Shown: in pieces, positions 1 through 64,000 of the stretch
How the letters are laid out: the number at the start of each line of letters is the position of its first letter
How positions within the stretch are numbered: position 1 is the first letter of the stretch
Assembly: GCA_049513715.1 (NCBI GenBank)
Contig: JBEKVV010000001.1
Span: 512,001 to 576,000, forward strand
Length of the DNA: 64,000 bases
Direction: 5' to 3'
Source: Candidatus Bathyarchaeia archaeon
GTDB lineage: Archaea; Thermoproteota; Bathyarchaeia; 40CM-2-53-6
Translations under genes and position numbers: made by a program
Notes under the pieces: model-generated
What the model saw: the letters and a program-made list of their open reading frames with translations, nothing else
Database searches by the model: none
Told to the model about the DNA's origin: nothing

Positions 1-11
1 TTGACGCGTTC

Positions 12-1439
12 TTGATAGATTTGTTGATCGAGCATGCTTACGTTCTCACCATGACGGGAGAGGGAGCGGGGGTAATACAAGACGGAACAGTTGCAGCTGA
101 TGGGGACAAGATTGTTGCCGTTGGGAAATCTCTCAAGATCCCTCGATCCTATCGAGGGGCAAGGAGGAAGATCGATGCAAGGGGCAAAGCTGTCCTCCCG
201 GGACTCATAGACGCCCATACTCACACCCATTTTGTCGGGACTAGAGGAGAATCTCAAGACATCCCAGAATCTGAATGGTGGACTGGAGTCGCACCGTTCT
301 CGACATATATGACTGAAGATTTAGCGATAAAACTCGCAAAGCTCGGCATAGTTGAGGGAATCAAGGCTGGAACCACGCTTTTCGGCGATTTCGGTCCATT
401 CATGGACGCTGTGGCCGAGAAGGCGTACGCCAAGCTCGGCGTTAGAGCCAATCTGGCAACCATGTTTAATGAACTAAGAGCTTGGTACAAAGGCGCAAGC
501 GAAAGTGCTCTTTACGAGTTTGATCCTGAAGTGGGGAAGAGGGGGCTCCGCGAGAATCTTCAGCTCATAGATCGCTGGCAAGGAAAAGTGAATGGAAGGA
601 TAACTTGCTGCTTGGGTCCCCAAGCCCCTGATATGATGAGTAAAGACCTTCTGCTTGAAACGAAACGAATCGCTTTGGAAAGGAATCTTACAATGCACTT
701 CCACCTAGCCCAAGGCGCCACTGAGACCGCTCAAATGAAAGCGAGGTATGGAATGTCATCTATTCGATTCTTGGACAAGATAGACTTCCTATGCCCAAAC
801 ATTATGGCAGTTCACTGTGAAAGTGCCACCGACGAAGAATTGCGTTTGATAGCTGAGAGAGGTGTGAGAATGATCTCCTGCCCAAGCATAGTAGCCATGA
901 CAGACGGACTCGTATCGCCTGTATGGCGATATCTCGAACTAGGCGGCCGCGCGGCAGCTCTGGGAAGTGACTCGAGCCTTACTTCTTCCGACATGTTCAA
1001 GGAGGTGAAGATGGCAGCACTTCTGAATAAGGTGCGGAGCCAAGATCCAACAGCGCTTCCAGCGTGGAGAGCGCTACGTCTCGCAACCATAGAAGCGGCT
1101 AGGACACTGGGACTGGAAGAGACGGTGGGAAGCATAGAGCCAGGCAAGAAAGCTGACCTAATAGTAGTTGACCTGACGGGGCAAACGATCCCGATACTGA
1201 ACAGGCCAATCCGGAACATCGTACCCAATTTGGTCTACAGCGCTGATAGTGCCCAGGTTGAAACAGTCATTGTAGACGGAAAAATCATAATGGAGAACCG
1301 TAGGATTCTCAAAATCCGGGAAGACAGGATCGCACAGGAAGCGCAGAAAGCGGCGGAGCAACTGGCGGATAATGCAACCAATGACTACGAAGCCGCGGGG
1401 TTGCGCCTTTCAAGGTGGTCAAAGGAAGGGATTATCTGA
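12..1439 (+). CDS. Amidohydrolase family deaminase (MTA/SAH deaminase-like)
   Basis: PGLIDAHTH metal motif, HFHLAQ, AVHC, LGSD, GSIEPGKKADL C-terminal signature. Confidence 0.85.
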   Translation: MIDLLIEHAYVLTMTGEGAGVIQDGTVAADGDKIVAVGKSLKIPRSYRGARRKIDARGKAVLPGLIDAHTHTHFVGTRGESQDIPESEWWTGVAPFSTYMTEDLAIKLAKLGIVEGIKAGTTLFGDFGPFMDAVAEKAYAKLGVRANLATMFNELRAWYKGASESALYEFDPEVGKRGLRENLQLIDRWQGKVNGRITCCLGPQAPDMMSKDLLLETKRIALERNLTMHFHLAQGATETAQMKARYGMSSIRFLDKIDFLCPNIMAVHCESATDEELRLIAERGVRMISCPSIVAMTDGLVSPVWRYLELGGRAAALGSDSSLTSSDMFKEVKMAALLNKVRSQDPTALPAWRALRLATIEAARTLGLEETVGSIEPGKKADLIVVDLTGQTIPILNRPIRNIVPNLVYSADSAQVETVIVDGKIIMENRRILKIREDRIAQEAQKAAEQLADNATNDYEAAGLRLSRWSKEGII

Positions 1440-1880
1440 AGGAAACATGTGAATTGGAAACTCCTGTTTTCCGTCTTTGATTTGGGTGGCCTACTTGCGC
1501 TGAAGGGCTTCCTTTTCTAGGTATGGCAGAATCTCGTTCGCGATCGCCCCCTTCTGGCTAGCAGTCAGACGACGCTAGGGCGGTAAATAGCTTATTTCTT
1601 GGCGTTTCTAAGCATTGAGTCATTATTTCGTAGAATAGATTAGAGCCATCCAAACGAAAGCCACTGAAACAGGGTTCATTAACGTGAGTGAATTGATGAA
1701 ACTTCAGAAAGCGGGCTATCGCAGACCTCTTGAATCCCTCCGAGCCCACTACCCAAGCAGACTCCGGTAATGATATTTGGTTGTGTGGGAGGGTAAGTGT
1801 TCTTGACGGGGGAAGGGCCTGGACCGGGTTGCAAATGACCCGTTTAGGTGAGCTAACCCCCGTTTAATAATAAGCGGGGG

Positions 1881-2603
1881 TTGCTTGGAGAGAAATGGAA
1901 GGGAACCTTATTTCAGCTTGAGAATTTTGCAAGTACTAACGGTATTGAATTTATGGAGGTTGTAGATAACAAGTCACGCAGCTCTGATAGTGTCAGAGCC
2001 TTTGCACAAGGTCTGGTTGCTGCGCTCCAAAAGCATCCAAGTGCCTTTGAGCAATACTTGGACAGAGTGCTTTCGTCTGACCGTGACTCGGATCTGATCG
2101 AAGAATTGAACACGACGTTGCGGCCACAAGGATATGAACTGTCCACAAACGGCCAGGTTCGGTTATTGCAAACCGATACAACAGCGCCAGTGGTCGCCCA
2201 GGAGATACATGAAACTCCGGGTTGGATAGAAGAGCGATTAAGGTTCTTAGGGTATATGGATTGTCTAAGTTCATATGAGGAGGCAATCAGCAGCAGGAGC
2301 CAAGGTAATTTTGCGGCGTCCATTGGTCAGCTGCGCAACTTTGTGCACTGCGTTGTATCTAGCGTGTCTCAGACCGACCCAACGCATTTTGGATTGGCCT
2401 TGGAAAAGCTATCACAAGACAAGAGACTCGCAAAGCTTCTCGGGAGAGATAGATGGGGGATGGACAATTTACTGAAGAAGATGGACACTTTCCTTAGCCT
2501 TTACGGCAGTCACTCGCCTGTTGAGCAACCAGACGAAATGGATGCGAGATTAGCTGCTTCTGTTTCACTGGGGCTTATTCGCTACATTCTAGAGCGCACT
2601 TAA
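1881..2603 (+). CDS. Hypothetical protein, possible abortive-infection C-terminal (Abi_C/HEPN-like) helical domain
   Basis: 240-aa ORF; C-terminal half 'YEEAISS..GNFAASIGQLRNFV...YGSH' resembles Abi C-terminal helical bundles (by eye). Confidence 0.45.
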   Translation: MLGEKWKGTLFQLENFASTNGIEFMEVVDNKSRSSDSVRAFAQGLVAALQKHPSAFEQYLDRVLSSDRDSDLIEELNTTLRPQGYELSTNGQVRLLQTDTTAPVVAQEIHETPGWIEERLRFLGYMDCLSSYEEAISSRSQGNFAASIGQLRNFVHCVVSSVSQTDPTHFGLALEKLSQDKRLAKLLGRDRWGMDNLLKKMDTFLSLYGSHSPVEQPDEMDARLAASVSLGLIRYILERT

Positions 2604-2608
2604 CACGC

Positions 2609-3002
2609 CTACTTGAAACGTGCGGCACTTCGAACTAATCTAAGAAACCAGAAGAATTCAACGATGGAAATTGCCAAGATCCCCGCTCCGAACTCAGATA
2701 TAGCCGCTAGGGGAACTGCGCCTGTGCACGTAGTCGCTGCCGCTTCGCACTGAATGTAAGTTGCAGTGTGCCACGACATTCCGTAAGCCCAATTAATTGT
2801 GTAGAAAGGTATTCGCCTGAATTCTTGACTGTGGAAGATATCCATTATCGTATAGATCGAAGCGAAGTGGGCGCAATGTGTCTTCACCTGTAACTACAGT
2901 AATTTCCCGTATGTACCAAAATGTGAAGAACCCCCATCGACGATGGAATAGTAACGTGTACAACTGATTTCCGTTATCGTCGGTGTGGCGCTCATGAATC
3001 AT
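2609..3002 (-). pseudogene. Probable remnant of a surface/membrane protein (two overlapping frames ending in a TM helix plus basic tail)
   Basis: ORFs 2793..3002 and 2609..2887 overlap in different frames; the second ends SEFG-hydrophobic-RLVRSAARFK, like an archaeal C-terminal anchor. Confidence 0.3.
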
Positions 3003-3177
3003 GAATCTGTTGGATTAGGGGAGAGGCAGATGCGGAAAGGTGGAGATCGCACAGTTGACAACATGAAGAGATGCATTCTGATCGTGCTCTCTGTTTCGAT
3101 GATTATCTTGACAAGCCTGGGATCTGCTCATGCGCAGTCGAAAGTTCCAGTTTTCGGGGCTTGGAGGGCCGGTTAAG

Positions 3178-5532
3178 ATGCATTGTGGTAAATGCGGAGC
3201 TGAAATCTCAGATGCGGACACGTTTTGCGGAAGGTGCGGTGCTGTCCAGGAGAGGCCGCGCACGCCCGGCATGGGTTCATCGCGAACTAAGCTGTTAGCA
3301 GCCGCAGCGATTGCGATTCTCATTCTCGCAGGCCTGTTTGGAAGCGGAGTGATTCAGCAGATGCTTTCCACGTCGCCTCTATCGTTGCCATCGCAGTCAA
3401 CAAGCACGTCGACAGCCAGCTCCTCGTCTGCGACAACTAGCCGAGTCTCCTCTGAAACGAGCAACATCCCATCGACTGCAGAAACGAGCTCTAGTACTTC
3501 GAGCCTCCCAGCCGAGCCTCCTTCTGTTTTCACAGCTAGCTTGGCGTCCGCGCCTACGGCTGTTGGATGCTACCGTTATGGTCAAGCAGGGTGGGAGAAT
3601 GTTGCCTGTCTCTCTCAGGGGGCGGTTCAAAAGTGGGGTAACTTTCCAGGCTCCTTCATGGGCATCATCAGCACTCAGGGCGGCAAGCCTATTGCAGGGC
3701 CTCAGCCCGGAAAGACTCAGATAAAATTAGGCGTAGTTATGGTGGACATTCGTAACTTTGGGTCGGACACAGATAGTAGGTTTGGCGATGGCGCGTACAG
3801 TGTTCAACTGAACACGAACTGGTTCCCCGGCAACAACGGGCACACTGACTGGGTGCAGTTCGTCTACCAAGACTTTTGTGGCAACTCTGCTGGTTGTGGA
3901 GATGCAAGCCGCCTCTGTATATGGAACATCGACGTGACCATTGACAAATACGATACAAGTCCCGGATGCGCAAAGCCTGGCGCAGTCAGACTCTCCAGTG
4001 CGGGATTTGCGCCTGTAGGATCCCAGACATGGGAGATTATCATCGCGGGATGGGTGGCGTCCAATGGAAACTTGGGAATGATCGCCTACCTGAACGGAGG
4101 CATTTACAGCGTGTCCGCCCCCGACATGTACGGTTTGGCATCGGACTGGGATGAGGCAAGCGGGGGAATAATGGGCGCGAGTGTGTCGACTGCCAACTTT
4201 GCCAACACCGGGCTGCAGACCGACATCGGTGTAGCCTCCTCCTTATCCTCCTGCCTATCCTTGTGGAAGGATTGCGGCGGGCTACCTATAGCTGCGGTAG
4301 AAACGCCCCCACCGGGGGCTGGGGTCACACTCGAGAGTAGCAGCCTGCAACAATACGACTATTTGCTGACCAGCTACTACGGGGGCAATCACTGGTGGTT
4401 CTCCTCAGCATCTGTCGACCAGGTTGGCTCAGTGATCTGCCCGCAAAATGGGGGGTACCCGGGCTGCGGACAGTTTGTGGATTACGGGAAAGCCTTCGGT
4501 TTTGATTCCGCCATGTTGTATACGGTGGACATACAGCCTGCGCCTGGGGAAGTGAGCGCGGGCAACGATTTGAGCACGACGGTGAGTGTTGTTTCGGTGG
4601 ACGGCGTGCAGGTGGGGCCGATAACGATGAGCGTGTCCGGGCTGTCCTCTCTCGGAACTGAGGATCTCTCAGGTCAAACGTGCACGTTCGGTCCTTACCT
4701 CCAGCCTGGGAGCAGCTGCTCCTACACCATGACCATTCATACCTTCCCGACCGCGCTTCCGAGCAGCTACCCCGTCACAATCACGGGTACTCCGCCTCCG
4801 AACGCGGTGCCGCCTCCCCTATCATCGGGGTTACCTAGCCTGAGCGATTACATCGTGTACAATCTCATAATCAACCCCCCAGCCGCCCCACAGCCAATGA
4901 TCGTTTCGCCAGTAGACATGGCTTCTCTCAACCAGGGCGAGAATACGCTGATTGGGTATGCAGCCAGCACCGACACAGCTCAACCCGGGTGGGTGCCCTG
5001 CGACCATATGCAGTTCAAGGTCACCTTCTCCGGCGGTTCAATCGTGACGGCCACACCAACGGAAGATCCAAGCTACCAGAAGACAGGGTTCTGCGATGCC
5101 ATGGTGGACTTGAGTGTGCTGGGACCGGCTACGGTCGTGCTTTACGCAACCAGCCTTGCAGGAGCTAAAGGAGCCGTCAGCATAGCCATCAACATCGTTA
5201 GCGCGCAGCAGCCCACCCCGTTCACCTTCGCATTATCCGTCACACCCTCAACCTGGTCGGTAGACCGGGGAGGACAGGGCTCATTTACAGTGGTCGTGAC
5301 GTTGACCGGGGGCACCGCGGGGCCTGTTCAGTTGAGCGTCTCAGGCCTACCGCAAGATGCAACCTACACCTTCAGCAGCAACCCCGTCACTCCAACTGCC
5401 ACATTAACCCTGACCATAAGCACCGCAACCACCACTCCTCTAGGGACATACACAATAACGATCACTGGAACAGCCGCCGACGGCAGCACCGCGTCCACCA
5501 CCATACAACTCGCCGTCGCAAGCCTAGGCTAG
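3178..5532 (+). CDS. Zinc-ribbon, membrane-anchored large extracellular protein (possible thermopsin-like domain, C-terminal Ig-like beta domains)
   Basis: Likely start ATG 3178: CGKC..CGRC zinc ribbon, TM helix, Ser/Thr linker, YSVQLNTN..WVQFVY segment, Thr/Pro-rich beta repeats (GTYTITITGT). Confidence 0.7.
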   Translation: MHCGKCGAEISDADTFCGRCGAVQERPRTPGMGSSRTKLLAAAAIAILILAGLFGSGVIQQMLSTSPLSLPSQSTSTSTASSSSATTSRVSSETSNIPSTAETSSSTSSLPAEPPSVFTASLASAPTAVGCYRYGQAGWENVACLSQGAVQKWGNFPGSFMGIISTQGGKPIAGPQPGKTQIKLGVVMVDIRNFGSDTDSRFGDGAYSVQLNTNWFPGNNGHTDWVQFVYQDFCGNSAGCGDASRLCIWNIDVTIDKYDTSPGCAKPGAVRLSSAGFAPVGSQTWEIIIAGWVASNGNLGMIAYLNGGIYSVSAPDMYGLASDWDEASGGIMGASVSTANFANTGLQTDIGVASSLSSCLSLWKDCGGLPIAAVETPPPGAGVTLESSSLQQYDYLLTSYYGGNHWWFSSASVDQVGSVICPQNGGYPGCGQFVDYGKAFGFDSAMLYTVDIQPAPGEVSAGNDLSTTVSVVSVDGVQVGPITMSVSGLSSLGTEDLSGQTCTFGPYLQPGSSCSYTMTIHTFPTALPSSYPVTITGTPPPNAVPPPLSSGLPSLSDYIVYNLIINPPAAPQPMIVSPVDMASLNQGENTLIGYAASTDTAQPGWVPCDHMQFKVTFSGGSIVTATPTEDPSYQKTGFCDAMVDLSVLGPATVVLYATSLAGAKGAVSIAINIVSAQQPTPFTFALSVTPSTWSVDRGGQGSFTVVVTLTGGTAGPVQLSVSGLPQDATYTFSSNPVTPTATLTLTISTATTTPLGTYTITITGTAADGSTASTTIQLAVASLG

Positions 5533-5687
5533 AACAGTGAGAAGAACTGTGACATAGGATGGATTTCTTCCTGCCTTGAACGAGTTCTGTGGGCACTTCG
5601 GAAACAGACTCAAAGGCAGCTGACCACGCTGCAAGACAAAATACAGCTGAATCCTTCCTTCGCTAGGAATGTTACCGAACCCACTAT

Positions 5688-5718
5688 GTCGTGGGTTCGT
5701 ATCCCACCGGCCCCACCA
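5688..5718 (+). repeat. tRNA 3'-end fragment (T-arm + acceptor 3' strand + CCA), putative att site
   Basis: GTC GTGGG TTCGTAT CCCAC CGGCCCC ACCA; no matching GGGGCCG 5' half immediately upstream; about 700 bp from an integrase. Confidence 0.75.
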
Positions 5719-5946
5719 CATCGCTCACAACTGCTTCCTTAGGGGATCGTGTCCCGGCATCTCAGGAAGTCTGACCATCCCCATACATATAGGTACGGGG
5801 ATGCTGCCACCGCCATACCTGTTCTTACGAGAATTCGCCACTTCAGGTTGAGCCCATTTTGATTGATCAGGTCATTGCGTGTGACCACGTCGGCCAAATC
5901 GGAAACTAAATAGTCTGAGCGAAGCAGAGGGTCGTAGGCGCAAGAC

Positions 5947-6216
5947 TTGGAGTCCGACCAAGAAAGGAAGAAGGCCGTGCTCGCAGACTTGAACCGTTGG
6001 CACCTGCTGCTGTCAGGATACAGCGAGGCGGAACTTGTCGGACTCGGCGATCTCGCTGTTCTGGGGAAGGAAAGAGTTCGCGGTCTCATCCGTCGGAAGG
6101 CGGAGGAAGCGGTTCTGAGGGCAAATCCGGTGATTGTGATCGGAAAACGGAAACGCAAGGCGCCGAGAAAGTCGGTGCATCGGAAGAAGAAGGTTAATCG
6201 TGGCCGGGGAAGGTAG
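5947..6216 (+). CDS. Small hypothetical protein with basic C-terminus
   Basis: 89-aa ORF closely followed by a co-oriented ORF, converging on the integrase. Confidence 0.45.
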   Translation: MESDQERKKAVLADLNRWHLLLSGYSEAELVGLGDLAVLGKERVRGLIRRKAEEAVLRANPVIVIGKRKRKAPRKSVHRKKKVNRGRGR

Positions 6217-6224
6217 CCCGAGAA

Positions 6225-6427
6225 TGGCCGCCGAGGACGAGGTCGACTTGCGCGAGTACAAGAAGAGCATTGAGGACTCACTCGGTAGGCTCAAGCCGGA
6301 CAGCGTCCTCTTGAAAAGGATTCGCCGCTTGCCCGACCGCATGGCCCGCGTCGAGTGGTGGAGGGAGGTTGAGGTACTGAACGACTTATTGCACGATGAA
6401 CTGGGCTCATTTGTGCTCGACGATTGA
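6225..6427 (+). CDS. Small hypothetical protein (start approximate, MAAEDE...)
   Basis: Protein-like helical composition; internal ATG follows the upstream ORF stop by a few nt. Confidence 0.45.
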
Positions 6428-7840
6428 CGTCTCTTCGTCCCGGTTTCCGATCCACTTCCACAGTGCACCTGGTCCTTCTATCCACTTTCCCAGCTCCTTC
6501 TTGGGCACCATCTTCACCACGCCCTTCTGGGCGTCGGTCTTTCGCCGGATGAGTTCTCGCATTTTGGCTCCGGAGAATTTGGCGGGGTCTCCTTCCCTGT
6601 CAATATCCGCGTCGGTGTAGCCGAGCAGTTTGAGGTTCTGCCTGTTCACGAGGCCCATGACGCTTTCCTGCGTTACGGGCTCTCTCCAGGTCAAAGTGTC
6701 GAGGTGCTTCTCCGCGGCGGCCGCATATGCTCGCCTCATCTTTTCTCGAAGCGGAGGTGGAAGCCCCTTGTTCATTCGGTAGACGCTCTCGATGTCCCCT
6801 CCGTGCCCCATCCAGAAGACCGACCAGTCCTTGATTACGAGCTTATCGTATTCTGCCATCATCATGGCCGTAGAATAGAAGCGGCGTAGCACGTACGGCC
6901 GCCAGCCGAAACCGGCTTTGCGAATTGGGCGGCGAATGTCGCCGCGCACGCTAATGGTTTGAATGTGCTTGCCGATGTAGGGTTCGTCTTCGCCGGTGAA
7001 GATCGGGGTTTCGGCGTCGATCTGTTCACCTAGTTTCCATTCTCGTCTTCTAGTTTTGCCGTTAAAGACTCTCTTCGAGTTCATCCGCCACTCAAGCCAC
7101 TCTCGCAGGTATCCGCAACCCTCGCGACTCAGAAAGCCTGAGTACTGGTTTCCCATTTTGCTGACGTTTTCACGGACGATGAACATTGTCGGGATCTGCT
7201 TGAAGGTGACCGTGCCTTTGGTTCTCACTTCGGCTTTTCCCTTAACGATTTTGGCCTCTTCGTTCCTGTACTCCATTTCTGGGAAGTCAGAAATCTTTAG
7301 TCCGTCCGTTGCCGTGTGGTTGCCGAGAACCTGCGGCCTGACTCCAGCGTAGGCCATCATGGCGATGGCGAACCTTGCGCGGCGGTTGGCCTTGTCCAGT
7401 ATTCTGCGAAGCTCGCCTGCATCCGGCACGTTCTCCTGACTGTACTTCGTGCCCACCGCCTTTCCGAGCCTGATCCTGCCCGGAACTTCGATGTTGTTGT
7501 GGCTGAACCAGCTTCGAATTGTTTTCACGTAGTTTCTGACGTTTGCGGCCGTTTTCGCCTTCTCAACGACTTTCCCGCTAGCGTCCTTCTTGTCGGTTTT
7601 GAGGTCCGTGACTAGGTCTAACAGGAGCTTCTTCGCAGCCACGAGATCCGGATCTCCGTCTTTGCGGGTCGCGTGCTTCAGGATCATTTGCGCTGGCGTG
7701 AGCTTCAATCGCCTGGCGAGATAGTCGAGTCTCCTCAAGTAGCCGTCTGCCGTCAGCGTGCTATCTTCGCGTAGACTGCTGTACCAGCGCTTCACATCCA
7801 CATTCTCTAACAAGTACTGCTGGTTCTTGAGCCTAGCCAT
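6407..7840 (-). CDS. Tyrosine recombinase/integrase
   Basis: Catalytic set GVRP (R), KMG (K), PYVLRR (YxxR), WMGH (H), VY (Y); N-terminal SAM-like core-binding region. Confidence 0.85.
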   Translation of the reverse strand: MARLKNQQYLLENVDVKRWYSSLREDSTLTADGYLRRLDYLARRLKLTPAQMILKHATRKDGDPDLVAAKKLLLDLVTDLKTDKKDASGKVVEKAKTAANVRNYVKTIRSWFSHNNIEVPGRIRLGKAVGTKYSQENVPDAGELRRILDKANRRARFAIAMMAYAGVRPQVLGNHTATDGLKISDFPEMEYRNEEAKIVKGKAEVRTKGTVTFKQIPTMFIVRENVSKMGNQYSGFLSREGCGYLREWLEWRMNSKRVFNGKTRRREWKLGEQIDAETPIFTGEDEPYIGKHIQTISVRGDIRRPIRKAGFGWRPYVLRRFYSTAMMMAEYDKLVIKDWSVFWMGHGGDIESVYRMNKGLPPPLREKMRRAYAAAAEKHLDTLTWREPVTQESVMGLVNRQNLKLLGYTDADIDREGDPAKFSGAKMRELIRRKTDAQKGVVKMVPKKELGKWIEGPGALWKWIGNRDEETSIVEHK

Positions 7841-8116
7841 GCCAGAAATAGTTGAGTCCCTTAAGTATAGCTTTTATGGTTATGCAAGAGGAACAGTCTT
7901 AAAGGATTCATCACTAACCAGTCACGGTCCTGAACCCTCTTGGTCCAAATATCTTGCCAGGTCGTACATTTGATTATCGCTAGAGAACTCGTCCTGACAA
8001 AAGCATTGAACCTCACACACACATCAATTGCTGGGATCAAAACCCAACTAGTGTGAACGGTCCGTAGAGAATCCGTAGGCGAAACCTATCACTCGAGAGA
8101 CTACCGAATTTTCGGC

Positions 8117-8401
8117 TCATTTCAGTTCCTGTAACTTGTCCTCCTCAATTTGGCGTAGAATCGCCAGCCCGAGTGGTGTCAAGGAAACTACGTCTTGTCC
8201 ATCTAGGTTGGTTGAGGTGAGAAACCCCTCTGTCTGCAGGTTCGCGATCTCTCCAACCCAGGTCTGGTCGGAGTCAACGGCGAGGTCTGCTCTGAGGTTT
8301 TCTTGTTTGACGAATTTGTTGCCGATGCCCCTCAGCCTCCAGAGTGTGAGGAGGATTTGCTCTCCTAGGTCTGAGAGTGCTTGGGGGGGCATGTTTGGCA
8401 T
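8117..8401 (-). CDS. Small winged-helix protein
   Basis: wHTH pattern 'EQILLTL...LQTEGFL...VSLTPLG'. Confidence 0.6.
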   Translation of the reverse strand: MPNMPPQALSDLGEQILLTLWRLRGIGNKFVKQENLRADLAVDSDQTWVGEIANLQTEGFLTSTNLDGQDVVSLTPLGLAILRQIEEDKLQELK

Positions 8402-8502
8402 GGGTTGTCTGTCTCTGACTTATCCATATGGATGAAACTTTAGTGTGTGTTAATGCGAACATTAATATACCATGCCTTTCGCATAAGAGCCTTGAGTAGT
8501 CC

Positions 8503-9183
8503 ATGGCAGCCGATGAAGCCACCGCATTCATGGAAGTCCTATCGAAGAGCCCGCAATTCAAAGTCCTCACCATCTTAGCACAACGCCCACAGGAAGAACT
8601 CACAAAGACCGAAATCGCTCAACGTGCAGGTATAGGACGAACAACCCTCTACCGAGTCTGGAACGACCTCGAACGAATGAAGGCCATCGCGCCATCGAGG
8701 CATGTGGGCGCAGTAACCCTATACCGAATGAACCCCCAAAGCCCAGTCGTACAATCATTCCTCAGCATAACCAAAAGCCTAACCACAGTAACTGACGCGG
8801 TCTCAAAAATCGAGCAACTCCGCAAACTGGAAGAATCGGCCAAGTCAGAGTTCGGCGACACTGTACCGCCGGGACCCAGCATTTTGGTTAAACTCGTGAA
8901 AGCAAACTCCATCTCACCCGAAACCGCTAGAACACGTGCAGAGCTTCAGTTCACTCAACACGAAGCGGACGCCCTCAAAGGCCTATTGACGGCCGGGTTA
9001 GTCTTCGAGAATGACGGGGCACTCTACCTAAGCCAACTCGGGTCGCAGACCGCGCAAGGCGCAGCAAAGATCTGGGGCTCCGACAACTCGCAATCCCTAG
9101 ACCAAGCAATCTCAACCGCAAAAGTCGCACTGAACCTAATCAACCAAGAGATCAGGCGGCTCAAAGGGCAAGTGCCAAAGTAG
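8503..9183 (+). CDS. HTH transcriptional regulator (N-terminal HTH, C-terminal winged helix)
   Basis: LTKTEIAQRAGIGRTTLYR HTH; second wHTH-like 'LKGLLTAGLV...LYLSQLG'. Confidence 0.75.
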   Translation: MAADEATAFMEVLSKSPQFKVLTILAQRPQEELTKTEIAQRAGIGRTTLYRVWNDLERMKAIAPSRHVGAVTLYRMNPQSPVVQSFLSITKSLTTVTDAVSKIEQLRKLEESAKSEFGDTVPPGPSILVKLVKANSISPETARTRAELQFTQHEADALKGLLTAGLVFENDGALYLSQLGSQTAQGAAKIWGSDNSQSLDQAISTAKVALNLINQEIRRLKGQVPK

Positions 9184-9460
9184 CCGAGAACTTAGCGCTC
9201 GCCAGTAACTACTTTCTTTTCTCTTCGTTTTCCTATCCAAGAAACTTTAAGTCTTAACGGGAAAAATCGGGAATACCTACGGGTAATTGAGTCGTTTGAC
9301 GTCCTCTCCGCAGTGTTAGCCGATAACGACCTGAGCCTGTCGTCATTCTTCATGAACTCTATAGACGCTAACCGTGCTGCTATCTACTTAGCCGCGTGGC
9401 GAACCCAACGAGCTGAAGTGAGAAAAAAATGACTCGGGACGAAGCGCGGGTTGGGAATAT

Positions 9461-9679
9461 GTGAAACAGTGGTACAAGAAAACTGCGAAGTATGAACAAG
9501 GATGTTTGCGACGAAACCCGTACCACCAGATCGAGTTTATTGTAACTTGTCACTTCCTACAGAAGTACCTTCCAAAGACAGGATTTGTTCTCGACGCGGG
9601 CGGAGGACCCGGGGCGTACACCATCGAATTGGCCGAGAAAGGATATGACCTAGTCTTAATAGATCTCACAATTTCCTGA
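9461..9679 (+). pseudogene. Truncated class I SAM-dependent methyltransferase
   Basis: VLDAGGGPGAY motif I and LVLIDL motif II followed almost immediately by a stop. Confidence 0.7.
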
Positions 9680-9739
9680 AAAGAGACTGGCAAATAACGG
9701 AGACGAACAGCTTGACATGCGTGAACATAAATCAAAAGG

Positions 9740-11008
9740 TCAACTTGCTAGCTGCAATTTCAAAACCGTCTCATCGTTGATCCTGGGGCCTTTTGTGGGG
9801 TACTGCATATGGTAGTTTGTGATGCGATAGCGCATGCACACTTGTGAAGATAGGCCATCAGTTTTAGCGATCTCTTGAATTGCCAATGGTGTATTAATGC
9901 GATGTCCACGATTAGAGTTACTTCCTACTACAACATATGCAGTTCCTTTCGATTTCTTCAACACTTTGGCTATTTCACCTACCCATGCGGTAGTGTCGTT
10001 GAAATACCGTGCCAGTTCAGTTGCTTCCGATGTGAACCCTGAGCGTTTCAGGTATGAGTACATTCTACGTACAGAACTTGTTAGAGAACCCATGTCTGGG
10101 TCGTCTAAACTCATGCCAAGAAACTCGTGGCGGAGCTTGTGAAGTGATTCTTCATCAACCATTCCCAGCCAGAAGTATTCGAGCTTGTGTCTTCGCCAAT
10201 ACTCGATTGCAGACATGTAGCATGGTGACGTAATAATCAAGTCGGGCCAGATATCAAGTCTTGAGCAGATTTCGCTCCACTTTTTAGCATCCGCGTTGAC
10301 AAGCTTTATTCTTCCCAACGGATTCTTTCGCATTTGTTGATACCCACGCGCGAGGAGAGCGCTTTTCTTGGAGAGCTCCTTTTCAATGCTAAACTTGAGC
10401 CCTGAAGCCAGAGCTTCTCGCCTGACTCTTGTGACCTCAAGTCCGCTTGATGTCTGCGGGTCTGCCCGTGAGATCTTACGTACAACCGATGCGAAGAGCG
10501 CCAGCAATGTATCCTTTCGGCGACCAGTGTTCTCGAGGTGAGCTATTTGCTGTAGCACTTTGCATATGTTGACGGCAACGTATGGTTTGAACCAATGGAA
10601 CACGTTTGGGGGGGCTCTAAAAGGGGTCGAATCCTCAAGATTGTGTATGTACTTCAAGGCGTTAGCTCTCTTGACGCCAGGCTTTGCAAATGGCTTACTT
10701 TCTTTCAGGACTGACGCAACAGTGTTGACGAGCCAGTCGGGATCGACAGGTCTAGCCTTCGCTCTAGTCAGTAAACAGGCCAATGGATCTATGTCGGAGA
10801 AGAGGCCTGCTTTCCCCGCAAAAGTTGTTTCGACGGCCACGGTTCCGCATCCGGCCATGGGGTCTCCAATCACCCTCGATTTGGGGTGCTTGCTGATTAG
10901 GTACGTTACGAGGGGCGGGTGAAATCGGCCAGGAAATCTGAACAGACCATGTGTGAGAGTTCGTGGATTCCTATAAGACGTCAAAGTCAAGGGTTTAAGT
11001 TGCGACAA
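9740..11008 (-). CDS. DNA amino-methyltransferase (N4-C/N6-A, alpha motif order) with variant SPCY motif
   Basis: THGLFRFPGRF, DPMAGCGT (motif I), DLIITSPCY (motif IV variant of SPPY). Confidence 0.8.
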   Translation of the reverse strand: MSQLKPLTLTSYRNPRTLTHGLFRFPGRFHPPLVTYLISKHPKSRVIGDPMAGCGTVAVETTFAGKAGLFSDIDPLACLLTRAKARPVDPDWLVNTVASVLKESKPFAKPGVKRANALKYIHNLEDSTPFRAPPNVFHWFKPYVAVNICKVLQQIAHLENTGRRKDTLLALFASVVRKISRADPQTSSGLEVTRVRREALASGLKFSIEKELSKKSALLARGYQQMRKNPLGRIKLVNADAKKWSEICSRLDIWPDLIITSPCYMSAIEYWRRHKLEYFWLGMVDEESLHKLRHEFLGMSLDDPDMGSLTSSVRRMYSYLKRSGFTSEATELARYFNDTTAWVGEIAKVLKKSKGTAYVVVGSNSNRGHRINTPLAIQEIAKTDGLSSQVCMRYRITNYHMQYPTKGPRINDETVLKLQLAS

Positions 11009-11039
11009 TCCGGTTACCTTTCTCTATCCAAACCAGAAA

Positions 11040-13502
11040 TCATGGCGATTCTTGTGACGTGCTCTTCTTTGTAATCCTTTGGAGGCTCTGTTGGAACCGG
11101 TCGATTACAATCTCAGGTTTAGAATTAAGTTCAACACGGTCACCGTAAACGAAAATTAGGCCAGGGAGCAGGCGTGATAGGGCATAGAGCCAATCTTTGA
11201 TTTGCCATTCAGGAGCGTCAAGTGGTTCGCCTACTTTGGGACTGTGCTTAATGGCTCCTATGGATGGTGGGTCCGCAGGGTGCTCCTTTTGGAGCTTGTA
11301 GATCCTCTCTAGCATCGCGCCGATGTCAGGTAAAGTCCTTTGATCTGAGCAAAACTTGCTTATCCACCCATGCGCCTCTTCAGGTGAACGGCATGTTTCG
11401 AAAAGGTTTTCCAATTCACTCAGCGAAAGAGGTTTCACTCCGGATGCTTCAACAAGACGCGCAAAATCTCGAGCTCGAATCAAGGTAACGTTCGCTTTTT
11501 TGGCCTCTTTGACTGCTTTCGACTTCTCACCGAGTGTCGTTGTCTCGAAATCAGATCCTATTACCGCAGCATAATCTGCTTTGTAATCATCCCTATGTCG
11601 ATCGACCGTGGACATTCGGATGTCGCCCGACTTAACCTTCTCGTGGCCGGTGGACTTTGCATCATAAGTGACCGAGTAGGAACGAGTCTCCAATTTCCCA
11701 GTTTGATCTCCGTAGCGCACAGCCAAGACAGCGGTTGCTAGACCATCGGGTTTTCCGCTTCCGCCAAGTGGGAGAACTTCAAATCCAAGCGCCCTGAATG
11801 CGCTGTGGCTCGCCTCTTCCAGTCCGGACTCGGACGCTACAGATTCGCGTATCTGTTCTGCGATGATCATGACGCTCCGTGGTTTTTCTCTAACCAGAAA
11901 CCGCAGGAACTGGTCTCGTCTCTCGAGCAGTTCACGAACTTCATTTGGCGCCAAGCTAGATTCGTATAAGTACGCTTCCAGCAAAACCTCAGCAGTTCCG
12001 ATGGCTTCCATCCCTTGAAAATCTGCATAATTGACATAGAAGGGGTGGTTGACATTGATTTTTACCGTTCCAGTTGAAGCATCGAAAACAGCCAATGGAT
12101 CCGTTTGGTCAAGTGTGGCAAATTCGGTTTTCTTGATTGTATCTACAACGGTTTTTCCTTCCGGAGGAACTTGTATTGTAATGGGAGTCAATCCCTTGTC
12201 GTGAAGGGCGCGATCTACAGCATGTTTCATGGGGAAACGTGCAAGAGGTCCAGGGATGGCGGCAAGTCGGTCTTCGATCCCCTCCTTCTTATCTCTCTCC
12301 GCCAGGTATTCCTGATACCAATTTCGAATTTCGTTGAACTTTGCCACGAGATATTTCTCAAGGATCAGTCGCTTCTCCTCAGATACGCTCTCTCGACTTG
12401 CAACAAGTTCTCTGTCGAGATCGTTGACATGAATAATTGCGCGTAGGCGATTGAAGGTCGCGTGCGAGAGAACGTGGATCCCGAATAGTGGGTCGTCATG
12501 GTTGACAAGCCGACGACGAACCATTATGAAAAACCCGTGGCTTCTCCCTGTCTCTTCAGATTTGCCGCCAAGTAGCGTCTCTTCATAAAGTGTGAGTTCA
12601 CCAGAGACCTTCCCGACTCCGGGAATTGATATCCAAGAATCAAACGGTTCTAGTTCGTGGGGATCCTCGCCAGCTTTATAATCAAGGTCGTTTGCGACCT
12701 TGTCTTTCTTGCCGACTTGCCATTTCTTCAGACTCTTTTTGGATAGCTTACTCGGAGGCACTTCTTGCCCGTCAAGAAATACATGGAAGTCTGGTACAAG
12801 TGGGAGTGCAGTAGAGATAATCCATCGAAGACGCCCTCGCGAGATTGCTTTAGCTTCAGTCTTAAGATGATCTACTATCACGAGCGTCCAGGATTTGGGA
12901 GCACCATTTCCGAATAATGGTAGAGCGACTCCACCCGGAGGTCCACCAGAGACCGCAAAGTCTAGGAGCCCTTTTGCTTCCACGTCTTGTAATTCTCTTA
13001 CGCTCAAAGTGACTTCCTTGGGCCGTTCCAGCCTCTTGGTGCCAGGGGCTAATTCATCAGGAATAACCTCCGAGAAATCCATAGTCACAGCGAGAATTTG
13101 CTTACCATGCTTGCACACATGACTAATCCTGTGGCCTACGACGTAGCTCGCGAGTTTTCCAATGCCGAATTTGCCAATGGGTAGACGCCCCTTCTTCTCT
13201 GCTCTGCGCTCTCGGTTGGGGTCTCGTTTCGTCGTTTCTGCCACCAACCATAGCTCCCTCAGTCCTTCAAGGTTCATACTCTCTCCGTCGTCCCATACCA
13301 ACACTTTCGCATCGGGATTCTCCCAGTCGTCCGGAAGGATTACTTGACAATTCTGAGCAAACGCGTCGTAGGCGTTGACAACGAGTTCCTCAATAGCCTT
13401 CGCTGGATTGGAGTAAAGGTGACCGGAGAAAAGGTCGATGATTCGATACCCTATGAAGACAGGGAGTGTCCCTATCTGCTTTCCTGCTGTTGTGATATCC
13501 AA
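11040..13502 (-). CDS. MORC-like GHKL ATPase fused to a PD-(D/E)XK (Mrr-like) endonuclease
   Basis: ELVVNAYDA, DDGESM, GKFGIGKL GHKL motifs; S5-like middle region; C-terminal 'LE..F.ALGF...GKPDG...YDAKS' nuclease core. Confidence 0.85.
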   Translation of the reverse strand: MDITTAGKQIGTLPVFIGYRIIDLFSGHLYSNPAKAIEELVVNAYDAFAQNCQVILPDDWENPDAKVLVWDDGESMNLEGLRELWLVAETTKRDPNRERRAEKKGRLPIGKFGIGKLASYVVGHRISHVCKHGKQILAVTMDFSEVIPDELAPGTKRLERPKEVTLSVRELQDVEAKGLLDFAVSGGPPGGVALPLFGNGAPKSWTLVIVDHLKTEAKAISRGRLRWIISTALPLVPDFHVFLDGQEVPPSKLSKKSLKKWQVGKKDKVANDLDYKAGEDPHELEPFDSWISIPGVGKVSGELTLYEETLLGGKSEETGRSHGFFIMVRRRLVNHDDPLFGIHVLSHATFNRLRAIIHVNDLDRELVASRESVSEEKRLILEKYLVAKFNEIRNWYQEYLAERDKKEGIEDRLAAIPGPLARFPMKHAVDRALHDKGLTPITIQVPPEGKTVVDTIKKTEFATLDQTDPLAVFDASTGTVKINVNHPFYVNYADFQGMEAIGTAEVLLEAYLYESSLAPNEVRELLERRDQFLRFLVREKPRSVMIIAEQIRESVASESGLEEASHSAFRALGFEVLPLGGSGKPDGLATAVLAVRYGDQTGKLETRSYSVTYDAKSTGHEKVKSGDIRMSTVDRHRDDYKADYAAVIGSDFETTTLGEKSKAVKEAKKANVTLIRARDFARLVEASGVKPLSLSELENLFETCRSPEEAHGWISKFCSDQRTLPDIGAMLERIYKLQKEHPADPPSIGAIKHSPKVGEPLDAPEWQIKDWLYALSRLLPGLIFVYGDRVELNSKPEIVIDRFQQSLQRITKKSTSQESP

Positions 13503-13577
13503 GTAGATTTCACGTAAAACACTCAGCCGAAGTACTAGATTAGTGTATAATTTCTACCGGTCATGCGCGACCAGAGA

Positions 13578-13600
13578 GAAACTAAGACGAAACTAAGACG
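13578..13600. repeat. 11-bp tandem duplication GAAACTAAGAC x2
   Basis: Direct tandem repeat in the intergenic region upstream of the MORC gene. Confidence 0.7.
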
Positions 13601-13703
13601 GGGAACTCCCACTTGTTACCTTGTAACTGTAGGTCAATGCCAGCGACTTCAGGGACAACATACCGATGTACTTGAGGCTGCTTTAGTACTCTAGAGATTC
13701 CGT

Positions 13704-14198
13704 TCATGGTTCCCATGTGAATCGGTAATCGAGTTTCGGATGAACATAAATTACGGAGACAGGATAACGTTTGTAGTTCCCGCGAGTTGATTTTACGCGG
13801 TCGTAACTAACTTTCAATCGACCTTTTGAAAAGGGCTGGGAAACTCCGCTCGCGTCAAGGATCAACAGAATCCGTGTCCTGGCTTTGTTAGTTGATACCC
13901 GGCATAGTTTGTTGATCTCCGAACGATTCTCAGAGCCATAATGTTGATTGCTGTGAAGTGGGTCACGAACGACTAGTTCTATTACTCTCGGATTCGAAGT
14001 CGCGTATCTGAAATCTATTCTGTCTTGACCTGCCGCAGGAAGGTACTCCCTTTCCATATACCCGAACTTCGTTTCAAGCGCTCCGAATAAAATGTGGTGT
14101 ATGATCCCCTCTTTTCTTCTGTAGTCCATATACTGTTCCGACAATCGGACAGCCATTTTTCCCAGATGGATTAGCCTATCCACTGTGAAACTCACCAT
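13704..14198 (-). CDS. Putative PD-(D/E)XK-fold nuclease
   Basis: E..(helix)..ERE..RIDF..VIELV pattern; the catalytic Lys position is Val. Confidence 0.5.
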   Translation of the reverse strand: MVSFTVDRLIHLGKMAVRLSEQYMDYRRKEGIIHHILFGALETKFGYMEREYLPAAGQDRIDFRYATSNPRVIELVVRDPLHSNQHYGSENRSEINKLCRVSTNKARTRILLILDASGVSQPFSKGRLKVSYDRVKSTRGNYKRYPVSVIYVHPKLDYRFTWEP

Positions 14199-14526
14199 CT
14201 CACAAAATCACTCCGCAAATTCGGGCGTTTCTATTGTCTTTCTGTATTTGATATTGTCTATGCAAAGAATGCCAGCCAAAACGTTAAGAAGCAAAGCATC
14301 GTCAAATCTGAATAGAAATCAGTTGCCGCCAAAACAGCAAGACAGTTCAAGCCATGAACTACTTGGATTTTTTCTGTTCCTAGCATGGGTATTTGCATCT
14401 ATTGAAATCTGGGTTAGCGCTCCTGCTGACTGGCAGTGGTATGGAAAGGGCCTACTGATCGCTATCGTGGGCGCACTTCTAACGGTGTTCTACTACGTTT
14501 TCGAGTCCGTAATGAGGCGCAAATAG
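14185..14526 (+). CDS. Small two-TM membrane protein (start likely internal)
   Basis: Two hydrophobic helices and a basic C-terminus. Confidence 0.45.
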   Translation: MKLTISQNHSANSGVSIVFLYLILSMQRMPAKTLRSKASSNLNRNQLPPKQQDSSSHELLGFFLFLAWVFASIEIWVSAPADWQWYGKGLLIAIVGALLTVFYYVFESVMRRK

Positions 14527-14835
14527 CAACCACACAAATACCCAGATCAAGAACGCTTCAGCAACGATCAGAACAATCATAGCGCTATCCAAAGCGACAC
14601 CAACAGCTAGAGATGCGAAAGCAAACGCATAGATGGGCGTTAGCATTCTGCGTGGCACATATTTCCCTGATATCAGAAATGAGGCTAGAATACTCAGTGC
14701 GGCCAAAGCCGTTGCCATACCCATAATACCATCGTAATTCAGCCAATGTATGAAGATTGGAATGCAAAGCGCGCCTAGCACCATAATCATGCATGACCCA
14801 AGTTGCCGATAGTCAGAACTTGATTCTGATTCCAA
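14479..14835 (-). CDS. Small multi-TM membrane protein
   Basis: About 4 hydrophobic segments in 118 aa. Confidence 0.5.
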   Translation of the reverse strand: MESESSSDYRQLGSCMIMVLGALCIPIFIHWLNYDGIMGMATALAALSILASFLISGKYVPRRMLTPIYAFAFASLAVGVALDSAMIVLIVAEAFLIWVFVWLLFAPHYGLENVVEHR

Positions 14836-15169
14836 GCGTCATCCATAGAAAAATGGGAATATGAACCCCTACATGGCCTTCCTATGCCTAGTCGTCTCTA
14901 GTCAACGCAGTACTAGATCGCGTTCACCATCCTTCGATTATCCCACGTAAGCCCATCTTGCGTAGGTAAATCGACAGTAACTTGAGAAAACCAGGTTTTC
15001 TTATGCCGTAAGTTGGGAAACGGCCAGAAACATCTGCAACGGTTCTTAGATCACGCTTGGCCAGATTGACCATGCCGCTTTGATCGAACGGTCCTAGCTC
15101 TCTAGCGCGACCGTATTGCATATACACTCTATCTGAACTCTATTCAAGCCATCAATCGGGTGTTCGCGT

Positions 15170-16159
15170 ATGGTACGAAAGCAATCGATGCTAGACTATT
15201 CGAGGACCGAGTTAGATTACAAGCCACTCGCCCAAATAGAAGTTAATCGGCTTAACCCTAGGGAACCAGCGGGCAAAGAGGACGTCAGCGATCTCAAGAA
15301 ATCAATTCGTTCAGTTGGCGTCCTCGTACCGTTGCTGGTCTTTCGAAAAAAAAGAACGAAAAACAAGTTTGTTTTGCTGGAAGGTGAACGACGTTACCGC
15401 GCGTGCACTGAACTGTTTGAAGAAACTCGAGAGAAGCGGTTCAGTGAAGTTCCTGTCAATATCCTACGAACACATCCGAGCAAGTTCAAGAACTATCAAA
15501 CAATGTTCAATGTTCATACAAAGAGGAAGAAATGGAGCCGAGCTGCTGAGGCTGAAGCGCTTGGCAAACTCAGGGTAATGGGCAAGAAGCGGGCGAACAA
15601 TACAGGCAAACTCGTCGATTTGACCGGACTGGATGAGACCGCCGTCGAGGAAGATCTGACGTTCCTTAGATTCCCTGACGATCTAAGGAAGCTCGCTTTC
15701 GACGGAAAGCTTCGTGAGTATTATCTCATTTTGCTTGGAAGGAACCTTAAGGTACTTGAAGATATATTTCCGCTGCTATTTGAAAAATACAAGTGGGAAA
15801 CGATCGTTCGAACGCTTATCTTGAAAGTTCAGAATCGCAACATTAGACGAACCAGAGATTTCAATTACCTTTCATCGCTCGCTAAGACCTGCATACAGTT
15901 CAAAGACAAAGATGTGTTCACACGTGCTTTTGACAAGCTGATGACTGAACCAGCGTTCAATATGGATGACATGGCAGCATTTGTTGACCGTGAATTGGGA
16001 TACAGGGCCGATGAGGCATTTAGTGATCACTGCAAGGCCTTTGCAGAATCCCTCTCTTCACATTTGAAACATAGGAATTACAAGGTCCAGAAGAAAACAC
16101 TGGAAATCCTGCTTAAGATTGCAGAAGAGATAGCGAGACTAAATTCAGAATCGACCTAG
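15170..16159 (+). CDS. ParB/Sulfiredoxin-like N-terminal domain protein
   Basis: NPR...LKKSIRSVGVLVPLLV...LLEGERRYRAC ParB motif, followed by an HTH-like region. Confidence 0.85.
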   Translation: MVRKQSMLDYSRTELDYKPLAQIEVNRLNPREPAGKEDVSDLKKSIRSVGVLVPLLVFRKKRTKNKFVLLEGERRYRACTELFEETREKRFSEVPVNILRTHPSKFKNYQTMFNVHTKRKKWSRAAEAEALGKLRVMGKKRANNTGKLVDLTGLDETAVEEDLTFLRFPDDLRKLAFDGKLREYYLILLGRNLKVLEDIFPLLFEKYKWETIVRTLILKVQNRNIRRTRDFNYLSSLAKTCIQFKDKDVFTRAFDKLMTEPAFNMDDMAAFVDRELGYRADEAFSDHCKAFAESLSSHLKHRNYKVQKKTLEILLKIAEEIARLNSEST

Positions 16160-16161
16160 GG

Positions 16162-17247
16162 TTGGCAACTATGGTCGCAAAGGCGAAACAAAAGAGCATG
16201 CTCCGACACCAACGCAAGCTGAATCACAGTATTCCTGATATTGTCCTCCTCCAAGTCAAATCTCTTAAATTCGTCAGGTACCGAGCACTCCTGGAAAGTT
16301 TCGCAACAGAATATTACAAGACCAATTTCCCCGGTCCTCGGGATGAGTTCAGATTCATTATCAAGTATGAAGAAGCGCTCGTGAGCCACTGCACCGATGC
16401 CAGGCTGTTCAACGAACTCCACGGCTTAATGGACGAGGACTTGGCGGCCTTAGGTGCGGCCCGCATGTTGGAAAAGTCGTACCGAAATCATTTCGCTCAC
16501 TCATTTCAGGATTTCCTAACTGGGACAGTTGTGATAGACAAGTTCTACGAAACCTTCGTCAAATGGTATTCTCCGAACCTGAATGCGAATTTGAGATCTA
16601 GCGTTGAATCATCTTGGCTTCTTACCACCATCCTTCACGACCGCTACCGACCAGTCTCGAAATATGGGGATATGATACGAAGAGGACTTACCATTCGGCC
16701 TCCAAGAGTTGAAGACCATCCCTTGATCGCCAAACGATTGGCTTCAATGTACCGGCATCTACAATCAGGAAACTCACTTGAGAATTGGGTGATTGATGGA
16801 TCAAACACAGACCCTTTGGTTGATATTTTGCTCAAGCATGCCGATTGCGATAATCACGCCATATGTGCCGCATTATCATTGCCCTATTATGATCTTCAGA
16901 TTGATGATCCAACGCTGTATGCATCTGCCTTGGCGATCGCCTTGCACAACTCACAGCCAAGGGAAGATTTGTTGGCGGCAAAGGTATTTCCTGTGTGCAT
17001 GGAGAGATTTCCACTAGTTACGCTTCTTAGCTATATCGACGCCGTTCAAGAGTGGGATAGATCAGAAGACTCAAACGACACACTAATTGATATTCGATTC
17101 GACAACAACGAAGTTCTGTTCGAAGTGTCTTTTGATAGTCCTAAGGCAGCACGTGGTAAGGCGGAAGAACTTGAGAAGGTCTCAGCCTGCATCGTTCACC
17201 CTTCTCCCATAAGACTTGGCTTCGTAAGCAAGGTCCTTGTGGCATGA
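16162..17247 (+). CDS. HD-domain metal-dependent phosphohydrolase
   Basis: RNHFAHS, ILHD, DNH, AIALHN, DAVQEWDR motifs; starts 2 nt after the ParB-like stop. Confidence 0.75.
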   Translation: MATMVAKAKQKSMLRHQRKLNHSIPDIVLLQVKSLKFVRYRALLESFATEYYKTNFPGPRDEFRFIIKYEEALVSHCTDARLFNELHGLMDEDLAALGAARMLEKSYRNHFAHSFQDFLTGTVVIDKFYETFVKWYSPNLNANLRSSVESSWLLTTILHDRYRPVSKYGDMIRRGLTIRPPRVEDHPLIAKRLASMYRHLQSGNSLENWVIDGSNTDPLVDILLKHADCDNHAICAALSLPYYDLQIDDPTLYASALAIALHNSQPREDLLAAKVFPVCMERFPLVTLLSYIDAVQEWDRSEDSNDTLIDIRFDNNEVLFEVSFDSPKAARGKAEELEKVSACIVHPSPIRLGFVSKVLVA

Positions 17248-17266
17248 CCAGGTATGGCTAGCGAGC

Positions 17267-18592
17267 TCAGGCGAGCTTTCCTTTCTTGAGGAAAAGAATG
17301 TGCTCAGATCGCATTACATTTTGTATTCCCTCAATTGGGCGCTCGAACCTTTGAATCAGATTGAGGCTATGTTGCTGCCCAATCTTGACCATTTCATCCT
17401 CAAGCTTTATGCCGGTGGCGTTCAAGACCTTCTCAAGCTGTACGGTATTCGAACCGATTATTATTACTGCAAAATGGTCTTGTTTTAGCACTCGAGCCAT
17501 TTCACCTATGGCTTTGTTCATGTCTTCGATGTATGTGTGCACTTGATTTTTCAATCCGGTTCCTCTCAACCCAATCATTGTGTCACGAAGTGATTTGACA
17601 TCATACCCTAGATATTGCAGCTGAGAAGCATCAGCTTTGATGTAGTCAATTGCAAATGAGTATGGAGGAGAAGTAACTATGCCGTCCACGGAGTCAGGAG
17701 CGAGGTCCCTCATTTCTCGTGCGTCACCAAGCTCGATCTTAGCACTACCGAGTCGTAGGCGTAATCGATCGCGAACGTCCAAGAAATTGCGAATTGCTGT
17801 AACATACCTCTGAAGGACGATAGGTAGGAGCTCTTCCAAACTCTTGGTCTTGACTCTAGTAGAGTATCCAATCGCATCCAAGTAGCAAAGGAGAATTATT
17901 GGATGAATTTCAGTTAGCTTCAATTCCTTCGGCTTTTCTGAACTCCTAACCAAGCCTTCACGACGATTTGACAAAGCGCGGAAAGCAGATTTCGCCGACG
18001 ATTCGAGCTCCGACAGTTTCTCATTCGTCAGAAACAGTCCATCTGCCTTAGCTTTTGCCATAAAGACTGCAAAAGGATTCATGTCGAAACCGATTGAATC
18101 TACACCGACCACTGAGGCCTCGATATTGGTTGTTCCGCTGCCTGTCATAGGATCCAGGACAACATCACCACGTCTTAGGCCGATAATGTTCATGATGCCT
18201 TTGATCAATTGCGGGTGGAATTTCCCTCTGTAAGGAAACAAACCGTGGGTTGCATAACTTGTCTTGAACTTGAACACATTGAAGAAGGCCTTCATTCTGA
18301 ATGACCCTTGGTCAACCAGAAGCGGCGCACCCGAGCATAGCTTGTAGTGAACGGTTTCTCTTCCATCAATCTTGGCGAAGTATGCACTCCTTTCTACTGC
18401 GTCGTCCTTGCTAAGTACCGAGGCTTCTGCAAGGGCCAAATCAAGCTCATAGATGCTATTCAAGCCAGGCACGAGTTCGTACCCTTCTGGCAAAACCCTC
18501 ATTCGTACATCAGGCACCAATGACCTGGCTATTTCCTCGGCCTTCAATGAACTTCCTCGAGGCAGGGATTGCACCACATAACTCTTAAGCAA
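17267..18592 (-). CDS. DNA amino-methyltransferase (SPPY, probable N4-cytosine, alpha motif order); true start may be ATG 18502
   Basis: THGLFPYRGKF, DPMTGSGTT, DGIVTSPPY. Confidence 0.85.
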   Translation of the reverse strand: MLKSYVVQSLPRGSSLKAEEIARSLVPDVRMRVLPEGYELVPGLNSIYELDLALAEASVLSKDDAVERSAYFAKIDGRETVHYKLCSGAPLLVDQGSFRMKAFFNVFKFKTSYATHGLFPYRGKFHPQLIKGIMNIIGLRRGDVVLDPMTGSGTTNIEASVVGVDSIGFDMNPFAVFMAKAKADGLFLTNEKLSELESSAKSAFRALSNRREGLVRSSEKPKELKLTEIHPIILLCYLDAIGYSTRVKTKSLEELLPIVLQRYVTAIRNFLDVRDRLRLRLGSAKIELGDAREMRDLAPDSVDGIVTSPPYSFAIDYIKADASQLQYLGYDVKSLRDTMIGLRGTGLKNQVHTYIEDMNKAIGEMARVLKQDHFAVIIIGSNTVQLEKVLNATGIKLEDEMVKIGQQHSLNLIQRFERPIEGIQNVMRSEHILFLKKGKLA

Positions 18593-18632
18593 TATGAGTC
18601 GAGCAGTACGAGTGAATCAATGTGGCATCCTC

Positions 18633-19247
18633 TTGAAGCTTTGCAGAACTGAGATCTTGATCGATCGAGGGCAATTCTCTGCAAGCGCTGACTGGGCTAA
18701 GGTTCACGCTGAGATTGAGAACGCCATCAGATCCATGGATTGGCCACCGGGATCTGGCAAATTCACATTGTATGATGACGTTGGCAAAGGAACGGGGGAG
18801 GGTAATGGGGTGAAGCCGATCAAAGAAATGTTTGTGCGAAAACTTCGCCAGGAAGGGAAAGGATGGGAGCCTGAGGTGAAGCTTGAGATCCCAGCTCGCA
18901 TATCTCCTGGTCCAATAGATGTTATGCGAAAGATCGGTTCCAAAGAGTTTGCTGTTGAATGGGAAACTGGGAATATCTCTTCGAGTCATCGAGCTATGAA
19001 CAAACTCGCGATGGGTCTGTTGAAAGGCGTTCTCATAGGTGGTACTCTGATAATGCCTACTCGGAAGATGTACACTTACCTTACAGACCGCGTTGGAAGC
19101 TTTGAGGAACTCTCGCCGTATTTTGACATCTGGAAATCCATATCTGTAGATGAAGGGCTGCTTGCCGTCATGGCCGTAGAACATGATGAGGTCAGCAGGG
19201 ACGTACCGAGATTTCCCAAAGGAACTAACGGAAGACATGCCCGATAA
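18633..19247 (+). CDS. Type II restriction endonuclease, BamHI family
   Basis: NGVKPIKE, GPIDV, EWETGNISSSHRAMNKL, YLTDRVGSFEEL closely match remembered BamHI signatures; start placed at in-frame TTG 18633 (ORF track begins 18594). Confidence 0.9.
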   Translation: MKLCRTEILIDRGQFSASADWAKVHAEIENAIRSMDWPPGSGKFTLYDDVGKGTGEGNGVKPIKEMFVRKLRQEGKGWEPEVKLEIPARISPGPIDVMRKIGSKEFAVEWETGNISSSHRAMNKLAMGLLKGVLIGGTLIMPTRKMYTYLTDRVGSFEELSPYFDIWKSISVDEGLLAVMAVEHDEVSRDVPRFPKGTNGRHAR

Positions 19248-19372
19248 TCAAACCTCCGAATGATTAATCGGAAAACTGCCACGCCGGTCAGCATCGACAA
19301 TCGAATGACACGAAGCACAGAGTAAAATGACCGTGTGCATTTCGTCGAAGATCTGCTTGAAACTCAAAGTAG

Positions 19373-19564
19373 TCAAGCCAGCCTCGTAGTTTCTTTTTCT
19401 CTTTCGCGGATCTCTATGAGTTCATTGAGTAGCTTACTCACAAACCCGCTGAAGCTCCTGACGCCTTGCAATCGGTAGCGCTCCCTATCCTTCTCCCAAA
19501 ACTTGCGGTAGTAATTGTACACGTCGTCGGGCACTGTTATCGACTTGTAGCCTTCCCGTGGCAA
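19373..19564 (-). CDS. Small ribbon-helix-helix-like regulator
   Basis: YKSITVPDDVY...SFSGFVSKLL RHH pattern. Confidence 0.65.
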   Translation of the reverse strand: MPREGYKSITVPDDVYNYYRKFWEKDRERYRLQGVRSFSGFVSKLLNELIEIREREKETTRLA

Positions 19565-19699
19565 TCATGTTCAATCCTTTATGCTGGTAGCTGCTGCTTC
19601 GAGATCCCAAGCCAGTAATGCGGAAACTGTGACTTGCCGTGCGTCATACGGGAGCCCTCCCTATGTTTCTCATGGGCTAAATCGTGGAACTCTGCGAGG

Positions 19700-19768
19700 G
19701 TCAATGGTTCAAACCTGTTTGCATACAGCGGTATGCATACCAACGTATATAAAGATTTGTAAACCATG
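19700..19768. promoter_or_regulatory. Divergent promoter region with palindromic operator-like sites
   Basis: GTTTGCATAC (19717), perfect palindrome GTATGCATAC (19731) and TATA box TATATAAA (19746) between divergent RHH and AbrB genes. Confidence 0.5.
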
Positions 19769-19789
19769 GCTTGAACGGAGGCCCTAGCG

Positions 19790-19963
19790 GTGGTCAACCA
19801 AGCAGGCAGCAAAATTTACAGGTCAAAAGGACGCCACTCACTTTACTTGCCATCCAGCATAGTGGGCGACGACCGATTCCCCTTCAAAGTTGGCGAAGAA
19901 TTGATGGTGAGAATCGAGGGCGAGCGCCTAGTCGTCGAGAAACTTAGAGGTAGCAAGACTTAG
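19790..19963 (+). CDS. AbrB/MazE/SpoVT-like small protein (57 aa, not in ORF track)
   Basis: GTG start after GGAGG; MVNQAGSKIYRSKGRHSLYLPSSIVGDDRFPFKVGEELMVRIEGERLVVEKLRGSKT. Confidence 0.7.
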   Translation: MVNQAGSKIYRSKGRHSLYLPSSIVGDDRFPFKVGEELMVRIEGERLVVEKLRGSKT

Positions 19964-21069
19964 AGTGCATTTGATTGCTTGCTTGAGGGGCCGTGAGATC
20001 CTTCTAATGCCTTCTTGAGGTTTTGGCGGAAAGTTTTGCTTTTGAGGAGTTGGTCTACGAAGTCGGCTGGTAGTGGCGGTCTTTGGTTTGCAAGTATATC
20101 TCCACATTCTGTGCAGTACATGGCAATAGGAGAATTTTCTTGGTGGCATTTGGTGCATTTGATTACGTGGGTTAGTGGGCGTAGGATCTCTTCTTTTCGT
20201 TTCATTCCGTGAAGTACGAGGTCTTTGTCTTCGACGTCTCTCATGCTTAGGTGGCTGTAGACGGCTACCATGGCGGGGCTGCTCCAGCCGAACAGTTTCA
20301 TTAATTCTCGGTCTGTGAAGTATCGTGAGTCTTCGGTGGCTCGTGTGTGGCGGAACATTTTGGGTGAGATTGCTTTGTGGAGAATGCGTTGGCCACTGCG
20401 TTTGATCAGCGCGTAGAATCCGTCGCTTTGGTATCCTTCGCCGTTCTCTTTGATTAGGAGCGGCCAGTTTGGTTGGTCTTTGTGGGGGTGGTTGTTCAGG
20501 TAGGCGCGGAGGTCGGGGATGGTGTGGTAGATTCTGCGGCGTCGGACACCTGTTTTCCCTTCGAGGCGGACGATGGCGCCGTATTCGTCGAATTGTACGT
20601 CTTTGATTTTGATTCCGTTGATTTCGGCGCGTCGTCCGCCTAGTTCCCCTAGTAGTTCGAAGGCTAGGCGGGCTGTGGGTGTGGGGGCTTGCCGGATTAG
20701 TTGGGCTTGTTCTTCGGGTGTGAGGGTTTGGATGGTGGCTGCTGGGTCGGTGATTCTGGGTGTGTCGATGTGTTCGAGTAGTTCTTTTCGGCCGAGGAAC
20801 TTCAATGCCTGGCGGATCAGTACTACGTGGAGTCGGTAGCTGGCTGGTTTGTGTTCTCTGCGGAATGCGTTCAAATGTTCCAGAAGCGGGTCTCGGGTGA
20901 CCGATACCAGGTCGACCTTGTACTTGTCACGTAGCCTGGTGAGGTTCAATACGGCAGTTTCCACTGAGGACTCAACGTTACCTTTACGCCGAAGCTTATC
21001 AGCGAACTCCTCAAGCCAGGTACGTTGAACTGTAACACCCAAAGTGGAGGCCGTACCGCACCGTACCAC
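19960..21069 (-). CDS. Tyrosine recombinase/integrase with C-terminal zinc ribbon
   Basis: GGRRAEI, GKTG, PKMFRHTRAT, FGW, VYSH; CTKC..CTEC. Confidence 0.88.
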   Translation of the reverse strand: MVRCGTASTLGVTVQRTWLEEFADKLRRKGNVESSVETAVLNLTRLRDKYKVDLVSVTRDPLLEHLNAFRREHKPASYRLHVVLIRQALKFLGRKELLEHIDTPRITDPAATIQTLTPEEQAQLIRQAPTPTARLAFELLGELGGRRAEINGIKIKDVQFDEYGAIVRLEGKTGVRRRRIYHTIPDLRAYLNNHPHKDQPNWPLLIKENGEGYQSDGFYALIKRSGQRILHKAISPKMFRHTRATEDSRYFTDRELMKLFGWSSPAMVAVYSHLSMRDVEDKDLVLHGMKRKEEILRPLTHVIKCTKCHQENSPIAMYCTECGDILANQRPPLPADFVDQLLKSKTFRQNLKKALEGSHGPSSKQSNAL

Positions 21070-21131
21070 ACTTAGGTATTAACGATTTCCGGCAGGGAAA
21101 CTTTAAGTTTCACAAATGCATGAGCTGATTT

Positions 21132-22787
21132 ATGCCGACAGATACGAAGTTCCTTTTCATCACCGGCGGCGTCATGTCGGGAATCGGAAAAGGCGTAACC
21201 GCTGCATCATCAGCAAAAATCCTCCAAACCCGAGGCTTCAAGGTTTCCGTAATGAAGATCGACCCCTACCTGAATGTTGACGCTGGAACCATGAACCCCG
21301 TTGCACACGGCGAAGTTTTCGTCACGGACGACGGTGGAGAAATTGACATGGATCTCGGAACCTACGAAAGGTTCCTCGACCTAAATCTAACACGCGCCCA
21401 CAACACGACGACCGGCCAAATCTACACGGCCGTCATAAACAAGGAGAGGCGCGGCGACTTTCTCGGACAATGCGTCCAAATCATTCCCCACATTACGGAC
21501 GAAATCAAATCCGTCATACGAGGAATAGCAACCAAAGTGCAACCACATGTGCTCTTCGTGGAAGTTGGGGGCACAGTGGGTGACATTGAAAGTCTTCCCT
21601 ATTTGGAAGCAGCCCGTGAACTCAGACTAGAGCTGGGTCAAAGAAACGTTCTCTTCGCTCACGTCACGTTGGTCCCTGTCCTAGATGTTGTGGGTGAGCA
21701 GAAGACAAAGCCAACGCAACACAGCGTTCAGGAACTGAGGAGAATCGGAATCCAACCAGACCTAATTGTGGCGAGGAGCACCGTTCCAGTGCTCGCCGGG
21801 CCAAAGAGGAAGATTGCGTTGTTCTGCAACGTCGAGGAGCGTGCCGTCTTCTCGTCAACTGATCAACCCATAATCTACAACGCCCCTTTGGAGCTTGATG
21901 CACAGGGTATGGGTGATTTCCTCCAGGAGCGATTTGGTTTTGAAAATAGACCGGCGGACTGGGGTGATTGGAAACGAACAGTCGACCGGATGGCTAACCC
22001 GCATCATGTGATTCGAGTAGCTTTGTGCGGGAAATACGCGGAACTCGCTGACTCTTACGTTAGCGTAAACGAGGCATTGAAGCACGCCGGAGCAGCATGC
22101 GACGCTAAAGTGGAAATTGAGTGGATTGAAACCGAGATTTTCGAAGATAACGCTGCCAACTGTTCAGTTCTTTCACGGTTTGATGGAATTCTAGTGCCCG
22201 GCGGTTTCGGTTCAAGGGGTACTGAGGGCAAGATTGCAGCCTTATCGTACGCCCGCGAAAACAATATCCCAACCCTGGGAATCTGTTTCGGCTTTCAACT
22301 AGCAGTGGTCGAGTTCGCTAGGCACCTTGGCCTCAAGGGAGCCAACAGCACTGAAATCGACCCCAAGACATCCTACCCCGTAATCGACCTAATGCCTGAA
22401 CAACGCAGCGTAAATTCGAAAGGGGCCACGATGCGGCTGGGAGCCAACGGAATCCGCCTCACACCCAAAACAACTGCGAACTTGCTGTACGGACGTGAAG
22501 TAATTTCGGAAAGGCACAGGCACCGCTACGAAGTAAACCCCGACTACATCGACCGTATTGTCAAGGCCGAGGGCGTGTTTTCCGGAACGACGATGGACGG
22601 AACTCGCATGGAAATTTTCGAGCTACCCAGCAAGTACTATTATCTTGGAACACAGTTCCACGGCGAATTCAAATCGAGGCCAGCGAGGCCCTCACCGCCC
22701 TACTACGGCCTAATCAAGGCAGCCCTTGATCGAAAGACAGGGAAACCAGCAGCTGAATTCGCGCCTCTAATTCAAGCAGCAGCCTAA
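21132..22787 (+). CDS. pyrG: CTP synthase
   Basis: TGGVMSGIGKG, KTKPTQHSV, GICFG, RHRHRYE, QFHGEF. Confidence 0.98.
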   Translation: MPTDTKFLFITGGVMSGIGKGVTAASSAKILQTRGFKVSVMKIDPYLNVDAGTMNPVAHGEVFVTDDGGEIDMDLGTYERFLDLNLTRAHNTTTGQIYTAVINKERRGDFLGQCVQIIPHITDEIKSVIRGIATKVQPHVLFVEVGGTVGDIESLPYLEAARELRLELGQRNVLFAHVTLVPVLDVVGEQKTKPTQHSVQELRRIGIQPDLIVARSTVPVLAGPKRKIALFCNVEERAVFSSTDQPIIYNAPLELDAQGMGDFLQERFGFENRPADWGDWKRTVDRMANPHHVIRVALCGKYAELADSYVSVNEALKHAGAACDAKVEIEWIETEIFEDNAANCSVLSRFDGILVPGGFGSRGTEGKIAALSYARENNIPTLGICFGFQLAVVEFARHLGLKGANSTEIDPKTSYPVIDLMPEQRSVNSKGATMRLGANGIRLTPKTTANLLYGREVISERHRHRYEVNPDYIDRIVKAEGVFSGTTMDGTRMEIFELPSKYYYLGTQFHGEFKSRPARPSPPYYGLIKAALDRKTGKPAAEFAPLIQAAA

Positions 22788-22894
22788 GCCAGGCTGCAAC
22801 GCGTGAACCGAAATGGCATTACTTTCTCCACGAAGTGGCATTACTTCGTAATCCCCTTTGCACCTTCCCGTTTGACTGAACATTTTGTGGCATG

Positions 22895-23749
22895 CTAGCC
22901 TTTGTCCAGAAATCCTAACGCGTACTGGGCTCGGTCATCGCCGATTGTGTGTCGCTTCCTGAAACACATCCTGTAGCCTCTGTTGGTAATTCGAAATCCA
23001 TTCTTCCTAAGCAAGGCAAGTTCGTTACGGTGGTTGAGGAGGCAGGCTATCTCGACTGGTTGTCTTGCGGCTTTGCCTAGAGCCGTATCCAATATTTCTC
23101 CTGAGTCTCCTTTTTGCGGTTTGATGCAAACCCAAGGGCCGAACTCACACATGTCCTCGTATTGCTTGACGAACAAGTAAGAGAGGCTAGCTTTGCCGTG
23201 TTCGGCACCCACGTACCATCCAATTCGTTTTCGCAGCAGCAGTCGAATCAGCTTGCTTCGGTCTGCGCCGAACGCTTTCCTGTCTGCCGATAGGATTCTA
23301 TCAACTGTTGGCGTGCGCAGGCTTCTTGGATCTGAATTCCTGAGCGGCGCTGGTTTCCTCTTCCGCCTGAGTCGCGCGAACCGCGCGTCTTTCACGAATC
23401 CCAGGTTTCCGTAGAACTCTACGTTTTCGTTGAAGCAGTAGAGGACGATTCGTTTTACGCCGGATTTCTGCAGGTGACTTACAGCATGTTCTACCAGGCT
23501 AGTGCCGATGTGTTTTCCACGGTATGTCCTATCCACGACCACGTTGCCTATCCAAGCAGCTTCTCGGCCGTAGCTAGTTGTTGTGGCTAGGCCGAGTTTT
23601 CTGTATCCATCATATGCTAAGAAGCATCCGCGTGGGGAAAGGGTCAGAACCCTCTCGAAATCTCTGCGGCTGATTCCCCATTTTTCTTGGTTCGATAGTC
23701 TGATGGCGAAGGGTATGTCTTCCTGGCGCAGTGCCTTGATCTTGAACAT
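22895..23749 (-). CDS. GNAT N-acetyltransferase
   Basis: VVDRTYRGKHIG acetyl-CoA motif, FYGNLGF. Confidence 0.85.
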   Translation of the reverse strand: MFKIKALRQEDIPFAIRLSNQEKWGISRRDFERVLTLSPRGCFLAYDGYRKLGLATTTSYGREAAWIGNVVVDRTYRGKHIGTSLVEHAVSHLQKSGVKRIVLYCFNENVEFYGNLGFVKDARFARLRRKRKPAPLRNSDPRSLRTPTVDRILSADRKAFGADRSKLIRLLLRKRIGWYVGAEHGKASLSYLFVKQYEDMCEFGPWVCIKPQKGDSGEILDTALGKAARQPVEIACLLNHRNELALLRKNGFRITNRGYRMCFRKRHTIGDDRAQYALGFLDKG

Positions 23750-23771
23750 GAGCCAGCGGCTCGGTCTTAAA

Positions 23772-25085
23772 TCACGGGCGGAGGCGGTTAATCAATCTTG
23801 GAAATGCAATCGCGTCCCGGATATGTTCCAACTTGCACATCCAAGTCAGGGTGCGTTCAATTCCCATTCCGAACCCTGAGTGTGGGACCGTGCCATACCG
23901 CCGAAGGTCGACGTACCAACTGTAATCCTCGGCCTTCAAACTCTCTTCGTCAATGCGGGCGAGGAGTTGCTTCAAATCGTGAATGCGCTGCCCTCCCCCA
24001 GTGATTTCCCCGTACCCTTCCGGTGCGAGCAGGTCCGCTGATAGCGTAACCTTCGGGTTCTTGGGGTCCGGCATGTGGTAGAAAGCTTTCACACTTTTCG
24101 GAAAACGGTGTACGAAGAATGGAATCTCAAAGCCTTCCGTGACAACTTTCTCTTCCTCAAACCCCAGGTCAATTCCCCACTTGAAGTCTGGCCTCGACTT
24201 CTGAACCAGGTTTACGGCTTCGTCGTAAGTGATTCTGGAGAACGGTGGTTTGACAGCGGCCAACTGTTCTGGGTCCCGCCCGACCAATTTCAATTCCTCA
24301 GGCATCTCTTCTCGGATGCGTTGGCAGACATGGCTGACAAGTTCTTCTTCGAGTTGCATTAGTCCCTCCAGATCCATCCAAGGCTCCTCGACTTCCAAAT
24401 GCCAATACTCGGTCAGGTGTCGCCTCGTCCTAGATTTTTCGGCGCGGAATGATGGTGCAAGCGTGAAGATTTTTCCAACACTCGCGAGCATGGCTTCAGC
24501 GTAGAGTTGCCAGCTCTGAGTCAGGTACGCTTTCTGGTCGAAGTACTTGACCTCGAAGAGCGTTGAGCCACCTTCAACGGCGGCCGTCACGAGTATCGGC
24601 ATCTGCACCTCGAGGAAGCCACGGTCAATTAGCCACCTGCGAAATTCGTCAATCATTCGCCCGCGAATCCGCATTATCGCCTGCATCTTGGGGTCACGAA
24701 TCCACAGGTGCCGGGTGTCAAGAAGGAAATCGGGACCGTGGTACTTCTTTGCTATCGGATATTCGTCCTCAGCCCGATAGAGGATTGTGACTTTCTCGCT
24801 TGAGATTTCATATCCACGGGGTGCACGCGGATCCTTCTTCACCTCTCCAGAGATTTCGACGGTGCTTTCAATTGGGATTGCTCTTAGGCGCTCAAATTCT
24901 TGCGGCTCAACTTTGTCTTTCTTAAGTGTACATTGGATCAGGCCAGTTCCGTCGCGGAATTGAAGGAACAGTATGCCGCCGCTACTTCGAATGTGGTGGA
25001 GCCAGCCCTTCAAGACTACTTTCTGTTCGTCGTATTTCCCAGCGAAGATTTCCGTTACGGTCGGTGCTGTTTTCAAATAATTCAT
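23772..25085 (-). CDS. asnS: Asparagine--tRNA ligase (start approximate)
   Basis: OB-fold N-terminus, TQSWQLY, FRAEKSRTRRHLTE, PHSGFGMGIER. Confidence 0.92.
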   Translation of the reverse strand: MNYLKTAPTVTEIFAGKYDEQKVVLKGWLHHIRSSGGILFLQFRDGTGLIQCTLKKDKVEPQEFERLRAIPIESTVEISGEVKKDPRAPRGYEISSEKVTILYRAEDEYPIAKKYHGPDFLLDTRHLWIRDPKMQAIMRIRGRMIDEFRRWLIDRGFLEVQMPILVTAAVEGGSTLFEVKYFDQKAYLTQSWQLYAEAMLASVGKIFTLAPSFRAEKSRTRRHLTEYWHLEVEEPWMDLEGLMQLEEELVSHVCQRIREEMPEELKLVGRDPEQLAAVKPPFSRITYDEAVNLVQKSRPDFKWGIDLGFEEEKVVTEGFEIPFFVHRFPKSVKAFYHMPDPKNPKVTLSADLLAPEGYGEITGGGQRIHDLKQLLARIDEESLKAEDYSWYVDLRRYGTVPHSGFGMGIERTLTWMCKLEHIRDAIAFPRLINRLRP

Positions 25086-25371
25086 TCTCCAAAAGAAATG
25101 CAATATGCCCTCTGGGGGCTGAGCGCAGAAGCGCTATGCGGTCCGTGTTGATGCGTTAAAGCGGCCACCCATAGGTTGGGCACCATCTGAGAGCAATGGA
25201 AGTTCAATATTTAAGGCAATGCGGAAACTTTCGACTGGCTCTCTCACAGTCCAAACAAGCTTCACAATGGTCTCGTAAGTAACGGAAGGTTATCTGTCTC
25301 TGTCGGTGGCCGGGGGTCCCTCTGGCATTTATCTGAATCTTGGTCACTATTACTGGTCGGTCAAGCTGCCC

Positions 25372-27234
25372 ATGTCGTCATTGTTGAGTGCCAATGTGAA
25401 GCGGTTAGGGCAAATCCTCAAGGACGGAGCTGAAGGCCAAGTTGGCGAAAGCGGCGAGCGACTCGAAGGTGCGAGCCGTTCTTATTGGCCTCTTGTCAGC
25501 AAATTGCTCGTCTCAGACTTCAATTTCGAAAGATCATCGCAGGAAGCCAACGCGCTCTTCAAGAAACCGATGGCGAAATTCGCGGCGGTCGACGGCTCAC
25601 TCGACCAAAACTTACTCGGAGGATTAGCGGTATTCTGGGCTGGAGCGTACGCAGCAACTGGAACAATTTCGTATGCGCCAGAGAAGGCCCCCCATGTCAC
25701 ATACGACACGGGTTTCATTGAGAAAGGACATGGATTGGCAAGTTGTGTCCCAATTTACGTTGATTCAATACCAGATGTCGAACCACAAATGACGCTCAAC
25801 CGGTCGGGAAGTCAGACAATATCACGGACACAGACCGAAGAGTCGACAGTAGACAACTCTGTGATCGCTGATTGGATAATGCTTTTTTCCGAACTCTACC
25901 TAACTTACGTACTTGCAAAATCGAAGGAATATCAGATAATCCTCCTGGATCGTTCACTGTCAGGGACACAATCAAGCCTGATTCGGGACACATCAAAGCG
26001 TCCACTTTGGAAGCGCCAGTGTGCTGTGCTCGGCCTGGAAATTGACGGCGAAAAGTTGAGTGAACAGGATTTGGCGTTCGGGAGGTACCGCACGCTCGAC
26101 CAGGACAGTTCATTACCGCCTCGGGGTGACTACCTCCGCCACGCCGCAATTTTCCTTTTAGAAAAAGTCGGAAAGCCCCTAGCCCTATCCGAGATCGCTG
26201 ACAAACTGAACCTCAAAGACCATGACAGGGTTGAGAAGTTGGCACGATTCATCAATAAAGCGACCAAAGAAGGAAAGTACTTCCAAGAATCGGGCGGCAA
26301 ATACTCACTAATGCCGCCACTCTCAACGACTTGGACTAGAATAACGAAACTTGTCGAGCTCTTCGGCGATCGCTTCTTCAAGAGTAGCAGCGCAAACCCC
26401 CTACAGGTCTCTGACGGGAAGCAACAGCGATGGGTTTCTACTCTCGACTTGGCGTTCCTATGCTTGTTTACGCTTAATCTTCTGATTGAGAATTGTCGCC
26501 AAAACGGTATGCTGCTGGTTGGCATTACCAAGGACACTACTGCGAGGGATTTCGTCACTCACCTTATCCCAATAGCCACGCAGGAGAACCTATGGAGTCC
26601 CAAAATTGAGCACGTATCCACTACCGACAGAATGCTGCTGCAGGCAATCAGCATGTTCCAGCACGATAAGGTACCTGTGCCTTGGGCGTCAGTTGAGTAT
26701 GACACCGCGTTTCAAACAATGGTGCTAGATTTTGAGCACAGGCAAGGGTTTGTTTCGGGTGCGGTGCAAAACCGAATCATACTGGAGCAGCTCTTTGTCA
26801 AGTCCTACATTCAACTGGACAAGGCGAAATCAGACGACCAGTTCAGAAGTAACGTCCTCTTCATCGATAGGCTCTACTTTCCCTCTGAGAAAGCACCAAC
26901 TCTCAAGTTGAAACATGAGTATGGCGGAGCGGTGGAAGATGTCGAACCCGTTCTCTGGCCCAGTAATGCGTCCCAGAACCGCATTCAGGAATTGCTGATG
27001 GTGACGCTCAAGGCGATGACTCACCAAAGCGTCCCTGAAGTCTTCGGTCATAATATGCCATTATTCATTGCCGACAAGATCGCAAAGGCCCAACGAAGTC
27101 AGGCCTCGGAAATGGTGAAGGCCATGGGTCATTGGCTCATTTCACATCCAAAATTGCGCAAGTATTCATTCTACATGAACACATTCAGAGAAAGAAGGAG
27201 TGAGGTTGAAAGTGCTAGAAGCAGAGCTCGGTAG
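25372..27234 (+). CDS. nurA: NurA-family nuclease with internal winged-helix insertion
   Basis: AAVDGS, LLDRSL, GITKD, GH..PLFIAD; overlaps the downstream HerA-like gene; start placed at ATG 25372. Confidence 0.7.
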   Translation: MSSLLSANVKRLGQILKDGAEGQVGESGERLEGASRSYWPLVSKLLVSDFNFERSSQEANALFKKPMAKFAAVDGSLDQNLLGGLAVFWAGAYAATGTISYAPEKAPHVTYDTGFIEKGHGLASCVPIYVDSIPDVEPQMTLNRSGSQTISRTQTEESTVDNSVIADWIMLFSELYLTYVLAKSKEYQIILLDRSLSGTQSSLIRDTSKRPLWKRQCAVLGLEIDGEKLSEQDLAFGRYRTLDQDSSLPPRGDYLRHAAIFLLEKVGKPLALSEIADKLNLKDHDRVEKLARFINKATKEGKYFQESGGKYSLMPPLSTTWTRITKLVELFGDRFFKSSSANPLQVSDGKQQRWVSTLDLAFLCLFTLNLLIENCRQNGMLLVGITKDTTARDFVTHLIPIATQENLWSPKIEHVSTTDRMLLQAISMFQHDKVPVPWASVEYDTAFQTMVLDFEHRQGFVSGAVQNRIILEQLFVKSYIQLDKAKSDDQFRSNVLFIDRLYFPSEKAPTLKLKHEYGGAVEDVEPVLWPSNASQNRIQELLMVTLKAMTHQSVPEVFGHNMPLFIADKIAKAQRSQASEMVKAMGHWLISHPKLRKYSFYMNTFRERRSEVESARSRAR

Positions 27235-29077
27235 ACACTTTACGGACTTTGACGGGCGTTTTGACGGGAGACTGGCCGCAGTATACGGGGTACGGCGGAG
27301 CGAAGTATCTGCTGAGACAACCGGATTCTCTGCGAAATACGAATGCCGGATTAAGGCTCAGTATCAGCGAGATTTGATGGGGCTGCTCGAGGAAGGCATG
27401 CTCCTCGCCGTTCGCAATTTCAAGGCAAGAAAACATGGCGGGAACAGGTTCACCCTTCTCGAGATTTCGAGGATTGGCCCCGAACACTTCGGATTGAGGG
27501 GTCTGTCCGAACATAGCTACTACCCCTATCAGTTCGAAATAATTGAGCAGAGCGTCGCCGACTGGGACACGGACGACAAAGCCACTATGATGATTCAGCT
27601 TGGGGCAATTCCGCTTAACTACGACTTGATTGTGCAGCAAAACACTCAACAGTACCTGAAGGGGTTCACCTACCCAGTTGTCGGCGAACGAGTGTTCATT
27701 CTGAACAAGGCTACGATACACAGAATGTACAACCGAAAGCTCTTCGAAGAGCTAGGACTTCCCTGGAAAGACGAGGAAATAATCACGAACGCAGATGCGC
27801 GGAAGGACCCGCGAATTGGTGTCATCAAAATGTTTCAAGAGGAGGATGGCCCTGTCCCGATTTACGTTAGCTTTGAGCGGCTCGTGCGCTACCACTTCGG
27901 CGTGTTCTCTTTTACGGGAGGCGGCAAAAGCAACCTACTCTCGAATATTCTGAGGCGGTTGCTGTACCATGCGATACGGACCAAAGTCGTCATCTTCGAC
28001 ATTTCAATGGAATACCCATTCCTACTCCAAGACGTGTTCATGGATAGTAGCATCAAGAGCAAAATCATCACAGAAATCCCAATCAAAGACACAAACCGGT
28101 TTGAGAAAGTAGTCGTCACGCCAAGAAGCTTCGAAAAATCAAACATCGCACCAAACCTAGAGAAAATTCTGCAACAGGGAAAGATCGGCTACTACCAGAT
28201 GGCAGGCAAGCCGCCTCCGAATTACGAGGATATCTACGACCAGATCAGAATGCTCGAAAAAAGCGAGGGTGACAAAGCGGTCAACCTCGACGCCATCCAC
28301 GAGGTCGAAAGAAAAGTCCTCGACTGGTTGAAGGACAAGAAACAGGAACGCTCAGACGTTGTTTCAGCAGAATTCCTAGATTACCTGCAAGCCATCGCCA
28401 CTGAAGCTGTTGAGAAATTCAAGGTATGGAAGAGCGGCTCACTCGCCGCATGGGCCTCCACGCGGAGTCAGCTCAAGGAAAGTCTCACGAAGAAACCAGA
28501 GCGCCCCGACGAGAACTCTTACACCACTGAAAAGTTGATCGGCCTCCTGAATGGAGACACAAGGCTCCTTTGCCTCTCAATAGCCGAGCCGAACATTATC
28601 AAGCGATTGGCCATTGATTTGACATCTGAGGCGCTTCAAGAACGAAAGAAAGCGTTCAAAGTAGAGCCTCAAGTGCTCTTCGTGTTCGATGAGGCCCAAG
28701 AATTCATTCCCGCCTATGACAAGGCGCGCGGAATAGATGCAACCTGCACCAATAGAATTGAAGCGCTACTCAGACAAGGGCGCAAGTACGGTTTGGGTGG
28801 ATGCGTCGCGACTCAGAGAATAGCCTATCTGAACACTAACGCCCTGCAGCAATTACACACCTACTTCGTAGGCCCCCTCCCAAGACCCTACGACAGGAGC
28901 TTAGTGAGCAGCACTTTCACCATCGACCAGAGCATACTAGAAAAGACACTAGAATTCGCACCCGGCCAATGGTTGCTCTCTAGCTACATTGCAACAGGAA
29001 TGGAGAACGTACCCATCTTCATTACAGCGGACAATTCAGAAACGGAGCTAAGAAAAGTCATCGCGCCAGCTAAGTGA
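27200..29077 (+). CDS. herA: HerA-family ATPase/helicase
   Basis: HFGVFSFTGGGKS Walker A, FVFDEAQ Walker B, RQGRKYG, ATQR. Confidence 0.85.
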   Translation: MRLKVLEAELGRHFTDFDGRFDGRLAAVYGVRRSEVSAETTGFSAKYECRIKAQYQRDLMGLLEEGMLLAVRNFKARKHGGNRFTLLEISRIGPEHFGLRGLSEHSYYPYQFEIIEQSVADWDTDDKATMMIQLGAIPLNYDLIVQQNTQQYLKGFTYPVVGERVFILNKATIHRMYNRKLFEELGLPWKDEEIITNADARKDPRIGVIKMFQEEDGPVPIYVSFERLVRYHFGVFSFTGGGKSNLLSNILRRLLYHAIRTKVVIFDISMEYPFLLQDVFMDSSIKSKIITEIPIKDTNRFEKVVVTPRSFEKSNIAPNLEKILQQGKIGYYQMAGKPPPNYEDIYDQIRMLEKSEGDKAVNLDAIHEVERKVLDWLKDKKQERSDVVSAEFLDYLQAIATEAVEKFKVWKSGSLAAWASTRSQLKESLTKKPERPDENSYTTEKLIGLLNGDTRLLCLSIAEPNIIKRLAIDLTSEALQERKKAFKVEPQVLFVFDEAQEFIPAYDKARGIDATCTNRIEALLRQGRKYGLGGCVATQRIAYLNTNALQQLHTYFVGPLPRPYDRSLVSSTFTIDQSILEKTLEFAPGQWLLSSYIATGMENVPIFITADNSETELRKVIAPAK

Positions 29078-29215
29078 ATGCCTCAACCCACTCAAGGCTG
29101 TGCGACGTAGCGCATATTCCGCGTCTCCGCGAGTGCAACGACAGGCAACGCAACCTCACTTCAATGAATAGCTCCATCGAGCACTTAATACGCTCAGAGC
29201 CCTCTCCTACTTTCA

Positions 29216-29800
29216 ATGGCGGTCTTCTTGGCAAGCCCCGATCAAAACCTTACGAAGAAACTCGCCGAAATGAAATCCTTCTTAGACCATCGGATTCACG
29301 ACCAAGAAGAGGAAGTCAAGTCACTACGCTCCTTCTTGGAAGTTGTTGACTTGCTCCTCGCCGAAAGAAGCTTCAGACCAGTTGACATAACCTCGCAAAC
29401 GAAACCTCAACCGCAGCCAAGAGCTCCACCGAAAGCCCCGTCAGACAGCGTTCCGATTATGACCTCGGACGGGGTCCGAATCGCTTCGGTCTTTACCGAC
29501 CAAGCGGGTCTTCATGTGATTCCTGAGCCCGAGACAAAGCTTGACCCGAACTCTCCGCCCCTGCGCGCTTTTCTCGTAGGCAAGGTCCTAGAGCCTATGC
29601 AGGCCAAAGACAAGGAAGCAGCCACAGCTGGGACAATCCAGCCCGAGAACATTCTAACCTACAACTTGGAACAAGAGGACGACCGTCTAAAGGCGATTCA
29701 CATTCAGAACTATGGGGACGACCGCCGCGTGTTGGAGTTGAAGAATGCGATTAGGTGGACGCTTCGAAGAATGTACGAGAAGACCAGCGGTAAGAAGTAA
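29216..29800 (+). CDS. Hypothetical protein (coiled-coil N-terminus)
   Basis: 194-aa ORF with protein-like composition. Confidence 0.7.
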   Translation: MAVFLASPDQNLTKKLAEMKSFLDHRIHDQEEEVKSLRSFLEVVDLLLAERSFRPVDITSQTKPQPQPRAPPKAPSDSVPIMTSDGVRIASVFTDQAGLHVIPEPETKLDPNSPPLRAFLVGKVLEPMQAKDKEAATAGTIQPENILTYNLEQEDDRLKAIHIQNYGDDRRVLELKNAIRWTLRRMYEKTSGKK

Positions 29801-29818
29801 CATCCGGTTGGAAGGCTG

Positions 29819-31354
29819 TCACGCGCTTTTCGATCTCGAAGCCACCACGGTCAGCGCTTTCTCCTTGTCATCCTCCATCTGTTTGTGCAGCACGTCAAGC
29901 TTTGTTTTTGTTCGTTTCTTGTAATCCTCGTCTTTGATGGAAGCCATGTTTATGGCAACGTTCGAGGACGCGCCTTGCGCGCCTGCGTATGCTAAATGAA
30001 CCGCAGTCTGCAAATCTGAGAGGACGTTTTCGTTCGCGTATTCGCCTAGGGATTTCGCGAGAGCAAGAGCATTGGCTGCTTGTTCCATGGTTGTAAGAGG
30101 CACCTCCGCAGCACCCTTCAATCCCTTCTGAATTTCAGCGGATCTGGCATGTTTCTCTTCGTCGGTCTGCTTTGGCAAGCGATAAGCCTGCATCAGGCTG
30201 GCGAAGCTCTGCGAATCCTCATCGACCAAAGAAAGGAACCTCATCCTCAACGCCTCAGATTTCTCAAGCATCTCTTTCACATCCGGCCAGTGCTTCTCAT
30301 ACTCGGGCCGTTTGAGCGTCAACCGACAAACCATGCAGAGCAGGCTTGCGGCCAGCGAACCCGCATAAGCGGAGACGCTGCCCCCGCCTGGAACAGGTTT
30401 CTCGGAAGCCACATCACCCGCAAACGAGCTAAGATCCATCGAAACGAGCTTCTGGTCTTGTGGCCCTGTCAACTTGCGTTCGAGAATCTGGTCTTTGCTG
30501 AAACCATGCAGCCTAAGGTAGAACTCGGCCGTGTCGGTCAGCGCCTCGGTCGGCACTAATCCCACGATTTCGCTTTCTAGAACTTGAACGCCATTATGCT
30601 CGGCCAAGGTGTGTACCAGCTCGAATGCCTTGAACAGTTGACTTGCCTTGTAGTCCACCATGTTCATGGAAACCTGAACAATGCCTCGGTCCTTCAACTC
30701 GAAACCGAGCGCCTTGACGGCCATCAACCCGCCGTCCTTTGCGCGAACCTGCTTTGCAATTTGCTTCGCAACGTTCAGGTTGTTGGTCGCGAGGTTGATG
30801 TTGTACGCGATCAGAATCTGTCTGGCCCCAATGGCTGTGGCTCCGGCGGTTGGGTGTATGGTGTTGGGGCCAAAATCGGGTTTTCTGTCAGGGTTCTTCC
30901 CGATTTCCTCTCTTAACCCCTCGAACTCACCCTTTCTCACGTCTGCCAGGTTCCGCCGGTCTGGTCGGGTGGCTGCTTCTTCGTACAGGTACACGGGCAC
31001 CTTGAACCGTGAAGCGTATTCTTCAGCGAACTTCTTCGCCAATTCGACGCATTCACTCATTGTGACATCGGAGATTGGGATGAAGGGCACAACGTCTACG
31101 GCCCCCATTCTCGGGTGTTGGCCCTTGTGCTTGTTTAGGTCGATTAGCTCGATTGCCTTGGCGCTCACTGCCAACGCAGCTTCCTTGACAGGCTCCGGAC
31201 TTCCTGCAAATGTTAGGACGGATCGATTGTGGTCTGCGTCGGATTCAATGTCAAGCACCTTCACGTTCTTGGAGCGTGCCTCGGCAACTATTGCTTCAAT
31301 GACGTCTTTTCGTCTGCCTTCGCTGAAGTTTGGAACGCACTCGACGAGTTTCAA
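29819..31354 (-). CDS. ftcd: Glutamate formimidoyltransferase / formimidoyl-THF cyclodeaminase (bifunctional)
   Basis: LVECVPNFSEGR, DHNRSV, HPRMGAVDVVPF; C-terminal PVPGGGSVSA cyclodeaminase domain; start placed at TTG 31354. Confidence 0.93.
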   Translation of the reverse strand: MKLVECVPNFSEGRRKDVIEAIVAEARSKNVKVLDIESDADHNRSVLTFAGSPEPVKEAALAVSAKAIELIDLNKHKGQHPRMGAVDVVPFIPISDVTMSECVELAKKFAEEYASRFKVPVYLYEEAATRPDRRNLADVRKGEFEGLREEIGKNPDRKPDFGPNTIHPTAGATAIGARQILIAYNINLATNNLNVAKQIAKQVRAKDGGLMAVKALGFELKDRGIVQVSMNMVDYKASQLFKAFELVHTLAEHNGVQVLESEIVGLVPTEALTDTAEFYLRLHGFSKDQILERKLTGPQDQKLVSMDLSSFAGDVASEKPVPGGGSVSAYAGSLAASLLCMVCRLTLKRPEYEKHWPDVKEMLEKSEALRMRFLSLVDEDSQSFASLMQAYRLPKQTDEEKHARSAEIQKGLKGAAEVPLTTMEQAANALALAKSLGEYANENVLSDLQTAVHLAYAGAQGASSNVAINMASIKDEDYKKRTKTKLDVLHKQMEDDKEKALTVVASRSKSA

Positions 31355-31494
31355 AACTCTTCGGCTCGCATGATGATTCGCCAAGCCTAATTTGGTTTCG
31401 GTCGATTCCAGCAGGTGGTAGAATACGCATCAGGTGGTTGCTCTTAAAGCGCGGAACCGGCATACTTTCTGAGAAGGCTTGAGAGGCGATTGTT

Positions 31495-32388
31495 TTGGCC
31501 ATTAAGATAATGGATGGCCGTGTCGTCGCGAAGAAGGTTAAAGATCAGGTTAGGAACCAAGTTAATGTGCTGAAAGGTTCGAAGATTGAACCCACGCTCG
31601 CGACGATTTTAGTCGGGGAGAACGCAGGTTCGAAGGCGTATGTGAAGAACGAGAATGCTGCCTGTTCAGAAGTGGGTATAATCTCGAGAAACATCGACAT
31701 GCCCTCAAGCACATCCCCTGAGGAGTTGAGCCGAGTCATCCGGGGACTGAATGATGACCGCAGCGTCACCGGAATCCTGCTTCAGCTACCCCTCCCACGC
31801 GGAGTGGATGAGGTAAATGCGCTATCAACCATTGACCCAAGTAAGGACGTAGATGGCATGACCCCGACGAACCTTGGGCTGCTTGTGCAGAGGGCCGCGA
31901 AGTTCGTCCCATGTACGCCAAAGGGGGTCATGGTGCTGCTGAATTACTACCGGATAAGACTAGCAGGCCAACATGTGGTTCTCGTTAACCGTAGCAAACC
32001 TTTGGGGCGGCCCTTGTCGCAGCTCCTGCTCAACCAGGATGCTACGGTCACAATCTGCCACTCAAAGACGAACAATCTCAAGGAAATCTGCAGACAGGCT
32101 GACGTGCTGATAACTGGTATCGGGCATAGGGCTGAATTCAAAGTTGGGGCCGACATGATCAAGCCCGGAGCAGCAGTTGTAGACGTCGGCATCAGCAGCG
32201 TTAGCGGGAAATTGATGGGCGATGTGGATTTTGAAGCGGCCAGCCAGGTCGCCTCGTATGTAACCCCTGTCCCAGGTGGAGTCGGTCCAATGACGATCGC
32301 AGTGCTGCTCTACAATACCGTGCTCGCTGCATGCCTGCAAAACGGTGTCGAGATGCAATTCAACTTGGATCAGTTGGGGCCATCCTGA
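31495..32388 (+). CDS. folD: Methylenetetrahydrofolate dehydrogenase/cyclohydrolase
   Basis: KDVDG, PCTPKG, TPVPGGVGPMT. Confidence 0.95.
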   Translation: MAIKIMDGRVVAKKVKDQVRNQVNVLKGSKIEPTLATILVGENAGSKAYVKNENAACSEVGIISRNIDMPSSTSPEELSRVIRGLNDDRSVTGILLQLPLPRGVDEVNALSTIDPSKDVDGMTPTNLGLLVQRAAKFVPCTPKGVMVLLNYYRIRLAGQHVVLVNRSKPLGRPLSQLLLNQDATVTICHSKTNNLKEICRQADVLITGIGHRAEFKVGADMIKPGAAVVDVGISSVSGKLMGDVDFEAASQVASYVTPVPGGVGPMTIAVLLYNTVLAACLQNGVEMQFNLDQLGPS

Positions 32389-32453
32389 ATCATTATGAAC
32401 GCAGACGTGGGGGAGCCTCTGGGAGTAAATTGCCCTGGGGCAACTCAGGGCAG

Positions 32454-32753
32454 GGTGTCGGACGCCGAAATTTCAGGTGTCGGACACGTGTTTGTTTTGG
32501 CCTGGGATAGGGGAAGGGTGAGATCACCCGAGGGTGAGCTGACGTCACCTCTCTTCCTTGTCAGGGTGGTAGCCCCCCCTAGTAGGGGGGTACCGACCCG
32601 AGGGTGAGGTTCGCAGGATTGGACACACCCGATGTTTGGGTGTGGCTCTTTTCGTACAACCTCCGCGGGAACATGGAAAGCGAGAGCATCTAGAAGGGTT
32701 GTCAGACACAGGAAATTCAGGTGTCATACACCTATGCTGGGGTGTCATACACC
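32454..32753. repeat. Five imperfect 13-bp palindromes (consensus GGTGTCNGACACC)
   Basis: Copies at 32454, 32476, 32698, 32720, 32741; spacing 22, 22 and 21 bp within clusters. Confidence 0.75.
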
Positions 32754-32855
32754 CTCTACCTATCAACGTGATTCCGTAGGGAGAGTAAGTTGGCGCAGGT
32801 CAAGCGAGGGTTCACGATGAGGTACCATAGAGAGGTAGGTGGCCAAAGGCCAGTA

Positions 32856-32955
32856 TTCGTGTGTGTGGTACTATTGGTGCGAGCATCGTGATTTGAACCG
32901 CTGTTCGTCGGCGCCATATTTTGTGTGTGTGCACCAGCATACCCACACACACGAA
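32856..32955. repeat. 100-bp element with imperfect ~25-bp terminal inverted repeats (GTGTGTGTGG..TGGTGC family)
   Basis: TTCGTGTGTGTGGTACTATTGGTGC ... GCACCAGCATACCCACACACACGAA; related sequences at 60184-60246 and 61241-61340. Confidence 0.7.
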
Positions 32956-33005
32956 AGACTAATGATGACCCGTAACATGCAAAACATGCATGGTGTCTAG
33001 CCCTA

Positions 33006-33947
33006 ATGGAATTCAAAGTGCGACCTCTTAGGCAGGAGGATCTGAAGAACGCGGACCACATCATGCGTGTGGCCTTTGGAACGTTCCTTGGTCTTCCTGA
33101 TCCAGCAAACTTCGGAGAGGGCATGGACCACGTAGAGACTCGTTGGCTGGCAGATCCCAATGCGGCTTTTGGTGCCGAAGCAGATGGCGAACTTGTAGGT
33201 TCTAGCTTCGTCACAAGGTGGGGCAGCTTCGGGTTCCTCGGGCCAGTAACTGTGCGTCCAGATTTGTGGGACCGGGGCATTGCTAAACTCCTGCTCGACC
33301 CGACAATGGAGCTTTTCAACAAGTGGGGGGTCAGCCATACGGGCCTCTTTACCTTCGCTCACAGCCCAAAGCATCTAGGCTTGTACCAGAAGTTCGGGTT
33401 TTGGCCAAGATTTCTAACACCCATTATGTTGAAGCCAGTCAAGCTGACTCATGATTCCGACGGCTGGTCCAGATTTTCAGATGTACCTGATGTGGAGAAG
33501 GAAAGATGCTTGATGACTTGTCGAAGCTTGACCAGCTCAATATACGAAGGATTGGATTTGGAGCGAGAAATAGCGGCTGTTCGAAATCAGAGGCTTGGCG
33601 ACACCGTACTGTTGTGGGAAGGCGAAAAGCTTGTCGGCTTTGCTGTGTGCCATTGCGGGCCTGGGACTGAGGCTGGAAGAGATACGTGTTACATCAAGTT
33701 CGGAGCTGTTCGTGGGGGGTCTGGTGCGGAGAATCTCTTTGACAAGTTGCTGAATGCCTGTGAGGAACTAGCTTCGATGCGCGGAATGACGACTGTGATG
33801 GCGGGCGTCAATAGCGCTTGTCATAATGCGTATCGGAGAATGATTGCGCGAGGCTTTCGCATAGACTTTCAAGGGGTTACGATGCTAAGACCTAACGAGC
33901 CATCTTTTGATAGGCCCGATTGTTACGTTATGTGTGATTTGCGTTAG
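33006..33947 (+). CDS. Tandem GNAT acetyltransferase
   Basis: VRPDLWDRGIA, LYQKFGF; second GNAT-like domain. Confidence 0.85.
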   Translation: MEFKVRPLRQEDLKNADHIMRVAFGTFLGLPDPANFGEGMDHVETRWLADPNAAFGAEADGELVGSSFVTRWGSFGFLGPVTVRPDLWDRGIAKLLLDPTMELFNKWGVSHTGLFTFAHSPKHLGLYQKFGFWPRFLTPIMLKPVKLTHDSDGWSRFSDVPDVEKERCLMTCRSLTSSIYEGLDLEREIAAVRNQRLGDTVLLWEGEKLVGFAVCHCGPGTEAGRDTCYIKFGAVRGGSGAENLFDKLLNACEELASMRGMTTVMAGVNSACHNAYRRMIARGFRIDFQGVTMLRPNEPSFDRPDCYVMCDLR

Positions 33948-34213
33948 AAACATGTCTACGTATCAGCCCTTGGCACTGGACCGGGTCGTAGTGATTCGTC
34001 GCCCCGCTGCAAGTGCAGACGCAACTGCGAACTACTCCAAAGCCTAGCCGAACAGGTACTGGAGAGATGGGAGATTTGCCTGCTGGCTCGGATACCCCAG
34101 GTTCAGGTCATTTGAGCATCCTTTTTGTGACTGTCTTCATTGCCAACAGGCGGGCTAAATGAGCGGTGTTGAACGCAATGAGTGTTTTGGGTTTCTGTTG
34201 GAACTGATTTTCG

Positions 34214-35086
34214 TTAACGTTTTGCCTTCGATACAGCATACGCTGCAATTCTGTCTGCGGCGTTAACGCCCGTGGCAGCGAGTAACCCTCGAAAGCCTGG
34301 TGAGGCGTTGACTTCTATCACGTAAGGTTCACTCTCAACAGAGATCAAGTCTACCCCAGCAATCTCTACACCCACGGCCTGCGCTGCCTTGACGGCTGTT
34401 TCAGCCTCTACTTGGGTAGGTTTGTGGGGGATTCCGTGTCCGCCCATGTGAATATTGCTCCGCCACTCATGGGCTGCGGCCTTCCGTTTCATGGCTCCCA
34501 CAATCTCTCCTCCAGCGATGAAAACGCGGATGTCTTCGCCTGGATTCGGCAGGAACTTCTGGAGGCAGATCATCTGGTCTAATTCGGAAAGGGTGTCAAT
34601 AATGGGTCCAGCTTCCTTCACATCCCTGACCAGCATGACTCCGATTCCTTGGGTTCCGCTTAGCAGCTTCATAACGAGTGGTGGTGACAGGTACTCGGTG
34701 GGCTCCTCGTTCTTGTTCCGAGAGGCAATCAGTACACTCTCAGGAATCTTCACGTGAGCTGCATAAAGCGCCTGCAAGGCGAGGTACTTGTTCCTCGCCG
34801 TCAAAAGGCCCTCCTTTGAGAGGGTCGAGGGTATGCCCATCAGTTCGAAATGCTTGAGCAACATCACGCCCAATTGCGTTAGACTGCGGCCTATTCGCGG
34901 AATCACAACGTCGATGAGTGAGAGGGATTTCTTTTCGTAGATGGCGTCAACCTTTGCCCCTTCCAAGGTCAAGTGAACTTCTGGCGTTTTGACGTAAACG
35001 GGCTCGACGCCTTTTTCTCTAAGGGCCCGCGTGATCTCCGATGTTGCCCAGAACTCTTGATTTCGAGAGAGTACCCCAATTTTCAT
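34214..35086 (-). CDS. RimK-family ATP-grasp alpha-L-glutamate ligase
   Basis: GTQGIGV, DIRVF, WRSNIHMGG, VIEVNASPG. Confidence 0.9.
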   Translation of the reverse strand: MKIGVLSRNQEFWATSEITRALREKGVEPVYVKTPEVHLTLEGAKVDAIYEKKSLSLIDVVIPRIGRSLTQLGVMLLKHFELMGIPSTLSKEGLLTARNKYLALQALYAAHVKIPESVLIASRNKNEEPTEYLSPPLVMKLLSGTQGIGVMLVRDVKEAGPIIDTLSELDQMICLQKFLPNPGEDIRVFIAGGEIVGAMKRKAAAHEWRSNIHMGGHGIPHKPTQVEAETAVKAAQAVGVEIAGVDLISVESEPYVIEVNASPGFRGLLAATGVNAADRIAAYAVSKAKR

Positions 35087-35152
35087 AAGTTTTGCCCCCG
35101 GTCAACGGCGCTTAATACTTGGACTGTTGATAAACGATGCGCAGTGGTGGCC

Positions 35153-35545
35153 ATGAAGACCAAGGAACCAATCTTCATCGGACCCGTCGAATACGTAAAG
35201 GTGATCGGCCACCACGGCGAGGCGCGGGTCAAAGGTAAAGTCGACACTGGAGCAAGCAGAACTTCAGTTGATGTCTGGCTTGCAGCTAACATAGGCCTCG
35301 GGCCAACTGTTGATGTGGCCAAAGTGAAGTCCGCCTTCTTAGACGAAGTCCGAACAAGGCCGCTGGTTCGAGGAATAGTTGAAATCGCCGGCGTCAGGTT
35401 CACGCTTCCTGTAACTGTCAATGACCGATCGGACATGCGCTACCCCGTGCTCATCGGGATGGACATTCTCAAGTCGGGACGCTTCTTGATTGACCCCACA
35501 AAGAGGCCTCCACCAAAATATCGGCCGGGGGGCAAACCAAAGTAG
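35153..35545 (+). CDS. RimK-associated retropepsin-like protease (RimB-like)
   Basis: KVDTGASRTS, RPLV, DRSDMRYPVLIG; start ATG 35153. Confidence 0.8.
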   Translation: MKTKEPIFIGPVEYVKVIGHHGEARVKGKVDTGASRTSVDVWLAANIGLGPTVDVAKVKSAFLDEVRTRPLVRGIVEIAGVRFTLPVTVNDRSDMRYPVLIGMDILKSGRFLIDPTKRPPPKYRPGGKPK

Positions 35546-35610
35546 AAGTAAGACCGCTGCTGAGACCGGGATGAAGCATTTTTCAATGCCAACGCAATAA
35601 GACAAGCGGG

Positions 35611-36555
35611 TTGAATGCCGAGTTGTTCGCAGGCCGCGATTTTATCTCAATGGCTGACCTTAGCGGCGAAGAAATCCAATCCCTCTTGGAGCTTGCAGTG
35701 AAACTGAAGTCTGATGCCAAGCAGGGTAAAATTTCGCCGGTATTGTCTGGCAAGGTTATTGGTCTCCTGTTTGAGAAAGCTTCAACCAGAACTAGGGCAA
35801 GCTTCGAGACCGCAATCTACCAATTGGGAGGCCAGGCGATGTACCTTAGGGCCGACGAGCTTCAGCTGGCACGCGGCGAGCCGTTGAAAGACACAGCCCG
35901 CATCCTAGGAGCTTATCTCAACGGCCTCATTATCAGAACTTACGCTCACCAGAACCTCCTTGAAATCGCCGAATACTCACCCGTCCCAATCATCAACGCG
36001 CTCAGCGACTCGGAGCATCCCACCCAGATTGTGGCCGACCTGCTGACCGTTCTCGAATCGAAAGGCAAACTTGCAGGTCTGAAGCTCGTTTGGGTCGGTG
36101 ACGGAAACAACGTATGCAACTCGTGGCTCCTCGGCGGCGCAAGCATGGGAATGCACGTAACGGTTTCGTGCCCGAAAGGATTCGAACCTGACAAAGCAGT
36201 GTTTAAGAAATCTGAAAAGCTCGCAGAAAATTCCGGGGGAGTCGTTGAAATCGTTCGGGATCCAAGAAAGGCCGTTGCGGGCGCTGATGTGCTCTACACA
36301 GACGTTTGGGTCAGTATGGGCCAAGAGAAGGGCGCGAAGAAGAAGGAACTGAAGTTCAAGCCTTACCAAATCAACGATAAGCTCGTTTCTAGGGCTAAAG
36401 AAGATTGCGCGGTGATGCATTGCCTTCCAGCGCATAGAGGCTTGGAGATTACTGATGAGGTGCTTGAGGGCCCGAAGAGCATCGTTTGGAAGCAAGCAGA
36501 GAACAAGTTACATGGCGCTAGGGCGGTCTTAGCTGCCTTTTTTAGCGTCTCCTAG
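35611..36555 (+). CDS. argF: Ornithine carbamoyltransferase
   Basis: STRTR, HPTQ, DVWVSMG, HCLP. Confidence 0.95.
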   Translation: MNAELFAGRDFISMADLSGEEIQSLLELAVKLKSDAKQGKISPVLSGKVIGLLFEKASTRTRASFETAIYQLGGQAMYLRADELQLARGEPLKDTARILGAYLNGLIIRTYAHQNLLEIAEYSPVPIINALSDSEHPTQIVADLLTVLESKGKLAGLKLVWVGDGNNVCNSWLLGGASMGMHVTVSCPKGFEPDKAVFKKSEKLAENSGGVVEIVRDPRKAVAGADVLYTDVWVSMGQEKGAKKKELKFKPYQINDKLVSRAKEDCAVMHCLPAHRGLEITDEVLEGPKSIVWKQAENKLHGARAVLAAFFSVS

Positions 36556-36981
36556 GCCCGCTTTCGTCGGGGGATTTTCCAAGTACGCATGGGCTCTCTG
36601 CAGTGTATCCTTGGCATTCTTGTAGGTCAACCTCTCGGTCGCCCTTTCATACGTTAGCCAGTCAAAACCCACATGTTCTCTTGACAGGCGGACGGGACTG
36701 GTTTTGGTTTCAACGAGGTAGAAGATCACTTCCTTGTACACGATCTGGCCGGCGCGTCTGTAATAGTAGCTGATGGGTTGTCTGTAGCCCTCGATGAAAG
36801 TTAGGTCTGTTAGTCCAGTTTCCTCCTCGGTTTCTCTGCGAACGGTATCCGTCTCTGTTTCGTTTGGTTCCACATGCCCCTTAACGAAGTCCCAGTGCCC
36901 GCCCTCATAGTGTAAGAGTAGGTACTTGCGGTTCCCGTTTCGCTTGAAGATCACAGCTCCACATGACTTTTCCGCCGGCAT
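36529..36981 (-). CDS. NUDIX hydrolase, Ap4A hydrolase-like
   Basis: HWDFVKGHVEPNE..RRETEEETG Nudix box. Confidence 0.88.
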   Translation of the reverse strand: MPAEKSCGAVIFKRNGNRKYLLLHYEGGHWDFVKGHVEPNETETDTVRRETEEETGLTDLTFIEGYRQPISYYYRRAGQIVYKEVIFYLVETKTSPVRLSREHVGFDWLTYERATERLTYKNAKDTLQRAHAYLENPPTKAGLGDAKKGS

Positions 36982-37073
36982 TTTGTTGCTCTTGAATAAC
37001 CGTGAATAGGTTAGCGCCCAGTGAACCTTTGTTCTACCTTAATTTGTTTGCCTTGACTTGTGAAAACTCAAGT

Positions 37074-38015
37074 CTACATTGCAGAAGAGAGCAGAAATGC
37101 AAGGGCCGCGCCTAATAGTGGAGCCAGGGTCCAACCGAGAATAATCTCCCGTGTCAGCCTACCATTTCTGACTACGATTTTTCTCGGAATCGCAGCACCG
37201 AACACTCCCCCCACAACTGCCTGGGACACCGATACAGGTATGCCAAATTCAGTGAATCCGTGAACCGTAATGGCGCCCCCCAGCTGTGCTGCGAATGAGG
37301 CTGAAGGACTGAGGCCCACGATGTTCTCAGCCACGCTTCGCGTAGTTCCTTTGCTGAATAGAATCATTCCGATAATTGTCGCAACAGCAAAGGCGACCGA
37401 GACAACAGGACGATTTATTGTTGGTCCCGCAACCATACCGATTAGTAGCCCAACCGTATTCGCGCCGAGGACATAGGATGCATAGACACCACTGAATATT
37501 GTCAGATAAGCGTAGAAGCGGTTCATCGTGAAAACCCTCCTCATCCTCTTCGCAAGTGATTTGGTCATTAGCGATAGCAGCATGGAGATTACTAGCCCTA
37601 GGAACGGTGTGAGCAGCCAAGAAGATCCGACGATCAACGTGTACCGCCAGTCCACAGCGATTCCACCAGCCAAGGCAGACCCGATTGCAGCTCCTACAGC
37701 AACCTGTGAAAGGCTGATTGGCAACTTCCGGTAAGTCAGAAACGCCATTATTATGAAAGTTGAAATTGCGACCGCCAATGCGAAATGTGAATCTGCGGTC
37801 GCAACTATCCCCGAACCTATTGCCCTCGACAGCTTACTGCCTTCCAGGAGGACGCCTGCCAAAAGCCCTAGAGATGCAAGCGCAAGGGCTTGCGGGTATC
37901 TCAAAGCCCGGGCGCCCATTGAAGTGCCAATACAGGATGACAAGTTGTTGGCCCCCAGAATAACGCACAACGCAAGCCCTGGTAGTAGATCAATGTAGGC
38001 TGTTAGCTCAGGCAA
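37074..38015 (-). CDS. PiT-family inorganic phosphate transporter
   Basis: GANN / GANT repeats, PISLSQ / PVSVSQ motifs. Confidence 0.85.
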   Translation of the reverse strand: MPELTAYIDLLPGLALCVILGANNLSSCIGTSMGARALRYPQALALASLGLLAGVLLEGSKLSRAIGSGIVATADSHFALAVAISTFIIMAFLTYRKLPISLSQVAVGAAIGSALAGGIAVDWRYTLIVGSSWLLTPFLGLVISMLLSLMTKSLAKRMRRVFTMNRFYAYLTIFSGVYASYVLGANTVGLLIGMVAGPTINRPVVSVAFAVATIIGMILFSKGTTRSVAENIVGLSPSASFAAQLGGAITVHGFTEFGIPVSVSQAVVGGVFGAAIPRKIVVRNGRLTREIILGWTLAPLLGAALAFLLSSAM

Positions 38016-38073
38016 TTGCGCACTCTGCTGTTTGGAAGAGTCGGACGGCGTTACGTTAATGCGCTCAGTGCAC

Positions 38074-38250
38074 TCAAACTTTTCCGGCGATCTGATCGGC
38101 TTTCTGTTTGAGATCGGTTGATCTGTTCATGACACCGTGCTGCTCACAATAGTACAGGGCTTCTTGTTTGCGAGACGTCTCTGTGGGAGGAGAGTTCGAA
38201 GAGCTCTCGCTCATTTGAGTCATCCCTTTACCGCAGAGAGGACATTTCAT
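38074..38250 (-). CDS. Small zinc-finger protein (58 aa, not in ORF track)
   Basis: MKCPLCGKGM...LYYCEQHGV: CxxC + CxxH. Confidence 0.65.
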   Translation of the reverse strand: MKCPLCGKGMTQMSESSSNSPPTETSRKQEALYYCEQHGVMNRSTDLKQKADQIAGKV

Positions 38251-38350
38251 GGCTCGAACCCACCTTTTTCATAGCTCTTGAGTGCCAAAGTGAGGGATAG
38301 TTGATGGCTAAAAGCCTTTAATTCAGTTCTCTTACTGCCTATCGTGAGAG

Positions 38351-39037
38351 CTAGGCCTCTGCTTTTGCTACGAGGGAGATTACAAGGTCCGAAGCGTCCT
38401 CCGCGGCGTCCCCAATTTCGTCGAGTTTCAGGACAAAATCACGCAGCTGCAAAAGCGTCAGAACTTCTAAGTCAGATTTGTGCGCAAAGATTTTCTTGAT
38501 TAATTCGCTCTTTATTTCGTCAGCGTCCTCCTCGGCACGCTCCACCAGGAGCGCCTTGCTAACCGCAATCTCAGAATCCGTTTCCAAGCTGAGTATGGCT
38601 TCTCCAAGAAGCCTGACGGCTGATTCGAGTTTTGTGAACAGGTCGGGCAATGTAGCTGGTTGTTCGTACAGTATGAGGAATGAGTGCATGTCTATTGGCG
38701 AGTCAGCCAAGATCCTTGCAGCGTTTTGGGCGGCGTCTGCGACATTATCGTTTAGCTCCATGAGCTCAATGAAATCCTCTCGTGTTCCAGAAAAAAAGGC
38801 GCCTTGAGAGATGTCCAAGACCGCGTCACGATGCAGACCATCTGCTAAGGTCTCGAACTCCCCAACCTTGTCGGCAACTTCATTCACTAGGGTCCAATCC
38901 CCGGTCTTCGCGTACTCGAACAATGGTTCAAGTTGTTGAACAGTTTTGACGACGATAATGAGGTGGTCTGATATGAGGTTCAGAACTCGCCTTTCCTTTC
39001 TCCCAACAAGGTGGAAGCGTCCGAAGAGTGATTTCAT
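38351..39037 (-). CDS. DUF47 / PhoU-like phosphate transport regulator
   Basis: E..AD repeats, REDF, DEIGDAAED; near the PiT gene. Confidence 0.85.
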   Translation of the reverse strand: MKSLFGRFHLVGRKERRVLNLISDHLIIVVKTVQQLEPLFEYAKTGDWTLVNEVADKVGEFETLADGLHRDAVLDISQGAFFSGTREDFIELMELNDNVADAAQNAARILADSPIDMHSFLILYEQPATLPDLFTKLESAVRLLGEAILSLETDSEIAVSKALLVERAEEDADEIKSELIKKIFAHKSDLEVLTLLQLRDFVLKLDEIGDAAEDASDLVISLVAKAEA

Positions 39038-39055
39038 TGGGATACCTGATTCTGG

Positions 39056-39916
39056 CTAAATCGATCCCGCATATTGGTCGAGTGTTCCTGCAGGCGGGAA
39101 ACCTGCCAATTCCCTTTCAATGTATTCCTGTAGTCGTTTGAGGCTTTTCAGCTGGTTCGGTTGGGCTATCCCCAGCATCTGCATGGTTTGAATGCAGTTT
39201 TCCGGAGCGTACCCGTGAAAGTGGTTGTTGAAGATGCCAAATGTCTTCTTCGTGTTCGCTTGGACCTCTTTGATTTTGGGCACCCACCCTTCGAGCTGAT
39301 CCTGTGTGTACCTGTAATTGTACCAAGGCTTTTCACCGTGGCCATGCCACCTAACGTATCCTATGGGTGAAGTGATGTGGACTTCGGGAGGAAGCAGTGG
39401 CTCATCCACGATACAATACGCTGCTTGATACTTCGAAAGAATCCGCCATGTCGCATCATTCATCCAAGACTTGTGCCGAAACTCGACAACATAATCATAA
39501 CGATGCGGCAACGCAGCTAGGAAATTCTCCAACAGCTGATCGTTTCGGCGGAGCGATGGGGGCAATTGAACTAGGAAACATCCAAGCCTGTCTTGTGTCA
39601 GCAAGGGGTCGAAGAGTTGAACGAATTTCTCTAACTCCTCCTGGCTTTCGGCACTCAGTTTCAGGCGCAGGTCATGGGTGAATTTCTGGTTTATCTTCGC
39701 GCTGAACATGAATCCTCGCTTCGTGTTTCTAGTAAGCCCGAGAATTGTTCCCTCATCAGGCTGCCTGTAAAAGGAAGAGTTCAGTTCCACGGTATCGAAC
39801 ACGGTCGAATACTGTTGCAGCATGCTCTTCCCGGGGTCGTAGAGTGGCCCAACCCACTCCTTGTAGGACCAACCCGCGCAACCGAAGTATAACCGAGCAT
39901 CAGGCACTGTCGACAT
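39056..39916 (-). CDS. DUF72 family protein
   Basis: GCAGWSYKEW, VELNSSFY, QLPPS, VEFRH, YVRWHG. Confidence 0.9.
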   Translation of the reverse strand: MSTVPDARLYFGCAGWSYKEWVGPLYDPGKSMLQQYSTVFDTVELNSSFYRQPDEGTILGLTRNTKRGFMFSAKINQKFTHDLRLKLSAESQEELEKFVQLFDPLLTQDRLGCFLVQLPPSLRRNDQLLENFLAALPHRYDYVVEFRHKSWMNDATWRILSKYQAAYCIVDEPLLPPEVHITSPIGYVRWHGHGEKPWYNYRYTQDQLEGWVPKIKEVQANTKKTFGIFNNHFHGYAPENCIQTMQMLGIAQPNQLKSLKRLQEYIERELAGFPPAGTLDQYAGSI

Positions 39917-40118
39917 TTGTAGCCAAACGCATCCTAGGGATGTGATTGCGTTAGTTGTGGCGGGCTTATTTTTCCATTACGGGAAAGTAGCATCCTACCG
40001 TGCGATTGCGCGAGGGTGTTCTAGGTACAATAAGCGCTAATAGCTCCGTTGCGAGTGGGGTTGGAGGGCCGTTCGCCAATTCGACCTGTTCGCGAAGAGA
40101 GGTCTTCGAGTGGGGCAA

Positions 40119-41888
40119 ATGAAGTTCAACAGACTCGTTGAAGTATTCGAGCAGATCGAGGGAACCACTAAACGACTGGAAATGACTAGCCTACTAGTGG
40201 ACCTGATCAAACAGACACCCAATGAAGAGGTTGGCAGGGTCGCCTACTTGCTCCAAGGCAAACTCTACCCAGACTATGAAGGAGTAGAGTTAGGCCTGGC
40301 AGACAAACTCCTGATCAAAGCAGTGTCCGCAGTTTCCGGGAAATCAGAGAGTGCGATCGAAGACGATTACAAGAAGACCGGTGACGTGGGCCTAACCGTT
40401 GAGAAGATTCTGCAAAGGAAGTCGCAGGCTGTCCTGGTCAAGCGGACCTTGACGGTGAACGTTGTGTATGAGGTGTTTGACAGGATTGCTCATGAAGCCG
40501 GGTCGGGGTCGGTTGAAAACAAGATTCGGCTTCTGACGAGTTTACTGAATGATGCATCACCGAAGGAGGCGAAGTATATCGCCCGCATGGCTATGGGGAA
40601 ACTTCGCCTCGGCGTAGCTGATATGACAGTACTCGATGCGCTGGCGGTTGCATATGGAGGCGACAAGTCTGCGAGAGAGCCCCTCGAGCGGGCCTACAAC
40701 CTGTCATCAGACCTGGGTCACGTGGCTACGGTTGTGGCGACCGAGGGGCTTGAGGGCGTCCGGAAGTTCAAGATTACCGTGGGACGCCCAATCAGGTCAA
40801 TGCTCTGCGAACGACTGCCAACCGCAAAAGAAATACTAGAAAAACTTGGCGGTGTCGGAGCGGCTGAATACAAGTACGATGGCCTGAGGATTCAAGCACA
40901 CATTAGAAGCAAGGAGGTGCACCTGTTTTCCAGAAGGTTAGAAAACATCACGGAACAGTTTCCGGATGTTGCTCGATTGCTCCAGAAAAGCCTCACTGCA
41001 AACGAGGCTATTGTTGAAGGCGAATGCGTCGCCGTAGATCCCCACACAGGGGACATGCTCCCATTTCAAGTGATTTCACAGAGGCGCGGCAGAAAGTATG
41101 AGGTTGACAGAATGTCTGAAGAGGTCCCAGTCACCGTCTTCTTGTTCGATCTCCTATTCCTAAATGGCAAGGACATGACGATAATTCCGTACCTGGAAAG
41201 ACGAAAGGAGTTGGTCAAAGTAGTCGAAAAATCGGAACATGTCGCAGTGGCCGAACAGTTCATCGCACGTGAGCCGGAGAAACTTGAAGAATTGATGGAT
41301 CAGGCCGTGGCCGCGGGTTGCGAGGGGCTTGTTGTTAAGAGTACCTCCGAGGATTCGATTTACCAGGCTGGTGCGAGGGGTTGGCTTTGGATAAAATACA
41401 AGCGATCCTACAAAGCTGAGGTACAAGACACCTTTGACTTGGTTCCCGTTGGTGGGCTTGCTGGCCGTGGGAGAAGAGGCGGAAGTTACGGCGCCCTGTT
41501 AATGGCAGTGTACAATTCGGAAGAGGACATGTTTGAAACGCTCTGTAAACTGGGGTCGGGGTTTACAGATGAGGACCTAGCGAACCTTCCGAAGATGTTA
41601 GAGAAGTATGTGGTCAAGCATCGGCATCCACGGGTGAACTCGCTCATGGAGGCAGATACTTGGTTTAGCCCAGCTTTGGTTTTGGAAGTGGCGGCAGACG
41701 AAATCACGCTTTCGCCGTTGCATACGTGTGGCAAAGGGAAAGTGAGGCCTGGGAGTGGGTTGGCGTTGAGGTTTCCGAGGTTCACGGGCAATTGGCGGAA
41801 GGATAAGGCTCCAGAGGATGCGACAACGGCTCAGGAAACCTTGGAGATGTATAAGAAGCAACTCAAGAAAATCGAAACCGAAACGTAG
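40119..41888 (+). CDS. lig: ATP-dependent DNA ligase
   Basis: EYKYDG adenylation motif, EGLVVK, WIKYK, LRFPRF. Confidence 0.97.
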   Translation: MKFNRLVEVFEQIEGTTKRLEMTSLLVDLIKQTPNEEVGRVAYLLQGKLYPDYEGVELGLADKLLIKAVSAVSGKSESAIEDDYKKTGDVGLTVEKILQRKSQAVLVKRTLTVNVVYEVFDRIAHEAGSGSVENKIRLLTSLLNDASPKEAKYIARMAMGKLRLGVADMTVLDALAVAYGGDKSAREPLERAYNLSSDLGHVATVVATEGLEGVRKFKITVGRPIRSMLCERLPTAKEILEKLGGVGAAEYKYDGLRIQAHIRSKEVHLFSRRLENITEQFPDVARLLQKSLTANEAIVEGECVAVDPHTGDMLPFQVISQRRGRKYEVDRMSEEVPVTVFLFDLLFLNGKDMTIIPYLERRKELVKVVEKSEHVAVAEQFIAREPEKLEELMDQAVAAGCEGLVVKSTSEDSIYQAGARGWLWIKYKRSYKAEVQDTFDLVPVGGLAGRGRRGGSYGALLMAVYNSEEDMFETLCKLGSGFTDEDLANLPKMLEKYVVKHRHPRVNSLMEADTWFSPALVLEVAADEITLSPLHTCGKGKVRPGSGLALRFPRFTGNWRKDKAPEDATTAQETLEMYKKQLKKIETET

Positions 41889-42145
41889 CTGGCCAATCGA
41901 GGACAACCATTGTAGCTGAGACTTGGCGAATCCCGCTCTTCTCAGGTGGATGTGGCCTCTTTTTCCGTCCAAGAAATTGCCGTGCTTGAGGCTAGGAATA
42001 GAGGCTGCTGCGCTTGGTTTTGCGGCGGGGTTGGTTGCTTTCAGAGGTGTACTATGCGCCGGCGCTTTGGAGCTTTCACTTTCCAGAAGCCTGAGGCATC
42101 TCGGTAATATTCGGTGCTCTCCAAGGTTCTTAGTCCTTAGAGTAC

Positions 42146-42189
42146 TAATCAGTATTGTTAGTATATTTAAGGCTTAGCAATGCTGATTA
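42146..42189 (+). promoter_or_regulatory. TATA box flanked by a 16-bp imperfect inverted repeat
   Basis: TAATCAGTATTGTTAG-TATATTTAAGGC-TTAGCAATGCTGATTA upstream of an AbrB-like gene. Confidence 0.6.
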
Positions 42190-42228
42190 AGCCTACGAGG
42201 CCTCATCAAGCCTGATGGCGGTCAAGGG

Positions 42229-42393
42229 ATGTCCCAAAACCTGGAAATCGTGCGTTTACAGGATTTCAGAGGCCAGTACAGGATAACAATCCCCCGCGAT
42301 ATGGTGGAGAAGCTGAAATGGCAGAAAGGCCAGCCGTTATTCGTGTCCCTTGACGGAACTAGAATTCTAATTGAGCCGGTAACCAAGAAATAA
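42229..42393 (+). CDS. AbrB/SpoVT-like small protein (54 aa, not in ORF track)
   Basis: MSQNLEIVRLQDFRGQYRITIPRDMVEKLKWQKGQPLFVSLDGTRILIEPVTKK. Confidence 0.75.
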   Translation: MSQNLEIVRLQDFRGQYRITIPRDMVEKLKWQKGQPLFVSLDGTRILIEPVTKK

Positions 42394-42454
42394 CGACGAC
42401 TCTATTTCGAAAAAGGAGATCTCCGGGAATGTTCCGGAGACCAGGGTTGGGATT

Positions 42455-43021
42455 TCAGGAGAGCGTTGCGAGCTGGGCGAGTCTGTCCGCAACTTCCGGT
42501 ATGTCTGCTTCCTCCTCGACATCAGCGACGATGAAGCCGTCTCTTGACGCGAGGCTGAGTCCGTAACTGTCTCCGTGACGGGTCACCGTGTAGGAAGTGT
42601 GCCTTAGAAGATTGGTCACGGACCATCGTTCGACCGAATCATCTCGAATGACCACATCGATTTGCCCATTCCGAAGTATTGAAACTGACTTAACTCCCGG
42701 GCCGAGGTTCGATATGTCGGCTGTGTGAAGCTCTGTGGCCTTGTTGGGGATTCCAGGGCGGATAGTTACTGTTTGCATTGGTTTTTTCACCTCGCCACGG
42801 GCAGCCTGTACAGGCCTTCGTTCATTGTCCGTTGGTTCATCTGTAGTTGCTGGAATCGCTGGGCCTTCGTAGGTGAGAACCACGGCCTTCCACCAGCGAT
42901 ATGGCTGGAAGGCATGCGGCCTCTCACCCGAACTAGTCTGGTTTCGAGGGATGCGAGTTTGGGGTAGATTGCACAGATGAATCCTATTTTGCTCAACACG
43001 CTTGTTACGATGCTCATTCAC
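42455..43021 (-). CDS. Hypothetical protein (start uncertain, possibly MQTVTIRPG near 42778)
   Basis: C-terminal ~110 aa look protein-like. Confidence 0.4.
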   Translation of the reverse strand: MNEHRNKRVEQNRIHLCNLPQTRIPRNQTSSGERPHAFQPYRWWKAVVLTYEGPAIPATTDEPTDNERRPVQAARGEVKKPMQTVTIRPGIPNKATELHTADISNLGPGVKSVSILRNGQIDVVIRDDSVERWSVTNLLRHTSYTVTRHGDSYGLSLASRDGFIVADVEEEADIPEVADRLAQLATLS

Positions 43022-43174
43022 ATTTTACCTCTGACCAGACATAGTGTCAATCTGACGGTAGTACTTTGTACCGTCGTAAGACGGATAGACAGAGCAAGCG
43101 AAGGCTGGGCACGGAGAGCAGGCCGCCGACGGCACATGCCTTATCTGTTGCTGGGAGGGGTGTGATCTAGTTGA

Positions 43175-43912
43175 TTGGAATTGTTCGAAGTTTCTTTCAA
43201 GGTCCAACACGACTGCCCGTACACCCGGTTCACCATGAATCACCCAGAGGTAAAGCTTGTCGAATGGTGCAACAACCACATCCACGTCATGGAGGTAGAC
43301 TGCCCTGACATTGAGACATTTACACGAATCGAGCCGGACTTGAATGAATTGCTGTTGTGGAAGGGCGGGAAAGTACTGAAAAAGAATTTCTTAGAGGGGA
43401 ACCTTCAGTTAATTGTTAAGACCTGCCGTTGCAACAAAATCTCACCTAATGTATCAGACATCATAGAAGGTAACTCATGCCTTCAGATACCCCCTGAAAT
43501 CTACTTCGGAGGTTGGGAGGAATACCGAGTGATAGGGTTCAGGGAGAACGACTACAAGAACATGTTCCAGGAACTCGGCAAGCTAGGACCAGTTGAGGTA
43601 ATCCAGAAGAAAGCCGTGGCGGAGAAAAGTCTTCGTGATTCGTTCGTGATATCTATTAGCAGCGTGTTCTCGGAATTAACAGACAAACAGGTCGGCACGT
43701 TATTGTCGGCGCTAGAATACGGTTACTATCAAATTCCCAAGAAGATGACTGCCGAGGAGATTGCGGGCAAACACAAGGTTCCAAGGACAACTTTCGAGGA
43801 GCACTTGAGGAAGGCCGAAAGCAAGGTTCTTCGGGCCATGGCCCCCTACGTCAGGATGTACGCAACGCGGCCACGGCCCCTAATTGAGGAGCCAAAGATA
43901 ATCGCCAGATAG
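43175..43912 (+). CDS. HTH_10 (bacterio-opsin activator-type) transcriptional regulator
   Basis: HDCP N-terminus; LTDKQ..ALEYGYY.IPKK..EHLRKAESK. Confidence 0.9.
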   Translation: MELFEVSFKVQHDCPYTRFTMNHPEVKLVEWCNNHIHVMEVDCPDIETFTRIEPDLNELLLWKGGKVLKKNFLEGNLQLIVKTCRCNKISPNVSDIIEGNSCLQIPPEIYFGGWEEYRVIGFRENDYKNMFQELGKLGPVEVIQKKAVAEKSLRDSFVISISSVFSELTDKQVGTLLSALEYGYYQIPKKMTAEEIAGKHKVPRTTFEEHLRKAESKVLRAMAPYVRMYATRPRPLIEEPKIIAR

Positions 43913-44036
43913 TCTCGTATTGCCGGGTTCTAGGTCTTCGATTCCACAAAGGTGTAGGCCCATGGGTGAATCCAAAGTAGCGAAGTGCGATTCGCCCGAA
44001 TCAATATAAGGACAAAGCCGTTTCTGAAAGAAATCT

Positions 44037-45221
44037 ATGTCAAGTTTGACTAAGCAGGTTCACGAATTTGAACCTGAAATCATTAGGATCAGACGCAAGA
44101 TTCACTCAAATCCAGAATTGGCATATCAAGAGTTCGAAACGGCGCGATTGATTGCAAGTAAACTTCGAGGACTTGGAATCAGAACCGTAACAGGGCTTGC
44201 TGGGACAGGCGTTCTCGGAGTGCTCAACGGTACAAGAACGGGAAAAGTGGTCGCGTTAAGGGCCGACATGGATGCTCTACCGATTAATGAGAAGCTCGAC
44301 GTTCCCTTCAAATCCAAGAAAAGTGGCATCATGCACGCTTGTGGACACGACGCCCATGTCGCGATGCTCCTAGGCGCAGCTATGCTACTAAGGAAGAACG
44401 TGAACGAGGTTGCTGGAACTGTGAAATTTATCTTTCAACCCGCGGAGGAGGAAGGAGGACGGGGAGGAGCGAAACCTATGATTGAAGCGGGCGTAATGTC
44501 CAATCCTAAAGTCGACTATGTATTCGGACTTCATATCGTCTCGAACTTCCCTTCAGGCGTCTTCGCCTTGAGAGGTGGACCGATAATGGCCGCGCCAGAT
44601 GCCTTCAGAATTCGGGTTCTCGGAAAAGGCGGGCACGGATCGGAACCTCACAAGGCAGTTGACCCGATCTATATTGCTTCGCAGTTAACCTGTGCGCTTC
44701 AAGGAATATCGGGGCGAATGGTCGATCAATTGCAGCCGTTCGTGATCTCTGTCTGCAGTTTTCACGCAGGCTCCACACACAACATCATACCGGATGATGC
44801 TGTACTGGAGGGCACAATGCGGACGTTCAACGAAAAGCTCCGTTCTAAGGCGAAGAAACATGTGATTCAGGTTAGCAAAATGATCTGCAAAACATTCGGA
44901 GCCCAATGCGAAGTTGAATTCAAAGCTGACACTTATCCCGTAACTCGAAATAATGAGAAGGTCGCCGTCAGAGTGGCTGAATCGTTACAAGGAATAGAGG
45001 GCACGCGAACCATTGAATGTGAGCCAATTCTCGGCGCAGAGGACGTCTCGAGGTTCCTTAGGAAGGCCCCAGGCACATACTACTTCCTTGGCACCCGGAA
45101 TGAAAAAAAGAGATGCATATACCCTAACCATAGCCCACAATTCAATGTGGACGAGGAAGTTCTGAAGTATGGATCTGTTTCACTTGCTAGGCTAGCCATG
45201 GAATTTGGAGCAAACCATTAG
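44037..45221 (+). CDS. M20D amidohydrolase/carboxypeptidase
   Basis: RADMDAL, MHACGHDAH, FQPAEE, GGHGS, AED, NHSP. Confidence 0.92.
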   Translation: MSSLTKQVHEFEPEIIRIRRKIHSNPELAYQEFETARLIASKLRGLGIRTVTGLAGTGVLGVLNGTRTGKVVALRADMDALPINEKLDVPFKSKKSGIMHACGHDAHVAMLLGAAMLLRKNVNEVAGTVKFIFQPAEEEGGRGGAKPMIEAGVMSNPKVDYVFGLHIVSNFPSGVFALRGGPIMAAPDAFRIRVLGKGGHGSEPHKAVDPIYIASQLTCALQGISGRMVDQLQPFVISVCSFHAGSTHNIIPDDAVLEGTMRTFNEKLRSKAKKHVIQVSKMICKTFGAQCEVEFKADTYPVTRNNEKVAVRVAESLQGIEGTRTIECEPILGAEDVSRFLRKAPGTYYFLGTRNEKKRCIYPNHSPQFNVDEEVLKYGSVSLARLAMEFGANH

Positions 45222-45334
45222 GCTCTCGGTCGACTCTCTCGAAAACATGTAGGAAGTTACCTGCCAAGGTCTCATAGAACGTGCGTTGAAGTACAGTTAT
45301 TACCTCGTAAATCACTATCTTTGATCTGACCCTC

Positions 45335-45769
45335 ATGTTCTCGAGGATCCTCGTCGCTGTGGACGGTTCGCCGTTTGCCGAGAAAGCCCTGAAATGCGCA
45401 GTTGACTTGGCCAAGAAATACAATGCAAAACTCGTCATTGCCCACGTTGTCCTTCGGCGTTTCTATGCCGTCACTCCCTCAGAGGCCGGAGTCCTCGCCA
45501 CAAGCGTCTTTGTTAAGGAAATGGAGGCCGAAGGGAAGGAGATAATCAGCAAAGCAGATGCTTATGCAAAGAGCCAAGGTGCAGATTACGAGTGCAAGCT
45601 TCTACAAGGAGTGCCGGCAGAGGAGATACTGAAGCTCTCTAAAACCGAGAAAGTAGACCTAATCGTAATTGGGAGCAGAGGTTTGAGTGAGGTTCGTGCG
45701 TTTCTCTTAGGGAGCGTCTCGGACAAGGTCAGCCATCACGCCAGATGTCCAACCTTCATCGTAAAATAG
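45335..45769 (+). CDS. Universal stress protein
   Basis: ILVAVDGS, VIGSRG, LLGSVS. Confidence 0.93.
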   Translation: MFSRILVAVDGSPFAEKALKCAVDLAKKYNAKLVIAHVVLRRFYAVTPSEAGVLATSVFVKEMEAEGKEIISKADAYAKSQGADYECKLLQGVPAEEILKLSKTEKVDLIVIGSRGLSEVRAFLLGSVSDKVSHHARCPTFIVK

Positions 45770-45781
45770 CGACCCTGGTAC

Positions 45782-47155
45782 CTACTTCTCGCAGAGCACT
45801 ATGTACACGTCTCCAACGTTCGTGCCAGTCGGCCCGGTTACTAGATTGTCGTCCAAAGCTCTGAAGAATCTGTAAGAATCGTTATTGTCCAAGAACGGCA
45901 GCGGGGTCATCCCCGTTTTTCGTGCCCGCATTAGCGTTTTGCCATCGGCTACTGCGCCGGCGGCTTTGCTATTGCCATCGATTCCATCAGTGCCTAATGC
46001 TGCAATAACCGCGCCATCAATGCCTGAGATTCTCTGAACTCCAGACAACACGGCTTCTTGATTTCGGCCCCCAATTCCACTTCCAGTGACCCTAACGGTT
46101 GTTTCCCCTCCGAAAATGAAGGCTCCCGATTTCTTGGACTCACGGTATCGCATGCGTTCTTGGGCTATGGTTGCGAGAAGCCCTCCCATGTTTGCGGAGT
46201 CCATCTCCACCGACGATGTGAGAAGGGAAGCTGGGAAATGCTTGTTCGCCAAAGCCCGCCTTGCAGCTGTGCAGGCTGTCTGGTTGTCGGCGATTATCAG
46301 GTTGTGGACGCGTCGAAAGTTCGCGGACCCTGGTTTTGGCGTATCAGGAATCGTTCCGCGGACTCCTCGCATGAGGTGCGTTCTGACATCTTCGGGAATC
46401 CTCTGCCAGAGATTATGTCGTCTTAGGATTGAGACGGCGTCGCTGTAAGAACTTGAGTCCTCCGCTGTGAGGCCGGAGGCGATGTCTGCAAGATTGTTGC
46501 CCGGCACATCCGATATGATCAACGACAAGATTGAGGCCTTGCAGAGCTCAACAAGCCTACCGCCCTTCAGTCGCGAAAGATGTCGCCTTACAACATTGAT
46601 CTCGTGAATGGTAGCTTGACTTCTCACGAGTTCATCGGTCAGAGTTCGCTTGTTTTCAATCGAAATGCCCTCAGCTGGCGCAGGTAACATTGCCGAGCCG
46701 CCTCCTGAGATCAGACAGATGAGCAGCTCACTCTTCCCCATCCCGCTGACCATCTCAACTACACGCTCTGAGGCTTTCAGGCCCTCCCGGTCAGGAAGGG
46801 GATGACCAGTCAGGAAGCATTCAAACCGGTCGTCAGCTTTTCCCAGATGATGTCCTTTGGGTGCAACGAGAATTCCGTAGGTGTCGAAGTCCCGCAGCAT
46901 TCGTCTCGTGGTGTTCAACATTGGGACGCTTGCCTTGCCTACCGCAAGCAGCATTACTCTGCTGAATCGAGAGAGCGAACATGCGAAATTGCCGACTGAA
47001 AGTCTACTGCCCTTTGCTTTTACTGCGGACCGCAGACATTGAGATGGCTCGACAGCGCGGAGCGCGGCTTCAAATGCATCTATGCAAAGGCGTCTTGCTC
47101 GCTGGTTTCGGAGTGTGACGCCGTTGCGTATGAGTTTCGTTTTATTGTGAATCAT
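45782..47155 (-). CDS. Glycerate 2-kinase (MOFRL family)
   Basis: GKAS, HPLPD, ISGGGSA, GGETTV, GGRNQE, TDGIDG, TGTNVGD. Confidence 0.92.
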   Translation of the reverse strand: MIHNKTKLIRNGVTLRNQRARRLCIDAFEAALRAVEPSQCLRSAVKAKGSRLSVGNFACSLSRFSRVMLLAVGKASVPMLNTTRRMLRDFDTYGILVAPKGHHLGKADDRFECFLTGHPLPDREGLKASERVVEMVSGMGKSELLICLISGGGSAMLPAPAEGISIENKRTLTDELVRSQATIHEINVVRRHLSRLKGGRLVELCKASILSLIISDVPGNNLADIASGLTAEDSSSYSDAVSILRRHNLWQRIPEDVRTHLMRGVRGTIPDTPKPGSANFRRVHNLIIADNQTACTAARRALANKHFPASLLTSSVEMDSANMGGLLATIAQERMRYRESKKSGAFIFGGETTVRVTGSGIGGRNQEAVLSGVQRISGIDGAVIAALGTDGIDGNSKAAGAVADGKTLMRARKTGMTPLPFLDNNDSYRFFRALDDNLVTGPTGTNVGDVYIVLCEK

Positions 47156-47264
47156 ATGTTCGGAGTTCGAAGTTCGTTCCTGCCGTCCTCAATCTCCGAT
47201 AAGAGGGAAGCGAAGTTGGAATTCAGTTGAAGGTGCGGTTCAAAGATGAAAGAGCAATTGACGC

Positions 47265-47525
47265 TTAGCTTGGGGTCGTGGAGCTGTCAGGAGTCCCGGT
47301 GCCGGTTTGACTGGGGGTTGGGGGCGTCCATTCTGTTGGTGCCTCTACGGGTGGTGTCTCAACGGGAGCTGGCATTGGAGGAGGAGTCTCAACTGCCATT
47401 GGTGGAGGGGACGGAGCTGGCTTACGTTTAGGTGCCGCTTTCTTCTTGGGCTTCGCTTTCATCTTTTTCATCATACGCTTCGCCTTTTTCTTCGCGCCTT
47501 TCTTGGTCTTGCGCTTTCTAGGCAA
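47265..47525 (-). CDS. Small Lys-rich / Pro-rich low-complexity protein
   Basis: TTG start MPRKRKTKKGAKKKAK... then PPPM(PA/A)VET repeats. Confidence 0.55.
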   Translation of the reverse strand: MPRKRKTKKGAKKKAKRMMKKMKAKPKKKAAPKRKPAPSPPPMAVETPPPMPAPVETPPVEAPTEWTPPTPSQTGTGTPDSSTTPS

Positions 47526-47922
47526 ACAAATCACACGGCCCTATTGTCGAAGTCTCAGCGGTAATAAATCTTCACAGGAAATCGGTGCCGCTATCACAGT
47601 TTCGCGTCAATGCATATCGTGTTGAGACCTTAGCATGTGAGGCCTTAGGATTCGTGGCTGAGCGTGCCTAGGATTAGCACAATGCGAGTGTTCAAGATGT
47701 TTTGAACAATCCGCATGAGAATGAGATCTGTCCCTGGTCACGTTCGTCAGCCTCTGGGAAGGCTGCCGCTTTCGGCCAATTGAGATACTTCTCGCCTTGC
47801 CTTCTTCAGGTGGACAATTTGATGGACTCCGTCTTGCTCGGTGATTCCCTTAGCCGCGCGAAGATGTTTAGGATTTGATAAGTGCTTTATCAGGGCCAGC
47901 TGAAAGTCTCTGAAGAGAGTCG

Positions 47923-48276
47923 ATGAGTTTGAGCGAAGCCAAAACTTCAGTGGAAGTTAGTTTTGAAGAATTCAAGAAGATTGATGCTAGGGTAGGAGTA
48001 GTAACCCAAGTTGACCGAGTGCCGAGGACTGAAAAACTGTACAGGATCCTAGTGGACCTTGGGCCGTTCGGTGTGAGACAGACGGTTTCGAGCCTCGTAG
48101 GATACTATGAGGCCAACGAGCTTCTCGGTAAGCGAGTGGTTTTCCTTTACAACCTCAAACCAACCAAGTTCGCTGGCGAGGTCTCGCAAGGCATGCTACT
48201 CGCCGCTGAACAAGGGGAGAAACTGGCTCTGTTGACGACGGACCGTGAAGTTCCGAATGGCGCAAGAATCACCTGA
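47923..48276 (+). CDS. tRNA-binding OB-fold protein (Trbp111/CsaA/MetRS C-terminal-like)
   Basis: FEEFKKIDARVG, NLKP..GEVSQGMLLAA. Confidence 0.9.
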   Translation: MSLSEAKTSVEVSFEEFKKIDARVGVVTQVDRVPRTEKLYRILVDLGPFGVRQTVSSLVGYYEANELLGKRVVFLYNLKPTKFAGEVSQGMLLAAEQGEKLALLTTDREVPNGARIT

Positions 48277-48429
48277 TTTATTGTCGGGTCCACTGGCGGC
48301 ATGGTCTAGAGACTATGTAGAAACTGTAGTAATTGGCGAAAATTCCAGTCACGTTCAATGTTTAAATGGAATGGCGGAGTATTTCAATTAAAATTCTCAG
48401 AGAGATTCGCCAGTTCTAGAGGTTGTCAA

Positions 48430-48810
48430 TTGCCTAGGAAAGGTCCAACTGAACAGGACGTTCTACGAATAGTGATGGAACTCGGCGACATGGGCATACT
48501 TCAATCCGAACTCTGGAAGAAACTAACCGCAGACAGCCGGGAAGGTTCTCGCGCAATCCTAAGGCTAGAAAAGAAGGGCCTGATCGCCCGAAAGAAAGAG
48601 CTTCACGACGGTCGATGGACTTACAGGGTTTTCGCGAAACGCCGCTACTCAACAATTGATTCAATCGTGGACATACCCTGCGCCTTCTGCGATCTAATCG
48701 GTAACTGCCCGCAATCTTGGATCATGAACCCAAGCAAATGTGAACACTTAACGAAATGGCTGCAGACCTTGGCTGAGTCAGCGAGAGCGGTAGCGAAAAG
48801 TGCCGAGTGA
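48430..48810 (+). CDS. TFE beta / RPC34-like transcription factor (wHTH + Fe-S cluster motif)
   Basis: GILQSELWK..SRE.SR...LEKKGLI wHTH; PCAFC...C...PSKC..L..W; start placed at TTG 48430. Confidence 0.8.
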   Translation: MPRKGPTEQDVLRIVMELGDMGILQSELWKKLTADSREGSRAILRLEKKGLIARKKELHDGRWTYRVFAKRRYSTIDSIVDIPCAFCDLIGNCPQSWIMNPSKCEHLTKWLQTLAESARAVAKSAE

Positions 48811-49408
48811 ATGGTTAAGGCAGCGGAAGAAGGATCACTTCCACCGCCTCGCGAAAGCGAGAGGTTTTCGTAGTAGAGCCACGTTCAAGCTTCTCCAGAT
48901 CGTTAAGAAATATCAATTCTTGGTTCGGGGGGACTATGTCCTTGACCTGGGAGCGGCCCCTGGAGGTTGGCTTCAAGCCGCACACCAAGTTGTCGGCGGT
49001 GTTGGGTTTGTGTTGGGCGTCGACAAAGAAATCATTGCTCCGCTGAACCTTCGGAACGTTTCTACGTTGATTGGAGACATAACAAGTGATAAGGTTGTGG
49101 CTGACATCGCCGCCACTGGTCACCTACCGTTTGATGTTATCCTTTCTGATCTGGCTCCGAATGTTACGGGAGTTTGGGAGGTCGACAATGCGCGTCAGAT
49201 TGAGTTGGCCAGATGCGCGTTGAAGGTTGCGCGGGCTGTTCTCAGGCCTTCGGGGAACATGCTCGTTAAAGTATTCCAAGGTTTGGATTTGCCAGACTTT
49301 CAGTCAGAGATGAAATCCGCATTCAACACTATGCGCATAGTGAAACCCCCTGCGAGCAGGGCCAAAAGCGCTGAACTATACCTGCTTGGGTTGGGCTTTC
49401 TTGGGTAG
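48800..49408 (+). CDS. rlmE: 23S rRNA 2'-O-methyltransferase RlmE/FtsJ
   Basis: RSRATFKL, DLGAAPGGW, SDLAP, KVFQG, SAELY. Confidence 0.93.
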   Translation: MPSEWLRQRKKDHFHRLAKARGFRSRATFKLLQIVKKYQFLVRGDYVLDLGAAPGGWLQAAHQVVGGVGFVLGVDKEIIAPLNLRNVSTLIGDITSDKVVADIAATGHLPFDVILSDLAPNVTGVWEVDNARQIELARCALKVARAVLRPSGNMLVKVFQGLDLPDFQSEMKSAFNTMRIVKPPASRAKSAELYLLGLGFLG

Positions 49409-50572
49409 CTGTTCCACTAACTTGACTATCTGCTGTACCGGCGCGTCTGTTCTGAAGCCGCTAGGGTGAAAATGAGTTCGGGTCGCCTGAAACCCAGCGT
49501 CCCGAAGAGCAGAGAGCAGACTCTCAATTCTGGGGGGTTTTATCTTGTAACTGTGAGCTAAGGCATCTGTTCGGAAGTGAAACGATTCCGCGTCAAGCTC
49601 GTCGCCAATCAATGTAAGGATTCTCTGGGCCTCCGATAGGCGAGAGGTGGACAGGGTGGGTGCACGTTCAATCATTGCTTGCAGAGTTCTCCTATCCCAC
49701 AATTGTCCAAGCCAAATTGGGCCACCCAGTTTGGTTTCTGACCCGCAGCTAGGGCAGCTGCTTCTTAGGGATTCCAAGGAACTTCGAGCTTCTCGGCTCA
49801 AGCACCTGGCGCAATATTCCAAGTAACCCAACTTCTTGGCTGCGTGGTTAGCCGGGGTTTTTCCCTTAATGATTTTGGCGTAGATTCGTGCGTAGTGATC
49901 TGTGGCATGGGAAAAGACTAAGTCAACTCCTAAATTGAGTCGTCCCGCGTCGGACACGAGAGTACTGGTTAATGTCCGGATGGCCATTTCCTTTTCAAAT
50001 TCGCAGTGCACTGGTCTTACCCCGTATTTGCGAAAGCTTGCGGCAGCATTCGCTCCAGTGAGCGGTCCCATGTCCGTTGCAGTCGCAGCAATGACCCCGC
50101 CGTCAATGGTCGCACGCAAGGCTGACTCGAAGAAAGGTGCCGGGGAACCGAAAGGATCGAGGTCCACCAAATCAAAGCGATCCTCGGAGTGCTGTGAGAG
50201 CAACAAGGTGGCCTCCCGTTCAACCACAAAGACCTTGGCTTCAACCCCGTTGAGCTGGATGGTTCGTCGGGCAGCCTCAACAGTGTCAGGGTCTTTGTCC
50301 GCGGCCAGGACAGATGCAACGTTTGAGGTTTCGAGCACATACCGCACTGCCCTGACGCCTGAGCCCGTCATCGGGTCGCATACTCGAACATGCGTCCACA
50401 CAGGAAAGTGGGAAGATGCAAAGAGGACTGCAAGGTCCCGGTTCAGGTTCATCTTTGGGTTATAGAAAACTCCCATGCGTCGTGTCGGCGCTTTCGGTGG
50501 AAGAACTATGGTCGCCCTCCCTTCGACGAGCTGCTTTGCTTCATCGGACAGCGGCGTCGGTTCGCGACTCAA
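49376..50572 (-). CDS. trm1: tRNA (guanine26-N2)-dimethyltransferase
   Basis: VFYNPKM..NRD, DLDPFGSP, TATD, GPIWLG, THF..GFRTDAP; start placed at TTG 50572. Confidence 0.93.
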   Translation of the reverse strand: MSREPTPLSDEAKQLVEGRATIVLPPKAPTRRMGVFYNPKMNLNRDLAVLFASSHFPVWTHVRVCDPMTGSGVRAVRYVLETSNVASVLAADKDPDTVEAARRTIQLNGVEAKVFVVEREATLLLSQHSEDRFDLVDLDPFGSPAPFFESALRATIDGGVIAATATDMGPLTGANAAASFRKYGVRPVHCEFEKEMAIRTLTSTLVSDAGRLNLGVDLVFSHATDHYARIYAKIIKGKTPANHAAKKLGYLEYCARCLSREARSSLESLRSSCPSCGSETKLGGPIWLGQLWDRRTLQAMIERAPTLSTSRLSEAQRILTLIGDELDAESFHFRTDALAHSYKIKPPRIESLLSALRDAGFQATRTHFHPSGFRTDAPVQQIVKLVEQLPKKAQPKQV

Positions 50573-50579
50573 GAAAGAA

Positions 50580-51119
50580 TCACTCTCGCTTCGCCAGGCG
50601 TTCGGAGATCGTGTGAGGTAGTTCGTCCCGGTTGGTAGGCGTAACCTCGGAAATATCACGAGAGAATTTTGATTTGATCGAGGAGACCAGCGGGTGGGAT
50701 GCTCGTTTGTGAATTGTGCAAACAAGCGGTTTAGACGTTTCAAGGACTGCTTGCAATGCTAAACTGAACGGTTCCGAATGTAGCTCCATGGGACCTATCT
50801 CGTCTACTGCAACTATGTCTGCTTCAATCAGCGCTCTCTCAATTGCAGCAACGCCTATGCGCTGCAAGTCTGACAAATTCACCCTGTATTTGCCCACGCG
50901 CGGCCCTTCGCCCTGATTGACATGTGCTAAGACTCCCTTTCGGCGAGTTAACAAGTCCTCGAGGTTGAAACCGACCCTGACGCCGTTTTCCCTAAGCTCC
51001 CCGGAAATCATGCCTCCGACTGTGCGTCCGCGGCTCTCCAACAGCTCGCAGACTCTTCGCACTACGGTGGTTTTCCCACACCCCGGTTCTCCGGTCAGGA
51101 AGATACGGTAATCGTCCAT
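50580..51119 (-). CDS. THEP1-family nucleoside triphosphatase
   Basis: TGEPGCGKTT, RVGKYRV, DEIGPME. Confidence 0.9.
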   Translation of the reverse strand: MDDYRIFLTGEPGCGKTTVVRRVCELLESRGRTVGGMISGELRENGVRVGFNLEDLLTRRKGVLAHVNQGEGPRVGKYRVNLSDLQRIGVAAIERALIEADIVAVDEIGPMELHSEPFSLALQAVLETSKPLVCTIHKRASHPLVSSIKSKFSRDISEVTPTNRDELPHTISERLAKRE

Positions 51120-51190
51120 AACGGTAGCACGTGGAACCGCAGCTATTAACTTCTGAACTTCACATGTAGGTGAACACAGAAGTGCGGTCT

Positions 51191-51862
51191 ATGAAGGGCG
51201 TGGCTGGTACAGATGATGCAGGACGCGGCCCGATCATAGGTCCACTGGTCGTAGCGGGCGTTCTCCTGTCCGGAAACCGAGACCGAGAGCTTGTAGCTAT
51301 GGGTGTCAAAGATTCGAAAATGCTAACGCCTGAGGTAAGGTCCAGCTTGGTTGGCAGAATCAGAGAGATCGCAGACAACGTAAGTGTTGCCGAAGCTGCG
51401 CCGAAGGAGATAGATGAGGTTGTGTTGCATGGCGGAAAATTGAAAAGGCTAAACTTCCTCGAGGCGAAGTTGATGGCTCAAGTGGTAAACTCACTTGGCC
51501 CTGAACAGGTTTACGTTGACGCTTCAGATGTGAACGAAGAGCGCTATGGCGAAACGATTCGGGAATTTCTTCTACCCGAGCTAAAGAACGTTCGAATAAT
51601 CTCGAAACATCACGCTGATAGGACGTACCCGGTGGTTTCGGCGGCAAGTATCATTGCCAAGGTGCACCGCGACGAAGCCGTAGCTGCGTTGCGTCGGGAG
51701 TGGGGTGACTTCGGCTCCGGGTACCTCACTGACCCTAAAACTTTGGATTTCTTGTGGGAGTGGAGGAAAACGCATCGCGAGTATCCGCCAATTGTTAGGC
51801 TGTCGTGGAAAACGATAAAGGAAATTGAGGAGGAGCTCGGTCAATCACGGCTTGAGCCGTAA
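51191..51862 (+). CDS. rnhB: Ribonuclease HII
   Basis: GTDDAGRGP, KDSK, SAASIIAKV, GSGY. Confidence 0.95.
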   Translation: MKGVAGTDDAGRGPIIGPLVVAGVLLSGNRDRELVAMGVKDSKMLTPEVRSSLVGRIREIADNVSVAEAAPKEIDEVVLHGGKLKRLNFLEAKLMAQVVNSLGPEQVYVDASDVNEERYGETIREFLLPELKNVRIISKHHADRTYPVVSAASIIAKVHRDEAVAALRREWGDFGSGYLTDPKTLDFLWEWRKTHREYPPIVRLSWKTIKEIEEELGQSRLEP

Positions 51863-51926
51863 TCAGAAAGTTCCTTACTGCATCGAAGGCGTGGTTTAAG
51901 GTGTTTTTCGATTTGAACATCCATTG

Positions 51927-52622
51927 TCATTCTCGAGTGACTACGACCAGGGCGTGGTCCTTCTCGTAGGGTTCGAGTCGCACAGTCTGGAGAATCTTGA
52001 ACTGCCTATGGCGAAGGATGTCGATCTCCTGTTTGAAAACGTCGGTGGGTTCCATCGTGACGTCGACGCTGCGGGATTTTATGGCTATCAGTGCCGAGCC
52101 GTTAGGTCGAAGGAACAGGTCCGCGTTATCTGCGAGAATCTTAGCTTGTTCCGGTTGGGCTACGTCGGAGTAGATGACATCAACGGTGCTGACAAGAGAC
52201 TTGTACACTTCAGGTAACCTGGCATCCGAGAGGATGGGGTAAACGTTGGCACGGTGTTCGCAGAGGGTGTTTATGAGGTCCCGCATACTCCGTTGAGCGA
52301 ACTCCACACAGTAGACTCGGCCGTGGGCTTCGACTATGTCACTTACGTGGCTCGCAGTTGTTCCCGAAGCCGAACCTAAGTACAGAACGCTTTTGCCGGG
52401 CTGAATGGGCATGCTGCTGAGGTTGCGGAGTATCGCTGCAGCGAGTTTACTCCTGTAAGCGTCCCATGTTCGGTACTCGGTCTCGCCATCTTTGATTAGC
52501 GTTTCACCATAGACGCTGATGCCGGGGGCGAGGTTCTTGGTGGCTAGGCGTTTAGTTCCATCTTCTATTGTTGCCCAAAAGACGCCCGCGAACGGGTCAT
52601 ATGGTCTAACGTTTGCGCCCAA
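51927..52622 (-). CDS. flpA: Fibrillarin-like rRNA/tRNA 2'-O-methyltransferase
   Basis: RSKLAAA, LYLGSASGTT, DVAQPEQ. Confidence 0.96.
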   Translation of the reverse strand: MGANVRPYDPFAGVFWATIEDGTKRLATKNLAPGISVYGETLIKDGETEYRTWDAYRSKLAAAILRNLSSMPIQPGKSVLYLGSASGTTASHVSDIVEAHGRVYCVEFAQRSMRDLINTLCEHRANVYPILSDARLPEVYKSLVSTVDVIYSDVAQPEQAKILADNADLFLRPNGSALIAIKSRSVDVTMEPTDVFKQEIDILRHRQFKILQTVRLEPYEKDHALVVVTRE

Positions 52623-53829
52623 AGCTTTTCTTCTTCGCTGGTATAGGCGTCTTGTATTTTTCCTTAATCTCGTCGATTTTCTTCTTCACGTCGTCCCTGA
52701 GCTTCTCACCCATGAAAGTGCCACCAAAGGCGTCCACTCTTGCGGCGATGCTGAGTTTTCCTGATAGTGTTCTGGCGATTTTTCCTCGTTGCCAACGGGG
52801 TGATTGGTGGATTGCGGTGTATTGGAAAATCACTCCGTGTTTGGGTGGTCTTGCTCCGGTCTTCAAGGATCTGAAGAGGGCTTTCTCTGCCCCGAGAACT
52901 TGTAGAGTGCTGGCAGGCATTTTTGCAAGGTTGTTAAGGCTGCCTGCAATTGAAATCAACCTCGCAGAGAGAGCGGACCCAACAATTGCTGCCATGTTGG
53001 GAGCCACTTCCTTCAACACTTCTTCAACGTAAGATTCACTCTTCCCTCTGAACTTGTTGAGGTCAAGCATGAGGCCGCAGAAAGATTGCAGCACTGCCAA
53101 ATCCGGTTCGGCAATTTCCGCCCCCATTGATCTTCTTGCAGCCGCGGCGATTTCCTCAGCTTTCTCTTTGGGAATGTCCTGTGCGACTAGGTTGTCGTGG
53201 GTGAACTTGTTGCGGTTTCCCAAAGTCGCGACAAGGCGGGCGTAGGTGTCGTGTTTTTCGACGAGTCTGTCCATTTCAGGGAAATGGAGCCCATACCATT
53301 CCCGCACTCGTCCCGCAAGCAAGTTCAAGGTTTTGTCCAAATCGTCCATTGCACGTACGGCTTGGACTGCGCTAAGGTCTCGGTTTGCGGCTGCAAGGGC
53401 TATTCCCGCGCGTGCGATTTGCAGAGTGACTTGCCTGACGAATTCATTGTATGACGCCGGCGTTTCGAAGATTTGTGACTCCAAGGACTGCTTCTTCAGC
53501 CAACTATCTCTGCCCTTCCAGTCTGAACCCAAGCGCTTTCGAAATTCGTCAACGGGTTTTTCACTTTTGACGGAAACGGTTAGTTTCCCTTGATTCTCAG
53601 CTGCCTTTGCTGTTGCCTCGACCTCGAAAATGAGGGGGGAGTACTTAGCCTGAGCGCGCTTCAAAGCGTCCAATACGGTTGCTGTGAGCTGGCCGTCTTG
53701 GATCTGCTTCAAACTAACGGCGGCCTCCCGTGGCTCACTTGAGAAAAGAGCTTTCTCAATTACGTCTGCGTTTTCATCGATTATGAAGAGGCCAGCAGCT
53801 GTCTCGATAACGTAGGCTTTCAAATTCAA
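52606..53829 (-). CDS. nop5: Nop5 (Nop56/58) C/D box RNP protein
   Basis: REWYGLHFPE, PASTLQVLGAEKALF, PKHGVIF. Confidence 0.95.
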   Translation of the reverse strand: MNLKAYVIETAAGLFIIDENADVIEKALFSSEPREAAVSLKQIQDGQLTATVLDALKRAQAKYSPLIFEVEATAKAAENQGKLTVSVKSEKPVDEFRKRLGSDWKGRDSWLKKQSLESQIFETPASYNEFVRQVTLQIARAGIALAAANRDLSAVQAVRAMDDLDKTLNLLAGRVREWYGLHFPEMDRLVEKHDTYARLVATLGNRNKFTHDNLVAQDIPKEKAEEIAAAARRSMGAEIAEPDLAVLQSFCGLMLDLNKFRGKSESYVEEVLKEVAPNMAAIVGSALSARLISIAGSLNNLAKMPASTLQVLGAEKALFRSLKTGARPPKHGVIFQYTAIHQSPRWQRGKIARTLSGKLSIAARVDAFGGTFMGEKLRDDVKKKIDEIKEKYKTPIPAKKKSFGRKR

Positions 53830-53910
53830 TTCTCTCCGATTTCGGTCATCGACCGTTAAAACGGCCTCAACGAACCGTAGATGCCCGCGACTTGAATAAA
53901 CCTTTGTTAA

Positions 53911-55581
53911 CTAGGGCATAAAGCGAGCGTCGGAATAATAGGCAACTCGCCCTCCTACCACAGTCATCAGAACTCTCATATCAGGAATTCTTGATGGCAG
54001 GACCTTTCGCGGGTCTTCGTCAAGGATAACTAGATCCGCGTACTTGCCAGGAGAAATTGTGCCTTTAACGTTCTCTTCGAAAGATGCGTATGCCGCATCA
54101 CGAGAATAAAACGCAATAGCCATCTCAACACTTACGGCCTCACTTGATCCAGGTCTATCTACTGCTGCCGCAGTCCCTGCAAGAGGTGGTAGCAGGTCGA
54201 ATGGACAGTCAGAACCCGCGACGGTTCTGATTCCAGCTCGGAGCAGGCTTGAAAACGGATATGCGAATAGAGCACGCGCTGTTCCAAGCCTTTGTTCGGT
54301 CCAGAAATCCGATACGATAAAGTGTGGTTGTATCGACGCGATGATACCTGAAGCAGCGAACCTCTTGATTAGCTCGGGGTTGAGTACGGAGGCATGCTCG
54401 ATTCTGTGTCTGAGTTCTTTTTTGGGGATCTGCGATTGTGCCTTCTCAAATGCTGACAGCGCCATCCCAACGGCTCTGTCGCCTATCGCGTGTGCTGCAA
54501 TTTGGAAATCGGAGCTGTGTGCTTCGTGGACGAGTTTGTCGAGTTCTTCCTGATTGTAGATTGTTACGCCTCGGTTTCTTGTATCGTCAGCGTATGGTTC
54601 ATGGAGCGCTGCAGTCCGCGCACCTAGGGAGCCATCGGTGAAGATCTTGACGCCTCCGATGCGAACCCATTCATCGCCCAACCCGGACCTGATCCCCGCT
54701 TGTTGCGCGATTTTCATTTGGTCAGCTGGGATGAATACGTAGAACCGAAGTTTCAGCTTTCCTGCCGCTTTCAAGTTGAGTAGGGCTCGAAGCTCTGACT
54801 GTGAGCTTGTTATGCAATGTACACTCGTGATGCCTGCTCGGAGTGCGATTTCACTGGCCGCTAATGTTGCTCGCTCGAAATCCTCACCGGGTAGGTGCGG
54901 AAGAACTAATTCGACCAATTCGACTGCTTTTTCGCGTAGAATGCCTGTTGGTTCGCCTGCTGCGTCGCGGTCAATGATGCCGCCTGCAGGGTCGAGTGTT
55001 TGGGTTGTGACGTCTGCTGCTTTGAGTGCCGCCGAGTTTACGACACAAATATGGCCACAGACCCTCCTAAGAAGAACTGGGTTGTTTGGAGATACGTCGT
55101 CGAGGTCGTGCTTTGTTGGGTACCTCTTTTCGGTGAACTTCTCTTGATCCCAGCCGTCCCCATGAATCCACTTGTCCGAGCCATCCGCTCTTTCTGCCAC
55201 GAGTCGTTTCATCTCAGGGATGCTGTGTACCTCGTGGAGGTTGATGTGGCCCAGCGTAATCCCGTGCCAGATTAGGTGATTGTGGCAGTCAATGAAACCC
55301 GGCAGCACAGTCGCGCCCTGTAGGTCTGTGACGCGCGTGCTTGGTCCGGCCAGGTTTGCTATGGTCTCACTGGTGCCAGTGGCTACTATCTTGTCGTCTA
55401 GGATGGCGATGGCTTCCGCTACGGGATGCGTAGGGTCCATTGTGAGAACATTGCCGTTTAGGAAAACGTGTGAAGGTTGAAAAAACCTTGAGGTAGTCTG
55501 TACGTTACTTCTTTTCTTTCTTATCGTTCTTCGTGGTCTTCCACGGTGCGATGATTTTTTGGATTTTCTCTGGCCACTCAA
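53911..55581 (-). CDS. Amidohydrolase_3 (YtcJ-like)
   Basis: PGFIDCHNH, KIFTDGSLG, HAIGD, RIEHA, GSD, GKYADL. Confidence 0.9.
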   Translation of the reverse strand: MSGQRKSKKSSHRGRPRRTIRKKRSNVQTTSRFFQPSHVFLNGNVLTMDPTHPVAEAIAILDDKIVATGTSETIANLAGPSTRVTDLQGATVLPGFIDCHNHLIWHGITLGHINLHEVHSIPEMKRLVAERADGSDKWIHGDGWDQEKFTEKRYPTKHDLDDVSPNNPVLLRRVCGHICVVNSAALKAADVTTQTLDPAGGIIDRDAAGEPTGILREKAVELVELVLPHLPGEDFERATLAASEIALRAGITSVHCITSSQSELRALLNLKAAGKLKLRFYVFIPADQMKIAQQAGIRSGLGDEWVRIGGVKIFTDGSLGARTAALHEPYADDTRNRGVTIYNQEELDKLVHEAHSSDFQIAAHAIGDRAVGMALSAFEKAQSQIPKKELRHRIEHASVLNPELIKRFAASGIIASIQPHFIVSDFWTEQRLGTARALFAYPFSSLLRAGIRTVAGSDCPFDLLPPLAGTAAAVDRPGSSEAVSVEMAIAFYSRDAAYASFEENVKGTISPGKYADLVILDEDPRKVLPSRIPDMRVLMTVVGGRVAYYSDARFMP

Positions 55582-55681
55582 TTTGGCCGCCGCATTTGTC
55601 GCAGTATTTAGCTTGGAGAAAAACCTCTTGTTTGCAGTTCTCGCAAAAGAACCGTTGCTGTTGCTTCAGTTTCTCTGTCAC
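55505..55681 (-). CDS. Small zinc-ribbon protein (58 aa, not in ORF track)
   Basis: GTG start: MTEKLKQQQRFFCENCKQEVFLQAKYCDKCGGQIEWPEK... Confidence 0.7.
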   Translation of the reverse strand: MTEKLKQQQRFFCENCKQEVFLQAKYCDKCGGQIEWPEKIQKIIAPWKTTKNDKKEKK

Positions 55682-55847
55682 TGTTAAATCTGTAACCCCC
55701 AGTCGCTGTTCTCCATAGGCCGTATGTGTGAATAAGTTGCTTTACGCCGTTTTGGGCTCAAAATAAGTCGAATCCGAGCCTTTGCCTTCACAGCATCAAT
55801 GCAAAGGTAAGCCGATGGAAACGTACCACGTCTGGCGCAGGTTAGCT

Positions 55848-57479
55848 CTATGTTACGGTTACGGCGTTTGATTGATACCCTGTTGCCCCGTCTGGGAACG
55901 GTTGGCGGGATTCGGGGTCTTGTAGTTGTCCGTTTCCGTCAGTTGCCCTCACCATGAGTGTGTAGGTTCCTTTTCCGGGTGGTGTCCATGCGTACGCCCA
56001 AAGAACCCATGAGTATGGGGATCGCGGTTTCTTGAGAGTTGCAGTGTTCCATGTTTTTCCACCGTCACTGCTCACTTCCACTTTGCTGATGCCCCTATCT
56101 CCAGCGAAAGCTACGCCAGCTATTGGCAATGTTGCACTTGCTGGAGTTTGCGATGGGGGGTAGTATATGATGGAGGTTGTGCTGATTCGAGCATCGTTCG
56201 TCCATCCCCTCTCCTGCCAATACCCCATGTACACTGTGTCAGTTAGGTCAATTTCCGTTATCCATTTGGCGTTCATCATGCCATACAATCCCGGAACTAT
56301 CGCGCGAAGAGGAAAGCCATGCTCGTTAGGCAGTTGTGCGTCGTTCATCTTGTAGGCTAGGAGCGCGCCGGGTTCCATTGCACGATCGAGTGGAACTCCT
56401 ACGGTGTACCCATCGGCGCACCGGAATACCGCGTACTTAGCGCCCTGTCCCAGACCGGCATTGGTGAGTACTGTGGCCAATGGGACGCCAGTCCACTTGG
56501 CATTACTAATTAGTGCACTTGGTGGGTTGATGTTGTTGCTCACGCATTCCAATGTTGCGTACTGATCTTTCGTGGGCAACGCCATGAGGCTACTGTTCGT
56601 CAGAGTAAGAGGGTTGTTCACTTTTCCTGCAACCTTGAGCGTCCAGTTATTGAAATCCAACTGCGGCAAAACCGCGTTTATGTCGACCCTGTAGAAGATT
56701 CGGTCGTCAGTCACTTCGGATATCACTAGGTCCCTGATTCTTGAGTCTTGGAATATGGGTGGCAAGTCAGAGAACTCGGGTTCGACGGGCTGGTTGTCTA
56801 TTGGAATTGATGTACCGCTGCCAACAACTGGTTGTCCAGAGAACAGTGAAGCACCTATCTTTGAGGCGACACCAACAAGTACGAGGACTGCGGCTCCGAT
56901 GGCCAGCTTCAGTAAGAATCCTCGGCGCGATGGCGAGGCGGGTGAACGGGGTTGTTCTGCCTTTGCGAGCTCTATACGGGCCGCTTCGATCCTGACTTCG
57001 TACAGGAATATCGAAGCGTATCCGAGATTAAGGACGACCGTCAAGGTGATCGCCATCACCCAACCAAATAGAGTGGAAAGCAGATAGACGGTGGACGCCC
57101 TTGCAGCCATTAACGCAAGGCCTATGATAGTTGGGATGCCTGCCATGACCGGCAATGCTTGGGTACGTCTGGTTTGCAGCTGTCCCTTGGAGATGACTCC
57201 TGCGGCCGCGCCGATTACGCCGTAGAGAAGGCAATACAGACCAGCGGCAAAGATGAATGTGCTGTATTTTGCGTATTCGCGCAGGGTGTCAACAGCAACA
57301 GATTGTACCGAGCCGGGGACGAGTGAGACCATAAATGCGAAGATTGCTTCGGGTGGGAAAGGCAATCCAAGAAAATCGCTCGTGATATAGGTTCCGATTG
57401 TAGCCAGTGCTCCCGCAACGGATCCAAACAGAAACAACTTGCGGTAGCTGAATGGAAGGGTCGGGTTGATGTTAGGCAA
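55848..57479 (-). CDS. Membrane-bound sulfite-oxidase-family molybdopterin oxidoreductase
   Basis: N-terminal TM helices, SRRGFL, LECVSN, HGFPLR..PGLYG...KW, C-terminal dimerisation domain. Confidence 0.9.
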   Translation of the reverse strand: MPNINPTLPFSYRKLFLFGSVAGALATIGTYITSDFLGLPFPPEAIFAFMVSLVPGSVQSVAVDTLREYAKYSTFIFAAGLYCLLYGVIGAAAGVISKGQLQTRRTQALPVMAGIPTIIGLALMAARASTVYLLSTLFGWVMAITLTVVLNLGYASIFLYEVRIEAARIELAKAEQPRSPASPSRRGFLLKLAIGAAVLVLVGVASKIGASLFSGQPVVGSGTSIPIDNQPVEPEFSDLPPIFQDSRIRDLVISEVTDDRIFYRVDINAVLPQLDFNNWTLKVAGKVNNPLTLTNSSLMALPTKDQYATLECVSNNINPPSALISNAKWTGVPLATVLTNAGLGQGAKYAVFRCADGYTVGVPLDRAMEPGALLAYKMNDAQLPNEHGFPLRAIVPGLYGMMNAKWITEIDLTDTVYMGYWQERGWTNDARISTTSIIYYPPSQTPASATLPIAGVAFAGDRGISKVEVSSDGGKTWNTATLKKPRSPYSWVLWAYAWTPPGKGTYTLMVRATDGNGQLQDPESRQPFPDGATGYQSNAVTVT

Positions 57480-57613
57480 CGCTCGGTCACAGGTATGAGG
57501 CGTCTGGCGGTGAAATTAACGGTTTTACCAGATTATACCCAATTGTCGCCATAGTGATTTAAGAGCAGAACCCCTGAGGGTTCAATCCGATTCCGCAACG
57601 GGTTGGTTTAGGT

Positions 57614-57919
57614 TTGTCGAGTGTGGTTCGGCGCATTCTGTGGTGGGTGTTCACTGGGAACCGCGGGGGGCCGAACCGCGCCCGCTTGGTTGTGGCTTTG
57701 AAGGCGCAGCCGATGAATGCAAACCAACTCGCACAGAAGCTCAGTATGGATTACAAGACCGTTCGCCATCACTTGCAAGTTCTCTTGAAGAACCATTTAG
57801 TGGTTGAAGCAGGGGAGGGTTACGGTGCGATGTACTTCGTCTCACCGGAGCTTGAGCAAAACTATGACGAGTTCACCAAGATCTGGGACAGAATCTCCTC
57901 AGTCAGCCCGAGGGTATGA
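57614..57919 (+). CDS. ArsR-like winged-helix regulator
   Basis: RGGPNR..PMNANQLA..DYKTVRHHL..YGAMYF. Confidence 0.85.
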   Translation: MSSVVRRILWWVFTGNRGGPNRARLVVALKAQPMNANQLAQKLSMDYKTVRHHLQVLLKNHLVVEAGEGYGAMYFVSPELEQNYDEFTKIWDRISSVSPRV

Positions 57920-58729
57920 GCCAAGTATCTTCAGAAATGTCGTGGAGTCCCCGATTGCCTCGAGCGCTTCAGCACAAACCTTGTCTGTACGATGGCCGTG
58001 GAAGTCAATGAAGAAATGGTACTCCCAAGGAGTCGTCCTCGTGGGCCGCGATTCGATTTTTGTCAGATTGATCTGCCTATCAGCAATCTCACTGAGGGCC
58101 CTGTGAAGCGAGCCTGGGACATGTTTCGTTCCGAACACAATTGATGTCTTGTCGTTTCCGGTCCGCGGCATATCCTCTTTTCCAATCATGAAGAATCTTG
58201 TGAAATTGCCGGAAAGGTCCTCGATGTTTCGTTGCAGGATAACCAAGCCGTAAAGCTCTGCGGCTCTCTCGCTGGCGACAGCAGCTGCGCCCTTCAGCTT
58301 CTTTTCCGCAATCATGCGAGCACTGCCTGCTGTGTCGTAAGCTGGGATGGCCTCAATTCGTAGAGTGTCGAGGAAGTTCGCGCATTGAGCTAGGGCTTGC
58401 GGGTGTGAGTACACGGTTTTCAGGTCGGAGATGGCCGTCCCAGGTTGGGCAACCAGACAGTGGGCGACTCTGATCTTTGCCTCACCTCTAATTTTGAGGG
58501 GTGATTCTAGGAGCATGTCGTAGGTTTGATTCACGCTTCCCTCAAGCGAGTTCTCTGCAGGGACTATGCCGAAGTTCGATTGCCCGTCCTCAACCGATTT
58601 GAAGACTGCACGTATTGTTCGTGTGGGCATTGTGTTTGCATTTTGAAAATGTGCCATAGCTGCCTGTTCACTGTAGGCGCCGTGCTCTCCTTGAAATGCA
58701 ACCGTTAACGGATGATTTGATCTTGACAA
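57899..58729 (-). CDS. pheA: Prephenate dehydratase
   Basis: GAYSE, ENSLEG, SHPQALAQC, NFTRF, ACT domain KIESRP. Confidence 0.95.
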   Translation of the reverse strand: MSRSNHPLTVAFQGEHGAYSEQAAMAHFQNANTMPTRTIRAVFKSVEDGQSNFGIVPAENSLEGSVNQTYDMLLESPLKIRGEAKIRVAHCLVAQPGTAISDLKTVYSHPQALAQCANFLDTLRIEAIPAYDTAGSARMIAEKKLKGAAAVASERAAELYGLVILQRNIEDLSGNFTRFFMIGKEDMPRTGNDKTSIVFGTKHVPGSLHRALSEIADRQINLTKIESRPTRTTPWEYHFFIDFHGHRTDKVCAEALEAIGDSTTFLKILGSYPRAD

Positions 58730-58849
58730 CTTGATATACCCACGTCTTGATGAGGCTTGGTTTGGATTACGCTTGCTCTAAACTGATTTGGTATTGATTT
58801 GGGTGAAAGTAGATAATGAGTCCTATGCCATAGTCGAATATGATGCGAT

Positions 58850-59137
58850 TTGGCTGGGATTATGCTGCAGGCCGCAGCCCTCTTTTCGTTTCTCAATGTT
58901 CTGTTACTGCTGGGGCTGCTTGCGATTTATGTTGGCAGTTACAGGAGGGTGCGGGCTGAATTCACAGCCGGCCTGATCTTCTTTTCCGCAATCTTCTTGG
59001 TGCAAAACCTATTGGCTGTGTATTCTTACGTGGCGATGTTCATGTACTTCGCCTCGGGTGTGGGTGGGTTAGTTTTGGCGGTCGCTGTAGCGGAGACGGC
59101 TGGTTTGGCTGTGCTCTTGTGGATGAGTGTTCGCTGA
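58850..59137 (+). CDS. Small three-TM membrane protein
   Basis: Hydrophobic, 'FTAGLIFF..FLVQN' pattern. Confidence 0.7.
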   Translation: MAGIMLQAAALFSFLNVLLLLGLLAIYVGSYRRVRAEFTAGLIFFSAIFLVQNLLAVYSYVAMFMYFASGVGGLVLAVAVAETAGLAVLLWMSVR

Positions 59138-59173
59138 ACAAAAACGGGTGATGGCGCCGAAACCGGGGTTTGA

Positions 59174-59464
59174 TTGTTGCAGAAAAAAAAGAAGTCCGTG
59201 ATTCGTGATTACAGGTCAGGCACCTTCGACAAGCGAGTTGCCTATGGTCAGAGGGAGCGAAAGTTGGCCCTTGTCGCGCGTGGAGTCATGCCGGGTTTCA
59301 GGGTTCTTTGCAAGACAGAGAACTCGGCTAGGAACCTAGCGTATTCACTTAGGATTAGGGCGGCGCGGGTTGAGTCGGCTGATTATGCTCGGTTCGGTTT
59401 GAAAGTCAAGGTTGAAGGTAGAAAGGTGTACGTTCGCGGGACCAGAAAACCGGCGCTCAACTAA
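59174..59464 (+). CDS. Hypothetical basic protein
   Basis: 96-aa ORF only. Confidence 0.4.
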   Translation: MLQKKKKSVIRDYRSGTFDKRVAYGQRERKLALVARGVMPGFRVLCKTENSARNLAYSLRIRAARVESADYARFGLKVKVEGRKVYVRGTRKPALN

Positions 59465-59493
59465 TCAATTTCCATAACGTATGTCATCATTGT

Positions 59494-59775
59494 TTGCGTT
59501 CTCAGGACACACGACTGTTAACGGTGCAAATCGGAACCTATAAACAACCAACCGAAACAATAATGCTGTTAGGTATGGCTTTGCCCGATTCTCTTTGGTT
59601 AAGCGAGCACGAACGCCAAGAAGCCGCATGCCCGTACTCGGAGAAAGTTTGTTTGGAATGTGAGTTTGCAGAACGCCTCCTATTGACCGGTGTTCCGGTG
59701 GACTGCAAACGGGGTCACATTGAGAAGGTCAAATCGCTCTGGCATTACATGTTCAAAGGCTACAGACGCTCGTAA
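59494..59775 (+). CDS. Hypothetical Cys-containing protein (start likely internal)
   Basis: CPY..CLEC..C pattern. Confidence 0.45.
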   Translation: MRSQDTRLLTVQIGTYKQPTETIMLLGMALPDSLWLSEHERQEAACPYSEKVCLECEFAERLLLTGVPVDCKRGHIEKVKSLWHYMFKGYRRS

Positions 59776-59900
59776 GCGACTAGGAATTCCAAGTCTCAGG
59801 TGCCTAGCGGAAGCTATTCGGGAGATTGTTAACCCGGAAGGAAATAGCTCATAAAGTGAACCCCGTACTATGAGGCGATGTACTAATCGAGGAGATAGCG

Positions 59901-60164
59901 CTGCCGCGAAAGAAACAACCCAAGAAACGAAAGACCGCATCCACGCGCCCAAGGCCACGGGCCAGAAAAGCCCAGAAACAAGCCACAGTCTCGAATAGGG
60001 CCTTGATCGCCATTATCATGTTGCTTTTCATGCTGCACCTTTTGGATGAGCGAACCTTCAAGACCTACACAAGGAGTTTGACTCCAAAGAAGCGAAGAAG
60101 AACCGCGAGAAAACGAAGCCGACCGAGGAAGAGAGCTAGGAAACCCTCTCGCAAACGCAGATAG
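59901..60164 (+). CDS. Putative 87-aa extremely Arg/Lys-rich protein with central hydrophobic segment, CTG start
   Basis: GAGGAG upstream of CTG; open frame PRKKQPKKRK...ALIAIIMLLFMLHLL...KKRRRTARKRSRPRKRARKPSRKRR. Confidence 0.5.
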   Translation: MPRKKQPKKRKTASTRPRPRARKAQKQATVSNRALIAIIMLLFMLHLLDERTFKTYTRSLTPKKRRRTARKRSRPRKRARKPSRKRR

Positions 60165-60183
60165 GCCACTGCACGATGCTAAC

Positions 60184-60246
60184 AAAGCATTGAACCGTCG
60201 TTTTGGTGTGTGTGCGCACCACTAGACCGCCCACACACACGGACGA
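60184..60246. repeat. Palindromic copy of the GTGTGTG/CACACAC repeat family
   Basis: TGAACCGTCGTTTTGGTGTGTGTGCGCACCACTAGACCGCCCACACACACGGACGA. Confidence 0.65.
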
Positions 60247-60292
60247 TTGAACGTGCACGTTAATAGAACCCGGTCGATATTCTCAGCTTAGG

Positions 60293-60730
60293 ATGAGTTG
60301 CTTGAAGAAACCTACGAAAGAGGACGCTAGAATTATGCTGCAACTTGAGGAATTGCTTTTGATGGAACCTAACCAGATAGCAATGCATTGGTTTTGGCGG
60401 ATGTTTAACCCACAAAAACTCGCGAGCCGAGAAGAAATTCGAAAAGCATATCCAGCCAACTCTGAAGGACAACGATACTTCGACCGAATTTCAGCATTCT
60501 GGGAGTCCGCAGGCACCCTCGTCAAGAACGACCTATTGAATGAGCGATTGTTCTTCGACCGCTTCCTCGTGAAACCCTATTGGGATGCTCTGAAGCAGGT
60601 GATTTTCTCGGATCGGGAGGAGACTAACGAGCCACGGGTAGGCGAGAACTTTGAGTGGCTAGCGATGCGAGAAGAAACATGGCGAAACGCAGGTCTTAGG
60701 AGAAGTAAGACAAAAACCACTGGCAAGTAG
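60293..60730 (+). CDS. Hypothetical protein (DUF4760-like)
   Basis: FWESAGTLVKNDLLNE.LFFD..ENFEWLA pattern. Confidence 0.65.
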   Translation: MSCLKKPTKEDARIMLQLEELLLMEPNQIAMHWFWRMFNPQKLASREEIRKAYPANSEGQRYFDRISAFWESAGTLVKNDLLNERLFFDRFLVKPYWDALKQVIFSDREETNEPRVGENFEWLAMREETWRNAGLRRSKTKTTGK

Positions 60731-60761
60731 TCGCTAAGATACAACCGTTCAATAACGTCTT

Positions 60762-61094
60762 CTATGGTTCCTCGTTTCGTATTCGTTCCATTAGCTGAAG
60801 CGTCAGATTAGAAACGATTCCAGCTAGTTCTTCTTCATTTCCGTCCAAGTACATGCCCTTAGCATCCAGGGCTGCGTGCAGAGTCGAAATGAAATCCGTA
60901 GTGCTGGCGAATCTTAGGTAACCAACATCCGACCTATCTGTCAGGAGAACGGATTCATTGTCATCGGCGAGGTCGGATAGTTTCACATAGTAGGCGCGTA
61001 TGTTACGAGAGTATCCTACTGCGATTCTGATATTCTCATATTGCCCGATTTCTTGGTGCACGTTGTTTTCTTCGGTCACTTTTCTTAGACTCAA
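60762..61094 (-). CDS. Hypothetical protein
   Basis: 110-aa ORF with protein-like composition. Confidence 0.55.
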   Translation of the reverse strand: MSLRKVTEENNVHQEIGQYENIRIAVGYSRNIRAYYVKLSDLADDNESVLLTDRSDVGYLRFASTTDFISTLHAALDAKGMYLDGNEEELAGIVSNLTLQLMERIRNEEP

Positions 61095-61240
61095 ACTTGG
61101 ATTCGAAGAATCAATTACAACGAGCGATATTTCAGCGTTCGTTCACTTTTCTTGACACGACCCTGACCTCCTTCTCAATTCATGACGGACGAGCGACGTG
61201 TTAGCTGGGCTGTCTAACTCAAACAGGAGGCGTCTTCCAA

Positions 61241-61333
61241 TGGTGCAGGCACCAGAATTTGAACTCTGATTATGTGTGTGGGTCTGGTGGTGCGAGCTTC
61301 GTAATTTGAACAGTCGTTTTTGTGTGGGTTGGG
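61241..61333 (-). repeat. Two tandem ~46-47-bp units each containing a decayed tRNA 3' end (tRNA-linked repeat / att scars)
   Basis: Plus-strand units at 61241 and 61288 begin TGGTGCR-N9-ATTTGAAC, in register with the tRNA end TGGTGCG-N9-ATTCGGAC at 61334. Confidence 0.7.
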
Positions 61334-61508
61334 TGGTGCGGCCGCCGGGATTCGGACCCGGGTTTCCTCGCTGCGTTCGTGCAGCTTTGAGGCTTGGGAA
61401 GCCCCCGTCATAGACCAGGTTGCCCTTCCACCGCTTTCTCGGTGGGAACTGGACCACGGCCCAGCGGAGTATCCCTCTCGCGCTCACAAGGCCAGCCACG
61501 ACGACCGC
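61334..61508 (-). tRNA. tRNA-Gly(CCC) with multiple non-canonical BHB introns, encoded CCA
   Basis: Removing 61456-61500, 61420-61448 and 61364-61386 yields a 78-nt cloverleaf GCGGTCG TG GTCC AGCCTGGTCT ATGAC G GGGGC TTCCCAA GCCTC AAAC CCGGG TCCGAAT CCCGG CGGCCGC ACCA. Confidence 0.9.
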
Positions 61509-61532
61509 AGCTGTGGAAAAAGTGGGGCTGGG

Positions 61533-61540
61533 AATAAAAG
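61533..61540 (-). promoter_or_regulatory. Probable TATA box of the tRNA-Gly gene
   Basis: CTTTTATT on the minus strand about 26-31 nt upstream of G1 at 61508. Confidence 0.55.
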
Positions 61541-61663
61541 GCTCGCGACATCGACGAGCCGAAGGCTGAGTTTTCAAAGTCAATGGTTGTATCCGCAGTT
61601 GTTTGCGTTCGAGGTTGTTTAATATGCCGACCTTTCGGGATATGGCAATTTCAGTGTTAAGGT

Positions 61664-62104
61664 ATGCAAACTTTCCAAGCTTCAAGAATTGCTGGCGGAC
61701 TCTTGGCGCTCACCGGAATCTTGGGAATCGTAATTTTGGACCTTGATCAAGTCCTACGTGGCGCTCCGATGCACTATTACGCGCTCATCGCTTTTGTAAT
61801 CGTCGATTTCGCTGCGGCGGGTCTTGCGCTCGCCAAACCCGGCAAGACAGCTTTCACTGCGGGTGGAGGTTGGGCTGGTTTCAGAATTTTGCTACAGATA
61901 GCAGACCTTTCACAGGCGCATCTCTACCAGTTCAGATACACGCAGTTCGCTGATTACTTGTTCAACCCGATGAGCTCGCTATCCAGTAGTCTTGGAAATC
62001 CGCTTGGAATTCCAGGGGCTGCCATCGACCTAATTGTCATTTTGGAGATAATCGTGGTAGCTTTGGCTTGGAAGGCTCGGTCGACTGTCCAAGCTAAGAG
62101 TTGA
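61664..62104 (+). CDS. Membrane protein
   Basis: About 4 hydrophobic helices. Confidence 0.7.
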   Translation: MQTFQASRIAGGLLALTGILGIVILDLDQVLRGAPMHYYALIAFVIVDFAAAGLALAKPGKTAFTAGGGWAGFRILLQIADLSQAHLYQFRYTQFADYLFNPMSSLSSSLGNPLGIPGAAIDLIVILEIIVVALAWKARSTVQAKS

Positions 62105-62289
62105 CGCCAGTCTAGCCCATCATCTCAAATTTCTTCACGAGTTTCCTGTCACGAGCAAGGCTACGCAAAGGCTTTGCCGCGACACTCGCCTCCTCCAATC
62201 GGCCGAGGGGAAGTAGGGCCAAGACTACGCTGACACAAGAAACCCTCTGGTCCCCATGAGCCAATGGTACGTCATCTTGAGGTTGAGGG

Positions 62290-63003
62290 TTATGTTAGTA
62301 CGATCTCCATGCGTCTGTTGATTCTACCCTTGTTGTCGGTTTTGACTACTTTGATGCTCTGAATCTCTTTCGTGTTCGCAACGTGTGTTCCGCCGTCGGC
62401 TTGGAAGTCCACGCCTTCTATGTCCACAACACGAACTTCGGTGATCTCCGGGGGCAGAAGGTTGATTTTAGTTCTGATTAGGTCAGGTTGCCTCATCGCC
62501 TCGTCGCGGGGAAGGAATCTGATAGAAATTGGATGAGCTTCCTGAACGACTCTGTTGCAGGCGGTTTCGATCTCCCGGACTCTGTCTGGGTTGATTTCCT
62601 GCAAGTCGAAGTCCATTCTCGCGCGGTCCAAGTAGATCTGCCCGCCCGTAACTAGGCCCCCGTACATGTGATACACGAGACCGCAAAGAACATGCAGCGC
62701 TGAGTGGTAACGCATGAAAGTGTAGCGCCTGTTCCAATCAACGGAGCCATGAACAGAAGTGCCTTCGGGTGGTGGCGGTCCCTTCAATTTGTGAAGAACG
62801 GTTCCTGTTTTCTTTGAGACGTCCACAACTTGTGCTTCTCCGGCTGCCCAGCTGATGGTTCCCGTGTCGTTGGGTTGGCCTCCTCCCGTTGGGTAGAATG
62901 CGGTTCCGTCCAAAACAACCGCGTCAGTCTCTGCTTTCGCGACACTGGTGTCGAACTCGCGCAAGTAGTGGTCTTTCAAGTAGAGCAGTTCTGTCATTGT
63001 CAA
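62290..63003 (-). CDS. alaX: AlaX alanyl-tRNA editing protein
   Basis: FYPTGGGQPNDTG, MRYHSALH, QADGGTHV. Confidence 0.92.
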   Translation of the reverse strand: MTMTELLYLKDHYLREFDTSVAKAETDAVVLDGTAFYPTGGGQPNDTGTISWAAGEAQVVDVSKKTGTVLHKLKGPPPPEGTSVHGSVDWNRRYTFMRYHSALHVLCGLVYHMYGGLVTGGQIYLDRARMDFDLQEINPDRVREIETACNRVVQEAHPISIRFLPRDEAMRQPDLIRTKINLLPPEITEVRVVDIEGVDFQADGGTHVANTKEIQSIKVVKTDNKGRINRRMEIVLT

Positions 63004-63040
63004 CCCACAGGGACTGTGATTTAGGTTCCGTAATTTTGGT

Positions 63041-63511
63041 TTATGGTTTGGCTACTTCGTTGTCGTGTGTTGGCAGCTGAATCATCAGCGACCTCGCAAC
63101 ATCTATGGATTCTTCTCTTGCTCTGTCGGCTAGGCTATCTGCCAGCTGAGAAACGTGACGAAGGGGTTGGGAGATGTCGAATAGTGGTTTGATTTCTTGC
63201 TCGAACCCCTTGAAGATCGAGCCATCCCCACAGATTCCCCTCAACATTTGTTCCACCACAATTTTCGAGCGTTTGGTTACGATGTAGTCGGCGCAGTTGA
63301 GATCCTCCAGGAGCGAGGATAAAGCACTGTCATCTGAGGAAAACTGGTGGGCTGAGCCGTTGCAGACCTCCGTCGCGTCCCGCACAAGGTTCTGCCTGTA
63401 ATCCAGCCGGTCAATGAACCGACGCACAAGTTCTTCTGTTTCGAGAATTGGCACTCGGTTAAAAAGACGAACACGCGGAAGTGATAGGAGGGTCTCGATT
63501 GGCCTCGGCAT
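63041..63511 (-). CDS. Hypothetical helical protein
   Basis: 156-aa ORF between EF-2 and alaX, same strand. Confidence 0.55.
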   Translation of the reverse strand: MPRPIETLLSLPRVRLFNRVPILETEELVRRFIDRLDYRQNLVRDATEVCNGSAHQFSSDDSALSSLLEDLNCADYIVTKRSKIVVEQMLRGICGDGSIFKGFEQEIKPLFDISQPLRHVSQLADSLADRAREESIDVARSLMIQLPTHDNEVAKP

Positions 63512-63578
63512 TTCTGCCCCTGAAGTCTGATGGAGTGGCTTTAAACGGTTACGTTTGATTGGCAGAAAATAGGGGAGG

Positions 63579-64000
63579 CTAGGCCTCCATGAAGTCTTCC
63601 GCCTTTTGCGGCTCAGGTGACAGGCCTTTGCGCTTCCGAATGTCAGTGATCACTTGCATGAGCAGCGATTGAGGCACCGGTTGCCAATGTGAAAATTCGA
63701 GCCCCCAGAACGCTCTACCCTGTGAAGCGCCGCGCATCACTTCTGAAAGGTCGAACGTTTCTGCTGTGGGAAGTTCTCCGACAACATATACTAGGTGGCC
63801 GCGTTGGTCTACTGAAACGATTTTTCCGCGTTTCTGCGAGATTACACTGGTTGCTGCCCCGAGGAGTTCTGGTGGAACCTTGACGGTTATCCTCTGAACG
63901 GGCTCTAAGAGGACGGGGTTGGCGTTGAGGAAAGCGACGAAGAAGGCCCTGCGGCTCATGGGCATAATTTGGGCCGGGCCCCTGTGGACGGGGTCTTCGT
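63579..64000 (-). CDS. fusA: Elongation factor EF-2, C-terminal part (truncated by window edge)
   Basis: EDPVHRGPAQIMP diphthamide loop, LLEP, domain V (RG..GRAFW..EF). Confidence 0.93.
   Translation of the reverse strand, partial: EDPVHRGPAQIMPMSRRAFFVAFLNANPVLLEPVQRITVKVPPELLGAATSVISQKRGKIVSVDQRGHLVYVVGELPTAETFDLSEVMRGASQGRAFWGLEFSHWQPVPQSLLMQVITDIRKRKGLSPEPQKAEDFMEA

Follow-up and report, generated by a model that had tools for sequence, protein, structure and literature searches.

A tRNA-Gly(CCC) gene of Bathyarchaeia, probably interrupted by three bulge-helix-bulge introns and preceded by a leader that may assist its splicing

The locus considered here raises the question of which of two copies of an acceptor strand begins the mature tRNA, and of what the other copy does. 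The window, a stretch of 64,000 nucleotides from the genome of a Candidatus Bathyarchaeia archaeon, carries on its minus strand the single tRNA-Gly(CCC) gene of that genome, 175 nt long and running from 61508 to 61334 (coordinates are those of the window, and all parts of the gene lie on this strand). On the raw window ARAGORN called no tRNA gene, and Rfam RF00005 gives a weak match (21.5 bits) on the 3' part of the gene. A first-pass annotation proposed that a 78-nt tRNA emerges once bulge-helix-bulge (BHB) introns are removed at positions 45/46, 15/16 and 8/9, the last holding an inner 18-nt intron of its own, so that four splices are needed; it also mentioned another parse, with an intron at 3/4 behind a leader of ~27 nt. 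ARAGORN does call a 78-nt tRNA-Gly(CCC), CCC anticodon included, on the form spliced in silico, and does so under both parses, so folding cannot choose between them. Since the two products differ at position 5 alone, the decision needs comparison with relatives.

Such relatives were sought at two levels. A DNA search of 41 related genomes gave a long match in 19 of the 23 genomes of the genus, the window's own included, and genomes and metagenomes together gave at least 173 matches, at least 124 of them distinct. The distinct matches listed comprise 48 with an intron of the 18-nt type, 73 from sister genera with an uninterrupted 5' end, and three that were set aside, namely a similar gene with its 3' end cut off (L016), one with its 5' part replaced (L019) and one without upstream DNA (L137). 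Many of the 48 homologues are close kin, and counts drawn from them are related and not independent. The parser demanded an upstream copy of the acceptor strand and the scan pattern included G4-G15; both features were rechecked on sets found without them. The D-arm pattern occurs in 33 genome records, of which 25 are labelled Bathyarchaeota or Bathyarchaeia, three carry other archaeal MAG names and five are labelled bacterial; these five, which hold an archaeal tRNA pattern (L153, L155, L163, L177, L182), are probably mis-binned, contaminated or filed under mis-named or outdated titles. The search of viral contigs gave no match to the gene. Among the loci set aside, L019 (genome G003) keeps the 3' end of the 3/4 intron and has lost exon 1, leader and promoter, which makes it either a broken gene or a mis-assembly.

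Three introns are common to both parses, and their helices are present in the sequence as the first-pass annotation had drawn them. The 45/46 intron (23 nt, 61386-61364) has the central helix CCTC/GAGG and a 5-bp intron stem, the 15/16 intron (29 nt, 61448-61420) has GTCC/GGGC with a 6-bp stem on its intron side, and the 18-nt intron (61478-61461), which we place at 3/4, has an HBh' motif with AGCG/CGCT and a 3-bp intron stem. Between and behind them lie exon 2 (G4-G15, U8 included; 61460-61449), exon 3 (positions 16-45, 61419-61387, with the anticodon CCC at 61398-61396) and exon 4 (61363-61334), which provides the T arm with C at 55, the acceptor 3' strand, A73 and an encoded CCA (61336-61334). 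This C in place of the U at T-loop position 55 (61355) is shared by 40 of 45 homologues, and several other tRNAs of the genome have it too. There is no intron at 37/38, as had already been noted.

In the window gene each of the three introns has a 4-bp central helix, fully paired, between 3-nt bulges. The introns are kept in 46-48 of the listed homologues, and all four central pairs form in 48/48 at 3/4, in 48/48 at 15/16 and in 37/46 at 45/46, where the other nine have one mismatch. Shuffled partners equalled full pairing of the 3/4 central helix in 1/1000 trials; at 15/16 this shuffle is uninformative because one strand is invariant exon. The helix of the 18-nt intron has changed on both strands across homologues (AGTG/CACT in 23, AGTG/CGCT in 11, AGTG/CATT in 9, AGCG/CGCT in 4 and AATG/CATT in 1), which fits its removal as an intron in its own right. 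The covariation that the first-pass annotation had looked to in relatives is strong in the intron-side stems at 15/16 and 45/46 (0/1000 shuffles each), where the proposed introns stand, and weak in the stem at 3/4 (95/1000). Intron-side bulge bases vary freely at the three introns (5, 7 and 8 types among listed homologues) and the exon-side base is nearly fixed, which together mark the cut sites. A BHB is described as requiring two or more contiguous pairs in at least one of its outer helices (accessible text of bioRxiv 10.64898/2026.10.13.758758), and the outer helices at 3/4 (three pairs) and 45/46 (five pairs) satisfy this rule; the 15/16 intron has one pair on each side, then a mismatch, then its 6-bp stem.

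The machinery that such introns would call for is represented in the genome. Two EndA subunit genes were found, on contig C1 at 841.6 kb and on contig C4 at 134.8 kb; one scores above and the other below the endA cut-off, with beta-subunit matches, and the two-subunit type of the enzyme has been linked to non-canonical introns in the accessible text of earlier work (PMC4090602, PMC3241643). By eye, the catalytic subunit carries a Lys/Pro-rich insert; a specificity loop for non-canonical sites has been described for the EndA of A. pernix (PMC3241643, accessible text). The RNase P RNA gene is also present.

Taken from its sequence, the gene appears to be a real, functional-looking three-intron tRNA gene. 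It is very improbable that it is a pseudogene or an unspliced relic with GGG codons read by tRNA-Gly(UCC), even though a Gly(UCC) gene is present in the genome, the BHB at 3/4 is not the favoured fold in our model and L019 lacks its 5' part. Across 45 full-length homologues, variation touches only 9 of the 78 mature positions (the search pattern having fixed part of the 5' region), whereas the introns vary with compensatory stems; moreover, promoter spacing is conserved and the gene is single-copy.

The two parses part company at the 5' end. In the nested reading 61508-61501 serves as exon 1; excision of the 18-nt intron comes first, an 8/9 BHB then forms around an outer intron (61500-61456), and a fourth splice yields a tRNA with a U5-G68 pair. 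In the 3/4 parse, exon 1 is G1-C2-G3 (61481-61479), the putative outer intron is read as leader, exon 1, intron 1 and G4-U8, and the product has seven Watson-Crick acceptor pairs followed by U8. Several features speak for nesting. Once the inner splice is made, the window has a complete 8/9 motif, and U8, a full outer central helix and at least three intron-side pairs coincide in 22 of the 48 listed homologues, the window gene included, the central helix being possible in 48/48; the 22 are scattered over deep branches. Introns at 8/9 exist elsewhere in the genome (Leu-CAG, Cys, Asn), and most predicted states show the upstream strand bound to the acceptor 3' strand. In an EF-2 tree of 18 genomes (backbone support 24-53), T8 followed by C (CGTG, CGCG, CTCG) sits on several deep branches, and this state may therefore be ancestral.

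Against this, the base that follows the upstream copy, position 8 of the nested model, is T in 30, A in 14 and C in 4 of the 48 listed homologues (T in 12 and A in 6 of 18 genus genomes), so the U8 that nesting needs is not conserved. The copy itself occurs as variants in 35, 11, 1 and 1 homologues, one of them with A7. As U8 is described as universal save for an edited C8 in Methanopyrus (PMC3695527, accessible text), A8 or C8 in 18/48 disfavours the upstream copy as exon 1. The downstream copy behaves differently: G4-G15 is unchanged in 18/18 BLAST matches listed for the genus and in 17/17 matches from a pattern without G4-G15, and this copy equals the uninterrupted 5' start of the 73 listed sister-clade genes, in none of which (0/73) the upstream copy is found. 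At family level, 17 of 19 loci have the strand uninterrupted and without an upstream copy, and the other two were not assessable. The 15/16 intron is common to the sister genera (L020 and others), which carry an anticodon-loop intron in place of that at 45/46, differ in the anticodon stem and have no 3/4 intron; two gains and one loss separate the Gly-CCC gene of the genus from theirs. No intron-less allele occurs among 17 genome matches.

The outer 8/9 BHB, with its helix GGTC/GGCC, does appear only once the 18-nt intron is removed, as the first-pass annotation had observed; however, this helix offers no independent evidence for ordered nested splicing, because GGCC is self-complementary and pairs with any copy of itself. 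The outer intron-side stem has 0-1 pair in 20/48 homologues, and the bases that nesting would make a free intron bulge are invariant, compared with 5-8 types at the three real introns. Energetically, the nested helix in the thrice-spliced intermediate costs a median of 20.2 kcal/mol vs 4.7 kcal/mol for the true acceptor stem and is costlier in 45/45; in the window gene the secondary-structure model gives 16.6 vs 5.6 kcal/mol. The nested BHB has a probability of <0.001 in all modelled states, and a search of the genome found no gene beginning with the nested product.

The position of the promoter had been taken to favour G61508 as the mature 5' end. A BRE-like stretch and a TATA box (61549-61533, with TTTTATT at 61539-61533; function inferred) precede the gene, a T-run/A box stands 24-27 nt from the upstream G in 48/48 listed homologues, and T occupies position -1 in 48/48. 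The A of the TATA box lies 28-30 nt from the true G1 in 64 of the 73 listed sister-clade genes and mostly 29-33 nt from it in the other tRNAs of this genome. This spacing does not discriminate between the parses: in the Asn and Glu genes of the genome an upstream copy that cannot be exon 1 likewise lies 30-31 nt from the TATA box. The spacing points, on sequence grounds, to transcription starting at the upstream G and not to a mature end, and the start is probably at or near G61508.

We therefore hold with considerable confidence that the gene has introns at 3/4, 15/16 and 45/46 behind a 27-nt leader, which makes the alternative mentioned in the first-pass annotation the better one. Other junctions between the two copies were tried by hand (3/4 long, 4/5, 5/6, 6/7, 7/8), and only 5/6 yields a 4-bp helix; it was rejected, having no intron-side stem and needing bases upstream of the probable start. 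A larger exon 1, with a GGCTGG/CCAG helix as BHB, was also rejected by hand because it leaves no D stem, and a leader-trailer BHB of the kind known from permuted tRNAs was rejected because the trailers are unrelated among homologues. The nested four-splice route, whether as the main or as a parallel route in lineages with U8, is quite unlikely, and what looked like a fourth, nested intron is more likely a leader with a spare strand. We give an equally small chance to a mixed history, in which the leader of U8 lineages, this genome included, is also a true outer intron. The precursor would then have two ways to completion, RNase P cleavage once three introns are out, or removal by EndA, in a fourth splice, of an intron that had held another, giving two alternative 5' exons, and spare-strand leaders would be a stage derived from nested 8/9 introns.

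What, then, does the leader do? It spans 61508-61482 (23-28 nt in homologues), and three parts of it can be told apart. The first is the spare copy of the acceptor 5' strand (GCGGTCG, 61508-61502), which pairs with the 3' acceptor strand (61344-61338) through one G-U, with a pairing probability of 0.97 in the full precursor. Among the listed homologues it keeps 7/7 pairs in 47/48, with one G-U pair in 46/48, while the adjoining spacer varies in length and sequence. The second is a conserved element, GGCTGG(CC) at 61497-61490, whose complement CCAG|CC spans the junction of the 15/16 splice, so that the element's GGCUGG makes 6/6 Watson-Crick pairs with the D-arm in 42/48 homologues after 15/16 splicing and in 0/48 before. 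The third, 61485-61482, contributes to the central helix of the 3/4 BHB, where it makes three of the four pairs, and also forms a closing G-C5 pair. By this geometry, with those three pairs coming from bases upstream of G1, the 3/4 intron needs a leader.

Modelling treats these parts unequally. When GGCUGG is shuffled, the cost of the 3/4 BHB rises in 41/45 precursors and, once the 15/16 intron is removed, in 43/45 (medians of 1.4 and 2.6 kcal/mol), which suggests that 15/16 is spliced before 3/4; 45/46 appears independent. The Gly spare strand differs from shuffled copies by a median of -0.03 kcal/mol and is lower in 29/45, almost no modelled help; in the window gene it is lower than 9/20 shuffles in the precursor and than 1/20 once the other introns are out. 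The window precursor does not favour the 3/4 BHB as its fold (probability 0.001, at a cost of 7.2 kcal/mol). Even when all three introns have been spliced, the leader-bound fold remains more stable than the true acceptor stem, by a median of 4.7 kcal/mol in a model that has no tertiary contacts, so release of the leader would need tertiary folding or proteins.

A wider view comes from a census of the genome that takes BHB introns into account: of 57 CCA-ending anchors it parsed 31, with weak parses (score under 44) and a duplicate Val parse dropped. Of the 26 anchors left over, 11 show a single acceptor 5' strand (one probably a chance match); the other 15 show no such strand and are probably chance matches or fragments. 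A number of CCA anchors in the genome consist of a tRNA 3' fragment that lacks its 5' half. The parsed genes hold no intron in one case, one in six, two in 14, three in six and four in four. The four-intron genes are Leu-CAG (contig C5, 220321-220120, minus strand), Glu-CTC (C2, 230817-230964, plus), Met-CAT (C1, 172880-172732, minus) and Gln-CTG (C1, 789791-789950, plus), some of their junctions resting on relaxed 3-of-4 helices. A further Lys-TTT-like gene (C4, 148380-148571), outside the parsed set, shows four introns by eye. Four splices in one tRNA, which had been thought exceptional, are therefore not so in this genome, nor in Asgard archaea, for which up to five intervening sequences per tRNA gene are reported in the accessible text of a preprint (bioRxiv 10.64898/2026.10.13.758758).

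Five parsed genes have an intron at or before 10/11, namely Gly-CCC at 3/4, Leu-CAG, Cys-GCA (C1, 747087, minus strand) and Asn-GTT (C2, 195178, minus) at 8/9, and Glu-CTC at 10/11. An upstream copy of the acceptor strand scoring at least 9 accompanies 5/5 of these acceptor-proximal introns vs 0/26 of the other genes (best 8); the threshold was set after seeing the genes, Leu stands at it, and shuffled upstream regions reach it in 5%. The copies form 6-7 bp and lie 12-27 nt upstream of the tRNA (12-22 nt in Cys, Asn, Glu and Leu). In Cys, Asn and Glu the base behind the copy is C, A and G, respectively, so these three cannot be exon 1. Among the genus loci listed, the copy is kept in 18/18 for Asn and 19/19 for Glu, with variable spacers. 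This rule of the genome also bears on nesting: the 8/9 intron of the nested model would have no spare strand of its own upstream of 61508, where the window scores 3. In a Glu-CTC locus of another genome of the genus (L258, G022) the spare strand is kept and the 10/11 intron is absent, and in another (L260, G016) the D-arm intron is absent; read from the sequences, both loci hint at introns precisely lost or gained within the genus.

The modelled help from the spare strand is clear in Cys and Glu, partial in Asn and none in Leu. A different account of the copy is to be weighed, in which the gene has its three introns, that at 3/4 included, and the copy survives as a relic, left by an old 8/9 intron or by a duplication at the insertion of an intron or element, or is kept for another reason such as 3'-end protection or delayed end trimming until splicing is over, and not for BHB formation. 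That the Gly copy does little for BHB formation in the model fits this, as do the Glu locus that has the copy without the 10/11 intron and the place of the copy, where G1 usually sits relative to a TATA box. We nevertheless consider it unlikely, since a relic does not readily agree with pairing kept at 7/7 beside a varying spacer or with the coupling of copies to acceptor-proximal introns, and since in Glu, Cys and Asn the BHB becomes 2.6-8.8 kcal/mol more costly when A7 stands in for the copy. That the leader acts as a folding helper for splicing is the side to which we lean, with some reserve.

The best explanation of the locus, and one we think likely as a whole, is a gene with three BHB introns at 3/4, 15/16 and 45/46 and a structured helper leader of 27 nt. 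The processing steps that follow are ones we infer from the sequence, its conservation and its complementarity. The two-subunit EndA would remove the three introns, the exons being religated, and RNase P would take the leader last. While the real strand is in pieces, the spare strand is predicted to occupy the 3' acceptor strand, perhaps as its purpose, and the last leader bases would build the 3/4 central helix with the intron. GGCUGG, pairing fully with the D-arm only after 15/16 removal, would lengthen the exon-side helix under the 3/4 BHB. Once the 3/4 exons are joined, the 7-bp real strand would displace the wobble-containing copy, and the RNase P cut would trap the cloverleaf.

Parts of this scheme have counterparts in known systems, described here from the accessible text of the sources cited. 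Thermoproteales tRNAs have multiple non-canonical BHB introns, up to three per gene (Sugahara 2007, 2008, as cited in PMC4090602, PMC4033280), 3/4 introns among them (PMC4090602), and the present gene resembles theirs in its BHB/HBh' motifs, in positions 45/46 and 3/4, both of which are listed, and in the two-subunit EndA (PMC4090602, PMC4033280). In contrast, the host here belongs to the Bathyarchaeia, with soil and peat relatives, and its Gly gene has no canonical intron; its conserved leader of 23-28 nt, with a spare strand and a junction-reading element, finds no mention for Thermoproteales in the accessible text of PMC4090602 and PMC4033280. Asgard tRNAs are likewise mostly split, with several introns per gene and many D-arm introns missed by annotators, but they belong to another lineage, and the words 'nested', 'leader' and 'Bathy' are absent from the main text of the preprint (bioRxiv 10.64898/2026.10.13.758758). 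Archaeal 'nested' multi-intron pre-tRNAs, in which the last BHB forms only once the other introns are out (Sugahara 2007, Tocchini-Valentini 2009, as cited in PMC3978253, PMC3728597), share with the Gly gene an ordered splicing through structure made by an earlier splice, predicted here as 15/16 before 3/4; however, the dependence in the Gly gene would run through a leader helix and not through overlapping BHBs, an intron within an intron being the disfavoured reading. The split and permuted tRNAs of Nanoarchaeum, Caldivirga and Cyanidioschyzon have complementary leaders and trailers (PMC4090602, PMC4033280, PMC3978253), so that there too a BHB arises through pairing of sequence that the mature tRNA does not contain, whereas the Gly case is in cis on one transcript, with a leader that mimics an exon strand and whose removal is predicted to be by RNase P, not EndA. 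Among the literature titles and abstracts searched, with most subscription papers outside reach, none dealt with an acceptor-strand copy in a leader or with an archaeal tRNA of four introns.

Introns in the acceptor stem or next to it pose a folding problem, as the strand that forms the splice signal is also needed for the most stable helix of the tRNA. In the Gly gene the leader contains a further element, which appears to read the junction left by an earlier splice. Should this be confirmed, tRNA leaders would serve as built-in chaperones of folding that place splicing ahead of 5' trimming, and the persistence of introns at 3/4-10/11 would be easier to explain. For annotators there is a warning in that a spare copy mimics exon 1. 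With four-intron tRNAs, the Bathyarchaeia would join the Asgard archaea above the maximum of three given for Thermoproteales in the accessible sources. We consider two features worth following, the conserved leader with its two elements and the way in which spare strands accompany acceptor-proximal introns across the genome.

Some observations concern the surroundings of the gene. Overlapping ORFs of 180 and 100 aa were treated as chance frames. Upstream of the tRNA, on the same strand, lie the gene for an AlaXM editing protein (62290-63003) and the 3' end of that for EF-2 (63579-64000), and tRNA and EF-2 share one contig in most genomes of the genus. Just behind the tRNA 3' end, at 61210-61330, short stretches recur elsewhere in the genome and in related genomes.
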